This document shows, piece after piece, positions 1 through 64,000 of a stretch of DNA of 64,000 bases. Each line of letters begins with the position of its first letter. Positions within the stretch are counted from its first letter, which is position 1. Under the pieces are notes generated by a model. The model had not been told where the DNA came from. It made no database searches and was given only the letters and a program-made list of their open reading frames with translations. Source of the DNA: Antedon mediterranea (taxonomy: Eukaryota; Animalia; Echinodermata); assembly GCF_964355755.1 (NCBI RefSeq), contig NC_092675.1, positions 25,392,912 through 25,456,911 of the forward strand, given 5' to 3'. Both the position numbers and the translations under genes were made by a program.

Positions 1-3000
1 GGGTTTTTTCAAAAAAACATACTGGTCATGACAGTTATTGTAGGGAGGCTTTACCCATATTGTTTTAAAATATTCTATCACTAAAATTAAAATCTATAGG
101 ATTCGAAAAATAGATAATTTGGTCATTCCTTCATAGATCATATGAGAGGTTGCCAGGAAGTTAGTTTCGCTTGCGATTCACAGTTCAGTGTATGAAAACT
201 GTTTAAGATACACTGTACAGACAACTGGGTTGACCTATGTTTAACAAGGCACAAAACAAACCTACCAAGATATAAATGACTTATAATCATTATTATTTAA
301 TCAATCAATCAATCAATAAAATATTATGGCAATGTATATGAACTCCTACTTGGTGTCTGTTGTCAACACACTAAGAAGTCACATTTTTAGTTTTTGCAAA
401 GTCATACAATGGTAAAAATTAAATTAATTACAAAAGAACACTCATGCAATCCATCCTTTTAATAACACACAAAAGAACGCAACATCAATCAACAAAATAA
501 TATTAAATAATTATATATACAATTAAATTAAATGGCATAATTAATAAATCAAATATCAATTGATTATTTGATGAGCGATATTATTTTGTACCTACACATT
601 AATGAATCAAACACTTTTTTAATATGACCCCCAGATATAATTTGAATGTTATATTATTTATAATTTGTTGTTATAAGATGGTTCAGTTGAACTTATAATA
701 TAAACACACAAAGTACAGTGACCAATATAAAGATAGATTACAGGTTATGTGCCACAAATATTTCAACTGTAGAAATTTAAACAAAATCAAGAAATTTGGA
801 AAAGAAAAGAAATACTCACTATTAATATATTTATTTTTTTTTTAAATCCTGGTACGGGATGTGATCGTGATTCCCAAAAAATGTTGACATCTGTTGGGAT
901 CCTGACGGCGATATTTTAGACCAAAAAAAATCCTAACCAAAAATCAAAGAAAATCCCGGTAATCAGGATTCCCAAAAAATCGGGACATCAGCCAGGATCC
1001 CGAAATTTTCAAAAATCTTTTTGAAAGCACACTATATAATGCTCTTGTGTTCATTGTATTTGGACACTAATGCTTAATGCTCTTATAAAATGCATTCTTT
1101 TAAATATAGAGCATTACTTTGGAGTTCAAATAATATGAAAATCACTCCACAACTAAAACATTAGCAGGCCAAAACCATTCAACTTCCTCACACACGTTTT
1201 AATTAGAGTAGGAAATAGAATTAAGATAGCTACTTTAACATCAATTAGACAGATAAATGCAAGACAAGATGACTAGGATGCTTTTATCTATGTTAAAGAT
1301 TTTGATACTTGTTCAGGTAATAAATATTGTGTAGTTTATTTTAGAAAGTAAAGTAAAATTAGTTTAAAACAATTAAAGTATAAAGTTCCTTACATAGAAT
1401 GTATAAGCTGGGAAACTGATGTTACTGTTACTGTGTTATTATTATTATTATAGCTTTTATGTTTTTTTACTTGCCCGTGGAAAAGAATTCCCATTTTAGT
1501 GAATAGCAGACCATGGGCATACCTTGAGAACAAAACACTGAAATATATTCATCTAATTTCTTTTCAAAAATTATGAATATGTGTACATTTAACAGCAACA
1601 TTAAAAGGAAAGAAATTGAAATTGATTAAACTCCATGAGACCACTTAGGTAGGGGTAGAGAATCATTTGACAGCTTGTGGAGGCATAAGCTTTGATTTCC
1701 TTATTAATCCAAGCATGGCCCTGATGGGTAATTACCCGATTAAATGACATCCTAAATATAAGATCTCATTGGATCCCTAAAATGACATTATCAACCTAAA
1801 CTCTCCTTATTTTCTTGAAAATGTGTTTGGTGAAACTTTTTGGAAAATGTTTGAAAAATGCTTTTTTCCACTCAATGTTAAATGTAATGTTTACATTACA
1901 GTACATTTAGTAGCTTAATATTACATCTAATTTAATTGTCATTAAGTACATATGTTGAGTTAATTAAAAACCACTGTACTATCACAAAATAGTTTATGTT
2001 TTTTCTGTAATCATTCTTGGCCATTTAAAATTATTGTATTATATTTTTACTGCAGTCATTTTCACGTTAAATATATTTTTTATTGATTAATCAGTTTAGC
2101 CTCGCTGTACACGATGTAACATCCACAGGTTTATAAAGGAATTATAAAAAAATGAACACTCTTGACCTACAAATCCTGTTCAGGAAACAATCCAATTCAG
2201 TATAATTATATTTGATCATTTTGAATAGCCTACAGAATATGAAGAGTATAATAAAAAGCATTGCTATTCAAGTTGGAATATACATGACTCAGGCACGTCG
2301 TACACTACCTGTAGAATAGATATTTACAGTATATTGTGGATAGATAAGTTCTGGTAAGTGCTTATTTCTTCATGCTTCTTCTTAACTTATTTCTGAATGG
2401 TTTAGTTAATGTATCTACTCTGCCAATTAAGTGTATAATTCAGTTTTGCTCATAGAGGTAATACTCTAAACTGTCTAGCAAACATGCTGAAATCTATCAA
2501 TTTATAAGGTAAAGATCTGAGAGAGTAAAATCTCCAAACTGAACTGTCAGTGTCACTCCTTTTAAACAAAATTAACAGCAAACATTTTTAATATAATACA
2601 ATAACATGGCAATACCCTCTTATAGGCATTATTATCGCTCTACTTTCAATATGCTATTGCTCTCAACAGAGATATTATAATCTATGCTCTACCCATCATT
2701 TAGTGCTTATATTTTGAGTCCCTCTATCCTTGTAAATCAATTTCACATTTGAGATTAGTACAGTATCTATCTATATAATTTATCATACTAATTCAATCTT
2801 ACCATTCTTTACATGACGTATATAATAAATGTTAAACGTATGTGGAATTAATTTTATCTAAAGATCATCTAGCATCATGTTAACATTTTGTATGTGAAAT
2901 TAAAAGTTAAAATGACACTGTTTCACCAGTGTGAAGTGAAAGTAGAATGACTCCTTATCTTGATGTGTCTATATACTCATCATACAAGTAGATATGAAGA

Positions 3001-4333
3001 CATTTTCAATAGAATCAAATGTTATGTACCGTATATTTTGACCCCATAAAATAAACCTGGCAGCAGTGCAAGGGTGAGGATGAAGGCTTACAATAAGCAA
3101 ATGTAAATACAGCTAGACTATACCATACTGTGTGGGAGCATATGTCAATACCATATTTTCCTTATCAATGACATCATTTCATAAACATAACTTTTTCTGA
3201 TGAATTTAGGGTCAGAAATCATGCCTGAAATATGAATTAGGTTAAATTAAACCACAATTTATTGTAGTGCAAACTCTGCTACCATTATATTAATATTTCA
3301 AAAGTCTATTATTCAAGTCTAGGAGTTCTTTTTATTGTTTATATTACCATTCAAGTAATTTTTTTTTATGAATAATTTATAATAAATAGAAACACTTGAC
3401 AATTTTAATATCTGGCATTATACACAGTATTACATATCTAAACCTAGAATTATATACATATTTTAGAAGAGCATGTGTAAATTGAATACATCAAATTAAA
3501 TATTATTGAAGTAAGATTCTTCATAATGTAAGTATTTGTAGAGTTCTATCTATATGCCAAATAGCAAAATAAACATTTGTTTTAATATCAACTTACCAAT
3601 ATTTTACTACAGCCCTCAAACTATACCAATCCAGAAAAACAATATACTGTCCAAATAAATTAAAATCCACAAAATAAAACTTGTTTAGAACTTCCTCCAA
3701 CCAATAAATGTTTACTTATTTACGTCCCACAAAAGAAAATGATAGTTTCATCAGTGTACTGTAAAACAGTCCTGTCTCTGCAATGCCTTATTGACAATTA
3801 AAACTACACAGCAGTGTAGACTCCGGGCAAGTCAACACAGTTGACTAATCATCCAATCAGAAGTTGGATGTTTAGTGCTCAGCAATGCCATAGACCAATC
3901 ATAGACGCTGCTGATGTCATTGATATAACCTTAGCAAGGACTCATTTCTTGCAGCATTTCCATGGAGATATATGAAATGGAAATTTTTTTTAAAAGTTAC
4001 TCAATATCTATAATAATGAAAATGAATGACTGTTAAATATCAAAATTTGGAAAAAATCAATGTTTCTCAAGTCTTACTTAAAATGAATTTTGTTTTAAAT
4101 ACTGAACTTCAAAAGTGTCAAAAGGTGCAGCATAACATTAATGTCAGATATTCTGTTATATCCAGTAATAAAATAAACTAAACATCAACAATGCAAAAAT
4201 AAATCCATATGAATTTAGAAGCATGGAGGATATAATAAGTTCATTACATGGTCAAAAGTAATGATCTTATTTTATCTATTCAAGTAAGTGCTGATCTTCT
4301 TTTGACGTTTTAATGTATAAATATTTATATCTA

Positions 4334-5560
4334 TCTATCTATATATAAATTATGGTTAATTCTGACATAGGCGAGCACAATGCAAAAACTTCTCTACAAA
4401 TCTCCGCCTTGGATACCTACCTTATCTATCCGAGATGTACCGCGAAACGTAGATTTGATAACATTAGTGTGCACGCCGACGCTATTGTTCCATATTTATA
4501 TCTTAGGAAGATATTATAAAGAGTTTTTTAACAACATTTATGATTTCAACATTGGATTTTCCTCTCAATTTCAATTCTTCCCGGTCAAAGTAATTTCCGG
4601 GTTTAAGATAAATTCACCTTAGTTTCAAATATTTTCTCTCTTTTATACACAAGGGAACAGTTAAAATAATAGATTTGACCCTAAAGGTGACTGGAAACAG
4701 GCACTTTCCATCAATCAATACAGTGTCCCTTTGGAAGACGAAAAAAAAATTGGCCATTAATCATAGCCATTTCAGTTTTTTGTTTATTTTAAAACATACC
4801 ACACGTATGTGAAGGTACAGTAGTTAAATAATAAGAATTATACTGCAAATTAATAAAGATCAAATTAAATATACGCCATAAAGAATCAGAATATATTGTG
4901 GGGAATAGTATTATAAAATTACATAGGGAGATTTGATAAGACATTTTTCGAGTGAAATCCCGATAGCTGAGTTTTATTGAGTAAGCTTGCAGGAATAACT
5001 GTAGGCTATCTTCCTGTGTCCCGTTAGGACCGAGATGTCTGCCCATGTTGCAAACCGTAATGTCTTCTTTCTTGGGCCCACTCTGTCACGGCAGTTAGTT
5101 TCAAAAGATGATTAAATTAAATAAGGTATTAATAATTATTAGGATGGTATTCATTTGAATAAACGCCTCTCCAATAAAACATCACTTTGAATAATAACCC
5201 CCCCCCCCCCCACAACCCAACTATCTAATAAACGTTCATCCGCATATTGAGAGGATTTCATTTGATTATAAATGTTACCATATTATTAGAACTAAAAAAT
5301 TTAACATATATCCCTCGAATAAGCACCTCCCTCAAATGACCTCAGCCTCCCCAAAGGGCCCTACCAAACAATAAAAACTATACTTTAAAATGTTATTAAT
5401 CATCTAAAACACTGTGAAACAAAGTAATTTAGTTTTACGAATGTCAAGCATTTTCAATAATGGTAACCGACAGAAAATGTATAAGGAGAACGTTATCATT
5501 CCGAGAACCATCGTCTACACTTCCTAGAGGGGGAGCGAGCGAAGCGAGCTCACCCTCTAG
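4334..5560 (+). mobile_element. Non-autonomous Helitron-like element
   Basis: 5' end TCTATCTATATATAAAT preceded by A (start uncertain by 4 bp within the TCTA run). 3' end is a GC-rich hairpin CTAGAGGGGGAGC...GCTCACCCTCTAG (5524-5560, 1 mismatch) ending in CTAG followed by T. A|TC...CTAG|T termini are typical of Helitrons. No RepHel ORF. Pairing of the two ends is inferred. Confidence 0.6.
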
Positions 5561-5678
5561 TACAATAAAATTGTTTTAATACTATAAGAAGAAATCAATA
5601 CAATTGTAATGTACCAGCCTTTAAAAAACAATTATGAAGTAAAGCATGCTTGATGTATTTATTTTTACCTTTCTTCCT

Positions 5679-5824
5679 CTATCATGCCTAACTTGGCACC
5701 CTATCATGCCTAACTTGGCACCCTATCATGCCTAACTTGGCACCCTATCATGCCTATTGGCACCCTATCATGCCTAACTTGGCACCATATCATGCCTAAC
5801 TTAGCACCCTATCATGCCTAACTT
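5679..5824. repeat. 22-bp minisatellite (CTATCATGCCTAACTTGGCACC), ~6.7 copies
   Basis: Directly visible. One unit has a 2-bp deletion and one has two substitutions. Confidence 0.95.
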
Positions 5825-8015
5825 ATGTGAATCAGAAGAACCAGGTTAATTTACATCTTCTACTAACCAGACAGTTTAGTCTGAGAATCTAGCAAGACAG
5901 AAACCGGCAATATTTGATCACAGATTTTAGTTTTCGCACTTAAGGTTGTCATAATTGTAAAAATGTCCACCTGTTTATTGAATATATAGCATCGCTTTAC
6001 TCAGTAGCACTAAGTATGTAAAGCGTAATAAGCTTAACTGCCACTTTACTACACAAATTATGACATTACGCTGCTAAAATGTTTCCTTGTAAAAGAGGTA
6101 TTTTATCTCGGCACTCCTCGAAAGCATTTACGGAGAATTCATAAATTCCGATATACTTTATGCTTTTTGTTTTACTTATGCATTTAAGAAACAAACATTT
6201 AAGAATTTGAGCATTAATGTTTTTTAATTTAAGATGTTTTACGTTGAAGGACGTAACTTAACTTGAAGGAATCGGGTTTTTTTTTATAGAATTTTAGTTC
6301 TGGTAATCTACAAAAAAAATGCTAAAATATAGAAACCAACAGTGGTGATGGTAGTTTGTAATTCCCGCTTAACTGGATAAACCGAAAAAAAGTCCTCTCC
6401 AGAGGGAGGGGCTTTGATACGAAAAGTTAATTCGTTCCTATAGAGTACCCCTCTACTATTATACATGGCCACACATGGGCACATCCATCATTCTACAAAG
6501 AAAACATAATACGCTAGCCTTAATTCATGTTCCTAATAAAAGGTAATTGGCTTTCATCAGGTACCCATAAGCAACAAAATGATGCAAGTCTCTTGATTTT
6601 GACATACCTGTCAGTATACTCTACAGTTGTTTATACAGTATTATTATTATTAATAAAATAATTATTTTCTGATTTGTTATTGTGACAAGCAACAACAAAA
6701 TGGTGTTATATTGGCAATGGACAATGCATTCAGCAAAAAAAAAAATGGATTAAAAAAATAGTACTACCATGATTTAAGAAAAAGCATGCGGGTGTTTACA
6801 CAGTTTCTTCCATTTACCAATTTTAGTTAATCAGATCTATTTATTGGGAGGCAATCATAATAAAAAGTTACTAAACAAACCAGCTCCTGTTTTTATGGAA
6901 TTTCTCTCCTCCTTATCTCTAAATATTTCCAAGCCCATAAAGTTAGATGTCAAGCCCTTAAGCTTATGGAGACTTACCTACATCATTAATATTACTTGTC
7001 ATTATTGTGGATCAAACAAAAAGGTTATGAAAAAAAACTTGGCTTAAATAAACATTACCTCCAAGCTCCAATCATCAATTTGCATACATTCCTAAATATT
7101 GTTTGTGATAAAATGTTAGGTACTTTATTTCATTTTTGTTTATTTCAACATCACACCACCTACAATTATATGTTGAGAAAAAACCTACGCTTTCTAAACT
7201 TACATAAACATTCATTTGCTTATTTTTAATTCCCTAGCAACGACACAAGATTTTTACACACCAAGCTTTCCAGAGCTATGTACTGAACCTTTAAATAAGA
7301 CAAATTTAAAAAACAGATTAAAAGGTGTTCTCAGAATAAAATTAAATCGTTTATCAATGTCCAGCTTTTAGCTGCAACGCAAAATAACAGTTATTTTGAC
7401 TGTTCTTTAACTAACTGTACTGTAGCATTGTAAAAGTTTGACCAAACTTAACATTTTTCATCATTACCAAAAATTTTTTTTAAAGTACAAATTTCTGATA
7501 TGCAGTCTATATAAAATTTATATTTTTTCAATCTATTTAAAAAAAAACGGTTATTAGACGTTGCAGAAGGAGCAGGCCCACAATCTTTGAAATCTTGATA
7601 GTAATCATGATAGATTTTACTAATTATTCTTTGTTGATTCAATCTAATTACACAACAAATGATGCAATTATTATAAAGTTAAACTAATATGATATATTAT
7701 ACAATTATTATTATATCATTTTAATGGCATTTCTCCTGAGTTAGATAAATATTGATTCTATCTAAGATGCAATTTACAAAAAAATGAAGAATCAATCAAC
7801 CATCATCTAAATCACCTACTTTCCACTGTAAGTTCATAACCCATTACATAAATAAAATAAAATAAAATAAAATATAATCTTGCAAATCTAAGATTAAACT
7901 TTTAGTTTTAAAATAGTTAAGTATTACATAACTATCTGTGAAATAGTGGTAATTCATTGTAGGCCTATCAGTGACATTTAATATGAATGTATTATGAGCT
8001 AATTTATAATACATT

Positions 8016-8425
8016 GAAAATGTTGCTAGAGGTTCACACAGCACATTTTAATAAGTTGATCATGATCAATAATGTGAGTGAGTTACTCGTGATAATTGAA
8101 CATTTAGCTGTAGGTTCACACAGCACATTTTAAAAAGTTAATCATGATCAACAATGTGAGTTACTCATGATCATTTAAAATGTTGCTATAGGTTCACACA
8201 GCACATTTTTAATAAGTTGATCAGGATCAGCAATGTGAATGAGTTACTCATGATCATTGAACATTTAGCTGCAGGTTCACACAGCACATGTTAATAAGTT
8301 GATCATGATCAACAATGTGAGTTACTCATGATCATTTAAAATGTTGCTATAGGTTCACACAGCACATTTTAATAAGTTGATCATGATCAACAATGCTAGT
8401 TACTTGTTACAGGTTCACACACACA
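8016..8425. repeat. ~80-bp tandem repeat with alternating A/B units (~161-bp dimer)
   Basis: Core AGGTTCACAC at 8030, 8112, 8190, 8273, 8351, 8411 (spacings 82, 78, 83, 78, 60). It is preceded alternately by AAAATGTTGCTA and GAACATTTAGCTG. Confidence 0.9.
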
Positions 8426-10104
8426 TATATTAATTTTTTGAGAAAGAGTCTATCATAATCAACAATGTGCGTTGTTCAAAACTTCACAATTGTCAGTGAA
8501 AGGTACCACTATAAAGGTAGAATTGTAGAAAACCAAAAAACTTTAAGAAAAGCACAACACGTATTACTTAAAATGTAAGCAGTGTGTCGCCAACTCAATG
8601 ACATGTCAACACATAGCTTAAGAGCTTGTTATAATTAATGTTTAATTATTCCTGATAACAAGTTTATCAGAAATATAATCCATGATAGTATGGTTATTCA
8701 CCTTAATTATCAAGATTTTGATTTTATGAGCAATAATTGACCATGAAGTTAAGGCAAATGACCATCAAAGCGAGATAGTATGTGCACACAAATATAGGAT
8801 ATAATGGATTAACGTATCAAAGTTCATAGTCTATCTTCTAGCATTTCATTGATTGAATTTAGTTGTGTGCCTAGAGTAAAATAAACTAAGGGTAAACATC
8901 GAATTTGGACTACGTTTATTCGGTGAAAGTAGATAATATATATACACAATGCAATATATTTTGCATTAAAAAAATATTTTTCATTGCTTCAGGAAGTGAT
9001 GTGTGAAATAAGATGTTCCCCTTTTTCACAACCTCTTTTTATTTACCAAAACCAATATGTGGAGTCAAGTATTTATTAAACATTATAATACATACGGTAA
9101 CTCATATACAGGTATTTTTTAAGCTTCAAGCAAAATATATGCATAATTACAATTGTAATTTTTATTGTAAAGCAAAGGACACTACTTTTAAAAAGACAAA
9201 CAGAAGCTTAGCAAAGAAATATCAGAAGTGACATACTAATTGGAATATCATCCTATTTTCATATGTCACAGGAAAACACTGATAAGATACCAAGACAGCA
9301 TAATCACTTGTCAATCAACCGCTTCAGCAACCAATCATACAAAATAGTTTACCATGATTTTGGTGAAGCAAGAGCACACTGTAAAGACTGGTTTTGGTAT
9401 TTATCCTTTCATACAACCTTACACTGCCAATAAAATATAACAGTGTATAAATTAAAATTTCTTCAGATTAATAATGCTTCACTTGTATTCAATTGCTAAC
9501 AAATCAAACTACACTAGGAGCATACCTGTTCAGGAAAAACTTTTCCATTAAAAAATGAAGGACAATATATGTTTCGGCATAATGCCAACCCCTATTCAAA
9601 GGGTACCACTGTTAAAGGGACACCTTATTAGGTCACAAAGGTTTATTAGGGGTTCTACTTTATTTAAAAAAAATAAAGTCCTATGCTAATACCAGGCTGC
9701 ATTAAAAAAAATAGTAATTCACAAGCTACACAAAATGTGTATATTAAAATATACCTTTTAACTTTTCAGAAGTAGAGAATGACTCATTAACAAGTGATAC
9801 AATTATTGATTTTATACCTTGATTATAGTACTTAACTTGTTAATCACTAATTCATTATTACTCTTTCAATTAATATCAAACTACGTAAGTGACATTAGTC
9901 ATCCGACTGTATTTTGACATTATTAATAATAGTTCTTTTACTGATAATAATAGTTAATTTGTTTTATTAATAATAATTGTTCTCTAAATCCATGCATCAA
10001 AGGTGTATGTATGTGATGATTTTGTTGATGGATAAATCTGTACATTTAAGATTTTTGGACACATTTTTTATATATGTAATGTTTTTTTCCCAAAAGCAGT
10101 CATA

Positions 10105-10493
10105 GAGTCTGTTTCTGCAGAATAACGCAAATTAGCCGTTTATTTTAAAATGGAATAAAAATAACAAGACTGCGTTTCTGCTCAATTTTTGCCGAAATAA
10201 CCGGTTAAATCAATGGGTGGTCGTTGACAAAAATCGTTAGAATTACCCAAAATGCAATTTGTCCTGGCGGTTAATTCAAACGTACTGCTGTGCAGTTGAT
10301 TCGGGGTCAGCAGCTGTCAATGAAATAACCGTTATTTTGTGTTACTCAGCAATGGCGTCCTAACACCGAATTGAATGGGTGTTTTTAACCGATTATTTTG
10401 CGCTGCCTTTTAACCGGTTACCAAAAATTTGTCCTGTTTCTGCTCCCAAGAAAAATATTCACACCGATTATTTTATGAAGAAGAAACAGGCCC
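10105..10493. mobile_element. PIF/Harbinger-type MITE (degenerate)
   Basis: Termini GAGTCTGTTTCT...AGAAACAGGCCC resemble the TIRs of the elements at 11796 and 49243. Multiple internal TAACCG/CGGTTA motifs. No clean TSD. Confidence 0.6.
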
Positions 10494-11795
10494 AATATAA
10501 ATACTCCTGAAAATTAAATATAGACATGCCTATAGATTATAAGACCTTCGATTACCAATAGAAACCTGATACCATACAAATAAACATTCAGTGTAAATTA
10601 AGGCTTAACCTTGTGTCACAATTAAAGATGATGTAAATATACTCATACCTAGTTAAGGCATAGAAAAATATCTCTATGGTTAAGGTGAACACCCACGATC
10701 CACTGATATTTCCTTTGTTAAAAGCGGTTTGACAGACACAATAACATCAATGTGGACATAGACAAGGCTGATGACTGAGTGTATTTGATGTTGTTATCTG
10801 TAACACACACTGAGTCAGAGTGCTAATAAACTTTGAATTATTTTGAGGTAAACAGGAAAAGGTAGGTAGTCTGCTGAACACCTATAAAGTACAAGGACTT
10901 TATTTCCTCTGATAGGGACATATTTTAGATGTATTTCATATAATATAATATAATAATAATTTATTTGGAAGCTAAACTTTTGAAACAGTGGCACACTTCT
11001 TGAATGAAGGTGCGTCCAGAGTAAGTAAAATAAAAATTAGAGAAAAACATGATTTAACAATAGGCCTATTGGTTAAAATTAAACACTTTACTCTGAAATA
11101 TGCGAGTGTACATAAAAAATCATCATACAGAAAAAAATTATACATCCGTCAATAGTCTTAGGGGACGGTACAAATGAATTAAAGTTTAATCTGTTTCCCC
11201 TGACTATTGCATAATATCAGCAAGAAGTCTTTTCTATCTCATTTTATCATAGAAATGTTCTTTTAAAAAAGAATGTATCAATTGGAAAATATACCATAAT
11301 GTGACACATTATAAATTTATCCTTTGTGACCACATTGGAGGTTGAAGAAGTTTGGACTTCAACCTTCAATGAATCCTGAATACCAAAATCACCCAAAATA
11401 TGTTTTTTTCTTTTTAGTTTTTTTTTAATAAATATATAGTTAATTGAATTATAGAGTAACGTTTCACTCAACATATTGCACTAGGAGCCCAAATCAATTG
11501 ATAATTATATTTTTTTCCTTAGTGTAAATTTAAAAGATTCGCTGAAAATCAATCATCCGCACAGTTTTAGAGTGAATATGTATGAATTTCTCACCTTCTC
11601 TCACTTTAATAATATACTTTAAAAGGCCAAATTTTATTCTACTTTTCTAATTTAATCATTTTTTTTATTTCCTATATTGCAATAAAAATAGAACATTAGG
11701 ATGCAAACAATGTTATTTTTATATTGACACTCAATTTAATATTTTTTTCTCATGTTTTTATTTTATGTAAGCGGATATGGACAGTTTTTCTCTTA

Positions 11796-12620
11796 GGGCC
11801 TGTTTCTGCTGCAACTGCTCAAAATACGGTATAAAAATACAGTATTTTTTATACCGTATTTTTTAGTACCCCGTTTCTGCTAACAATAATTCTTGAGTGG
11901 TCGTGTTAAATTTCATCCTTTTTACCCAAATTGCCATTCATTTATTTGGTCGATAATTAAAAGTCGCAATAAAGGAAGTTTTACGCCTCACTTTCAACAG
12001 TCTAGTCCTAGTGATAGAGATGTTGTGAGAGCACAAAAAACATCGTAATGGGGACAAGTAATTCGTTCCCTCTCCGAGTTATTGTCTTTTGCAATGTTGT
12101 ACTGCTTTCGCAGGCTCTTCAGCTTTGAGTTTACTTGGTTTGAAGACAAGTCTATTCCGTACTCCAGCTTCATTTTTGTAAAAATGTCTTTATAAATGTG
12201 GTTGTCCCTTTTATTACCTTTTAGTTGGCCAGACATTTTAGCTTCCCCACCCCTCCTTCCCCACACAGATTTATATAGTAAATACTGTGACGTCTTCGCT
12301 TCACATTTTCGCCGAATATATCTATACACGTGTGTAAAACAGCTGACAGCGACAGAAAATAAAAACACGATGTTGACCTCATGTTGCAGGTAAAAAAAAT
12401 ATGGTATTTTTTATTGGCAGCAGAAAAGGGTACAAATAATACGGTATGAATTTGTAAATGCCGTATTTTATCCACAAATTTTGTGGGGAAAATACGGTAT
12501 ACAAAATACGGTATTTTTTTTATGAGCGCAGTTTCTGCTGCCAAAAAAATACGGTATATATATGGTATTCAATAAATACCGTATAAAATACGGTATTTTC
12601 TTGGCAGCAGAAACAGGGCC
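11796..12620 (-). mobile_element. Non-autonomous PIF/Harbinger element with Myb/SANT-like (trihelix) remnant, copy 1
   Basis: TIRs GGGCCTGTTTCTGCTGC / GCAGCAGAAACAGGGCC, with TTA on the left. Subterminal arrays of AATACCGTAT/ATACGGTAT. Minus ORF 11994-12368 contains IYKDIFTKMKLEYGIDLSSNQVNSKLKSLRKQYNIAKDNN...CPHYD, a Myb/SANT-like pattern matching the Harbinger DNA-binding ORF. No DDE transposase. Confidence 0.8.
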
Positions 12621-13519
12621 TCTGGTGTCATTTTCAATTAATACATAGAAAAAAGATTGTGAACTTTTAGGAGTGGCAAATATGTAAAATTGATGGTTGT
12701 ATTCTTGTTCCCTCTGATTTTCTTAAAATGTCAAAATTATTATTGTAAGACTAGTATAGAGCTAGAGATATAATTCACACATAATCTGTATAGGCATGGT
12801 TAATTTAAAGGCCATAGCAAGAATGGGGTGTTTTTTGCCCTTTATAATAATTCAAAATGTCTTTTCATTATCCTAAATGACCTTTCAGATACAGTCTGTA
12901 TGTGTCCTCACTACCACATACATGTCAATCTTGAGGTTGCTGCTGGCTTGAGATTCTGAAAGTAATTTTTTCAGCCTAAATTAAGACAAATCTTCCCGGC
13001 CGACTGGAGCAAAGCGAAATGATAATTTCAAGTAATTTGAAAACAAAAATTGGCATTGGTGAAAAGCGCAAGGTTTTAGGTGCGTGGTGTGGGAGATTGG
13101 TTGCAGTAAAAAAGCGTGAGCTTCATGCCAGGGACAATTTATTACTAATACTATCCAAATATGTTTATCATGCTTATAATTTCATAAAAATCGTTTTGTA
13201 GGAACCAATGTTCTATAGGCAAAATCTAACAAGTAAAGAATTAAATTATGACGACAAATATATATCAATATCATTATTTGGTAGAAATGTGCTTTTGTGG
13301 AAATTAGTTTTTTTCTAATTAATGTTACATGACAACAACAGCATTAAACCAGTTTAGTTTGAACTTTAAGTTTGATCAAAAGTAGGTTGTTTTAAATTGT
13401 CTGTATAAATTCACTCAATAAAACCTAAATGAAAAGCAAAATACAGGAAATTTCAAATTCACCTTGTCTGAGTAATGAACAAATATATAAGAAAGTTATA
13501 TTCTAGGTCATTTTCACAT

Positions 13520-13920
13520 CTTTTTATTTCATTTTTTATTTTATTTTATTCAGTTGACAACCAACAGCAATGAAACCGCCACTAACAGGTTGAATCTAAA
13601 CATAATAAACTATAACAATACATTCAAATAAGCAATAATAACATAAACAAAGATTGGAACATTATAGCGATTTAACAATTTTACATTTAAACTATCATAA
13701 AATAAATTAATATCCAAACAAGTAACAAGCAACCTATTAAATGTGTTAAAAAAAATACCTCGTTTTGTGCATTTAACCAATTTTATTCTTATCCAGTATA
13801 TTATGATTTTGAAAATAACCATGAGTCTAATGAAAATGAAATCAATAATGTTGTACAGACGATGGTTAAATTCTCCTTTAGCATGATTGATAAAATAAAA
13901 TATCTTCTGAAAATACAAAA
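13520..13920 (-). mobile_element. Highly decayed CR1/L2-like LINE 3' end (tentative)
   Basis: Minus strand ends in ...GCTGTTGGTTGTCAACTGAATAAAATAAAATAAAAAATGAAAT, an A-rich simple-repeat tail. The upstream translation only weakly resembles a LINE ORF2 C-terminus. Confidence 0.25.
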
Positions 13921-14326
13921 ATACTTGGCAACTTCACCATCATAAAACCACTATTAAACATTCCAACTAGCTCTATTATAAACTCTTCAAAACTTAAAAC
14001 AACAAAACAGGTGAAGTTACAACATAAACACTTGGGTCGAATACTCCAATATGCAGGTATGGTGGATGCATTTAAAGATATCATCTAGAATTCTTGCATT
14101 ATGGGCAAAGTTTACATTTTACATCTGTAATTCATTTAATGCAATCCTGTCACATGACCTGGATTTTTTGTAGATACAGTTTGAAAAATAAATACAAATT
14201 GGTTTTAACTAATTCAAAGTTTTTCGATTTTTATTCTAAAACCAACAATAATACTTCAGTGCATCATTTTACACCCAACAAATAATCTAAAAATAATAAA
14301 AGTATCTTAAAATAAATTATATAATG

Positions 14327-14484
14327 CAGTCGACTCTCCCAATAGCACCTAGACACAATATTGGTCTGAACGGTTCAAAAGGCCACAAATTCATTTTTAA
14401 TGTTAAAAGATATTCAGAATATCAGAATTTCTGGAAAACAATATAATATTGGGCCAGCCCAAGGTGTCTGTTGAGAGTTGATTG
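14327..14484. mobile_element. Tc1/mariner-type MITE (degenerate)
   Basis: Imperfect TIRs CAGTCGACTCTC / GAGAGTTGATTG, with TA on the right flank and TG on the left. Confidence 0.4.
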
Positions 14485-16310
14485 TATGTATCTTCATTTG
14501 TAACTTCAATTACCGTATTTCAAATAATTAATAGTTTCCTACTACACACAGTACTAAAAGATTCGTAATTCGAATATCAAACCAAAATAATTTTATTGCA
14601 AAATCTGGTTTTAGGTATATCATGCTGGCTGTTCCATGACATCATCTGTTCACCACGCCTATCACACGTTGAAGTACCGTCTTCTATCGCTATGTGAAAC
14701 ATGATCGGCAACAGTCATGGCGAAGCCATGTGTAATCTAGACTTTCCAACTGTGTTATGGCATAGCTAGACACTGTCGTAGAGTGTGGCTTTCAATTTGA
14801 TCAAATGCCTGATACTTAAAAACAACATTTCATGACAACTAAAAACATTTTTAATAGAGAGAAAAAGGTTTTACAAAACTGTAGTAGCCTATACATTCTG
14901 ATCATAAACAACATTGAATGTTAGCAACAAAACTTTAAGACTTAAATAACCATAAATTATTACATTATTATACATCATATGGATACAAAAATAATTTTTT
15001 TCTTTTATTGAACATAGTTTTAAAATGGCAGGCAGTTTCAAAACGCAATTAATATGCTAGTCAGATGCTGCCTATCTGTCAGTTCATAATTGGGTCTATA
15101 AAAGTAGGTTTTAAACTAAAGTACTGTATATAAAACTACCAGTACTAATATAAAAAACATACCAAGCTTTACTCTTAAAATTTTACTGATTGATTGCTTG
15201 ATGGAAATAGAATGTCTACCCAAGAAAAGCCGAATAGATCATGAAGATGAGCTAAAGGCAACTCCCAATACTCATGTTTATAAATCTAAAGTACTGTAAG
15301 TTATAAACCTAAGTTAAGAGTCAAGGTAAAAGTACAGTAGCATGGAATTGGGTTAATATGGATATTGATAAATAATTCATATTCTGATATTGTAGGATGT
15401 AAAACAAAATTAAAATAATTGTTTAAATCATCTTTAATTGGTCTAAATAAACAGGTAAACTAATTCAGATTGACTGTTTATTAATTGCTAACGACTACCA
15501 CAACCTCAGGCAAAACTTGAACAGACTTTTAACTTGTTTCTTAAGAAAATTACAAAATAATTCATCAATTTTAATTATATTTAATTGACTTTAAGTAAAC
15601 AGTCTGTTTTTATTAATCTGAATGATTGAATTAAATAAGAAGTGGCTATTGACCACCCACCCCCTCCAGGCATATCTTGGGTGGAACTTTAAACTACGCC
15701 CTTTTTGTGACTGTATAGGAAACTATGACAGTTAATAAAACAATTTTTCTAAAATGACTAAAAATTCAACGATAATCAAATTACTATTAACGAGCCATTA
15801 CTACTGAACTGTTCATGATGTTTAAAGAAATTGATTGCAAATAGACGGACCTGGATGTCATTTTATTACATCATAAAAAAAATGTTATTATAAAATGTAA
15901 ATACAATGTTTTTATTTTAAAGATTTTTGGACCAAGAAGATATGAAGAGCATACATGCCGGTATCTGAAGTTGAAATGACGACTGATGGTTGGTTTAGAA
16001 AAGTATTTATACTACTGTGTAAACTATGTATCTCACTCTATCACATCAACCTTTCACTAATGTTCATTCTCTCCATCTTGTCATCACCTTGTTTGATAGT
16101 CATGCACTTATTCCTTCTGAAGGTCAAGTTTTTCAATACAAATCTACTATAAATGGTTTACAAGTAATTACTACAACAAACAAGAGTTTCAGACATTTCT
16201 TGTGACCTTGTCAGGCTACTGTAGGACATAATATAATCACTCTTTCTTTTTACCATTAAACAACTAACTGTAAAATGTGTAAAGGTTTAGTCTAAAGTTT
16301 ATATATTTTA

Positions 16311-16561
16311 GACTATGTTCACACTGATGGTGCAATGGAGTACAACGATAGCAAGGAAAAACATGAGTTCTGACAAGTAGTATTGTTACAATGGAAGCTT
16401 CTTCATTCAGGATGATTCCCGTTGTTATAGTATGTTCCGATTGGAATTACACTAGTGTCTTAAAACAGTACACCTACACTAGTTTTTCAGTAATATGGAT
16501 GCGCATTGTAAGACACATTGTCGTCCTAGTATACTAAAACTTCATCAGTGTGAACAGGGCC
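16311..16561. mobile_element. Tourist/Harbinger-type MITE
   Basis: 19-bp TIRs GACTATGTTCACACTGATG / CATCAGTGTGAACAGGGCC (3 mismatches), flanked on both sides by TTA (3-bp TSD). Confidence 0.75.
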
Positions 16562-19500
16562 TTAATTTACACCTGTAAATGAAATTTAAATTACTACTGT
16601 ATTGTAATTTTTCAATCTATTTATTGCTATAAATTAAATCAAACCAAACATATTGTACTTGGTAATATCAAGATATGAAGAATAACATAAACTTCAATGA
16701 TGTATCATACAAAATCTACAAAATCATAATAACAGTATATTGTCTTGAAACCACCCTTGAAATGTGTGACTGTACTGTATTACATTCAATATTAAGCATA
16801 ACAAAATTTATACTGTATATGACAAGGAATTGTTGTAGATTAAAGACAGTAGTCAGTAACACATGTATAGACACATGTAATCTTCTTCATGAATGATCAA
16901 TGAGTGTAGAGCCATGAAGATCATACACACAGATCCTACTCAGTTCACTCTAGTTAAAAAGGTTTAAATGCATTCAACTATTAAGATACGTTATTTGACA
17001 GATATACTTATAGTGATAAAATGAATGTATGGATAGGGCCATTGTCAAGGCTCCACATTGGCGTCCAACAGCAGATAGCCACCGGAATTGATAGGATTTA
17101 TTATTATTATTTATAATTATGAATGGTACGGATTAACTTTAATATTGATCATCGAAGATGTCATTTTTAAATTTACTATTTTAAAACAGTGTACACAAAT
17201 GTGGTTAACACAAAAATTTACATTATTGTTTTGTTAGTGTTTCCATTTCTATTTAAGATGTTTAAGAACATATTAAATCATGTTTTGTTAATTTATTTAC
17301 AAGAATATGATATTTGTTATCAAGTTAAAACATATGTATAGGAAATCATATACACTAATTAATTTCAAGTTTTTATCAAAAGTGAAATAATTGGTTCAAT
17401 AGAAAGTAATTCAGGAAGTGATTACTGGTAAATAAGTGGGAAAACTTAGATTACTGTTTAGAATTACTATCAATAGTCTTAAGGTTCAAATCTAAGAATG
17501 TCTCTTTAAATATTGTTTCTTAATTACATCTTTCGAAACAATGCTCAATATAAAATTCCATCGTTTGTTGGTATGTAAATCAGTTACCGATTAACAAAGT
17601 TATACCTACAGGCAAAATTCAAGATATAAAAAAAGTGGAAAAAATTTATGATTAAGCCTCAGGGAGAAATCTAAACTCATGATTCATTCGTTATTATAAA
17701 GATGACTTATATGATGCTGTTTGGGACGCACGTTTGCCTCGCACCGGCTAGCCTCCAAGAGGATACATACTATCCTGCTGTTTAATAAATAAATTCAACT
17801 CCTTTGGGGAATAATAAAGTCTACAATTCCTTTGAGTCATCCAGCATTAACTGGGATTACGAATGCATTGCTCCCCCATAACTGAAATTTACACACAAAT
17901 CGTAGACACTTTGACTGTTAAAACAAAGGATAGTAAACTTAATGATCACCAGTTCACATCTCCAAATCTCTAAATTAATGATTCTACTAAAAATGTGGTA
18001 ATTAAAAGAAAATAAATTTGAACTCAAATTTGTATTTATAACGTAAAATCTAAAAACATTCTAAGACTAAATGACAGATTATTTGCATAAAAAAAACATT
18101 GCAACTGTCTTGAGTGAATCACAGGTCTAAAAATAAAACTCAAAGGGCATGGTTTCTATTTAAAAAAATTTGATTTTAATTAGAGAATTTAAAGATTAAT
18201 TTATTTTGGCATCCATTGAATTAAGGAAAGCTATCTTAATTTGAAGATTTTTAAAATATAAGGAGTCATTTGCGAGATATTTAATCTTAACATAGCGAGT
18301 ATTTACTTAATGCAACTATTTATTATATATAAAAATTACAAATTTAATATATTATTTCATCATTTTTAATAAGATATGTTTCACTAATTTAAGATTAATA
18401 AATGATTTTAGAATACAAAGTATAATTAATAAAATACCATTATGGAAAATTATTATAACAAAAACAAATTTTCACAAACAACTTTAAACAAGCCGGAAGT
18501 ATGTTATCAATTAATTACAGGCCATACCACCCTTCAAGAAACATAACAAGGCTAAGTAATCTGTAATTAAAATTTACAGATTTAATTGGCATTGCTCAAA
18601 GCAATTCTATCATAACACCCTCAAATATAATTCTCTCAACAGGAATAGCCCCAGAATACGACATCAAGTTTATTACTGATTTCCTTTAGATAAAGTTTTA
18701 TAGCGTAAAGCTACTGTTGCTGGTGGAATTATTTTTACAGTGGATAGTATTTTACTTACTGTGGAATAGAGTATGGTAATTAATTTGTATATTTCTGCTG
18801 AATAATGCACACAAGTTGATATATCACTTTCCTCTCCCACCCTCCAGACAACCCTTTTGCAAAACCACGGAATAAATTAATTTGTATTGGCCATTGGTCT
18901 TGATTCTGCCAAGAATTAGAAGAATTAAGAAATTCTTAATAATAACCAGTTATTTTTCACAGTAATAAAGTCTTCATTTTCTAATTACAAAGCTCCTAAT
19001 TTGATTGACAGGCTTACATTATCATTAAAAAAAAATTCTTTTAAACCCAAAATGATTTGTTGAAACAATGAAGGTTCTTCAGTAGATCAGGTAATAAAAT
19101 GCACATATTATACTAAGGGGTTGCAGTGCAATGCTGGTACCAGTCTAGCCAAACAGTAATGATGTACAGTATCACCATTTTTATTTTAAACATATTTTGT
19201 GGCAGATTCAAAAGTCATAAGCCTAGTTCAAAAAGTACAAACTTTCTCTATCTCTCTCACATGTCATCCCAACGATACTGTTGAACTATATAGTCTATAG
19301 AAACAGAAACAGAGTAGTCCTACTAGTACAAGTCATTCACCTAATGCGGCATTCTATATTAAAGTACCTGATGAAAATTCAATAATAACTTGCTAAAAGT
19401 AGTGTTAAATTTACATTGGACAGAAATACAAACTATTGAATACTAATGTCACTGAACCCAAATATCGAATTGGTAATTTATTTAATTTTTCAACACTGGC

Positions 19501-20420
19501 TCTGGGACCAGTTAACAAGTGCTGTTCTCGTGTTGGGCCCCAAGACATTTCATAATCCATTACCTAATGAATCACATGACATAATTCATAAAATGTGTTA
19601 ATGCATCCAACAAATGGGAAAATGTTTGTGTCTAAATCATGTTTCTTAAGACACATAGGTATGATTAGTAAAAAGGAACAATTGCAATCATGAATAGTAC
19701 ATAGACAATTTAATCAAATGTGAAATGTTTGCGGTTACTTCTCAATACTCATTATTGTTTCATTTTTATGGGTTTACCAAAGAAAACTTTGAAAGGAATA
19801 TCTATACTCTTTCAATCAATGTCACACATCTTAAAACACGATATTTCAGTTCATTCAAACTAAATGTTTACAAATCTAGAAAATAATGGTGCATGTGTGA
19901 TGCTTAATTTTTCTTGGCGGGAGTGGGAAGAGGTTGTTTAAATAATGTTCTTGTCACCTCAGAAGAGTGAACAATTCTTGGCATTGGCCTAAATAAAATA
20001 TATTTTTGAGGTTATATAGAAAAAGAATATGTCTGTAAGGTAAAGTTTAGGCTCAAAATTGATAAATATATATAATAGAGTTACATTTATATCCTACCTG
20101 TCATTCATTCATTCATTGCAAGCCATATACCTCCATGCAATGAATGTATATAAATATTAATGTCATGTTTTCTTGTAATTGTTCAATAAATCTCGTAAGA
20201 TATGTCTGTGAATTCAACATACCTCACTTTACACGCTGAATTGCTCATATCAATCTTTTCTTTAATGCAAACATGAAAAATAAAACTACTTTAAGTATGT
20301 CTTGATTTAACTAGGTCAGGCTATAAGTAATGTGAAAGAATACAGCAAAAATAGAAATATTAGTTTCATTAGGGATTAGGGTTTAGAATCACATTTAGAA
20401 AGAACAGGCATATATTATAT

Positions 20421-21015
20421 CAGGCCCGTATGCAGCATTTATAATGGGGGGGTGCGAGCGAAGCGAGCAACAATGGCTGGGGGCCAGGGGGCCGGCAAGG
20501 GTCATGGTCCAGGGGCCAAAGGCCCCGGCAAAATTTGCGTTATTTGATGTTCTAAAGACTGATTTAAGGCTCTTTGTTGTGGCTTGGGCTAGTTGAACGA
20601 TGGACTCCAGAACTTAACGCTTTCATGATGTTTAGGCGCCGTATTCGATAGTGTCTGTATTTCCAGACACGTCTTTACCGCCGGTAAAGTTGTCTGTATT
20701 TCCAGCAAACACTTTACCGCATACCGCGTACATGAAGCGCTAAGCTATTGCTTGTCGTTACATGATCGACTGCGCATGTTTTACATCGAGTTTGTAGTCA
20801 GTTCAGATTCAGTAATTTAATTACCGGTATTTTTTCATTTTATATTAACATATTTTTGTTTGTATACCATTGATAATGTAAATTTTGTATATATATAATG
20901 ATATTGTCTTTAGTTAAACAAGACAAGAAAAAATACAAACCGAGGAAATAGTGGACCTTTTGGGACTTGGAGGGGTGCGTTTGCACCCAACGCAACCCCC
21001 CTGGATACGGGCCTG
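20421..21015. mobile_element. Non-autonomous DNA transposon, hAT-like termini
   Basis: 15-bp TIRs CAGGCCCGTATGCAG / CTGGATACGGGCCTG (1 mismatch), GC-rich subtermini, TATAT on both flanks. A canonical 8-bp hAT TSD is not exact, so the superfamily is uncertain. Confidence 0.75.
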
Positions 21016-21520
21016 TATATTAACCAACTTTAGTAAAATTAGTATAAACAGAGAGTTAAAAACTAACATGACTAGGTACTCTATACAGTACAACTATATT
21101 TCAATCCTTGAGGGCAGTGTTGATTTAATCTAAATACAGATGTATCATTTCAACATAATTAAATTATATATTCTAGCTAGCGGCAGATAATTTCAATTGT
21201 TATATATCAGAAACAATACATAATTTATATTCTGTAAACGTTTCTTTTCTATAATTACTACTCATGAAAACTCTTAATTTCACAATCATTTTTTACAAAA
21301 TTGTGGATATTTAAAAATTAAAACCTTTACCTATTATTAAATTCAATTTTCTACCCTTCTAATTGGTTACTGATTGTCACTTATTCCATATGTTGCTACA
21401 CCATCTATCCACTTCTTCCGGTCTTGCGTCTCTAAGCCGATTTCATGCTTTCTCTACCACATCTTTTCACATCACCATTGCCCATCACTTTAATAATTAA
21501 AGTTCTCCTATATATGCCAA

Positions 21521-22100
21521 AGCAAACTCAACATCAGAGGAGGGACAGAGGAAGATGTTAAATGAAGGATTGGGAAAGCACAGGTGGCTTTCAATATACT
21601 AACAAAAGTATGGAAGGCAAGATACATCAGCACAGAAACAAAGATCAAAATATTCAACTCAAATATCAAATCAGTACTGTTATATGGATCAGAAACATGG
21701 AGAACTACTAATCAAATAATAAAAAAAAGTGTTCATCAATAAATGTCTGAGAAGGATTCTCAGAATATGGTGGCCAGAAAAAATAAGAAATGAGGATCTC
21801 TGGGTTAGAACTGGACAAGAGCCAGTGGAAATTGCAATTAGCAGAAGGAAATGGAATGGTCACACACTAAGGAAACCAAAACACAACATAACTAGGCATG
21901 CCCTAACATGGAATCCCCAAGGAAAACGAAAAAAAGGACGCCCAAGGAACACATGGAGGAGGGAACTGGATAAGGAGGTGAAGGATGCTGGCTATAACTG
22001 GACAGAGGTGGAAGGAATTGCCCAGAACCGTGTCAGATGGAGACGTGTAGTTGATGGCCTATGCACTGCTAGGTGTAACTTAAGGCTTAAGTAAAGTAAG
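21521..22100 (+). mobile_element. 5'-truncated RTE-clade non-LTR retrotransposon (ORF2 C-terminus)
   Basis: Translation KIKIFNSNIKSVLLYGSETW...KCLRRILRIWWPEKIRNEDLW...WNPQGKRKKGRPRNTWRR...AQNRVRWR is characteristic of RTE. 3' tail TAAGTAAAGTAAG. 12-bp TSD TATATATGCCAA at 21509-21520 and 22101-22112. Confidence 0.9.
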
Positions 22101-24676
22101 TATATATGCCAAGCGTTAGATTTTCTGATTTTCACAGAGTTTAATAATTATTTGATTTACTGATGCTAATGTTTGCAACAATTTTTGTACAAATTGAAAT
22201 GCTCCAATTCTGATTTCTTACAGACACCAGTCTCCATTTATGCAGGGTTTTTCATTGAAGAACAAGACTGATTTCTTAATCAGATTCCTTAATGTAAATC
22301 TAATACCTTTACATTCACTTTCAAAATCTACACATATTTAACACACATCCTACTGATGTTTTAATAAGAATTTTTGAAGTTTCAACATGGTTTTTATGTT
22401 TTCTAATTTGGAAACTTTCATTTTGTAGATTTGTACTCAAGAAGCCAAGATTGTTAATAAAGGGTTTTCTGAATCTTTTCAACCAGATAAAACATTAATA
22501 GGCAAGGAATAGCTAAACAATTAAAGATAAAAAAGGGAAAGTAAACTACAGTATTTTACTCCACTAACGTTTACTACAGTAGGTAACACTATCACTGTTA
22601 TATCCATAAAATATCTCAATTGAATCAACTATGAATATACTTGTAATCACTTTTAAATCTAATTCGAACAGGTAAACATTTATCTTTTAACTACAAATTA
22701 AAAATGTATTTCTAATGTTTTCGAAATGCTTAGCATAAAAAAAAGGATTTTATTCATTGACAAAATGATTTCATATGGCAGGATAATATCAACTTCAACA
22801 AAAGCACAAATTTATTCCAAATCATGATTGATAACTTGTTTTTTTAAATGTAAAACACTGATTGCATTCTATGGTACAGATTATTTCTATCTATGAACAT
22901 GGAAATACGAAATGAAATGCATGATTGAATCCAACAAGGGATACAGCAGTAGTGATAGCCCAGAAAATATGACCCATCTAGTATAGAAAGTTTTAAGATA
23001 ATAAGAATGTCTGATTGTTAAATGATTAATAGTTATTTGAAATAATTACTGAGACAGAACCATTTCATTAAAATTATGTTCTGTAGAAGTGAATACTACT
23101 ACAATGCTCAAGGCACTATTTAAATAATATCTGAAACTACTCACTGTGGAATTTAAATACAGGAGAACTGCAGATAAGTTAAATTTCTGTGCAAGTATAC
23201 ACTACCTACATAGGAGTTTCTGTATAATTTTATTTTAAAGGTAGGATAGTCTCCCTTCCATACCATGACTCTTGTCCACACTACACTCCACAAGAGTCCC
23301 TTACCTCTATATTATCACCTTTCTTCTTCATAACCCCCTTCCCATCTAAACAACATCCTCCCTCCTAGATATTCCTCAAGACTTAGTTTTGATATACAAT
23401 CCCAATTATTTTCAGTTTTCAATCTTTAAACATACCTATAACGCAGCCCCTATAATATTCACACCTTGCCTGGAAATTATGCAATCGATAATGAATGGTA
23501 ATCTCAGACTAAGGTATATTATATCAGTAGTCACTGTAATGTAAGCCATTTAAGTCCCATTATGAAATGCTTACATCGTATTCTCTTTAGATTTATGCAC
23601 AAAACAAGACAGAATAAATTCTATCGTTTTTTGCAAGATAACATTTGAACTAGTATTTCAATTGACAATTAGACATTCAGAAAAAAATGTAATTACTGTA
23701 TTTAATTATAGGTTTTACATATTACATTGACCATTTTATAGTAAGATTAAAAATAGTTTATGTTAAAATCCAGTTATATTAGAACATTTTATTTAAAATT
23801 TTTTAATATAACCGAATTTAATATAAATCTAAAATGTGTAATAAGAACTCAAATGTAGTAACCGAGTTGCAACAGGAACTTAAGCATAGAAGTTTAGAAC
23901 AATTCGCCATTTTTCAGGGAAATCAAGAAGAATTTATATATAAAGTGGTCTTGACTAAGTAATTTGTTTTAAAAGGTTAAGAAAACTGTTTTTGAGTATA
24001 TTTTGTGTATTGTCAGCATTAAATTTCAAATATGTATTAATAGAAAATATTATTGAATAAAGTTTCTGAAAGGAAAAAAAAAACAACAAAACAAATGTTT
24101 TTTATTTAAAGTAAAATTACCCTTCAAAATAATTAGCCTAGAAACATGTTTATTTTTTTCAAATAATGTATTAACTTCAGTTGTACATAGAAGCAATATA
24201 AGACAGGTCTCAAACACATGCCTCTTATCTTACAGTTCAATTCACTTTACTACATTCCCACTCACTTTATCACACTCCTACGTTATTTTAATGGAAAAGG
24301 TACAACAGCCTTAACGCATTGGGAAAACTAGAAGGTGCCCAGCACAAATGGCACGAGTATGATCAGTCTCATTTTTTTAGGAGAAAAAAAGTACTACTAA
24401 TATTAATATAATATTACTATAGGAAACACATCAAGGGTAAGTTAATTTTATGTACTTTTATACTGCCTCATGAGGCCACCTTACATTAACAAAATAAGAT
24501 TAACTGATGAAGTGAAAGTTACATATCCTTTTAAAAGATAAAATTTGCTATCTTCTTGACCCAATTTGTAAGCATGTTATGTTAAATAAATATAATCCCA
24601 TTGCTAATATTATATTTCCTTAAAAATTAAATATAAAGTACATATTACATCATCTGTTAAAAATCAAACTTTTTTC

Positions 24677-25185
24677 TTTTTTTTCAATTTAAGAATGCTA
24701 AACTTTGAAGGTTCTCCTGAGACAAGTAACAGTCCCAGTGCCAAATTTGGTTTAGAATACTACTGAACAGGACAACTATATAAATAAGTGAACAGTTTTT
24801 AAAAATAAATAGCGTAGTAGTTATGTAGCTCAACAATAAAACATGAAACAAAGTAACACAAGCAAAGAGCAAAAGGTTTGACATACTGCAGACAAAAGAA
24901 CATTGCATTCAAGTTTGTTGTACACCATTTTTTTTTTCAATTTAAGAATGCTAAACTTTGAAGGTTCTCCTGAGACAAGTAACAGTCCCAGTGCCAAATT
25001 TGGTTTAGAATACTACTGAACAGGACAACTATATAAATAAGTGAACAGTTTTTAAAAATAAATAGCGTAGTAGTTATGTAGCTCAACAATAAAACATGAA
25101 ACAAAGTAACACAAGCAAAGAGCAAAAGGTTTGACATACTGCAGACAAAAGAACATTGCATTCAAGTTTGTTGTACACCATTTTT
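24677..25185. repeat. Apparently perfect 253-bp tandem duplication
   Basis: Identical ORF translations at 24684-24908 and 24937-25161. Units are bounded by poly-T runs. Confidence 0.95.
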
Positions 25186-28100
25186 GAAACACTGGAACAA
25201 TACAATATTTTGATATGGTATATATGTGTAAGTATTTACTTATGATGACCATTCGTTGGTATGGTGGTATTAATATATTATGGCTAAAATAATTATTTCA
25301 CACTTTTTGTTTGCCATCCTTCATTGCGGTTCCCATTCTGAAGCGATCACCTTGATTTTACACATTACATTTACAGAATCGTTTAGCCTAACTGCACACA
25401 TTAGTATTAAACAGATTATTCAACCTGTGTTGGTACTTTAAATTAAGCTTTTTAATGCATCAACCTTGATGTTAACAGCACAGTTTGTGTTACATTAATT
25501 TTGAATTCATTAAGCATTTAACTGGTTACAATTTCGCATCAATTCTTGTCAGGTTTTATTAAGTTTGTTCTTTTTTTTCCTTGTTAACTGGGCTAGTTGT
25601 ACATTTTTCTACAGGATTTTGTTAGGTTGTACTGTTGTACGGTTGTGTATAATGGCAATCCATGCTAATTCTTCTGTAACCAAAAACAATTCGAAAGAAT
25701 GAAGATTGGTTTTTACTTGTTACTTGACAAGTAATCTTCTAATACTTTATACAGAATTTATTTTTGTACACAAATATATTCCATTTTTTTTCCCAAACAA
25801 ATCTTTTGAAATCAAGTTAATGACCATCATCTATGTTGGTTGTTTCTTCACCTTGGGTTTCAAATGTTTGTATCAAAGATTTAATATAATCAGTAAATAA
25901 ACATTACTAAAAAAACATAAATTGTAAAATAAGCTGCTTTGATGTTGAGATTATTTCAATGTTATTCAAGGATCTGGGATCAACCCTTTGAATGTTTTCT
26001 AAATTAAAAAAGTAACTAACCTGTGTGTGATTCTTCTTTTCTTTGAAAAATGCTACTTTAATAATCATAAGAATCAAAATAATTCATGTAACAAAAAGGA
26101 TGTTATTCACAATTAATGACATTTATACTTTTATACAAAATGTAAATTCAAAACATAAATATGAAGATATATATTCCTAAACTTCTGCATGCTACAGTAG
26201 TTACCATGCAAATTTGTCACTCAACTATCAGTTGAAAATAAAATATCATGCTGGTGCAATTGAACAGTGTAAAAAATCACAGATATTAATAAGTTCCATG
26301 AATCTTGATGATTTTTAAGTGTTAATTGTCTACATAAATTTCAGTCAAGGAAATCTCTACAGAGATAAAAATTGCAAAATCACGGATACAAAAAAGAAAC
26401 TGAAGAAAACGTTTTTTCTACTTTGTCTAGTGGGAGACGTGAAGGTCCAGTTTTTTATACCCAGTCAATATTTATGTCATTTAAAAATTCTAAATTAGAG
26501 GTCTGGAGAATTTAATAACGCTAACTCATGCAATTATGACAGCCATAGCAGATTTTAATTAAAAAATTGACCTAATTAAAAGCACAAAGGTAAATAAGAC
26601 AGGCCATCCCTAGTCATTTGGTGATAGCAACCGTCATCGTAAGATCCCTTCCTACTTGCGTTTTCCCCTGCTTCAAAATGACAACTTAATTAGATTTTAT
26701 AAGACAACACTATATAGTGATACAAACAAGATTTCAAGCATTTTCTCACAAAACCCAAAAGTTCAATTGAAATTCCTTTAATTATTCATACTATGTCACT
26801 GTATTAATCTTTAAAATATGTTTTACTGTGTTGTATGAAAGAATAATCTTGAACCCGAGAATTGTTGGTAATATTATTGTTATTACTGGGATTAGCAACT
26901 AGTTTTTGTGTAGGAGAAACATGATGAAAGAATAAACATACAGTACCTTGAAAAATTACAATAATGAAAATTAAAGTGATTCATAAAGTAGGACAGGCGC
27001 AGAATATTTTAATCGCTAGATTAAATGTCAATGGTATTAACAGGCACGAAAAGCATAGGGTCTGTGGTTTGACCGTTTCCTGTGTTCACACATAAAGAAC
27101 ATGCCGCTCAAGAGTCTTGAACACGGACCAGAAAAGTAGAAGTAACCCTGGCCCTGGAGTGTAGATTGAGAACTGAAAGATATACTATGTAGTTCTACAA
27201 TGATAATAACTACACTCAGCTACAGTGGATATTATGATTAGAAGTGTAATATTTGCAATGATATTCAAAAAAATATGCAAATACTACCAAACTTGCAACC
27301 AATCAAAGTATGAGAATGAATTGCTCATTAGCTCTGGTATGGACTATACTATTATCCGACGGGGGTGTAATATTTTAATGTATATTACTGTTCTTTTTTT
27401 CATAATGTAATGTTGGTTTACACAATCTCACACTAATAAATCAGTTGAAGCTAAAGTGAAAGTTTGAATGCGACAAAACATTTTTTTTCTGATTATGAGA
27501 TCATTTTGAAAAAAAAAGAGCACACATCTATGTTTTTATTATCATTCAGCCTTCTAATCCTAAAAAAGTTGAACTTAACCCTCTAAACAAAAACCGAGAC
27601 TGTAATAAAAGAAATTTGATTTTTGTATGAACTGAAAAGTGTACAGGTTGTAAATAACATAATTAAAGATTACATGAATGGACTCTTTACAATATAAAAA
27701 GCTGATTTAATATATAATTTTCTAACTAACCACAAATCAATTAATCTTCAAACAATTAATTATAGCATTATTTTATCATACTTTCCTTTTACAGAACATT
27801 TTCAAATGTCACTTTGATGTACTGTAACATCATTTACTATCACATTGTAAAATCTCAAATCAATTATTTCAATTCTTTTCTAGAGTTGCGTTTCATCAGT
27901 CCAGCAATCATCAACTATCTTTTAATGTTTAAAAATACATACAATTTAGTGTAATGATAAAATGAATACCCTAAAGCCATCAACAAAATCTAAACTTAGT
28001 ATCAAATCAATTTCATTTTCAATTCATAATGTTCTACCTTATTTAAATACAATGTAAATATATCTGGTTAAGTTTATAATTTAAATTAGTTAATTTTTTT

Positions 28101-29329
28101 TATCCAGTTATCAGCTTATTTTTTTTTTTGCACTATTTTAAAATCATTTTCAAAATATCACTGCAATATAAAAATAAATGAATGATTCCACCGAACTTTC
28201 GAGTTAAAATAACTATAGTGAGGCATTTAATGGCATTAATTAACTGCCTTAAAATGTGACATGTTACGAGAAATATAAGAATAAAAGCAATAAAAGAGGT
28301 TTTAAAACAGTTGTCTAATATGAGAAGAAATGGATTTTAGGGACATAAACCCTTTGTTGAAAATGTTTACGATTTTTTAACAGTAGTATACTGTTAGCTC
28401 TTCACAGGCCATATGAAATGGCACTTACAGGCTGGATTTGGAATACAAGCCAACTGTTGAGAACTGAGGTAAATAGAATGTGACAAATATCAGAACATGC
28501 CTTAATAATATTACATTATAAAATCACAAAGTTAGTAAAATCTGTTGCATACTTTATACTTTGAATAAAAAATATATTAAAACCCCTTAAAATAGTGATA
28601 TCTCAAATTAGCCAATTACATCATAGCTTGAATCACTGCAGCAGAATAATGTTCCTTGGATTATATCATTATTGCAAATGTCTACAGACGATCGACCGAA
28701 TGTATTTCTGTAATGAATGTCTGGAATTAGTTGATGCGGAATGCTGTAACTTGTCAACTATCCTTCGTATTGATCGTACATTATGATTTATGATATGGCA
28801 GGCTAATAATTTGACACAGAATTTCATTATTTAACTCTTGTCAGGTTTTCTCTTTCATTTAGGTTTTAACAAGATAGTCAAAATGTGCATACTTTAAAGA
28901 CCCTAGCCATACAATATCTCAGCCTATACATTCACCAAGTGTATACTTAGCATATTTATTCGACCAGCTTAATTTGTACCTGCCAACCAACTTGTTGACA
29001 CCCCTACCCTATATTAAAGGAAAGGAACACCCTGGGCTAAATGTGCCACTGTGCTTATAGATAAATGTAATAAAAACATGATTACAATGGTTCAAGGTAC
29101 AATAGTAAGCAATTTAGTTAAATAATAGACTTTTAAACGACAAAATATCGGAAATTGAACAGCGCCATTTTGACAGGTTAAGAGCAATTATATGACGTCA
29201 GATTAGGTGGACGCATTCAAGCAAATCCAAGCGCCCATCGTCTTAGTACAGCATTTCAATATGGAAGTGCGGGATATAACCATAAATAAAATCAATTAAA
29301 TAGCCTAACATACCTAATATTTTCGGAAT

Positions 29330-29485
29330 ATGGCTTGGAGTTTTTATAATTCAAAAAAATTGGAACCAGAATATACAGAAAGAGAGTTAGTTTTGCATCG
29401 TGCTGATGAGGAAAAAAGAAGAGAAGAAGAACATTCTCGAGCATAACAAGTCGTCGAAGAATGGTGTACTTTCGGCCAGTGTATC
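29330..29485 (+). pseudogene. Relic of a P2X7-ballast/Nanor/KolX-like Cys-rich protein N-terminus
   Basis: Manual translation MAWSFYNSKKLEPEYTERELVLHRADEEKRREEEHSRA*QVVEEWCTFGQC resembles the FEPEY...WCxCGxC pattern, with an in-frame stop (29444) and an apparent C>F change. Confidence 0.55.
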
Positions 29486-29519
29486 TGTACTGTATGCCTT
29501 AGTAGGCCTAGAACTCGTG

Positions 29520-29626
29520 TTGAACGAAAATAAAGTAGACACTGCATCGTCAACCAACAGCCTCCGTTTGCCAGTTAATTCCCCTACCAAATCCCGTTTC
29601 AAACAGCTAGGCAATAAAAGTAACAA
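29520..29626 (-). pseudogene. THAP-domain C-terminal remnant (Kolobok transposase N-terminus)
   Basis: SCLKRDLVGELTGKRRLLVDDAVSTLF matches the THAP 'AVPTIF' box context. Confidence 0.6.
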
Positions 29627-32148
29627 TAGATTAACAATAGCTGAAAGATTTACGAATTGGCTTGCAGAAGAAAAGATCGATCGAAGGTTTGTTTACCAAG
29701 CCAGCGCATGCTCATACCGTGTCATCGCCGTCCTGCATGACCGCATGTCGCGTTATTAGCCAATCATATTAGCGGATTCGCTTAGCCAATAGAAGCGCTG
29801 AATGCAACCGCGAATCTTAAAATTTTCGTCGGCCGTATCTGACGTCACAAACAGGCTGCCATGAGCACAAGATGGCGATTTTCAAATGTCTTGATAACAG
29901 CTTTAAAATCCTGTTTACTAGAAAACTACAAATCCGATTTAAACATAAATTGTGCTGAATATTAAGTTGGTAGGGTTACTTTTATAATAGTTAGGTAAGA
30001 TATTAGGGTGTTCCTTTCCTTTAAGCTGTTTGTTGCCGCAGAACTAATTACACATGTTCATAATTCAAGACGTCTTCAAATATGTTCACAAATGTAAAAA
30101 ATATGTTTCAAATTTACCTCTCGCTTTTCTATTAACAAAATACGTAAAACAAAACCGAATAATCTGGAAAATATAAGCTAAATTGATTTCATATTCTAAA
30201 AGTGTTGATGTAAATCTATAATACTAAATTAATTTACTGTCTAGCATATTATGAAAAAATGTTAGATATGCAATAGATTTAAAATCTAATCTTGACTATG
30301 CATAACTGCTTAACTTGCAATTTAAAATAATATTGACATATCAATAACATTTTAGCAATCATGAAATTTTAATTTTTATAAAATCGATGTAATGTCATTT
30401 TATTAAATGCTTTTGCATATTATGCATAAAAAGTAATGTTATTTTTAATTATTTAACACTGTACTATAACACTAATGTGAAAAGTAATATAATACTAAAC
30501 AAATTATTTTCTATAAATTACAGTATAACATAATACCATAGGATGTGTATATAGTGAGTTATAATATAAAATAATTTTACTATTACAATTATACTATTCA
30601 CTAAGACAATGTGTAGTACAGATTTCTAGTTTCAGTTTATTGAAATAACAAATTATACTATTTAAATACAATTTTAAGGGCTTTCAACTTTAGGTGTAGA
30701 AAATACTATTCCTGACATATAAAAGAAAAGTTAAATTTGAGATGAAACTTAACATTGGACTATTTAAAAGGTAAATATTAATCACATTAACTTGGCTTTT
30801 CTGTGAATATCTTGACATGTGATTCTACACAGCACTATCTAATATTGTCTGAGAAAGTAAAGATCTACTACAACAACTCTCCCATGGCCTCTGCTATAGG
30901 AAGTTTCTAAGTAACAGATAAGCACAATGATTAGTGGCTTGTAATTGGTCAAAAGATAGTAGAGATCCTGGTTGGTAGTTTATGTCACATGATTTCGCTT
31001 CACTTTTACAGTCTATTGCAAATTAAGTTGATAGTTGATACTTTAAATTTAACCTCATATGATCATGTGTAAGTTGTAATTTAATAAAAAATCAATGTAC
31101 CATTTTTTAACTGGTTAAGATATCTACTACATTCAGTTACTAAATATAACCTATAAGACTTATTTGTATAAGCTACATTTTTTCTGTGAGCAGGCCTTCT
31201 ATCATACCGAAATTGGTTTTATAGAAAGACTTTATATTTCAAAACTAAAAGCAACAGAATGAGTATAGATGCACTATAGAAATGTAACAATGGATATATT
31301 TTGGTACATGTATTTTTACAAGAAAAAAAAGGTGCAGTCCCATACCTTATCTCGCTTCTAAATGAATAATATTAATAATAATATTTAGAATATGTAAATA
31401 TCCTTGTAATTCAGTTTTGGCTGCGATGACGATATTTGAAATAAATGAAATGAAATGAAAAAAAAAGAAATGACAACTTATGATTGTGTAAACAAGATGG
31501 TGTCAATGATAACTTACTGTACATAGGTCACCATAACACAATCAGATATGCTGTAACAAAACAATGTAATCAACCAAGCAAACAGCGATACAATTTAGAA
31601 AATATAATGGGCTTCATGACATCACGCAAATCACACCCTAGAGTAATCACAAACGGGTTAATAGACGCGCACATTACCGTAGCCACTGTGAAATCAGAAA
31701 GCTGATACAAAAACACTCATTATAGTACAAATTGCAAAATTTCCATGATCGTGACCTGTTCTTAAGTACAACATTTCCATCCATTCCATATCGTTTGTAG
31801 ATACTAGGATACTCAAACATCTTTGGGGCATACAGTATAAGATAAAATAAATATAAATTACATTAAAAAACAGTTGGTAAAACTATTAAAACTATAAAGA
31901 CGGTGATATCAGGTTTAGCATTTGTCAAATTCAATCTGTCCACAATTTTAATTATTAAATGTTCAAAAAGAAAATGATGATAAAAGAGCATAGAGGAAGG
32001 TTAAGTCATACAGAAGTACAAGTGCTATCCCATGTGCTATTAAAATGTGACTTATTAATATTAGTCATGTAAAAGTTTGAATTTAGTACAAGTGACATAC
32101 CATGATTAAATGTTTTTATAGTCAGTTACGATTGACAGAGGTTGTTAT

Positions 32149-32325
32149 AAATGATGATGACGAATAACTCATTGTTCTTATTACTCAGCAAATTGATGTA
32201 GCATACGAATACGAAAGAACATATTCTTACAGGTAATGTTTCCGTTATGAATGATGATGACGAATAATCGCACTCATTGTTTTCTTGTTACTCAGCAAAT
32301 TGTTTACAATACTCTTACAGGTAGT
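32149..32325. repeat. Diverged ~100-bp tandem duplication
   Basis: AATGATGATGACGAATAA...CTCATTGTT...TTACTCAGCAAATTG...TCTTACAGGTA occurs twice. Confidence 0.75.
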
Positions 32326-34800
32326 AATAAATATTGTATAAGCATATTTTACTTGTATAAGTTAGAACAGATGCCTGCCATTTTTAAAAATCCCTTCTAC
32401 TTACTTTCCTCAATTGCTAATGAGTATAGCGCCATTGCAAACGGAAGACACTCTATACAAAATGTTATTTTGCAGATCCTAATGGATTCATTAATTTATC
32501 TGTGCACAGGGTATTGGGAACAGTTTGCTACAAAAACCAGACCTATATTTTGATAGTATACAGCTTGTCGAGTATTATGAAACGGTTTCATTATCTTTTA
32601 GGTTATCAATATTTCACTTTTAAAAGTCTGAATTATCTAATTAAGAACAAAATATAATAATAAATTAAAAGATGAAAAATAATTTAAGCTTTATAGAAAA
32701 TAAAATGCTTGATGTTCAAGATTTCAAACATGGATCCTTTTAAACATTAAGCAATAACTACTATACCTAGTCTAAAGGGAATAGAAAAGTTTCAATCTCA
32801 GTAAAATTTTTAATTTTCCAAAAAATGATTTGTTGCCTCTCTTACTATACCATTCCCAAGCACTTAGGCCTGTTTCTATAAGGCAATTAAAGAATTAAAA
32901 GTTTTAAAATAGTATTTTGAAAAAAAAAACACATCACAAAGAAGAACAAGTCTTATATCAGTTTTAAAAACTCCAAATCGATTCCCAAAGCCTCAATCGA
33001 CAGGTACGTAAACATTACATACTGTAATTTGTACTTATGATGTACTGTACCATGAAAAATCCAAATGATTTATTAATAATTAATCAGAGATAGATTATTC
33101 ATAAGCTTAAAATGGCATTTTCATTGATGCAAACCAGATTTAGAAACAATCAGACCTGCTGAAAATCATCCACTAAAGATTGTAAACCTACATAATAATC
33201 CATAGATTTAATTTAACTAAACTGATATTAACCCATGGTTTACATGTAGGCCTAGTATAATATACGCAGGGAGTGTTAATGTATTTCTGTACACATGGAA
33301 GAATTTCAATCATATTTCAATTTTGCCTTGACAGATTGCATAATCTTTCCTATAATTCATACTGTCTTGAAATGGAAAAATGAAATTGTTTTCTCAATGT
33401 ATACATTTTAAAATATTTGCAGATTTACATAATTTCTAAAAGCTGCAAATAAAAAAAATGGAACGTATTTAATTTGAAACAATATTCAAATATTATGGTA
33501 TATATAATAAGAACTTTTGATTTGATTTAAATTTATTTGGAAAATTATTATAAAAATACATACAAAGTGATGACATTAATGACTGAGATTACCGAGAAAT
33601 ACATTATAGAAGATTTTCCAGGATAACCCAAAACGTCTGTCTGTTGGCAGATTTGAACAAACCATTATCACAACAGCCATCTAACAATCCAATTAGCTGG
33701 TTCGCCTCCCAAAATCATCAACGACTAAGACATGCATTTAAATTAAAAATATGATTTGATATTCTTTAAAATCAGTTTGCCCATTATAAATTCAGATTGT
33801 ATTAAATTAACTTTCTGATGAATAACATTTACATGCGAGACAAGTTTCGCTTAATTAAAGCTTAATTAATCGATAAAACACTAGCAGTTAATACTTAAAA
33901 ACTTTATGATCAGCATGCTGCAGTAAAAATATTCAAATCACAGTAAATAGGAACTTGCCAGATACTATAAATCTTTTCACTTCCATAGCTTAGGGCATCC
34001 TTTTAGCTCAAGTCCATCCAAATTTATGTCATGGATATCAACATTGGTGCACACATAAAATTGATAATCCATTTTAAACTATCCATGTCATAACATATGA
34101 TCAATCTTGAATCACCCCCACCCCCAAAATCTATTAATTTAGTTATGTAAATACATGATACTTGACAAAAGCAGATAAAGGACTTATGTAGAGACACCAT
34201 GTCTTCTGACAAACGGTGATGGTAATTTTCTATCGTTAATCGTATAACACCTATACCTTGATTTCACTATTGGGAAGATATTTTTTTTTATATTTCTGAT
34301 TCAGTGCAAGTCTCTTAAACAATTCATCTCTGACAGTACAGACAAACTGAATATATTGGATCATCACTGTAACACCAGATTGTCGAAACTTTTGACAACT
34401 ATGGAAATCAACAGGATATTAAAACCACATTATTAGATGGATTTGGCAAGGTTATAGACAGAGCATTAAATATTTCTGAAAAGTATTAACTGATTAATAT
34501 TGGTGTATTGCATAGAATTGGTATGCTATTTATGCATTACCAACATAACCAGATCATTAGTTAAAGTCAAGTCAATCTGTAGAGGGCCATACTGTATATA
34601 AATTAATAAGCAAGACATTCTACTTGTTTCAGGTTGTCACATACTAATTAACAATTTGATTATAATAATTAAGACAGATTTTAAGCTATATGAGGTGTTG
34701 TACAGTATCGGTACTATTGTAGACAATCTCAAATACTAGTCCATTATCGCTGAGGGATGTTTTACTTTTATCTTCTTATATCATAGCTCATATTACACTT

Positions 34801-34846
34801 GAGGGCTATTGTTGATTTATCCAGGTAAGTAGGCATGTAATAGACT
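34801..34846 (+). repeat. Copy of an unclassified dispersed repeat (GAGGGCTATTGTCGGTTTATCCAGGTAAGCAGGCA family)
   Basis: Related copies at 37148-37193 (+), 44050-44091 (+) and 6355-6411 (-). Confidence 0.7.
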
Positions 34847-37147
34847 CTGAATACTATAGCATTTTTGCTTGTTTTATTTTTAAAAAATTACTTATTTGAA
34901 GATAAATCATCAAGCATGGAGGAATGAGCTTCCGCTCAATGACAATCCATTAGGAATTAGACTATTATTAGATCATTCCATACTGCATGCCATGGAAAAT
35001 CAAGATTATCCTCCTATAGATCAGAATTGCAGCTAGATAAGAATTGACTATTCATATAATGATATCATAGCAGTTGTTCATCATACTTATAATCTCAATT
35101 GCAAGACAAATTGTCGATAACATTTTCTAATGTCTATCATAATTTTATAGTTATATTTTCAAGGCTACATTTTATTTGGATATTTATATGCAGTAAATCT
35201 ATCATTAAACACCATTCTTTTTATAACATGAAGTTGAAGAGCTTTGATGTTATGTATTAGATTGGTAATAAAGTAAGTACTAAGCAATGTTAAGCAAAAG
35301 GTTTGGCAGAAAATTTTAAAATTTCATTTATCACAATCCAATAGCAAAATGGTCAAAATAGCAACTCCGTAGGCCGAATTTAGTTTCATTATAAATAGGC
35401 CACAAATAATTTAATCATTATTTCTAAGAAAAAAATCATAGGCCAAATTAAAAACATATGAACAGGAAAATACTGTAGTATTGTATGTTCATGGAAAGAA
35501 AAATGGGTCAGATTACTGTTGTCAATTTTCTTAAATTATTATGAAATTAAACATCATATCTTCATTATTCAAAGTTTAGCATAGATATAAATTAGTATGC
35601 CAAGCAAGCCTCCAAATGAAAAGTTGGAATCATGAACTAATATTATAACGTCTGATAAATTCAACCCAGTTTATATTTAATGCAATCACTTCCAATTGTA
35701 GACAAGAAATTAGAGCAAGTAATGTATATTAAAAATGGAACTGCGCCAGTTCCTCTTTAGCCACTTCTCAAGGGAATACAAAATCCAACCTACAAACGGA
35801 TATGGAAACAATCTGTGATGGAATAGTAACACTCGTTTATCTTCCCTGCCATTTCTAATGTGTATGATTAACATTTATTTTGACAATTCATGTTAAGCCA
35901 CAGAGATTGTTAATTTAAGTTCTAAGTAACATTGCAAATTATTGTGTGGTTGAAATCTTTAAAAGCATTGCACGGGGATTGGAAAAAGTGTAATACCTAC
36001 AACTAATGGTAAAGTGTGATGGTTTACATACTTGCTTCCATATCAGAGTAACTAGGTTTAGTTCTTATCCTAGTGTTACAGTTAAACATCATTGTCTTCT
36101 ACCATGAAAATTACACTAACCAAGTAGCATTGGTAGCTATGAGTGCCTTTTACCTGAACAAACCTATGCTCTCCAGAACTTGATAAGTCAAGTTACTAGA
36201 AAACCCCTCAACTATAATGGACCAGTCCGCAACTATGCCATCATTATGTGAACGTGCCACCGTCATCATTTTGCTTCCAAGCGGTAAAGCAGTATCGTTT
36301 GGTAGTTTCAAACTTGTTGGTTGAACACCTTTGAGTATGTTCACATGTGTTTTAATCTGTAGATTACCTTAATGATGTATTATCCCCCTGAAAAATAATT
36401 CTTAATCGAAAAAAAATGTATTTACCTGAAAAAACTGTAATTTGAAGCAAAAAATTGTTTTTGGTTAAATTTAACCATTTATTTTGTCATTTTATAAGTG
36501 ATAACATTATTTTGTTATTATTATTATTTTCGTTTTTTTTTCTATGATTAACTTGATTAAAATTACAAAATAACATATTCAAAGTCTCATTTAATTAATC
36601 TTCATTTTTCATGTTTTTTGGGGACAATACATCTTTCAGCCACACCAGCCTATTCATTCATGGCTCTAATACACTTAATATTTGATTTAAGAGTCAGACT
36701 TTTAATTGATATTTAATATTGTGATGTAAATATCCAACTTCACTGTCTCTCCTAACTTTCTTGCACTTGATCTTTCTTGTCATACAAACAGTTTCCTTCT
36801 TTTTTACCAAATGTTCATAAAATAAATAGTCTCTGTTTTGCTGTTTTATCATACACCTTTTCCTATTTCATCCTACCAAACAATTTATCAATGTTGCATT
36901 CAATACAGATTAACAACCCATTTACAGTTAGTTTAAACAGAAGTCTACACGTTATAATATAAAATAAATACCTTTTACACCTTTATAATGTGATGAATGA
37001 CAAACAATAATGGCTGTTTAACTTTATGCTACGGTGGTACGAAAACAATTATGAGGCTACTAGGTGCGTGGTTCGCAGACAGTGCCATTATCCAATAGGG
37101 GTGCTTTATTTTCTTCTTTTCATTATTGTTCCCTCTTTTTGGAAATA

Positions 37148-37193
37148 GAGGGCTATTGTCGGTTTATCCAGGTTAGCAGGCACGATATAGACT
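37148..37193 (+). repeat. Copy of the same unclassified dispersed repeat
   Basis: GAGGGCTATTGTCGGTTTATCCAGGTTAGCAGGCACGATATAGACT. Upstream similarity to the 34741-34800 region (CCATTATC...). Confidence 0.7.
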
Positions 37194-37397
37194 GTAATAG
37201 TTGATCTTAAAAAACACGGCCTGATTTATATTTTTCACACAATAACCAATGAATTCATATATAAATATGTAATTTAAAATTTCATTCAAGATCTTGAACT
37301 AAAAGGTGTGTCCTTGGATGCATCATCGCATTAAAAATGCCTATCTGGTTTTACAATGAGGAAATAACTATCAAGGTGAGTAAAGTCCTCAATTTTG

Positions 37398-37415
37398 TTG
37401 GCAGCAGAAACAGGG
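37398..37415. mobile_element. Solo Harbinger TIR fragment
   Basis: TTGGCAGCAGAAACAGGG is identical to the right end of the element at 12601-12618. Confidence 0.45.
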
Positions 37416-40400
37416 AACACATTTTAAAAACCACTTAAATTGAATTTCCAAAATAGAAACACCTACAGTAATATTGCTATTTATTGCTATGAAAGTATTA
37501 GCAGCACATAGGTAAAAATTAATGTTTAATTGACATTGGAAGTAAAAGGTTAAGAACTTCTTTTGACCAATGACCACACACAGTATTATATCTATTATAA
37601 TCATGCTCAAAATAAACCTAACTTTCTTGGCATTAAGCAGCAACACACATAGGTGGATCCAATTGGACTAACCCAGGCACTACATACTAATCTTTTTTAA
37701 AGGTATTAATGAAAAAATAATTATAACGACTATAATACAATACTAATGGCAATCTGCAATTCTCATATGAAAACATATTTTTAAATGTCAAAATTTTCAT
37801 GCATGTATAAATGATTTAACACACCTTGCAACATATGTGTAGTAGGGCCTTGTATGATTTCATATTTGTAAAATATGTACGGCATTCTTCATTTTACAGG
37901 CTCATACAATTACCAGTATGTAATGGCAAGTCAACAAATTAATTTGTACAGATTGTTATACTAAAATTATTAATAACTTGCATACTCCAAGTAATAAATC
38001 ATAATTTATAATTTCATAATAACCTCGTGATTGATTTCCCTTCGGGGGCACATTCCTTTCAGCACATTTTTGGAAGAAAAATCATTGCACTGAAACACAG
38101 AAATGTTGGAAAAAAATATACTTATCAACAATTAAGCATTGCGTGGGAGGGTTTTTAGCTTTTAGTCACTTGTTCATGCATTTAAGAAAACCTACGCACT
38201 CCAGAATTTATCATCATCTGCATTATTAAATCATACACCATCCCACCACAAAATGAAAATTGAATATTGCATAGCTTCAATTTGCATTTCCTCCACCCAC
38301 TAAGGGCCCGACTAAGGGACATATTTTCTCACTACACATGGACATGGTTCATTCACTGGGGCACTAATGGTTGTATAGGCACTTTACAACTGAATTACTA
38401 TGTGACTAGGTTCAGATTTTCACCTATATCTGTATAAGAGGGAGTGAGATGCAAAATTGGAGAATTAGTGATATCTCAATCTCATATATAAATTCCAAAA
38501 TGTTTGCAATTTTGCTAAATATAGCTTCATTAAGAGTTTAAATAAAATTGGACAAAATTAAGATTTTCCAGTATGTAATGTTTTAAACTTCAAAATGTTG
38601 AAAATGGAAAGGAAATGAAAATTTGAAATTCAATTTACATTTGGATTAAATAAATTTCACTCACTAAGTAGGCCTATATCTGACGGTCAGTTGAAAGCAG
38701 TGTTCACTTTGTTTGTGATGTGATAAACATTCTGTGTCTGAATTATGACTGTTTAACAGTTTAAAGATCATCAGGGAATGATAACCTGAACATTTAAAGA
38801 AGATACAAAAACATATCCAAGACATATGATATTTATGTTTTAAAAGCTGTGTTCACACTTCCAGGCAAGCAAAGATTATGACAAGGGTGATAATTTTTCC
38901 AACAAAACAGGAACAAATTATCATGAGCTAGCCTAGTTACCATGTCCTTTCACTGCTGATCTCTAGTCTGAAAAGGGCCGCTTTCTGGCTACGGGCTTGC
39001 TAGGATGCTAGTGGCAGTGAACATAACAATTATAATTATGGAAATGCATATTGTAAAATGATGAAAGACTCAAATTTTTAATTTGAAATCAAAAATGTTG
39101 ATATAACACGATCGACGATATCATAAGAAACAGACTTATTAAACCAAAATAAGACATGACAGAAGTTACCTAATTTCTAACAGAGATTCTTTCGACACAA
39201 AAAATCAATGGAAAATTAAACATTTAAATTGCATCATGCTATAATAAATTATTAATAATAATAGTACTATAATAATAATAATGTCTGTAAAAACATAATA
39301 ATTATATTATATTTCTAACATTCAATGAAGACTTTAATTGTACTTTGCAATATCTCTAACTTATAGGTCATGTTTAAACCTATACACACAACACGCAAGA
39401 ATATGTAGAACTACTACTGAATTGAATTATTTCCTTAATGCACATTTGCAAACACATGTGTGAAACATTGCTTTGAAGGTGTGACATTAGCTGGTGAAAT
39501 TGGGTCATCATCAGTAATTTATCAGCATTTGAAGAACACTAGGATTGCTGTCTGTCATACCAACAAACCAATGTTTTTATGATTATCGACGCACAATTAC
39601 ATACTTCCTAAATGTTGTGTTTGTAAATTTTTAGAAAAGAGATAATTTAGAATCAAGGTAAAGTTAATTAATAAGCAATTAAATATATTAGATCCATTAT
39701 GGGAACTTTAATTAGCATAAATGTAACTGTTAAAGCATTAATTACAAAAATAGGTTTTAAAACCTCCTTTGCAAACACAATTTGGATTGAATCCTCATAT
39801 TCAACATAAGCGTTTACGCAGGATTAATGCAATCATTCTGTTTACTTAACCACATACACTTTCCTAACATACAATTAGCAAAAGAGTAATTCTGCTGATT
39901 TGCCTTTAATGGATGATAGAAAGTACATCAATCATAAATCATGGTGGGAAGAAATGACAAAATTTGAGCCTAGCCAAGCCGCAATGGATGAAGGAAGGAT
40001 GTGCAGTGTACACACAGACTATAGTCACGGTGTCTTGGATTAGGTTCAATCAATGGTGCTGATATATATCATATGATGACAGTCTAACGATGATTATGAT
40101 AGGTGACCACAAAAATTACTAGCGCATCAAAATAAGTGCTGACTCTAATGAACTATCAATTCAATATCTTAAGTTTTTTAATTTAAGAAGTATCTTCCAA
40201 ATTTGGGGGATGTACAATTTTCAAACAAAAGGTGAACCTATTAAATAGCAATAGGTAACAGATAGAGGAATAATCATGAATAACAATAAGTAGTATAACA
40301 TTTATTTTATTCTGATCTTATAAAGCGTTAACAGTAACTATAAAAGGTGCATTAATAAATTGTTGAATATTGATTTCAATGAAATAACATAAAAAGTAAT

Positions 40401-43400
40401 AATAATTCATAATAAGCCTCATTCAACAAAGTTTAGAAGGTCCTACATCACACAATGTTCCTAACCTTATTTTGTAAACGCTTTCCGCTTTTCTTATTTT
40501 CTCACTTGTTTAAATATAGGACAATAAGTAAGGCAATTAACTCTTCTTACACTCAGCCTTGTGAAAATAAAGTCACGTCACGTTGAGAGGTAAGCCCAGA
40601 GGATCAAAGAAGCATAATTTGTCTCCTAGAGTAATCAGACATGTTACTGACCAATATATCGGAATAAATGGATGAGCAAATACTATCAAATTGTTGAGTG
40701 AATAATAGATTAGGATTAGTTTTCTTTCCTGCAATATTAACGGTCGTAAAACTTGGGTTGAGGACTTTAAGGGAAAAATTGCTCAGCTGCAAATTGGGGC
40801 ACATTCTAAAAATGATGGATTTTAAAGCAAGTAGTACTTTGTGTGCATGTACAAAAACGGGCATCCAATATAAACATAAAATATGTAAGTATAAAGGCAT
40901 TATTCGCTAAACATAAACTTTTTTTATGTCTTTTCAAAATGAATTACTATATTAATCAGGTTGAGCAACAAAATTTGAATATTTATGCTATAAATAAATA
41001 GTAATGAATATTGGACACACAAAACTACAAATCATTTTTTTTTTCAAATATGCATTCATTTACAACATTATACACTAGGTAAAATGCTGTAGTTTAAAGG
41101 TAAAACATAAAAAAAACAATTTAGTTTTTATTATGAAGAATGAAAATAAAACTAACAGATAAACACAACACTTCAATAACTTTATCTTGACTCAACAAAT
41201 AAAGTATGAGGTGCTGAATCTTAAATAAAAAACTGATTATAATCTTTTGACGTCATTTTGTACTTAAAACACAACCTATTTGAGAGTTAAGACGTCAATT
41301 GACTAAGCAAACCTGTCAATAATTTCATAATGTGAAATAAGAAAGTCAAATATTCATTGAATAGTAAACAGTAGAATAATTATACATAACTTCTTAATAT
41401 ACAAATAGAAAGTGAATAGTGGCCTACAATGATCATCATTCACTTTATTCTAAGGTTAATTTTTAATTTTTTTTTTTTAAATACAGATGAAGAAACAACT
41501 TTAAACTTATATAATTCACATGTCTTCCTATTTCCTATTCTTTAATTTTTGTAAATGCTTGCCATAAACAAACTCTACTTAATAATAATAAACAAACTTC
41601 CCATAGGATTAAATCCACCCAACATTGGACCACTGAGGTTTTTCAGGTTAAAACAGATACGAAGAAACAACTTGAAACTTATATAAGAGTACATTTTCAT
41701 TAAACTTTTAAAAACTATATAAATGTTCAAAATATTGCTAATTCTAAAATATTTTTGATTTCTTTCACTTTATTGTACGTTCCTTCTTAGATTCTTATCC
41801 TTTTGACAACATTTAATCATCTAAATGAGTGTATAATTGTGAAACATAATGGACTGTACATTCAAATCATCAGTTAGTAAAAAAATAAGCTTTTAAGTAC
41901 GTCAGGAAAAAGGAATTTTTCACAGTGCTAATTGAAAGATACTTAAAATGTAGGCAATTTGTAATGTTCATAGAATCCTTTAGAAAGACACTGAGTTTTA
42001 GTGAGCAAAGCCTACAGTTATTATGATTAATAATGAAGACAGGTGGAAGATTAGTAGAGAATTAGACTTTTATGAAAATGAATTAATTAAAGCACTTTAC
42101 CATACTCAACCTAGATATGCAAAAGGGTCATAACGACTTTATCCAAGAGTTTTCTCTGTGTATCTTCAGGAAAAAATTCAACCAGATATCAATGGAATGC
42201 TACAGTGCCGTTCCAACACATGGATTAAGAAATACAGTTATGAAATGATCAAAAAAGGTTGTAGACCTAGGTTGAGAAAATAATAAATAAAATCAGAGAC
42301 AACATGCATGGAAAACATTTGATGTGATCTTTTTAATCATCAAATGTGCAAATTAGATACGAACTCTACATGGAAATAATTTGATATACAACTGAATTCA
42401 CTGCTATACTAGACAAACTGCTAACCAGCTAGCACTCTTTAAATTTATGGCCTATTCGAATCCTAATGGGTAATCTATAAACAGAATTTTCAAAAGTACT
42501 GTAAACATGCCAATGTTTTGTTTATTTACATCAAATAATGGTAGTGGTACACAGCAACATGAAACATGTCACATTGCCAAGAGTATTGTTTATATGTTAT
42601 GTTGACCTACATTGACATTACTACACATGTTCTTAAAACCCGTTCTTTGTTTAGCAATGCTATGTGATAGGGTGACTTCAATAAACCATCTATTCTAGCT
42701 TTAATTGCAGTGCAGTGCAGTCAAGAAAAAAACTAACAATGTTTTTTAGAAATGGTATAATAGGGGTGACTATAGTAAGGCTCTATATCTGACAAAACCA
42801 ACTATAACCAAGTTTTGACCACCAGTGACTACAGTTTTATAGTTTTCCCACTCCAAAGTATGATGTAATGAAAACAACATTTTTTTATGTACCGGATAAT
42901 AGGCATCATTATCAGCTTTCTCAAATGTAAAATTCACCCATGGGTATAATCGGAATAAAAATGGGCATAAATCACATTAAAAAGATATAATCATGTATGA
43001 CAAATAAGCTGACCTTTAATGATAACATCTATTACTGTAGTTCACACATGGTGAAAAATAAATGTTGCCATTCTGACTGAATAAGGAGATAAGTTGATAT
43101 AAAGTTGTTTACATGAGTATTGTGGGTGGGAGCGGAAGGATGTGCTGGTTTGGAGGTTGCGGAATTCACACATCGTTGACTTTAAATTTTAAATATATAA
43201 TATCTAATTACTGTAAATAAAAATACAAACATGCCACATACACATTTCTTTGTGCCCTCTACATTACATTGAGACTATTTTTTTTTGTTTTTTGTTCCAA
43301 TGTACCACCATCATCATTTCTTTCGTAACTAAAGACGTTACAACATACAAAGATTAACGTGATACGTTGTATTCAGTTGAATAGAAGTTCAAATACACAC

Positions 43401-43450
43401 ATAAAGCAAAGCTTACTGTAATACTGTATACGTTCTACTTAAGTTTAAGT

Positions 43451-44091
43451 GTGCATGCCCATGTTGTGTCATCACTAGAGAAAAACAGACATGGTTTTGA
43501 TCCGTTTAAAATCGGACCACCACCACCACCACAGTCTGAATGCATGCAATGCAAGGGCCAGTGTGCGATGATTAAATGAGATCGTCATCCCTGGTGTGTA
43601 TATTGCCGCAACTGTAGCCAGGAGTTACTGTGTGATGTTTGTGTACATTCGACGGCTTCAATTTTCCGAGACCATCGTGGTGTGCAAGGGTGGTAGGCTG
43701 AAGAGGAGTCCCCGGCCATGCCAGAAGCTAATGAGTTGGTGATTCTGGACGCGTCTGCACATGCTGCTGCGCCTCTGAGTAGAATATGCAGGACAGTGGT
43801 GTGTCCCCGGCCATGCTGGAGGAAATCACAGCAGTGGTTCTAGCTCTTTGAAGGAAGAACAGTACCATCGCTGGAGGCCGATGGATATGATAGCGATAAG
43901 ACTGACCTCGTTAGTGAGCGAGCACCTATCGGAGGCACAAGGGGATGCAGATTCATGGAGTCGATGCCTGTTGCAGACTAGTCCACTGTAGTCCAGGAGT
44001 ATCCTAGAAACTTTTTGTATTTAAGCCCCCTCCCCCTTCTGTAGAGCACGGGTTATTGTCGGTTTATCCAGGTAAGCAGCACTTATAGATT
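43451..44091 (+). pseudogene. GC-rich relic encoding a disrupted B-box-like zinc finger, ending in the dispersed-repeat motif
   Basis: Manual translation ...GPPPPPQSECMQCKGQCAMIK*DRHPWCVYCRNCSQELLCDVCVHSTASIFRDH. GC content is clearly above the flanks. It terminates with the 44050-44091 repeat copy. Confidence 0.45.
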
Positions 44092-47023
44092 ACGAACACC
44101 CTTGGTTTGGTTTGTGTAAGATTCTTGTTTACTTTAAAGTTTTTACTAACTACCTCTGGTCACATCACAAATAGCCAATTGTTTCTGTTGGTAACCATTT
44201 CCTTTACTGTCAGTCATAATTTGGTGTGAATTACATCATTTAATGGAAGACACCAATCTTTCCACATGGATTGTATAAAAACAGACATTTAATTTCCTGG
44301 AAAACATACGAAATGGTATTTTAAACTGTCATATCCAAGAGGTAAACTCAGGTTTTATACTGCATTTTGTCAACAAAATATCTTCCTACTACAAACATAG
44401 GATGCATTTAACTACACGTCAGTAACGGCTTCAGACAGTGTTTTTGCGTTAATTTCACTAAAAATATAGTTTACATTGCACAAACTGGGTCTTTTTGGTT
44501 TCAGTAAATCAAAGGCACTTTGAAGTAACTGATTAGTAATCAACAATTGTTTTACCACAAGCAGTACAGGTGAATGGGTTAATGGACAAATTAGACATTA
44601 GGTGTTTGAATAGCAAATAAAATACAAATATTAATCTAATAGCTGTAAAGACTAAATACTTACTTTAACAACGTTCTGCCGAATAGTCAAAATATTTATC
44701 TCAATTTAATGAGGTTGAACTGTATTTTGGGTCACCTCACATCCAGAATAACTGATTATATTATATATAATTTTGTTAAATTCATACCTCTAACCCGCAC
44801 CCCCTCCCTTCTTGTCGGTCTCTTCATAAAAAAGCTATCCTTGTGCACGATTAAGCATAAACTGAAACACTATACAAACATATGACTTACATTGACTCAA
44901 TATCAAGCATTTGGCGTCATTTAATGTCAAATGATTTTAGAAACAGACTCGTTTAGTAGATAATATCAGACAAAATAGATGAAAGGGAAAAGTAACAAGT
45001 TCAAATGTCAGACAGTTGGAGACACAGCATAAAAAGAATGTTGGAAACACAAACATGATAGCACTTGATACTTAAAATTCAGATCATCGCAGTGTTTGAT
45101 GTAAAATTGTTATGAGTAATGACGAAGAAAACGTGGGAGAATGTGGAAAATCTAATGTTTTTAATATAAAGGTTAAAAATCCTGTCAAAAAGCATCTATT
45201 TTCAAGACATTCAAAATGAACTTTATATTTAAATAAACTTAGATGCCTGTGACATATTTAATTCATTAAGTTCACTAGCTACTATAACTATCATAAAAAC
45301 AAGTTTCAGATGTAAATTCCACTTCTCACATGGTATTTTCTGCCGATGCACCTTTCCTTTGGAATCATCATTTATTTATTTATTATTATTAAACTTGATC
45401 ACTGCACAAAAAGGCAGCAAAAAGAAAGGGACAAGCACCTCTATCCACATCCCCACTTAAAATACAAATAACGGTAAAAAAAATTATTAAACAATTATAA
45501 AAATGCACAAAGTAAATATAAAAATACCTAAAATATATGACTTACTTTTTAAATATTTACTATAATGAATAAAATTTGAGAAATAAATAAATAAAATATG
45601 GTATGACATTAAAACTTTTATATATGAATATGATACACCAAAACATACCTACATTTAAACGGGTTAAATCTGTCAATTAAACGATTGTAACCTATGTGAG
45701 CTCTTTTGGTAAAGAGCACCTCTAAATATTCATAATTATAGTATAATCATTATTTATTATATACCGAAAAAAACAATATCCATAAATTATAAAATATTTG
45801 TAAAATCATTGTTTCAAGGAAAAATGCAGTAAGATAATTGCATTGTAGTGGGAAATTAATTTGGTACCATAGAATTTCATGAATCACAGGAGTGAACATA
45901 CGTGACCATTTTCGTGACAATTTTAAATTCATAGTCCCTAAATTTAAAATGATGAGAAGAACCAAGTAATGCACATACTCCTTCAGATGTCATCGTAATA
46001 ACTTTTATATTGTATTGTTTTTTATATGTGGTTTAAATAAATATTAACTTAAACCATCAACATACTGTAGTAGACATGTATAACTAAAAGCTTGCTGGGA
46101 TACAATGCATGTCAATCTATGAGGAAAAGCTTTTACAGAATAAGTGAACATTCAAAATACAGACTACTTTACAAATTCTATATTAACTTGGAAAGTCACT
46201 TGATAGAAAGCTAGTTTATATTTAAAGAATTTTCTTTTTTTATGGCGTAAAAGAAATACATTATTGAAGCATTACAAACCCAGCAAGAAAAAGTTAATTT
46301 TCTAAAGTTCATAATAGTTGTCATTATAGAGGGCAGTATACATAATTCTATACATTTACTAATTTGAGATGTATTCTAAGTTTCTATTCCTAAAACGTAA
46401 TGAAACTAAATCAACAACTGTTTCGTATTATGTCTGGGCCAAGTATCACTGTTCTATCCAATGAACTGATATGATAAATATAGCAAGTACCAAACAACTC
46501 AGCTGATAGGTGGGAAGAACAAAAGTTGCCAACCAATAGTCTACCGATTTAAAATCAAGATGAAGTGTCATCTAGTTTTGAGTTTTTATTTGCTATCCAG
46601 TTATCCATTACTATTATACATTAAATTTTAATATATATGTTAAGTAGATATGAAAAGAACTGAAAGACAATATTTAGGAGAAAATAGTTTACATTTCATA
46701 GGAATTCAAACAAATAAAAACCTACTTACTTTGCAATATTACTTTAGGTTGTTTCAGTACAAAAATAATTTTATTTGCTGTGTTGACCATTCTCCTGTAA
46801 ATTAAAGAAGGTTAAATAGATATAATAAATAGAATAAATGTATCACATAAAACATAGCCAATTTGTGTCATACTGTATTAAATATAGTTGTAGTGTTAAA
46901 GAAGACACTAACTGTTTTGTGATTTGTATATTTATATACTTCTTTTAATGTCATACATGTATCTCACAAATTACATGATGGAAAACTATATCAATCCTAT
47001 TTGAGGGGGTGGCATAGAAACAG

Positions 47024-47125
47024 TTGGCACCATGTCAGGATTGAACCCTGGACTTTGGGATTAGAAGGTAAGCATGTTATCCAGAAGGTAAGCATGTTAT
47101 CCAAAAGCTTACAGCTCCACTACTA
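47024..47125 (-). mobile_element. tRNA-derived SINE head (degenerate)
   Basis: Minus strand GGAGCTGTAAGC...CCAGGGTTCAATCCTGACATGGTGCCA with B-box-like GGTTCAATCC. Internal 20-bp duplication AGAAGGTAAGCATGTTATCC (47063-47102). Confidence 0.5.
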
Positions 47126-48514
47126 CTTCACCAGCGGGTTAACGTTATCATAACACTAACCTCACTAAAATGGGTATCATTACGTTAAAAGGAAATTGTG
47201 CTGGAACAAATTTGAAAAGCTGTTAGTAATGGAAGTACTACAATCCACTGGGATATATACTTTACTCACAGGACCAAATGTTATCCCGTATGGGCTAGTA
47301 GTTTAAAGGTGGTTACATTAGGAATGTAATTAAAAAGCAAATTGCTCTACCTAAATCCAATTATGACCAACAGCCAGCTTGCAATTTTTAATTGAAAACG
47401 ATAAATCACAAATGAACTTGGGCGTCTAGTAACATATCACTATGGAAACCACATAATTTAAGGATGACATTTAGGTTAGATGGTAAAAATCTAGACCATA
47501 TTTGCTAATTATGTAATCGGTTTAAAAAAAATAACAAAAGTCATACATTCATTCTCCATGGTTCAACAATGTATACCAGCAAAGCATTAACATTTTAGAA
47601 CATTTTTTTTGGAAATTACCTTTTTTATACTTGAATATATATAATGAATTTGTTCATAGATACACAATGCCTCTTCGGAAAAAACCCGCTTTTTTGGTTC
47701 ATTTGAAGTATACAGTAAATGACTCGATTTCAGTCTAATTAAACAACTGGTCTAGAAGATGCTACTTTTTTTTTAGAGCTCCAATAAGTAGCACAATTAC
47801 TACTTGGCAAAATTAATAAAATGCCTGTTGTCTATCAAAATTAGTACAAAAATACTATTTACTTTTAAACCCATCAAAGAATCATAAATTAAAAGGTTCA
47901 CATTATTGCTTCAATTCATAGTAATAATAAATAATATAGTATACTAATAATAATATAGTTATAATTTTATTATTAGTTACAATATCTTTTCAATTTGAAA
48001 GGGAATTTTCCCACACTAATTATATGGAATAACTAGTAATGGAGGAAACTGACAGACAGCAAGTAGACAGACATTTTGATAGGAAAAATCAAAACAGTAT
48101 GTTTATTGCAAAAGAGTTTTCAGGATTAATATATTTGTGTCTCATGTAATGTTAAATTTGTTAGACCGTGGCTGTCAGCCAGAAGATATTTACACTACTT
48201 TTTTTAGAGAAGTAACAAAGAGTTCATAGGGGTCAACAGAGGTGATTATTGGAAGAGTGGGAAAGTTCTGCAGCATTTAAATCTAGGGGGGAAATGAATT
48301 ATATATTATGAATTAGATTGGAGTTAATAGGAGATGATTTAGATTTTGGGTATGAATAATAATAGGGACAAGGTCATGTTTAATTATAGTGTAATGGAAT
48401 CCATTACTGCAACAATCCCAATGAAGCCTTTGACATGTACACATGAATTGTATATTAAATGTATGAATATTTGTTAATGATTTTTTACAATATCTGACAG
48501 CATACAGTGAATAT

Positions 48515-48810
48515 GTTTAGCCTTTATGCGGTGGTAGAACAAGTCTTCTTGGATAATGACTTAAAACTGGAGGTTTAGTGTACACATCTGGCTTGTGTGC
48601 AGTTTAAAGAACACAGTTTATCTTTCAGTAGGGGGTTACCCCATGTGTACTGGTCCATTCAATCCCTGTCGTTGTGATGAGCATGTGGCAGCACTCAACA
48701 CAAAGGGACCCTTAGTGGAGAAGAACATTCTTGTATAGTCTTGTTAACACATGTGAGCCCGCATGTGAGCAATTCAGCTCAGTTAGGCTGCAAGACGCAG
48801 GTTATTCCCT
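48515..48810 (+). mobile_element. Old SINE body (Deu-domain-like), tentative
   Basis: GGATAATGACTTAAAACTGGAGGT...GCAGTTTAAAGAACAC resembles central domains of DeuSINE-type elements from memory. A similar stretch lies near 27040-27160. Confidence 0.3.
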
Positions 48811-49242
48811 ACATTTACTCTACTCTATTCTTTGGTCAAGGTTCGGGGAAATATGGTAAAATTAACACTGTGGTCATGTTACAAGAGTTGTCAAAAATAT
48901 ATAGATTATCTGATAAAACTCCTAGAAAGTAGGAAGCCTTTTGCCATTTTTCCCCTGATTGTTAAGAAACTTGCATAATGAATAAAATACCATATTTGGT
49001 AATTTCATGTTGCAAGAATACAGTGTCACATGTAAGGAAATGTTTATAAATGTTGGATCTTTATGGTGATAATTATCGATCATTAAAAGGCCTCTAACTT
49101 TCAAGTGGTAATTAATTGAGTTTATAATGATCTAAAGAATTCATATTTTCAACAAATTACTTTCATATCATGTGATCGTAATGACCATATTATATAGTAT
49201 ACTTTGAAACATTAAAGTTAATGTTACTTTCATTTCTACTTT

Positions 49243-50368
49243 GGCCCTGTTTCTGCTGCCAAGTAAATACCGTATATACTATTTTTGAATAGTCGTGTTT
49301 TTATTTTCTGTCACTGTCAGCTATTTTACACACGTGTATACAGTAGATATATTCGGCGAAAATGTGGAGCGAAGACGTTACGGTATTTACTATATAAATC
49401 TGTGTGGGGAGGGAAAAGCTAAAATGTCCGGCCAACTAAAAGGTAATAAAAGGGACAACCACATTTATAAAGACATTTCTAAAAAAATAAAGCAGGAGTA
49501 CGGAATAGACTTGTCTTCAAAGCAAGTAAACTCAAAGCTGAAGAGCCTGCAAAAGCAGTACAACATTGCAAAAGACAATAACTCGGGGAGGGAACGAATT
49601 ACTTGTCCCCATTACGATGTTTTGGCCCGGATATTGGGAGATCGGGCCATAGCTGTGCTCTCACAACATATCTAGGGCTAGGCTTTTGAAAGTGAGGCGT
49701 AAAACTTTGTGTATTGCGACTTTTAATTATCGACCAAATAAATGAATGGCAATTTGGGTAAAAAGGATGAATTTGAACACGACCACCCAAGAAGTATTGT
49801 TAGCAGAAACGGGGTACTAAAAAAAAATGGTATAAAAAATACCGTATTTTATACCGTATTTTTATACTACTACTATTATACTACTATACTATATAAATCT
49901 GTGTGGGGAGGGAAAAGCTAAAATGTCCGGCCAACTAAAAGGTAATAAAAGGGACAACCACATTTATAAAGACATTTCTAAAAAAATAAAGCAGGAGTAC
50001 GGAATAGACTTGTCTCCAAAGCAAGTAAACTCAAAGAGCCTGCAAAAGCAGTACAACATTGCAAAAGACAATAACTCGGGGAGGGAACGAATTACTTGTC
50101 CCCATTACGATGTTTTGGCCCGGATATTGGGAGATCGGGCCATAGCTGTGCTCTCACAACATATCTAGGGCTAGGCTTTTGAAAGTGAGGCGTAAAACTT
50201 TGTGTATTGCGACTTTTAATTATCGACCAAATAAATGAATGGCAATTTGGGTAAAAAGGATGAATTTGAACACGACCACCCAAGAAGTATTGTTAGCAGA
50301 AACGGGGTACTAAAAAAAAATGGTATAAAAAATACCGTATTTTGAGCAGTTGCAGCAGAAAAAGGCCC
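49243..50368 (+). mobile_element. Non-autonomous PIF/Harbinger element with duplicated Myb/SANT-like remnant, copy 2
   Basis: TIRs GGCCCTGTTTCTGCTGC / GCAGCAGAAAAAGGCCC with TTT on both flanks (3-bp TSD). Same family as 11796-12620, in opposite orientation. Internal ~0.5-kb tandem duplication (49388 vs 49887). ORFs 49295-49675 and 49923-50168 encode the trihelix fragment ...CPHYDVLARILGDR. Confidence 0.85.
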
Positions 50369-51752
50369 TTTGTTGATTGTACTTTGTTCTGTTGATTTAA
50401 TGGGTGATTTGTAATGTCAATCTTTTACAGTCAGCGTGACAAAGAATGAAATTTCACTTTCGTTTTAATCGACGATGAAAGAGACTGGGTGATGAAAAGC
50501 AGTCTTCTTAGATACAAATAAGGACATTAACTGAAGAAAGCATTCTTAATTATAGAAATAGATTCTTAGTAAGAGATTTCCATGATTATTATTAACTACA
50601 TACAATCAAAACAGACAAAATTAATACTAATCCCATTTATTTATCTATCATTAAAACTATAATTTATAACACGAAACGATGTAATAAGATAAGCATTAAA
50701 ATTAAGTCTTTATACAAAGTACATTCTCAATATGAAAGATTTTAGCAACAAGTTAATTATTATTTACTGTACAAACTTTATCTATCTGCATTTTTCATAT
50801 TTAAAAACATATAAAGAAGTCAAATGACTGGACAACTATACTTATATTTCACATAAAAATAAGAAATATAAATATAAACCTTCAAAAGCATGAAAAAAAT
50901 GGTTTGCAAAATTCTCATATTTCGTAAGTGCAATTCCCCTCCTTGACCTTGCTATATCAAGCTATATTTTCAATAAACCTATAGTTTTAGGAAACAAAGA
51001 TGATTGGGAAAATAGGTTTAAATCAGCTGTACTGAGAATGAAGTAGGCCTACACCATGAAAAGAATTCAATAATTAGGCCGACTACAGACTGAAGTAGGC
51101 TTGCACCTCTGGGTTGAAAGAGGCCGATTGACGCCCGGAAAAAATAAGTAAGCACGTATGCCTACCACTAATCCTAAAGTTCCTTCATAATGCTAGGCCT
51201 ACGATTTCAAGTTCGGCAAATTTCTAATATCCACTTTTACTTAAAAACTTGTAGTTGTGTAAAAAGGATTAATTTCATAATGTTATTACTATAAAAACCA
51301 TCATTAAATTACATTAAATACAGTAAGTAGGGGAGGTTACCATAAAAAATGCGCCACAAACAAAATCCAGGTGTTCAATTTACCATCAGAGAAAATAGTT
51401 CATCAACATTGAGGGCGCAAAACCACAAGACTGCACACTGCAGCAGTTTTTGGTTATTTTAGCTAATCAAAAAAAACCAGAATTGATCATTTCTTAAATA
51501 ACCTTATGTAGGCCTACAACTCATACTAATTAAAACAATGTACTTATGTTTTTCATTGCAACAACAAGAAAGTCTTTTTTACAATTTTAGTGCCAAAATA
51601 TCGTTTAGGCAAATCAAACATAGAAGATAAAATTCCATGAAAAAATATGTTGTAATAATAATACAGGTGCACTGTGAACCCATCGTCGCACAGTTTTCAC
51701 AATTACTCTACCTTTATTATTAGGCATATTGGTGTTATGTTAGATTATTAAA

Positions 51753-53873
51753 TTATTTAGAACCGTCTTTATTGCGCTGCGATTTAGGAGTAACTTTTGT
51801 GTACACGAGGCGTCTTTGTTTATGACCCGTTCCTTGGCCAGGTTTAGTATGGGAGTTTGGATTTTCATTTTTGTTGCGTCGTAGATTTGAATCTGGCAAA
51901 CTATATATGTGTTCCTTGGCGTCGGTTTCACTCATCATTTGTTCATTGTCGGAATTTTGTTTGCTTCTACCTGGATCCACTTTTTCGTCTTTCCTGCCAT
52001 CAGATTCTAACGAATCGTCGTCGTCGGACTGACTGCGTGCTGAATCGTTAATTTCGTCTGCAATATGATTATAGATTGCAAACTTTTCTGTTTTTATATT
52101 ATTTCTTTCACTCTCTGGAACCTCGTGATAATATTCTTCCGCGGGGTTGTTAATTTCGACTAACAAATTAGGTTTCTCGGTTCCTTCTTCGTTTATTTCG
52201 GCGTAGAGAGAATGTTCTAAAATGTTGTTCATGTTAACAACTCTATCCACAGCATCTCTTTTTATGGGAATATCTAGTTCACTCTCAGTAACATCGTGGT
52301 AATACCCTTCTGTTTGTTTGTTATTTTCAGCTAATAAAATACGTCTAATTTCTTCTTCGTTTATTTCTGCATAGAGTGGATTTTCTAACATTTTATGATG
52401 TTCTTCACTTATTGGGGAAACTCTATCCATAGTAAAAGACAATTCGGTTTCTCTTTGAATGGCTGGTAAAGCTTCAGGAGGTCTTTGCTTTCCTACTTGT
52501 TTTGTCAGCGTCATTGTCCCGGGTAGTCTAATATCTTCTTGTCTGCTTGATGCTATAGACAGGTCTGATGAATATGCCCTAAGAGTTGAAAGTGATGTTT
52601 GTGGCGCTAAAATTGCCAATGGAAGCGTCTGTTGCTGAATATTCATAAAATCATCTGTTACCTGGTAGTTTAAAATGGCTTGTACCGGGTTAACTTGGAG
52701 ATTTGGATTTGGAGATTTTTTAATATACTTCAAACACTGCAAGCCGATAATTAAAATGACACATATAAATACGATTGATAAGATGCTAATCAATTCATTA
52801 GAATATTTCTCAGAAGGTGGAGAGTCAGCAGTAATGTGAGGTTTTACAGAAGCATCAGGATGTGATGTAGCCGCCATCCGTCTAGGAACTTCTGTGCTAG
52901 CTTCGTACTTTAAACATTCTTCTATTTCAATCGTCATCGTCGTTGATTTTAAAACATCACCATCGTAAACTGTACACGTTATGTTCTCTCCTTGCATTTC
53001 ATTAGTGACATTTCTGATAAACAACTTGTTTGGTGAATTTTTTTTTCGTATTGAATTGCCAAAAATAAAATCATTTGTTGAATTCCATCGAAATTGGATT
53101 TCTTCTTTGTTTATATTTTTATAATTCGCTGAAGTTTGAGGTTTCCTTTCAAATGCGTTGCACCAAATTGTTGCCGATCTGTTAAATATAAATTCAGTTG
53201 CATCCATTTTGACCACAATATGACGTTTGATAACAACGGTAGATGTACACAAATGTACGTCATTCGTTTTCATTGTGCATGTGTAATCAGTTTCCTCGTA
53301 TCTATCCATTGCTATGAACATAGCACTACTAATAAACTTGTTCTTATGTGTGATATTAGTAAAAACTGCGTGTTTAGGAAATTGTTCCGCATCCCAGTGC
53401 AGCTTCAAAGATGGATACGGGTATGTTTCACAATTTAATGTGACATTTTCACCAACAATGTACTCTGATTTTGAAGGGATACATACCGGGTCTGAAGGTA
53501 TTGGCAGCACTACTAGTTTCTTCTTAGCAGAATTAACAATTAATCCATCGCCTTGGTATATACATTCGTATACGCCAGTGTCTGTTCTCGTTAGATTTTG
53601 AAGAACAATTTCTAGTCTCTCTTTGCCATTTATCGTCGAATTTATAGTATTCATTTTAAAAACCTTATCACCTTTTTTCCAAATTGTATTGTCAATGATG
53701 GTTTCTGCTAAAGATTCCATTTCAATATCCAAATCACAATAAAATGTAAACGTTTTGCCAACAACGACATAACTAACATAATTTTCAGGATAGCATTGTA
53801 GAACAACAGCTGACTTAATTATGGGCAAGAAGAGAAGAAACAGGTAAACGAGAAAATGTAACAAACGACTCAT
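51753..53873 (-). CDS. Ig-superfamily type-I membrane receptor, copy C: signal peptide, 3 Ig-like domains (V/I-C2-C2-like), TM, long Tyr-motif/ITIM-containing cytoplasmic tail (~706 aa)
   Basis: Uninterrupted ORF from ATG 53873 (MSRLLHFLVYLFLLFLPIIKS signal). Ig motifs FTFYC..IWKK..LQNLTRTDTGVYEC, VTLNC..LHW..YTC and TIWC..FRW..LFIRNV..ITC. TM LISILSIVFICVILIIGL. Tail with NPLYAEI, SLYAEI, YYHDV/YYHEV, IYNHI, IYSL and LVYTKV. Confidence 0.88.
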   Translation of the reverse strand: MSRLLHFLVYLFLLFLPIIKSAVVLQCYPENYVSYVVVGKTFTFYCDLDIEMESLAETIIDNTIWKKGDKVFKMNTINSTINGKERLEIVLQNLTRTDTGVYECIYQGDGLIVNSAKKKLVVLPIPSDPVCIPSKSEYIVGENVTLNCETYPYPSLKLHWDAEQFPKHAVFTNITHKNKFISSAMFIAMDRYEETDYTCTMKTNDVHLCTSTVVIKRHIVVKMDATEFIFNRSATIWCNAFERKPQTSANYKNINKEEIQFRWNSTNDFIFGNSIRKKNSPNKLFIRNVTNEMQGENITCTVYDGDVLKSTTMTIEIEECLKYEASTEVPRRMAATSHPDASVKPHITADSPPSEKYSNELISILSIVFICVILIIGLQCLKYIKKSPNPNLQVNPVQAILNYQVTDDFMNIQQQTLPLAILAPQTSLSTLRAYSSDLSIASSRQEDIRLPGTMTLTKQVGKQRPPEALPAIQRETELSFTMDRVSPISEEHHKMLENPLYAEINEEEIRRILLAENNKQTEGYYHDVTESELDIPIKRDAVDRVVNMNNILEHSLYAEINEEGTEKPNLLVEINNPAEEYYHEVPESERNNIKTEKFAIYNHIADEINDSARSQSDDDDSLESDGRKDEKVDPGRSKQNSDNEQMMSETDAKEHIYSLPDSNLRRNKNENPNSHTKPGQGTGHKQRRLVYTKVTPKSQRNKDGSK

Positions 53874-54535
53874 GTTGATAGAAACAAAATGAAAAGTATT
53901 CACCAGAAATATCGGTTTAGCCTAAGAACGGTTTTTCTGTACACTGCTTGATATATCATTCACAGTCGATGATGACAGTACAATAACAAAATACAAATGT
54001 ATGTGCTCCTATGTTAGTTCGGTAACTATTCTGATTCTAGGCCTTGATGGTTCCTTTTATACTGAACCAATGATTTCGCTGTAATTATTGGGTATACTTT
54101 ATAGTTTCATTACGAGTTTCAATTGTTTTTAATTCTTATAAATATATAATAATTATTATCAACTATTTATTAGAGATAGAAACAAAGCAGTTAGATTTTA
54201 GTTATAAATTAATTTTCCTTTAGGTCTATATCATTATACAATATTAATAGAAATTATAATAGGAAACAAGATGGAAGGAGTCCGTTATGGGAACTATTTA
54301 TAGAACTTGATTGAATGAGTAAAGAGGCAACAATCCATCACTCTAAAACAACCATCTTACACTAAAACAAATAAAACATTAGTAACTTCATATCATGGCG
54401 TAGATTTAAATATCACATTTTGTGATGACGTGACAAGAACGTAGTTACAATTACCTTATATGTCCAGGATGCGCAAGATCTGGACATGTACAAATGAATA
54501 AGACATTCACACAAGTCATTCAATTACCTTATATA

Positions 54536-54640
54536 TTTTTAGTCGCGTACAACGCGAATCTTTAGCTCACTTGGTCGGTCGGTTGGTCGGTAAACACTAA
54601 TTTTAGCACGCGACTGCAGCCATGTGTTTGGCCTTGTTTT
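54536..54640 (+). mobile_element. Helentron-associated (HINE/DINE-1-like) short element
   Basis: T-run flanks, subterminal inverted repeats AGTCGCGT / ACGCGACT, internal (GGTC)n microsatellite, 3' stem-loop GCCATGTGTTTGGC followed by CTTGTTTT. Confidence 0.6.
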
Positions 54641-54772
54641 AAAGCGTATTACATTATGAAATATCAATGCTTTCATTGCAGTCACGTTTTTCTTACTAAC
54701 ATTTCTGGTAATTTTACGTTACTACACACATTTTTATTACGCTTGATACATTTAAACCTCTCCAGTATATTA

Positions 54773-55969
54773 TTAAGGACTTGTAATTTTGTCAAAAAAT
54801 CTCAGACACTGCATGCTGGTAATTATGATAATATATAGAAACAAGATTGACTGAACTGATAGGAGAAGTATTGTAATAATAGGATTAACGAAAGTTTTAG
54901 ACGTACGAGGAGGTTGAGATTCATCAGTAGTGTGAGGTTTTACAGAAGCATCAGTATGTGATGTATCCGCCATCCGCCTGGAAACTTCTGTGCTAGTTTC
55001 GTACGTTAACAATTCTTCTATTTCAATCTTCATCGTCGTTGATTTTAAAACATCACCATCGTAAACTGTACACGTTATGTTCTCTCCTTGCATTTCATTA
55101 CTGACATTTCTGATAAACAACTTGTTTGGTGAATTTTTTTTTCGTATTGAATTGCCAAAAATAAAATCATTTGTTGAATTCCATCGAAATTGGATTTCTT
55201 CTTTGTTTATATTTTTATAATTCGCTGAAGTTTGAGGTTTCCTTTCAAATGCGTTGCACCAAATTGTTGCCGATCTGTTAAATATAAATTCAGTTGCATC
55301 CATTTTGACCACAATATGACGTTTGATAACAACGGTAGATGTACACAAATGTACGTCATTCGTTTTCATTGTGCATGTGTAATCAGTTTCCTCGTATCTA
55401 TCCATTGCTATGAACATAGCACTACTAATAAACTTGTTCTTATGTGTGATATTAGTAAAAACTGCGTGTTTAGGAAATTGTTCCGCATCCCAGTGCAGCT
55501 TCAAAGATGGATACGGGTATGTTTCACAATTTAATGTGACATTTTCACCAACAATGTACTCTGATTTTGAAGGGATACATACCGGGTCTGAAGGTATTGG
55601 CAGCACTACTAGTTTCTTCTTAGCAGAATTAACAATTAATCCATCGCCTTGATATATACATTCGTAAACGCCACTGTCTGTTCTCGTTAGATTTTGAAGA
55701 ACAATTTCTAGTCTCTCTTTGCCATTTATCGTCGAATTTATAGTATTCATTTTAAAAACCTTATCACCTTTTTTCCAAATTGTATTGTCAATGATGGTTT
55801 CTGCTAAAGATTCCATTTCAATATCCAAATCACAATAAAATGTAAACGTTTTGCCAACAACGACATAACTAACATAATTTTCAGGATAGCATTGTAGAAC
55901 AACAGCTGACTTAATTATGGGCAAGAAGAGAAGAAACAGGTAAACGAGAAAATGTAACAAACGACTCAT
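54773..55969 (-). CDS. Ig-superfamily type-I membrane receptor, copy B: ectodomain nearly identical to copy C, TM plus ~11-aa tail (~398 aa)
   Basis: Uninterrupted ORF from ATG 55969. Three Ig-like domains differ from copy C by ~3 residues before the stalk. TM/tail FVNPIITILLLSVQSILFLYIIIITSMQCLRFFDKITSP matches copy A. Confidence 0.85.
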   Translation of the reverse strand: MSRLLHFLVYLFLLFLPIIKSAVVLQCYPENYVSYVVVGKTFTFYCDLDIEMESLAETIIDNTIWKKGDKVFKMNTINSTINGKERLEIVLQNLTRTDSGVYECIYQGDGLIVNSAKKKLVVLPIPSDPVCIPSKSEYIVGENVTLNCETYPYPSLKLHWDAEQFPKHAVFTNITHKNKFISSAMFIAMDRYEETDYTCTMKTNDVHLCTSTVVIKRHIVVKMDATEFIFNRSATIWCNAFERKPQTSANYKNINKEEIQFRWNSTNDFIFGNSIRKKNSPNKLFIRNVSNEMQGENITCTVYDGDVLKSTTMKIEIEELLTYETSTEVSRRMADTSHTDASVKPHTTDESQPPRTSKTFVNPIITILLLSVQSILFLYIIIITSMQCLRFFDKITSP

Positions 55970-56702
55970 GTTGATAGAAACAAAATATCGATTTTGTCTG
56001 AAAACGGTTGTTCTGTACACTCTTTGATATATCTATCTCAGTCGATGATGACAGTACAATAACACAATACAAATATTTGTGCTCCTATGTTAGTTCGGTA
56101 ACTATTCTGATTCTAGGCCTTGATGGTTCCTTTTATACTGAACTAATGATGTTCCCGGATTTATGGGGTATACTGTATAGTTTCATTATGAGTTTCAATT
56201 GTTTTTAATTCTTATTAATATATAATAATTATTATCAACTATTTATTAGAGATAGAAACAGCAGTTCGATTTTACTTATAAGTTAATTTCACTTTATTCA
56301 TCTTGTAATAATACAAAATTTATAGAAATTTTAATATAGGAAACAAGATAGAACGAGTCGGCTATGAGAACTCTATGAAACTCAATTAAAATATTTGTTT
56401 AAACTTGTATTGATAGACTGAGTAAAAGCAAGTTATTTCTTCACTCTAAACAAAATAAAATTAAACGTTAGCAACTTTATTTTGTGTTGTGATGTGCCAA
56501 GAAAGCAGTTATACCAAGATGAGCAGGCATCTCGCCAAACGCAAAGGAATAATGCTGATACACATTCAAATAATTAATTAATTCAATTTATTTATTCTTA
56601 TAAAACACATTGTAAAATCACAATACACTATACAGTAAAAAGTACAAAACACAAAATGTTAAAGAGACTTAAAAAAACACTACAAATTATGAAAAAGATA
56701 AA

Positions 56703-57145
56703 CACATGATCTCTGAAAATATTATAAATACATATTTTACTAAACCAAACAAAATGTTTTAATTCAACAGTTGATTATAATGGTAAACAAAAATGTAAAC
56801 TCTATTATACACATTAGCAGTAATATAGGTAAATTTATCTCAGCAAATACTGTTTTTTAAACAAAAACAAAATGTAAATGATTAAAACGCTTTGAAGAAA
56901 ATGATTTTTATAAAGTAACATAATCACGTGATCTCTGAAAATATTATAAATACATATTTTACTAAACCAAACAAGATGTTTTAATTCAACATTTGATTAT
57001 AATGGTAAACAAAAATGTAAACTCTATTATACACATTAGCAGTAATATAGGTAAATTTATTTCAACAACTACTGTGTTTTAAACAAAAACAAAATGTCAT
57101 AAATTGTTCAAACGCTTAAAAAAAATTATTTTATAAAATAACGTA
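56703..57145. repeat. ~222-bp diverged tandem duplication downstream of copy A
   Basis: CACRTGATCTCTGAAAATATTATAAATACATATTTTACTAAACC starts at 56703 and at 56925. Confidence 0.9.
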
Positions 57146-57343
57146 AGTTGTTTGTAATCACGTTTGTATTCATCACGGAAACGAAATGTACAATTAGAAA
57201 GAAATTTTTCTCATCTACTGTAAGCAAACTGAAAATAGCAGAAACGCTTACAGCCAAATGCTTTTATATAAGCTATAGACTATATTACTACACATATTTT
57301 TATTACGCTTTTGATACATTTAAATCTATACATTATGGATACA

Positions 57344-58528
57344 TTACGGACTTGTAATTTTGTCAAAAAATCTCAGACAAAGAAGACTCGTAGCTATTAT
57401 AAGATATAGAAACATGATTGACTGAACTGATAAGAGAATCATTGTAATAATAGGATTAACGAAAGTTTTAGATACCTCAGTAGGCTGGGATTTATCAGAA
57501 GCATTATGATGAGAGTCATCATCTATTGTATGAGTATCTATGCCAACGTTTGTGCTGACGTTCGCCAAATGTTCTTCTATTTGAATTGTCATCATTGTTT
57601 CTTTCAAACTACCATCAGCGTTTACTGTACACGTTATGTTTTCTCCGTGCATTTCACTTGAAACATTGTTAATGAACAACTTATTTGATAAATTAGCTTG
57701 TTGTATTGCATCACTAAAAATCGCATTGTTTGATGAATTCCATCGAAATTGGATTTCTTGTTGTTTTCTGATATTAGTATAAAATGAAGTTTTTTGTTTC
57801 CTTTCAAAAACGTTGCACCAAATTGTTGCTGACTTGTTAACCATAAATTCAGTTGCGTTAATGTTGACTACAATATTACGTTTAATACCAATGGTAGATG
57901 TACACAAATGTACTTCATTCGTTTTCATTGTACATGTGTAATCATTTCTCTCATCTCTATTCATTGCTATGAACATAGCACTACTAATAACCTTGTTCTT
58001 TTTTGTGGTATTAGTAAAAATTGCGTGTTTAGGAAATTGTTCCGCATCCCAGTACAGCTTCAAAGTTGGATATGGGTATGTTTCACAATTTAATGTGACA
58101 TTGTCTCCGACAAAATATTCTGATTTTGAATTGTTACATACCGGATCTGAAGGTATTGGCAGCAATATTAGTTCCTTCTTAACAGAATTACCAAGTGATC
58201 CGTTGCCTTGATGATATATACATTCATAAACGCCACTGTCTGTTTCCGTTAGATTTGGGAGATTCATTTTTAGCCGCAGTTTGCCCTTTACCATTGAGGA
58301 ATCCGTAGTGTAAATTTCAACATTATCATCTTTTTTCCAAGTAGTATTGTCAATTATGGTTTTTGCTAAAAATCCCTTTTCAATATTCAAATCACAATAA
58401 AATGTAAACGTTTTGCCAAGAACGGCATAATTAACATCATGTTCAGGATAGCATTGTAGAACATCGGTTGATTTAATTATGCAGAAGAAAAGAAATAGGT
58501 AAACGAGAACATTCAATAAACGACTCAT
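57344..58528 (-). CDS. Ig-superfamily type-I membrane receptor, copy A: divergent three-Ig ectodomain, TM plus ~11-aa tail
   Basis: ORF 57344-58555. ATG 58528 aligns with the starts of B and C; an upstream in-frame ATG lies at 58555. Same Cys/Trp framework (DSGVYEC, VTLNC, TIWC, ITC). Tail CLRFFDKITSP. Confidence 0.85.
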   Translation of the reverse strand: MSRLLNVLVYLFLFFCIIKSTDVLQCYPEHDVNYAVLGKTFTFYCDLNIEKGFLAKTIIDNTTWKKDDNVEIYTTDSSMVKGKLRLKMNLPNLTETDSGVYECIYHQGNGSLGNSVKKELILLPIPSDPVCNNSKSEYFVGDNVTLNCETYPYPTLKLYWDAEQFPKHAIFTNTTKKNKVISSAMFIAMNRDERNDYTCTMKTNEVHLCTSTIGIKRNIVVNINATEFMVNKSATIWCNVFERKQKTSFYTNIRKQQEIQFRWNSSNNAIFSDAIQQANLSNKLFINNVSSEMHGENITCTVNADGSLKETMMTIQIEEHLANVSTNVGIDTHTIDDDSHHNASDKSQPTEVSKTFVNPIITMILLSVQSIMFLYLIIATSLLCLRFFDKITSP

Positions 58529-59482
58529 TCTGAACAAAATGAAATGCTTCCACATGTAGAAATATATCGGTTTTGAAACAAAAAACAGTTACTTTGAACA
58601 CTGACTACTGATTGACGATTACAGTCAAATGATAGCAGTATACATTAAAGAATGTGTTGTGGTTTGACAAAATCTTGTTGACGGTTTGTTTATTATTGTA
58701 CGTCATCATTGTTAGTTTCAATTGTGTTGAATGTTATAATTACTTCACTTAATTATTGGAAATTACAACAAAGGTATTTCGATTTTATTTATGAAACCAA
58801 ATTCAATTAAATTAACTTTATTCATCTTTTCATAACAACCTTCTATACAAGTGATAGAAGGGAACAGCAAGGGGCATGTACAGAAATGTTTTAAATTATT
58901 AACAAACAAACTTTACTTTATGGATTGAAATGGTGATGCCATGTGTATAAGAATACAGGTTATATCTAAGGATAAGCAAGCTATGGACAAAATGAATTAA
59001 ACAATAGTACCCGTATTTAACTGCAATATAAATACCGTTGAGGTGTTAATAGTATCAAGTGTTATACATGTGTCATGTGGCGGAAATAACAGTGTTAAGT
59101 GTCAAACAAAGACTAAACTTGAAATGGGTAAAACGAGTAGAATCATAATTATTTTTCTGCACAAGCTACCAGTAAGTGCATTTGTTAGAAACTGTTATAT
59201 AATGTGATATATCGCTGTAGGCCTATACGATTAATAATAACAAATACTGTAGGTCATAGTGTTGTTACAAAAAGTTGCTTGTATTATTCTACATTCTATG
59301 TCTTCGCTTTCTATCTTTAATTTCGTTTCACACTCAATGCATTGTTTGGCTTATTTAATATATTAATTAAAAATTGTAAAATTAAAAATGTCTATTCTAC
59401 TCCCATACGCTATAACATAATGCTTTTTTCATTATTATATTATTTTATTATAGTGAATAGATTACAAATATAATGTGAACTA

Positions 59483-62010
59483 TCATTTGAATTCTACAAC
59501 AATTAATTTTGTTTCTTTGATTGTCACACTTAATTCGTCTTCTTCTTTTGAGTCTGTTTCACGGCACGGTATGTTAAATTCACATGCGGTTTCCTGAGGG
59601 CCAATCATATAGCAGATAGACTGAAAGAAAAACGTTGAATACGCCAAACTGATTGACATTATCAACGTCAGAAATACGGCCATCTGTTGGTATATCAGAG
59701 TAATTGCTGGAAACATACATACTCCCGGGACAAATGTTGAAAATGCCGCCATCGTGATTGCTGGAGCTAATGATCTGATCGAGAAACAGACACGTGACTG
59801 CCTATCGGGGAAAGGAGCCAATCGGTATGCAACACCATAATGAATAGTGAAATCAACGGACAAACCTACGGCAAGAGAAAAAATGACAGATTCCATTACA
59901 TTCAATTCCCAACCAAGTAACACCAAGCTTCCAATCGTGACAAAAATAGTCCCCATGATTGATAACATAGCAAACGTAGATAAGAGAACATTCCTTGTCA
60001 CGATGAACAGAACAACTGCAGCCAAACCAATTGAAGATAACAATGCAATCGAACCATTTTTTACTAAACTCTTCTGAAGATCGTAGAAATACATTTGTAT
60101 CATCTTATGATCTGTAATAAACCAACCACCAGATAAACTTTCTGGGGCCGTTGATATTTCAGTTTCTGACCATGAGTTGACGCTTGACCAGTACTCATCC
60201 ATCGGTTTATACATACGTGATGCTGTATAATTGCTAGGAAACTGTAGCCTAGCGCCCAAGATATTTTTATTGTCATAAAATATGTAATTTTTATATTTCG
60301 GATACAGTTCTAAAAATTTAGGAAGACAAAGTCTGAAGGTATCATCATCAAATGAAGTATTGTACATGCCACAACAAGTTTGATTATTTATCGTAGAACA
60401 ATAACGAGACATAAAACTGATAAACGCCTCAATGAAGCAACTCTCATGTCGAGAATTGGCTTCATAGAAATCCTGCATTCTAACCATTGAGCAGAAATTT
60501 AGCATCCATTGCTGAACCTCTGGTGTCAAATTTAAAGGTTTGTCAAAAACTAAACGACCTCTATCGTCGGGATTCCAGTGATCGCCGTTATCTACTGGTT
60601 TCACTCCCCAGATGAATTGCATATTCAAGATTGAACTACCATCACTATCTTTTTCAAATCGAAATAGTTTTTGATATTTTGATTCATAAATTTCTATCAT
60701 ATTTTTATCGTTGAAAACAGGGAAATTTGAAGTTGGAAGTTGTAAACCTGGCGACACAAACACAACAAACGCTCCAACAAGTCCCATAAGTGAAAATAAA
60801 ATGATCCACAACAACCTTAACTTGATTACTAAGAAAGGTATCCACTTTTTAAAAAGTGCATCAGAAAGATTCGTAATTTTCTGATTGAGGTCTAGAAAAC
60901 ATTTAGTGTTGAACGTAAACCGTTGCATGAATGGTGATCGTTGGATATACTCATTTATAATAACAATCGCAGGAAGCCAAGATAGTGTTAAAACAAAGTT
61001 AAACAAAATTGCTGTTCCTGCATAAAGACCAAAACATTTTACTGCAGTAATCGAGCTTATCATATTAACAAAGAAAGCAGAAGAGGTCGTTAAGCTGGTG
61101 ACAAACATGGTCGGAGCTGCGTGTCTAAGAGTTCTTGCCATTACGTTCACAATGCCCTTTTCACAAACGTTTGACTCGTTCCAAATCTCCAGAAACACAA
61201 AAGTGTCATCTGCACCGATTGCAACAATAAGTAATCCTGTTGTCACAGCCAGAAAGGGAAAAAACTCCACTCTTGCGATGACAATATACGTAAAATAAGC
61301 TAAAACCAACGACAGAACGAAATTTAGCAATGTCATGCATGTGATGAATAATGATTTACTGTAGAACCATATAACAAGTATAATACAAGATGCGCTTCCT
61401 CCTACCAGAAATGTATCTTTCCAGAAATAATGGAAAAAGACGCCATATTTATCCACTTTTATAGCCACAATTTTACTTGCACCATTTTCCACAACCCTTT
61501 CCCGTTTAAACTCACTGTCTAATATATCATATAGTATTGCTTCGTTCTCTTCTTCAAGAATAAACGGTATAAATACCAATGTTGCTGTTAAATTATATGG
61601 GAAGTCTCCTGCATCTGTTTGTTCATTAACTTCATTGTTATAAAATTCCGAATCAGTCAAATAATGGAGCATGTCATAAACTGCATTTAGTTTAGTGCAA
61701 TTTTTTGGTACATTGCAATTTCTTGTAGCGCAATTGTGATGTAGAAAAAAATTGAGATAATAACTCGAACATTCTGAGAAAAGATCACGTGCTGTATCTA
61801 CGTCATTATCTGCTATGTCTTCACAAGTCGTTTTATTGCTAAGATGTAGTACAAAGTCGGCGACCGACAGTAGAGTACAACTCGTGAAATTATTGTAATA
61901 ATTATTTTGTATTCGTCTTTGCCAGTTACATATTGATTGTAGACCATTCTTGGTAAATAAGTTAGTCTCGGCAGTATTAGAGGTGAACACTACTGCCATA
62001 TAGTCTTCAT
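59483..62010 (-). CDS. disp: Dispatched-family RND/sterol-sensing-domain protein, large terminal exon
   Basis: 838-aa ORF with SSD, IGADDTFVF (61205-61216, GxxDD-type), WGVKPVDNGDHWNPDDRG and GLSVDFTIHYGVAY. Acceptor TTTCAG before 62010 keeps frame (G|AT GAA GAC TAT ATG). Confidence 0.92.
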
Positions 62011-62314
62011 CTGAAATACAATGTTAGATGTTTATATATTTGAAAAATATTGCAGATATTTTGTTAACTTTTCGTCCATAGGATATGTTAAAAATACGAA
62101 TATTTGCTTGATTAAAGTAGCCGTCGCCTATACTGTACAATATATAGAATTGTGCATCATTGCCATCCTTTCTTTAAAATACAAAATTAGGAAACTCTTC
62201 AAAGTCTATTAGAAATAATGCTGAAAATAAACTTCCATGATATCTATCAAATGGGTTGTTGTTTGTTAATTATATTTTAAACTAAGTTTGCGATTAAAAA
62301 GTAAAAAAGATTAC

Positions 62315-62750
62315 CAATAGTTAAACAATCAGTTTCACTTCTCGACATTCGGCGTTGACGATCGTGTATTACAGAAATCTCAACAGGTGAAGAGTTATAT
62401 GTTTTTAGACTTTCCCACATCAATAATTCTGATGATTGCATAGTAATGTTAGGCATGATTAAGTTATTTGTTGTTGTTGATGATGATAATGAGGATGATG
62501 TTTTAGTGTCTTTTGATTCTGTTTCTTGCGCCAAAACACTTGTAATGCTTTCAAGCATAGTTTCTGATGTTGTAGTAGTTGCCAAACTAGTTATTACAGG
62601 TGATGCATAGTTGTTAACTTGTATGGTATAAGCGTCTGCAAGTACACTTGGCGGAGTAGTAAAAAGAGAATTTGGAATGGAGGCTGCATAAATAAGGTGA
62701 TGTGCACTAATCAGTCGTTTTGATATCAATGTTCCTCTTGCTTCAAATCC
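62315..62750 (-). CDS. disp: Dispatched-family gene, internal exon (GFEARGT...S/T-rich...RQRR)
   Basis: TAG acceptor and GT donor. 436 bp, phase-compatible with both neighbours. Completes the Dispatched-type DFSDPxx|GFExRGT motif across the junction. Confidence 0.88.
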
Positions 62751-62884
62751 CTACATTTTAAATTGAAAACATAACATTGATTAAAATAATAATAACGATG
62801 CAAACATCATGACCAGTGATATTATTATCTGAGAGAACGTACATAGTCGAAAGTCTGATGATATTTCAATTTGCGGCAATTTAA

Positions 62885-62976
62885 AACCGATTTTCCACTA
62901 GGCGGATTTGATGCGTAGAGAGAGGGAATTGGAAGATGGAAACATGACAACAAATTCGCCTAGTGGCAAATCGGCT
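62885..62976. mobile_element. 92-bp Tourist/Harbinger-type MITE in a disp intron
   Basis: 26-bp TIRs AACCGATTTTCCACTAGGCGGATTTG / CAAATTCGCCTAGTGGCAAATCGGCT (3 mismatches), TAA on both flanks. Confidence 0.75.
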
Positions 62977-63064
62977 TAAAGAAATGTTAATTTCTTGTGT
63001 TGCAATCCTCAATTCTAATGTTGACAGTAGACCTACTCCTACTTTAGTTTAAGAAAACAATTAC

Positions 63065-63194
63065 CTTTGATGGGTCACTGAAATCTGGTATTGGATGCTT
63101 TGTTAAGCTGTAAACTGCACAAACAACCACACCAAGAAATATAATAAGCACAATGGTTAAAGATGAACGCACGTTGGTTAATATTTCGGCATAC
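63065..63194 (-). CDS. disp: Dispatched-family gene, exon encoding TM1 (YAEILTN...PIPDFSDPSK)
   Basis: TAG acceptor, AAG|GTAATT donor, 130 bp, hydrophobic TM1 followed by PDFSDP. Confidence 0.88.
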
Positions 63195-63400
63195 CTACAA
63201 TAACAAAATTCATTGTTATTCTTGCTGAATAAATACATGATAATTGTGAATACACAAGTATGGATTTAACGAAAAATGAAACAGGGACCTATCGAATCTT
63301 TTTTTAAATAAATACCAATGTAAAGCCTATTACTGTCTGAAAAAAAAAAAACTGTATATTTGGATCAATATTTTATTTAGTAAGCTTCCTCCATTCTTAC

Positions 63401-63514
63401 TTAGTTATTAAAGTTTTCCAGAAATCGTCACTTTCTGCAGTAGTTCCAGTAGGCCTATCTGTAGAACCGTTCTTTTCTGAATACTCTGCTGCAGTTATAT
63501 GTACATCTTCATGA
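63401..63514 (-). CDS. disp: Dispatched-family gene, probable N-terminal cytoplasmic exon
   Basis: TTTTATTTAG acceptor, AA|GTAAG donor, 114 bp open in the required phase (HEDVHITAAEYSEKNG...DFWKTLIT K). Confidence 0.65.
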
Positions 63515-63682
63515 CTAAATAAAACATATAATAAACCATTCATAAACTGTACAACTTTTAATGTATGATGTTATTCATTACAACATAACAACATCACATT
63601 CTTTCACCAATCTTGCAACTACCATTACAAACAACATTGCTGAATAATTTGCTCCTTTTCTAACTATCAAAGTTCTTGTTAC

Positions 63683-63771
63683 CTTAAAAACGATTTTGCA
63701 GCAATTACTGGATCATCGTGTAAAACCACTGCCTCATGACGGATTTCATCTAACTCCGTAGTCTGGATCGT
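63683..63771 (-). CDS. disp: Dispatched-family gene, possible further upstream exon (the gene start is probably beyond the window)
   Basis: AG|GTAAC donor, open in the compatible phase (TIQTTELDEIRHEAVVLHDDPVIAAKSFL S). Acceptor position uncertain. Confidence 0.5.
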
Positions 63772-64000
63772 CTTGAAAATTAATAATAATGAACAAATCA
63801 ACTTATTTAATTACGGTAAAGGCCTAAACTCAAGTAGCGAAAGTTCATTTATTTTGGTCTTGTTTGTCATATATGTGAATACATTTTCTATATTATGTTA
63901 TGAGAGTGACAAATAAAGTATTCACACTTTATAACAATAAATGATACGTCTAACTCCCACCCTATTAGCAATGCGTTGCAATTATGTTTCAGTACGGTAA

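Follow-up and report, generated by a model that had tools for sequence, protein, structure and literature searches.

Three neighbouring immunoglobulin-type genes in the feather star Antedon mediterranea raise the question whether an echinoderm has evolved, independently of vertebrates, a receptor pair in which one ectodomain is attached either to a signalling tail or to a bare membrane anchor. The genes, called A, B and C, lie on the minus strand of a 64,000-nucleotide stretch of contig NC_092675.1 (positions 25,392,912 to 25,456,911; hereafter the window), to which all coordinates below refer. The preliminary description of three tandem, co-oriented, open receptors with three Ig domains each is confirmed by the open reading frames on this strand and by matches to Pfam Ig families in A, B and C alike; all three are intronless membrane protein genes, spanning 6.8 kb. 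Gene C (51753-53873) is a single-exon ORF of 706 aa that encodes a signal peptide, three Ig domains, a stalk, a membrane helix at residues ~362–380 and a long tail. Gene B (54773-55969; 398 aa) and gene A (57344-58555; 403 aa counted from its first ATG, the ATG matching the start of B and C being at 58528) are single-exon ORFs with short, similar tails. An AATAAA signal on the same strand follows each gene, 35 nt past the stop of C (51713..51718) and of B (54733..54738) and 40 nt past that of A (57299..57304). The putative element TATAAAAG is found on the minus strand 5' of C (54054..54061), inside a block identical between B and C, and 5' of B (56130..56137). The upstream TATA block common to B and C is suggestive for co-expression at most, and NF-kB, STAT, IRF and AP-1 consensus sites were absent upstream of both genes. 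No further copy was found within the 64-kb window, where the neighbouring last exon of a Dispatched-like gene (59483..62013, minus strand), identical in sequence to Dispatched of Antedon mediterranea and hence diagnostic for the species, stands outside the receptor system. Cysteine pairs are canonical in all three Ig domains (46/104, 148/199 and 238/300), and an AlphaFold model of the B ectodomain consists of three beta-sandwich domains (mean pLDDT 77).

The relationship between the three genes changes along their length. Between position −400 and about nt +1050, B sides with C at the informative sites, and beyond that point it sides with A (29 AB|C against 7 BC|A sites in nt 1100-1199), which makes B a mosaic: 5' flank, promoter, ectodomain and proximal stalk are C-like, whereas helix, tail and 3' flank resemble those of A. 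The ectodomain of A is 69% identical to that of B. Between B and C, the difference of about three residues that had been noted from signal peptide to the end of Ig3 proved to be exactly three in the first 318 (at residues 99, 290 and 314), with four nucleotide differences in coding nt 1-940 and a fifth at 941; only two changes are synonymous, over 181 synonymous ectodomain sites. The homogenised tract (52934..53873 in C and 55030..55969 in B, minus strand) extends from about the start codon to the end of Ig3. Identity is 99.6% inside it and 88% immediately outside: the 5' flank has 45 differing positions among 388 (Fisher p = 8e-21 against the 4 of 940 in the tract), and nt 941-1060 have 15 among 120 (p = 7e-12).

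Near-identity across 940 nt could also result from an assembly artefact, with B chimeric between haplotypes or with its ectodomain overwritten by that of C during consensus polishing. None of the listed read contigs spans the whole of B; in the source-like sample none of those listed covers its ectodomain together with its helix, and the B-stalk contig ends 30 letters beyond the first B-specific site. Such an artefact is nevertheless very improbable, as B and C retain four distinguishing sites and as the copy belonging to B shows up in the depth of the contigs, which also speaks against the chimera that had been named as a refuting condition. In two runs of one source-like sample, the shared stretch occurs at about twice single-copy depth and the unique flanks at single depth: zero-difference contigs over this stretch have depths of 295, 299 and 250 in run X2, against 156 for a B-only stalk contig, and in run X1 the depth is 69 against 32–38 in unique stretches, with the reservation that contig depth does not equal copy number and that assignment to alleles or paralogues is uncertain. 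Moreover, the hybrid junction recurs in an independent sample, run X5, which with X6 carries a second organism label (organism B): one contig (54826-54960) joins a C-like stalk to a short-type helix, with five differences and one 6-nt deletion. Contigs for both intergenic spacers are present in X6. The longest Ig3 contigs of organism B show 7 mismatches to B/C in 114 letters and 9 in 118 (6–8%), and divergence elsewhere amounts to 107 of ~3004 in Dispatched and 12–15 of 475 in the C tail, the latter without indel; the three listed tail or stop variants are all silent, one being stop-to-stop. None of the listed runs is registered as RNA; in run X8, of which the RNA nature is a guess, contigs cover the coding region of A (1–6 differences per 186–275 nt), a C-like tail at ~87–92% and Dispatched in its 3' part, and B is nearly absent. 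Summed depth proved too unreliable a measure of family size, since contigs that overlap are counted twice. Taken together, the mosaic structure of B, the bounds of the tract, the contig depth and the junction in a second organism with diverged Ig3 point to recent gene conversion limited to the ectodomain within an older gene pair, the outer part of one gene likely having been copied onto the other.

The tail of C, previously estimated at ~315 aa and described as rich in tyrosine motifs, was indeed found to comprise ~320 aa with 11 tyrosines and six YxxI/V motifs (Tyr 501, 525, 557, 582, 601 and 691). These six are not independent, since four of them derive from a single internal duplication of 56 residues (52087..52394, minus strand; two ~56-aa units of 73% DNA identity), each unit carrying YAEI and, 24–25 residues later, YHDV or YHEV. 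Of the earlier designation of C as ITIM-bearing, one strict motif stands, the C-terminal LVYTKV (51794..51809, minus strand; Tyr691 codon 51801-51803), next to one relaxed motif (SLYAEI); chance, however, yields such a strict motif 22% of the time. When the tail was shuffled 20,000 times for comparison, the number of YxxI/L/V/M motifs came out as high (p=0.011), whereas ITIMs were not in excess (relaxed p=0.096, strict p=0.22). The library preference of the SHP2 C-SH2 domain, pY-A(V/T/S)-x-I(L/V) as given in the available part of PMC12878756, is matched by YAEI, YAEI and LVYTKV. The motifs YHDV, YHEV and YNHI are off the SHP pattern and have an acidic context, and it is therefore equally possible that C is activating or phagocytic. 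A YxN site is present in the tail, and ITAM spacing is absent from it, the YxxI/V motifs being at least 19 residues apart.

Genes A and B stop 9–12 residues past the membrane helix, in agreement with the ~11 reported earlier. Splicing to downstream exons that would supply a tail had been considered as a refutation; against it are the polyadenylation signals of A and B and the lack of a good splice donor within the final 260 nt of either coding sequence (top scores of 1.6 and 0.2, against 5.0 for the best site inside the ORFs, on a rough home-made matrix of which the calibration site is not a verified donor). Between A and B, the helix and the short tail seem to be conserved (82% identity, dN/dS 0.41, bootstrap 0.07). 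Neither helix contains Arg, Lys, Asp or Glu; their polar residues are Ser and Gln only, with the same SVQS stretch in both. This gives no support to the suggestion that A and B are adaptor-coupled, and because activating partners have a charged helix residue that is absent from the short members, the three genes, judged from their sequences, are not a classical pair.

The variable domain is Ig1, with an amino acid identity between A and B of 64% (54% in residues 51–98) as compared to 82% in Ig2. The ratio dN/dS, which had been proposed as a check on Ig1, is highest in that domain (1.16, against 0.53 in Ig2 and 0.48 in Ig3), but not significantly above 1 when A is compared with B/C only (bootstrap fraction 0.68). 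As to family placement, no homologue of the C ectodomain was detected at E<=1e-5 among proteins of 388–1236 aa, nor of A at E<=1e-3 among proteins of 216–690 aa, and five query sequences had no exact match in the protein collection. A full HMMER search gave 224 matches at E<=0.001 and none at 1e-30, the 150 listed being 21–38% identical and mostly multi-Ig proteins; the ESM Atlas returned generic Ig clusters alone. The family that was not recognised at first reading thus has no family-level homologue in these searches either, and orthology to a named adhesion molecule is opposed by the lack of a near-length homologue and by the generic nature of the matches. An extra cysteine pair around Ig2 recurs in 4 of the 150 matches listed, all ambulacrarian: XP_033120436.1 and XP_033107900.1 (Anneissia), XP_071957954.1 (Antedon) and XP_006821765.1 (Saccoglossus). 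The first of these has three Ig domains, helix and tyrosine tail in the same layout as C. Ambulacrarian Ig proteins of this 'CADM-like/hemicentin-like' kind differ in having 24–27% overall identity, automatic names and no described function, and we know of no matched short/long pair among them. An independent evolution of the system is plausible, as was proposed, although the ectodomain itself belongs to this wider ambulacrarian group.

We favour, at a probability of roughly 0.45, the reading that B and C carry a common, converted ectodomain within an older pair, C being predicted to signal through SH2-binding motifs (likely via SHP) and B to be a non-signalling twin for the same ligand. A mosaic such as B would be the expected product of an old unequal crossover between an A-type and a C-type gene. 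Later conversion would account for the rise in identity near the start codon, from 88% to 99.6%, and for its drop at the end of Ig3, and the contigs suggest that the B-type junction is older than the split from organism B and that the sequence common to B and C is younger. Upon ligand binding, Src-family kinases would phosphorylate YAEI, YAEI and LVYTKV of C, which is predicted to dampen activation since these sites fit the SHP2 SH2 preference. With the same promoter and ectodomain, B would compete for or sequester the ligand, which would most likely be a microbial adhesin exploiting C, and conversion would keep the decoy matched while Ig1 of C changes. In this manner, ectodomain copying would likely make the tailless B a decoy twin of a predicted inhibitory C. 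It is possible, but rather doubtful, that an echinoderm has independently evolved a full paired-receptor strategy, with an SHP-recruiting inhibitory Ig receptor and a tailless twin that is re-matched per haplotype by ectodomain-only conversion while Ig1 evades a pathogen or follows a self ligand. Close tandem copies of any kind commonly convert one another, selection being unnecessary, and only one converted haplotype has been seen directly.

Neutral homogenisation of tandem copies is a serious rival, even if we do not consider it probable: B would be the crossover product of a fast-turnover, lineage-specific Ig tandem family, converted by chance and having no dedicated relation to C. The spacing of the copies by only 0.9–1.4 kb and the lack of significant positive selection fit this explanation, as do the 8 contigs in X6 and 9 in X5 at the short-tail stop, which suggest extra short-tail copies; three of the four B/C differences fall within 23 nt, and two of these agree with A, a pattern suggestive of small and frequent exchanges. 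Less easily reconciled with it are a tract bounded by about the start codon and the Ig3 end, although the 5' flank, at 88–96% identity, could convert too, the apparent conservation of the short helix and tail, and the B-type junction under a second organism label.

A role in cell–cell recognition (allorecognition, gamete or neural adhesion), in which like would bind like, with B as ligand or adhesion form, C as signalling form and conversion keeping a haplotype compatible, appears unlikely. Nectin or nectin-like ectodomains occupy ranks 3–8, 10, 11 and 13 in a Foldseek search and the nearest crinoid relative resembles CADM/nectin models most, but these fold matches are generic (12–18% identity), with LRIG1 and titin on top. 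A prediction of an Ig1–Ig2 homodimer gave 'no answer' (score 0.00). The location of variability in Ig1 would suit recognition, and so would the Ig3 types of organism B, of which X6 has two, each at about double depth, and X5 only one; in these two samples they fit haplotype-wise matching. ITIMs also occur in Alr and FcoR tails, according to the accessible portions of their descriptions. On the other hand, crinoids are solitary, and a system of fusion or rejection is not known to us from them. Nectins and CADMs have PDZ-binding C-terminal ends, and ends of this type are absent from C and from A/B, where the ends found are DGSK and ITSP. Still less probable is a true opposing pair, in which A and B activate through a crinoid adaptor on the Ser/Gln face of the helix, or in which C is activating or phagocytic and B a dampening decoy. 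The identical SVQS of both helices, the YHEV/YHDV motifs in acidic context and the YxN site are compatible with it, and tail-less Botryllus receptors work with separate signalling chains, as far as the available text describes them; the uncharged helix and the lack of ITAM spacing in C argue against it, and no adaptor gene was found among 133 ORFs scanned in the window.

The favoured reading, a signalling C with a conversion-matched twin, can be compared with several known systems. Fester and Fester co-receptor genes of Botryllus are likewise Ig genes of an invertebrate deuterostome, and, as with B and C, a gene without tyrosine motifs adjoins one with an ITIM/hemITAM tail (available part of PMC12582321). 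However, FF and FcoR are described there as two mostly non-recombining families, thought to form cognate pairs, whereas B and C share one ectodomain and all three feather-star genes belong to a single family; the term 'gene conversion' is absent from the main text of that report, and no Fester- or FcoR-named protein occurred among 20 matches looked up. The Alr genes of Hydractinia resemble A, B and C in that they are clustered and encode Ig-type membrane proteins whose tails are diverse, ITIMs being present in some and three being shorter than 14 aa (accessible sections of bioRxiv 10.1101/2022.03.04.482883). They differ in that Alr domains 2 and 3 lack paired cysteines and most Alr proteins have an Fn3-like fold, whereas A, B and C have canonical pairs, no Fn3 match in Pfam and no ITAM. 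Nectins and CADMs have a similar three-Ig rod and account for many top Foldseek matches (generic, 12–15% identity), but the long tyrosine-motif tail of C, the fast-evolving Ig1 and the absence of orthology set them apart. Neither an echinoderm precedent nor an invertebrate ITIM Ig cluster with a conversion-matched tailless twin was found in the main texts searched, which were mostly non-subscription papers.

The Siglec-5/14 pair belongs to the vertebrate paired receptors that are kept alike through gene conversion. Paired receptors are defined, in the available part of PMC3533184, by conserved extracellular domains, an ITIM-bearing inhibitory member and a small gene cluster, the activating member having a short tail and a helix Arg or Lys for an ITAM adaptor, with overlapping expression in immune cells. 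At the present locus, only 3 of 318 residues separate the ectodomains of B and C, three genes occupy 6.8 kb, and C has one strict and one relaxed ITIM, counts that are within chance; A and B are short-tailed, but their helix is without charge. Conversion confined to the ligand-binding part is a hallmark of paired receptors in the consulted portions of PMC5112662 and PMC5701461, and a corresponding confinement is seen here (4/940 against 45/388 and 15/120). Siglec-11/16 and the Xenopus and mammalian CEACAM pairs, as described in the same portions, resemble B and C in being clustered, with a near-identical ligand-binding part, divergent flanks and one ITIM member. In contrast to the vertebrate pairs, the feather-star partner B lacks both an ITAM and a charge within the helix, the genes have no introns and point in one direction (the converting Xenopus pairs, in what is accessible of their description, have opposite orientation), the whole three-domain ectodomain is converted, and there is no sequence kinship past the Ig fold. 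The interpretation given in the preliminary description is partly supported: its analogy to vertebrate paired receptors gains from the ectodomain-bounded homogenisation, and the membrane helix of A and B does not fit it. The absence of A, B and C from the searched protein collections indicates that such receptor families can escape genome annotation. Conversion-matched paired or decoy receptors are known in vertebrates, and invertebrate ITIM Ig clusters (Alr, FcoR) are known too; if an echinoderm has indeed evolved the full strategy considered above, this would be the first conversion-matched pair outside vertebrates, and one without charged coupling of the DAP12/FcR-gamma type. Should B function as a decoy, a crinoid would have arrived independently at the genomic logic of paired receptors.

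The three tandem receptor genes, A (57344-58555), B (54773-55969) and C (51753-53873), are single-exon open reading frames on the minus strand, each encoding a signal peptide, three Ig domains (assigned to Ig families by Pfam), a stalk and a single membrane helix; the structure model consists of three sandwiches (mean pLDDT 77). Upstream lies the final exon of a Dispatched-like gene (59483-62013, minus strand); the 651 residues used for its search match a protein labelled Antedon mediterranea at 100% identity, which places the window in a crinoid. With just 41% identity to the best Anneissia match among those listed, and several Dispatched-like proteins found in each of several echinoderms, this gene is possibly a divergent echinoderm paralogue. 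No additional receptor copy was found within the window by tblastn, and among the 133 other ORFs scanned the sole matches were three Myb/SANT pieces and a DUF6451 fragment (21566-21739). The Myb/SANT-like (PF13837) fragments, at 11795-12410 and 49290-50343 in a repeated element that includes a tandem duplication of about 460 nt (98.5% identity), are likely transposon remnants. The A-B spacer holds a tandem duplication of about 230 nt (56695-57146; 90.5% identity), and the B-C spacer a short, very high-copy repeat (54534-54640; summed depth 57,000-230,000 in DNA-like runs).

The preliminary description had called the ectodomains of B and C nearly identical, and this holds: up to position 318 the proteins differ only at residues 99, 290 and 314. 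Over coding nt 1-940, from signal peptide to end of Ig3, 4 of 940 sites differ, as compared to 45/388 in the 5' flank (Fisher p 8e-21) and 15/120 in nt 941-1060 (p 7e-12). Such a tract, bounded on both sides at about the start codon and the end of Ig3, is the sequence pattern that gene conversion gives. The homogenisation extends to synonymous sites, with 2 changes over 181, and constraint on the protein therefore would not by itself account for the match. Three of the four differences in the tract fall within 23 nt (55652-55674), where B equals A at two, possibly by micro-conversion from A. Informative sites per 100 nt and blastn indicate that B is C-like in its 5' flank and ectodomain and A-like in its helix, tail and 3' flank, the mosaic expected if an A-type and a C-type gene had undergone unequal crossover. 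A history of an old hybrid followed by recent ectodomain conversion is well supported, with a probability of about 0.8.

Eight sequencing runs contain the stretch, and five of them (X1, X2, X5, X6 and X8) were compared with the window, all as contigs. In X2, a B-only stalk contig (54925-55059) shows no differences at a depth of 156, and shared-ectodomain contigs have depths of 295, 299 and 250; in X1 the shared contig has a depth of 69, against 32-38 over unique stretches. These depths fit two ectodomain copies, X1 and X2 being one sample that may be the source of the assembly. None of the contigs listed covers the whole of B; an assembly artefact is very improbable. In 54773-54901, loose contig ends in X2 resemble neither A nor B, and X6 and X5 have 8-9 contigs at the stop codon, a hint of more short-tail copies elsewhere.

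Runs X5 and X6 bear a second organism label (organism B, distinct from gene B), with 107 other letters in about 3004 at the Dispatched-like gene. Since an X5 contig (54826-54960) joins a C-like stalk to a short-type helix, and both spacers are represented by contigs in X6, the B-type locus appears to predate the split from this organism. Its longest Ig3 contigs differ from B/C at 7/114 and 9/118 letters, far above the B-C difference (0.4%) and more than its C tail (12-15/475). Paralogues that are closer within a lineage than across are the mark of concerted evolution, although the contigs are not firmly assignable to alleles or paralogues. X6 has two Ig3 types, each at roughly double depth, and X5 just one of them, a hint at haplotype-wise matching from two samples only. 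In X2, X5 and X6, contigs match either side of mid-Ig1 (55675/55682-55818) but not within it, in line with the low identity of A and B there (54% in residues 51-98, 82% in Ig2); the dN/dS of Ig1 (1.16) is not significantly above 1.

A and B stop 9-12 residues beyond the helix, and in all three genes AATAAA lies 35-40 nt past the stop. With these signals, and with no good splice donor near the ends of A and B on a rough scoring matrix, splicing to hidden long tails is unlikely. Extra cysteines in the stalk of C (Cys320, 52914-52916) or near the Ig1 start of all three genes (Cys27 in B and C; 53793-53795 in C) could form inter-chain bonds.

Six YxxI/V motifs lie in the tail of C, a count with p 0.011 in comparison with shuffled tails that an internal duplication inflates. 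The tail also carries a strict ITIM and a relaxed one (count p 0.22 and 0.096) and no ITAM. YAEI (two sites) and LVYTKV match the SHP2 C-SH2 library motif, pY-A(V/T/S)-x-I(L/V), in the accessible text of PMC12878756. Each YAEI is followed after 24-25 residues by a second tyrosine motif; SHP2 is activated best by two-site peptides (PMC6994217, accessible part). The tyrosine motifs were retained in the duplication while the spacers diverged, 475 nt of the tail lack indels in organism B, and the three tail or stop variants listed are all silent; the tail is thus likely functional. Contigs about 87-92% like the tail (52343-52719) in X8, only guessed to be RNA, may come from another long-tail paralogue or from an allele that has diverged strongly.

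That the tail is inhibitory is a prediction, and its YHDV, YHEV and YNHI sites could instead bind activating adaptors. Of the mechanisms considered, the likeliest single one, at somewhat below an even chance, combines an inhibitory receptor and a decoy matched to it. Neutral homogenisation is a less probable but substantial alternative. Like-with-like recognition is rather improbable, and an opposing or reversed pair still more so.

Searches of the protein collection, from which the A, B and C proteins themselves are absent, gave no near-length homologue, and an exhaustive search with the receptor sequence returned generic Ig proteins. In fold they come closest to three-Ig rods of a generic kind, nectins among them. 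An extra cysteine pair around Ig2 occurs in 4 of the 150 matches listed, all four ambulacrarian; one, an Anneissia protein, shares the layout of A, B and C and is 27% identical. The genes thus belong to an undescribed ambulacrarian Ig group, as a branch that is young and evolves fast, and are not orthologues of a named adhesion molecule.

Invertebrate ITIM-bearing Ig clusters include Botryllus FcoR (PMC12582321) and Hydractinia Alr (bioRxiv 10.1101/2022.03.04.482883), for neither of which the accessible text describes a conversion-matched tailless twin. The accessible part of a review of invertebrate Ig proteins (PMC11999971) holds nothing comparable, and no echinoderm case was found in the open-access literature searched. 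Against the definition of paired receptors in the accessible text of PMC3533184, A, B and C form a gene cluster with a conserved ectodomain, the ITIMs of C are no more numerous than in shuffled tails (p 0.22 and 0.096), and the charged helix residue is missing from A and B. They are therefore not filed as a classical paired receptor. In one testable respect B and C do resemble vertebrate pairs: there too, according to the accessible parts of PMC5112662 and PMC5701461, conversion is confined to the ligand-binding part.
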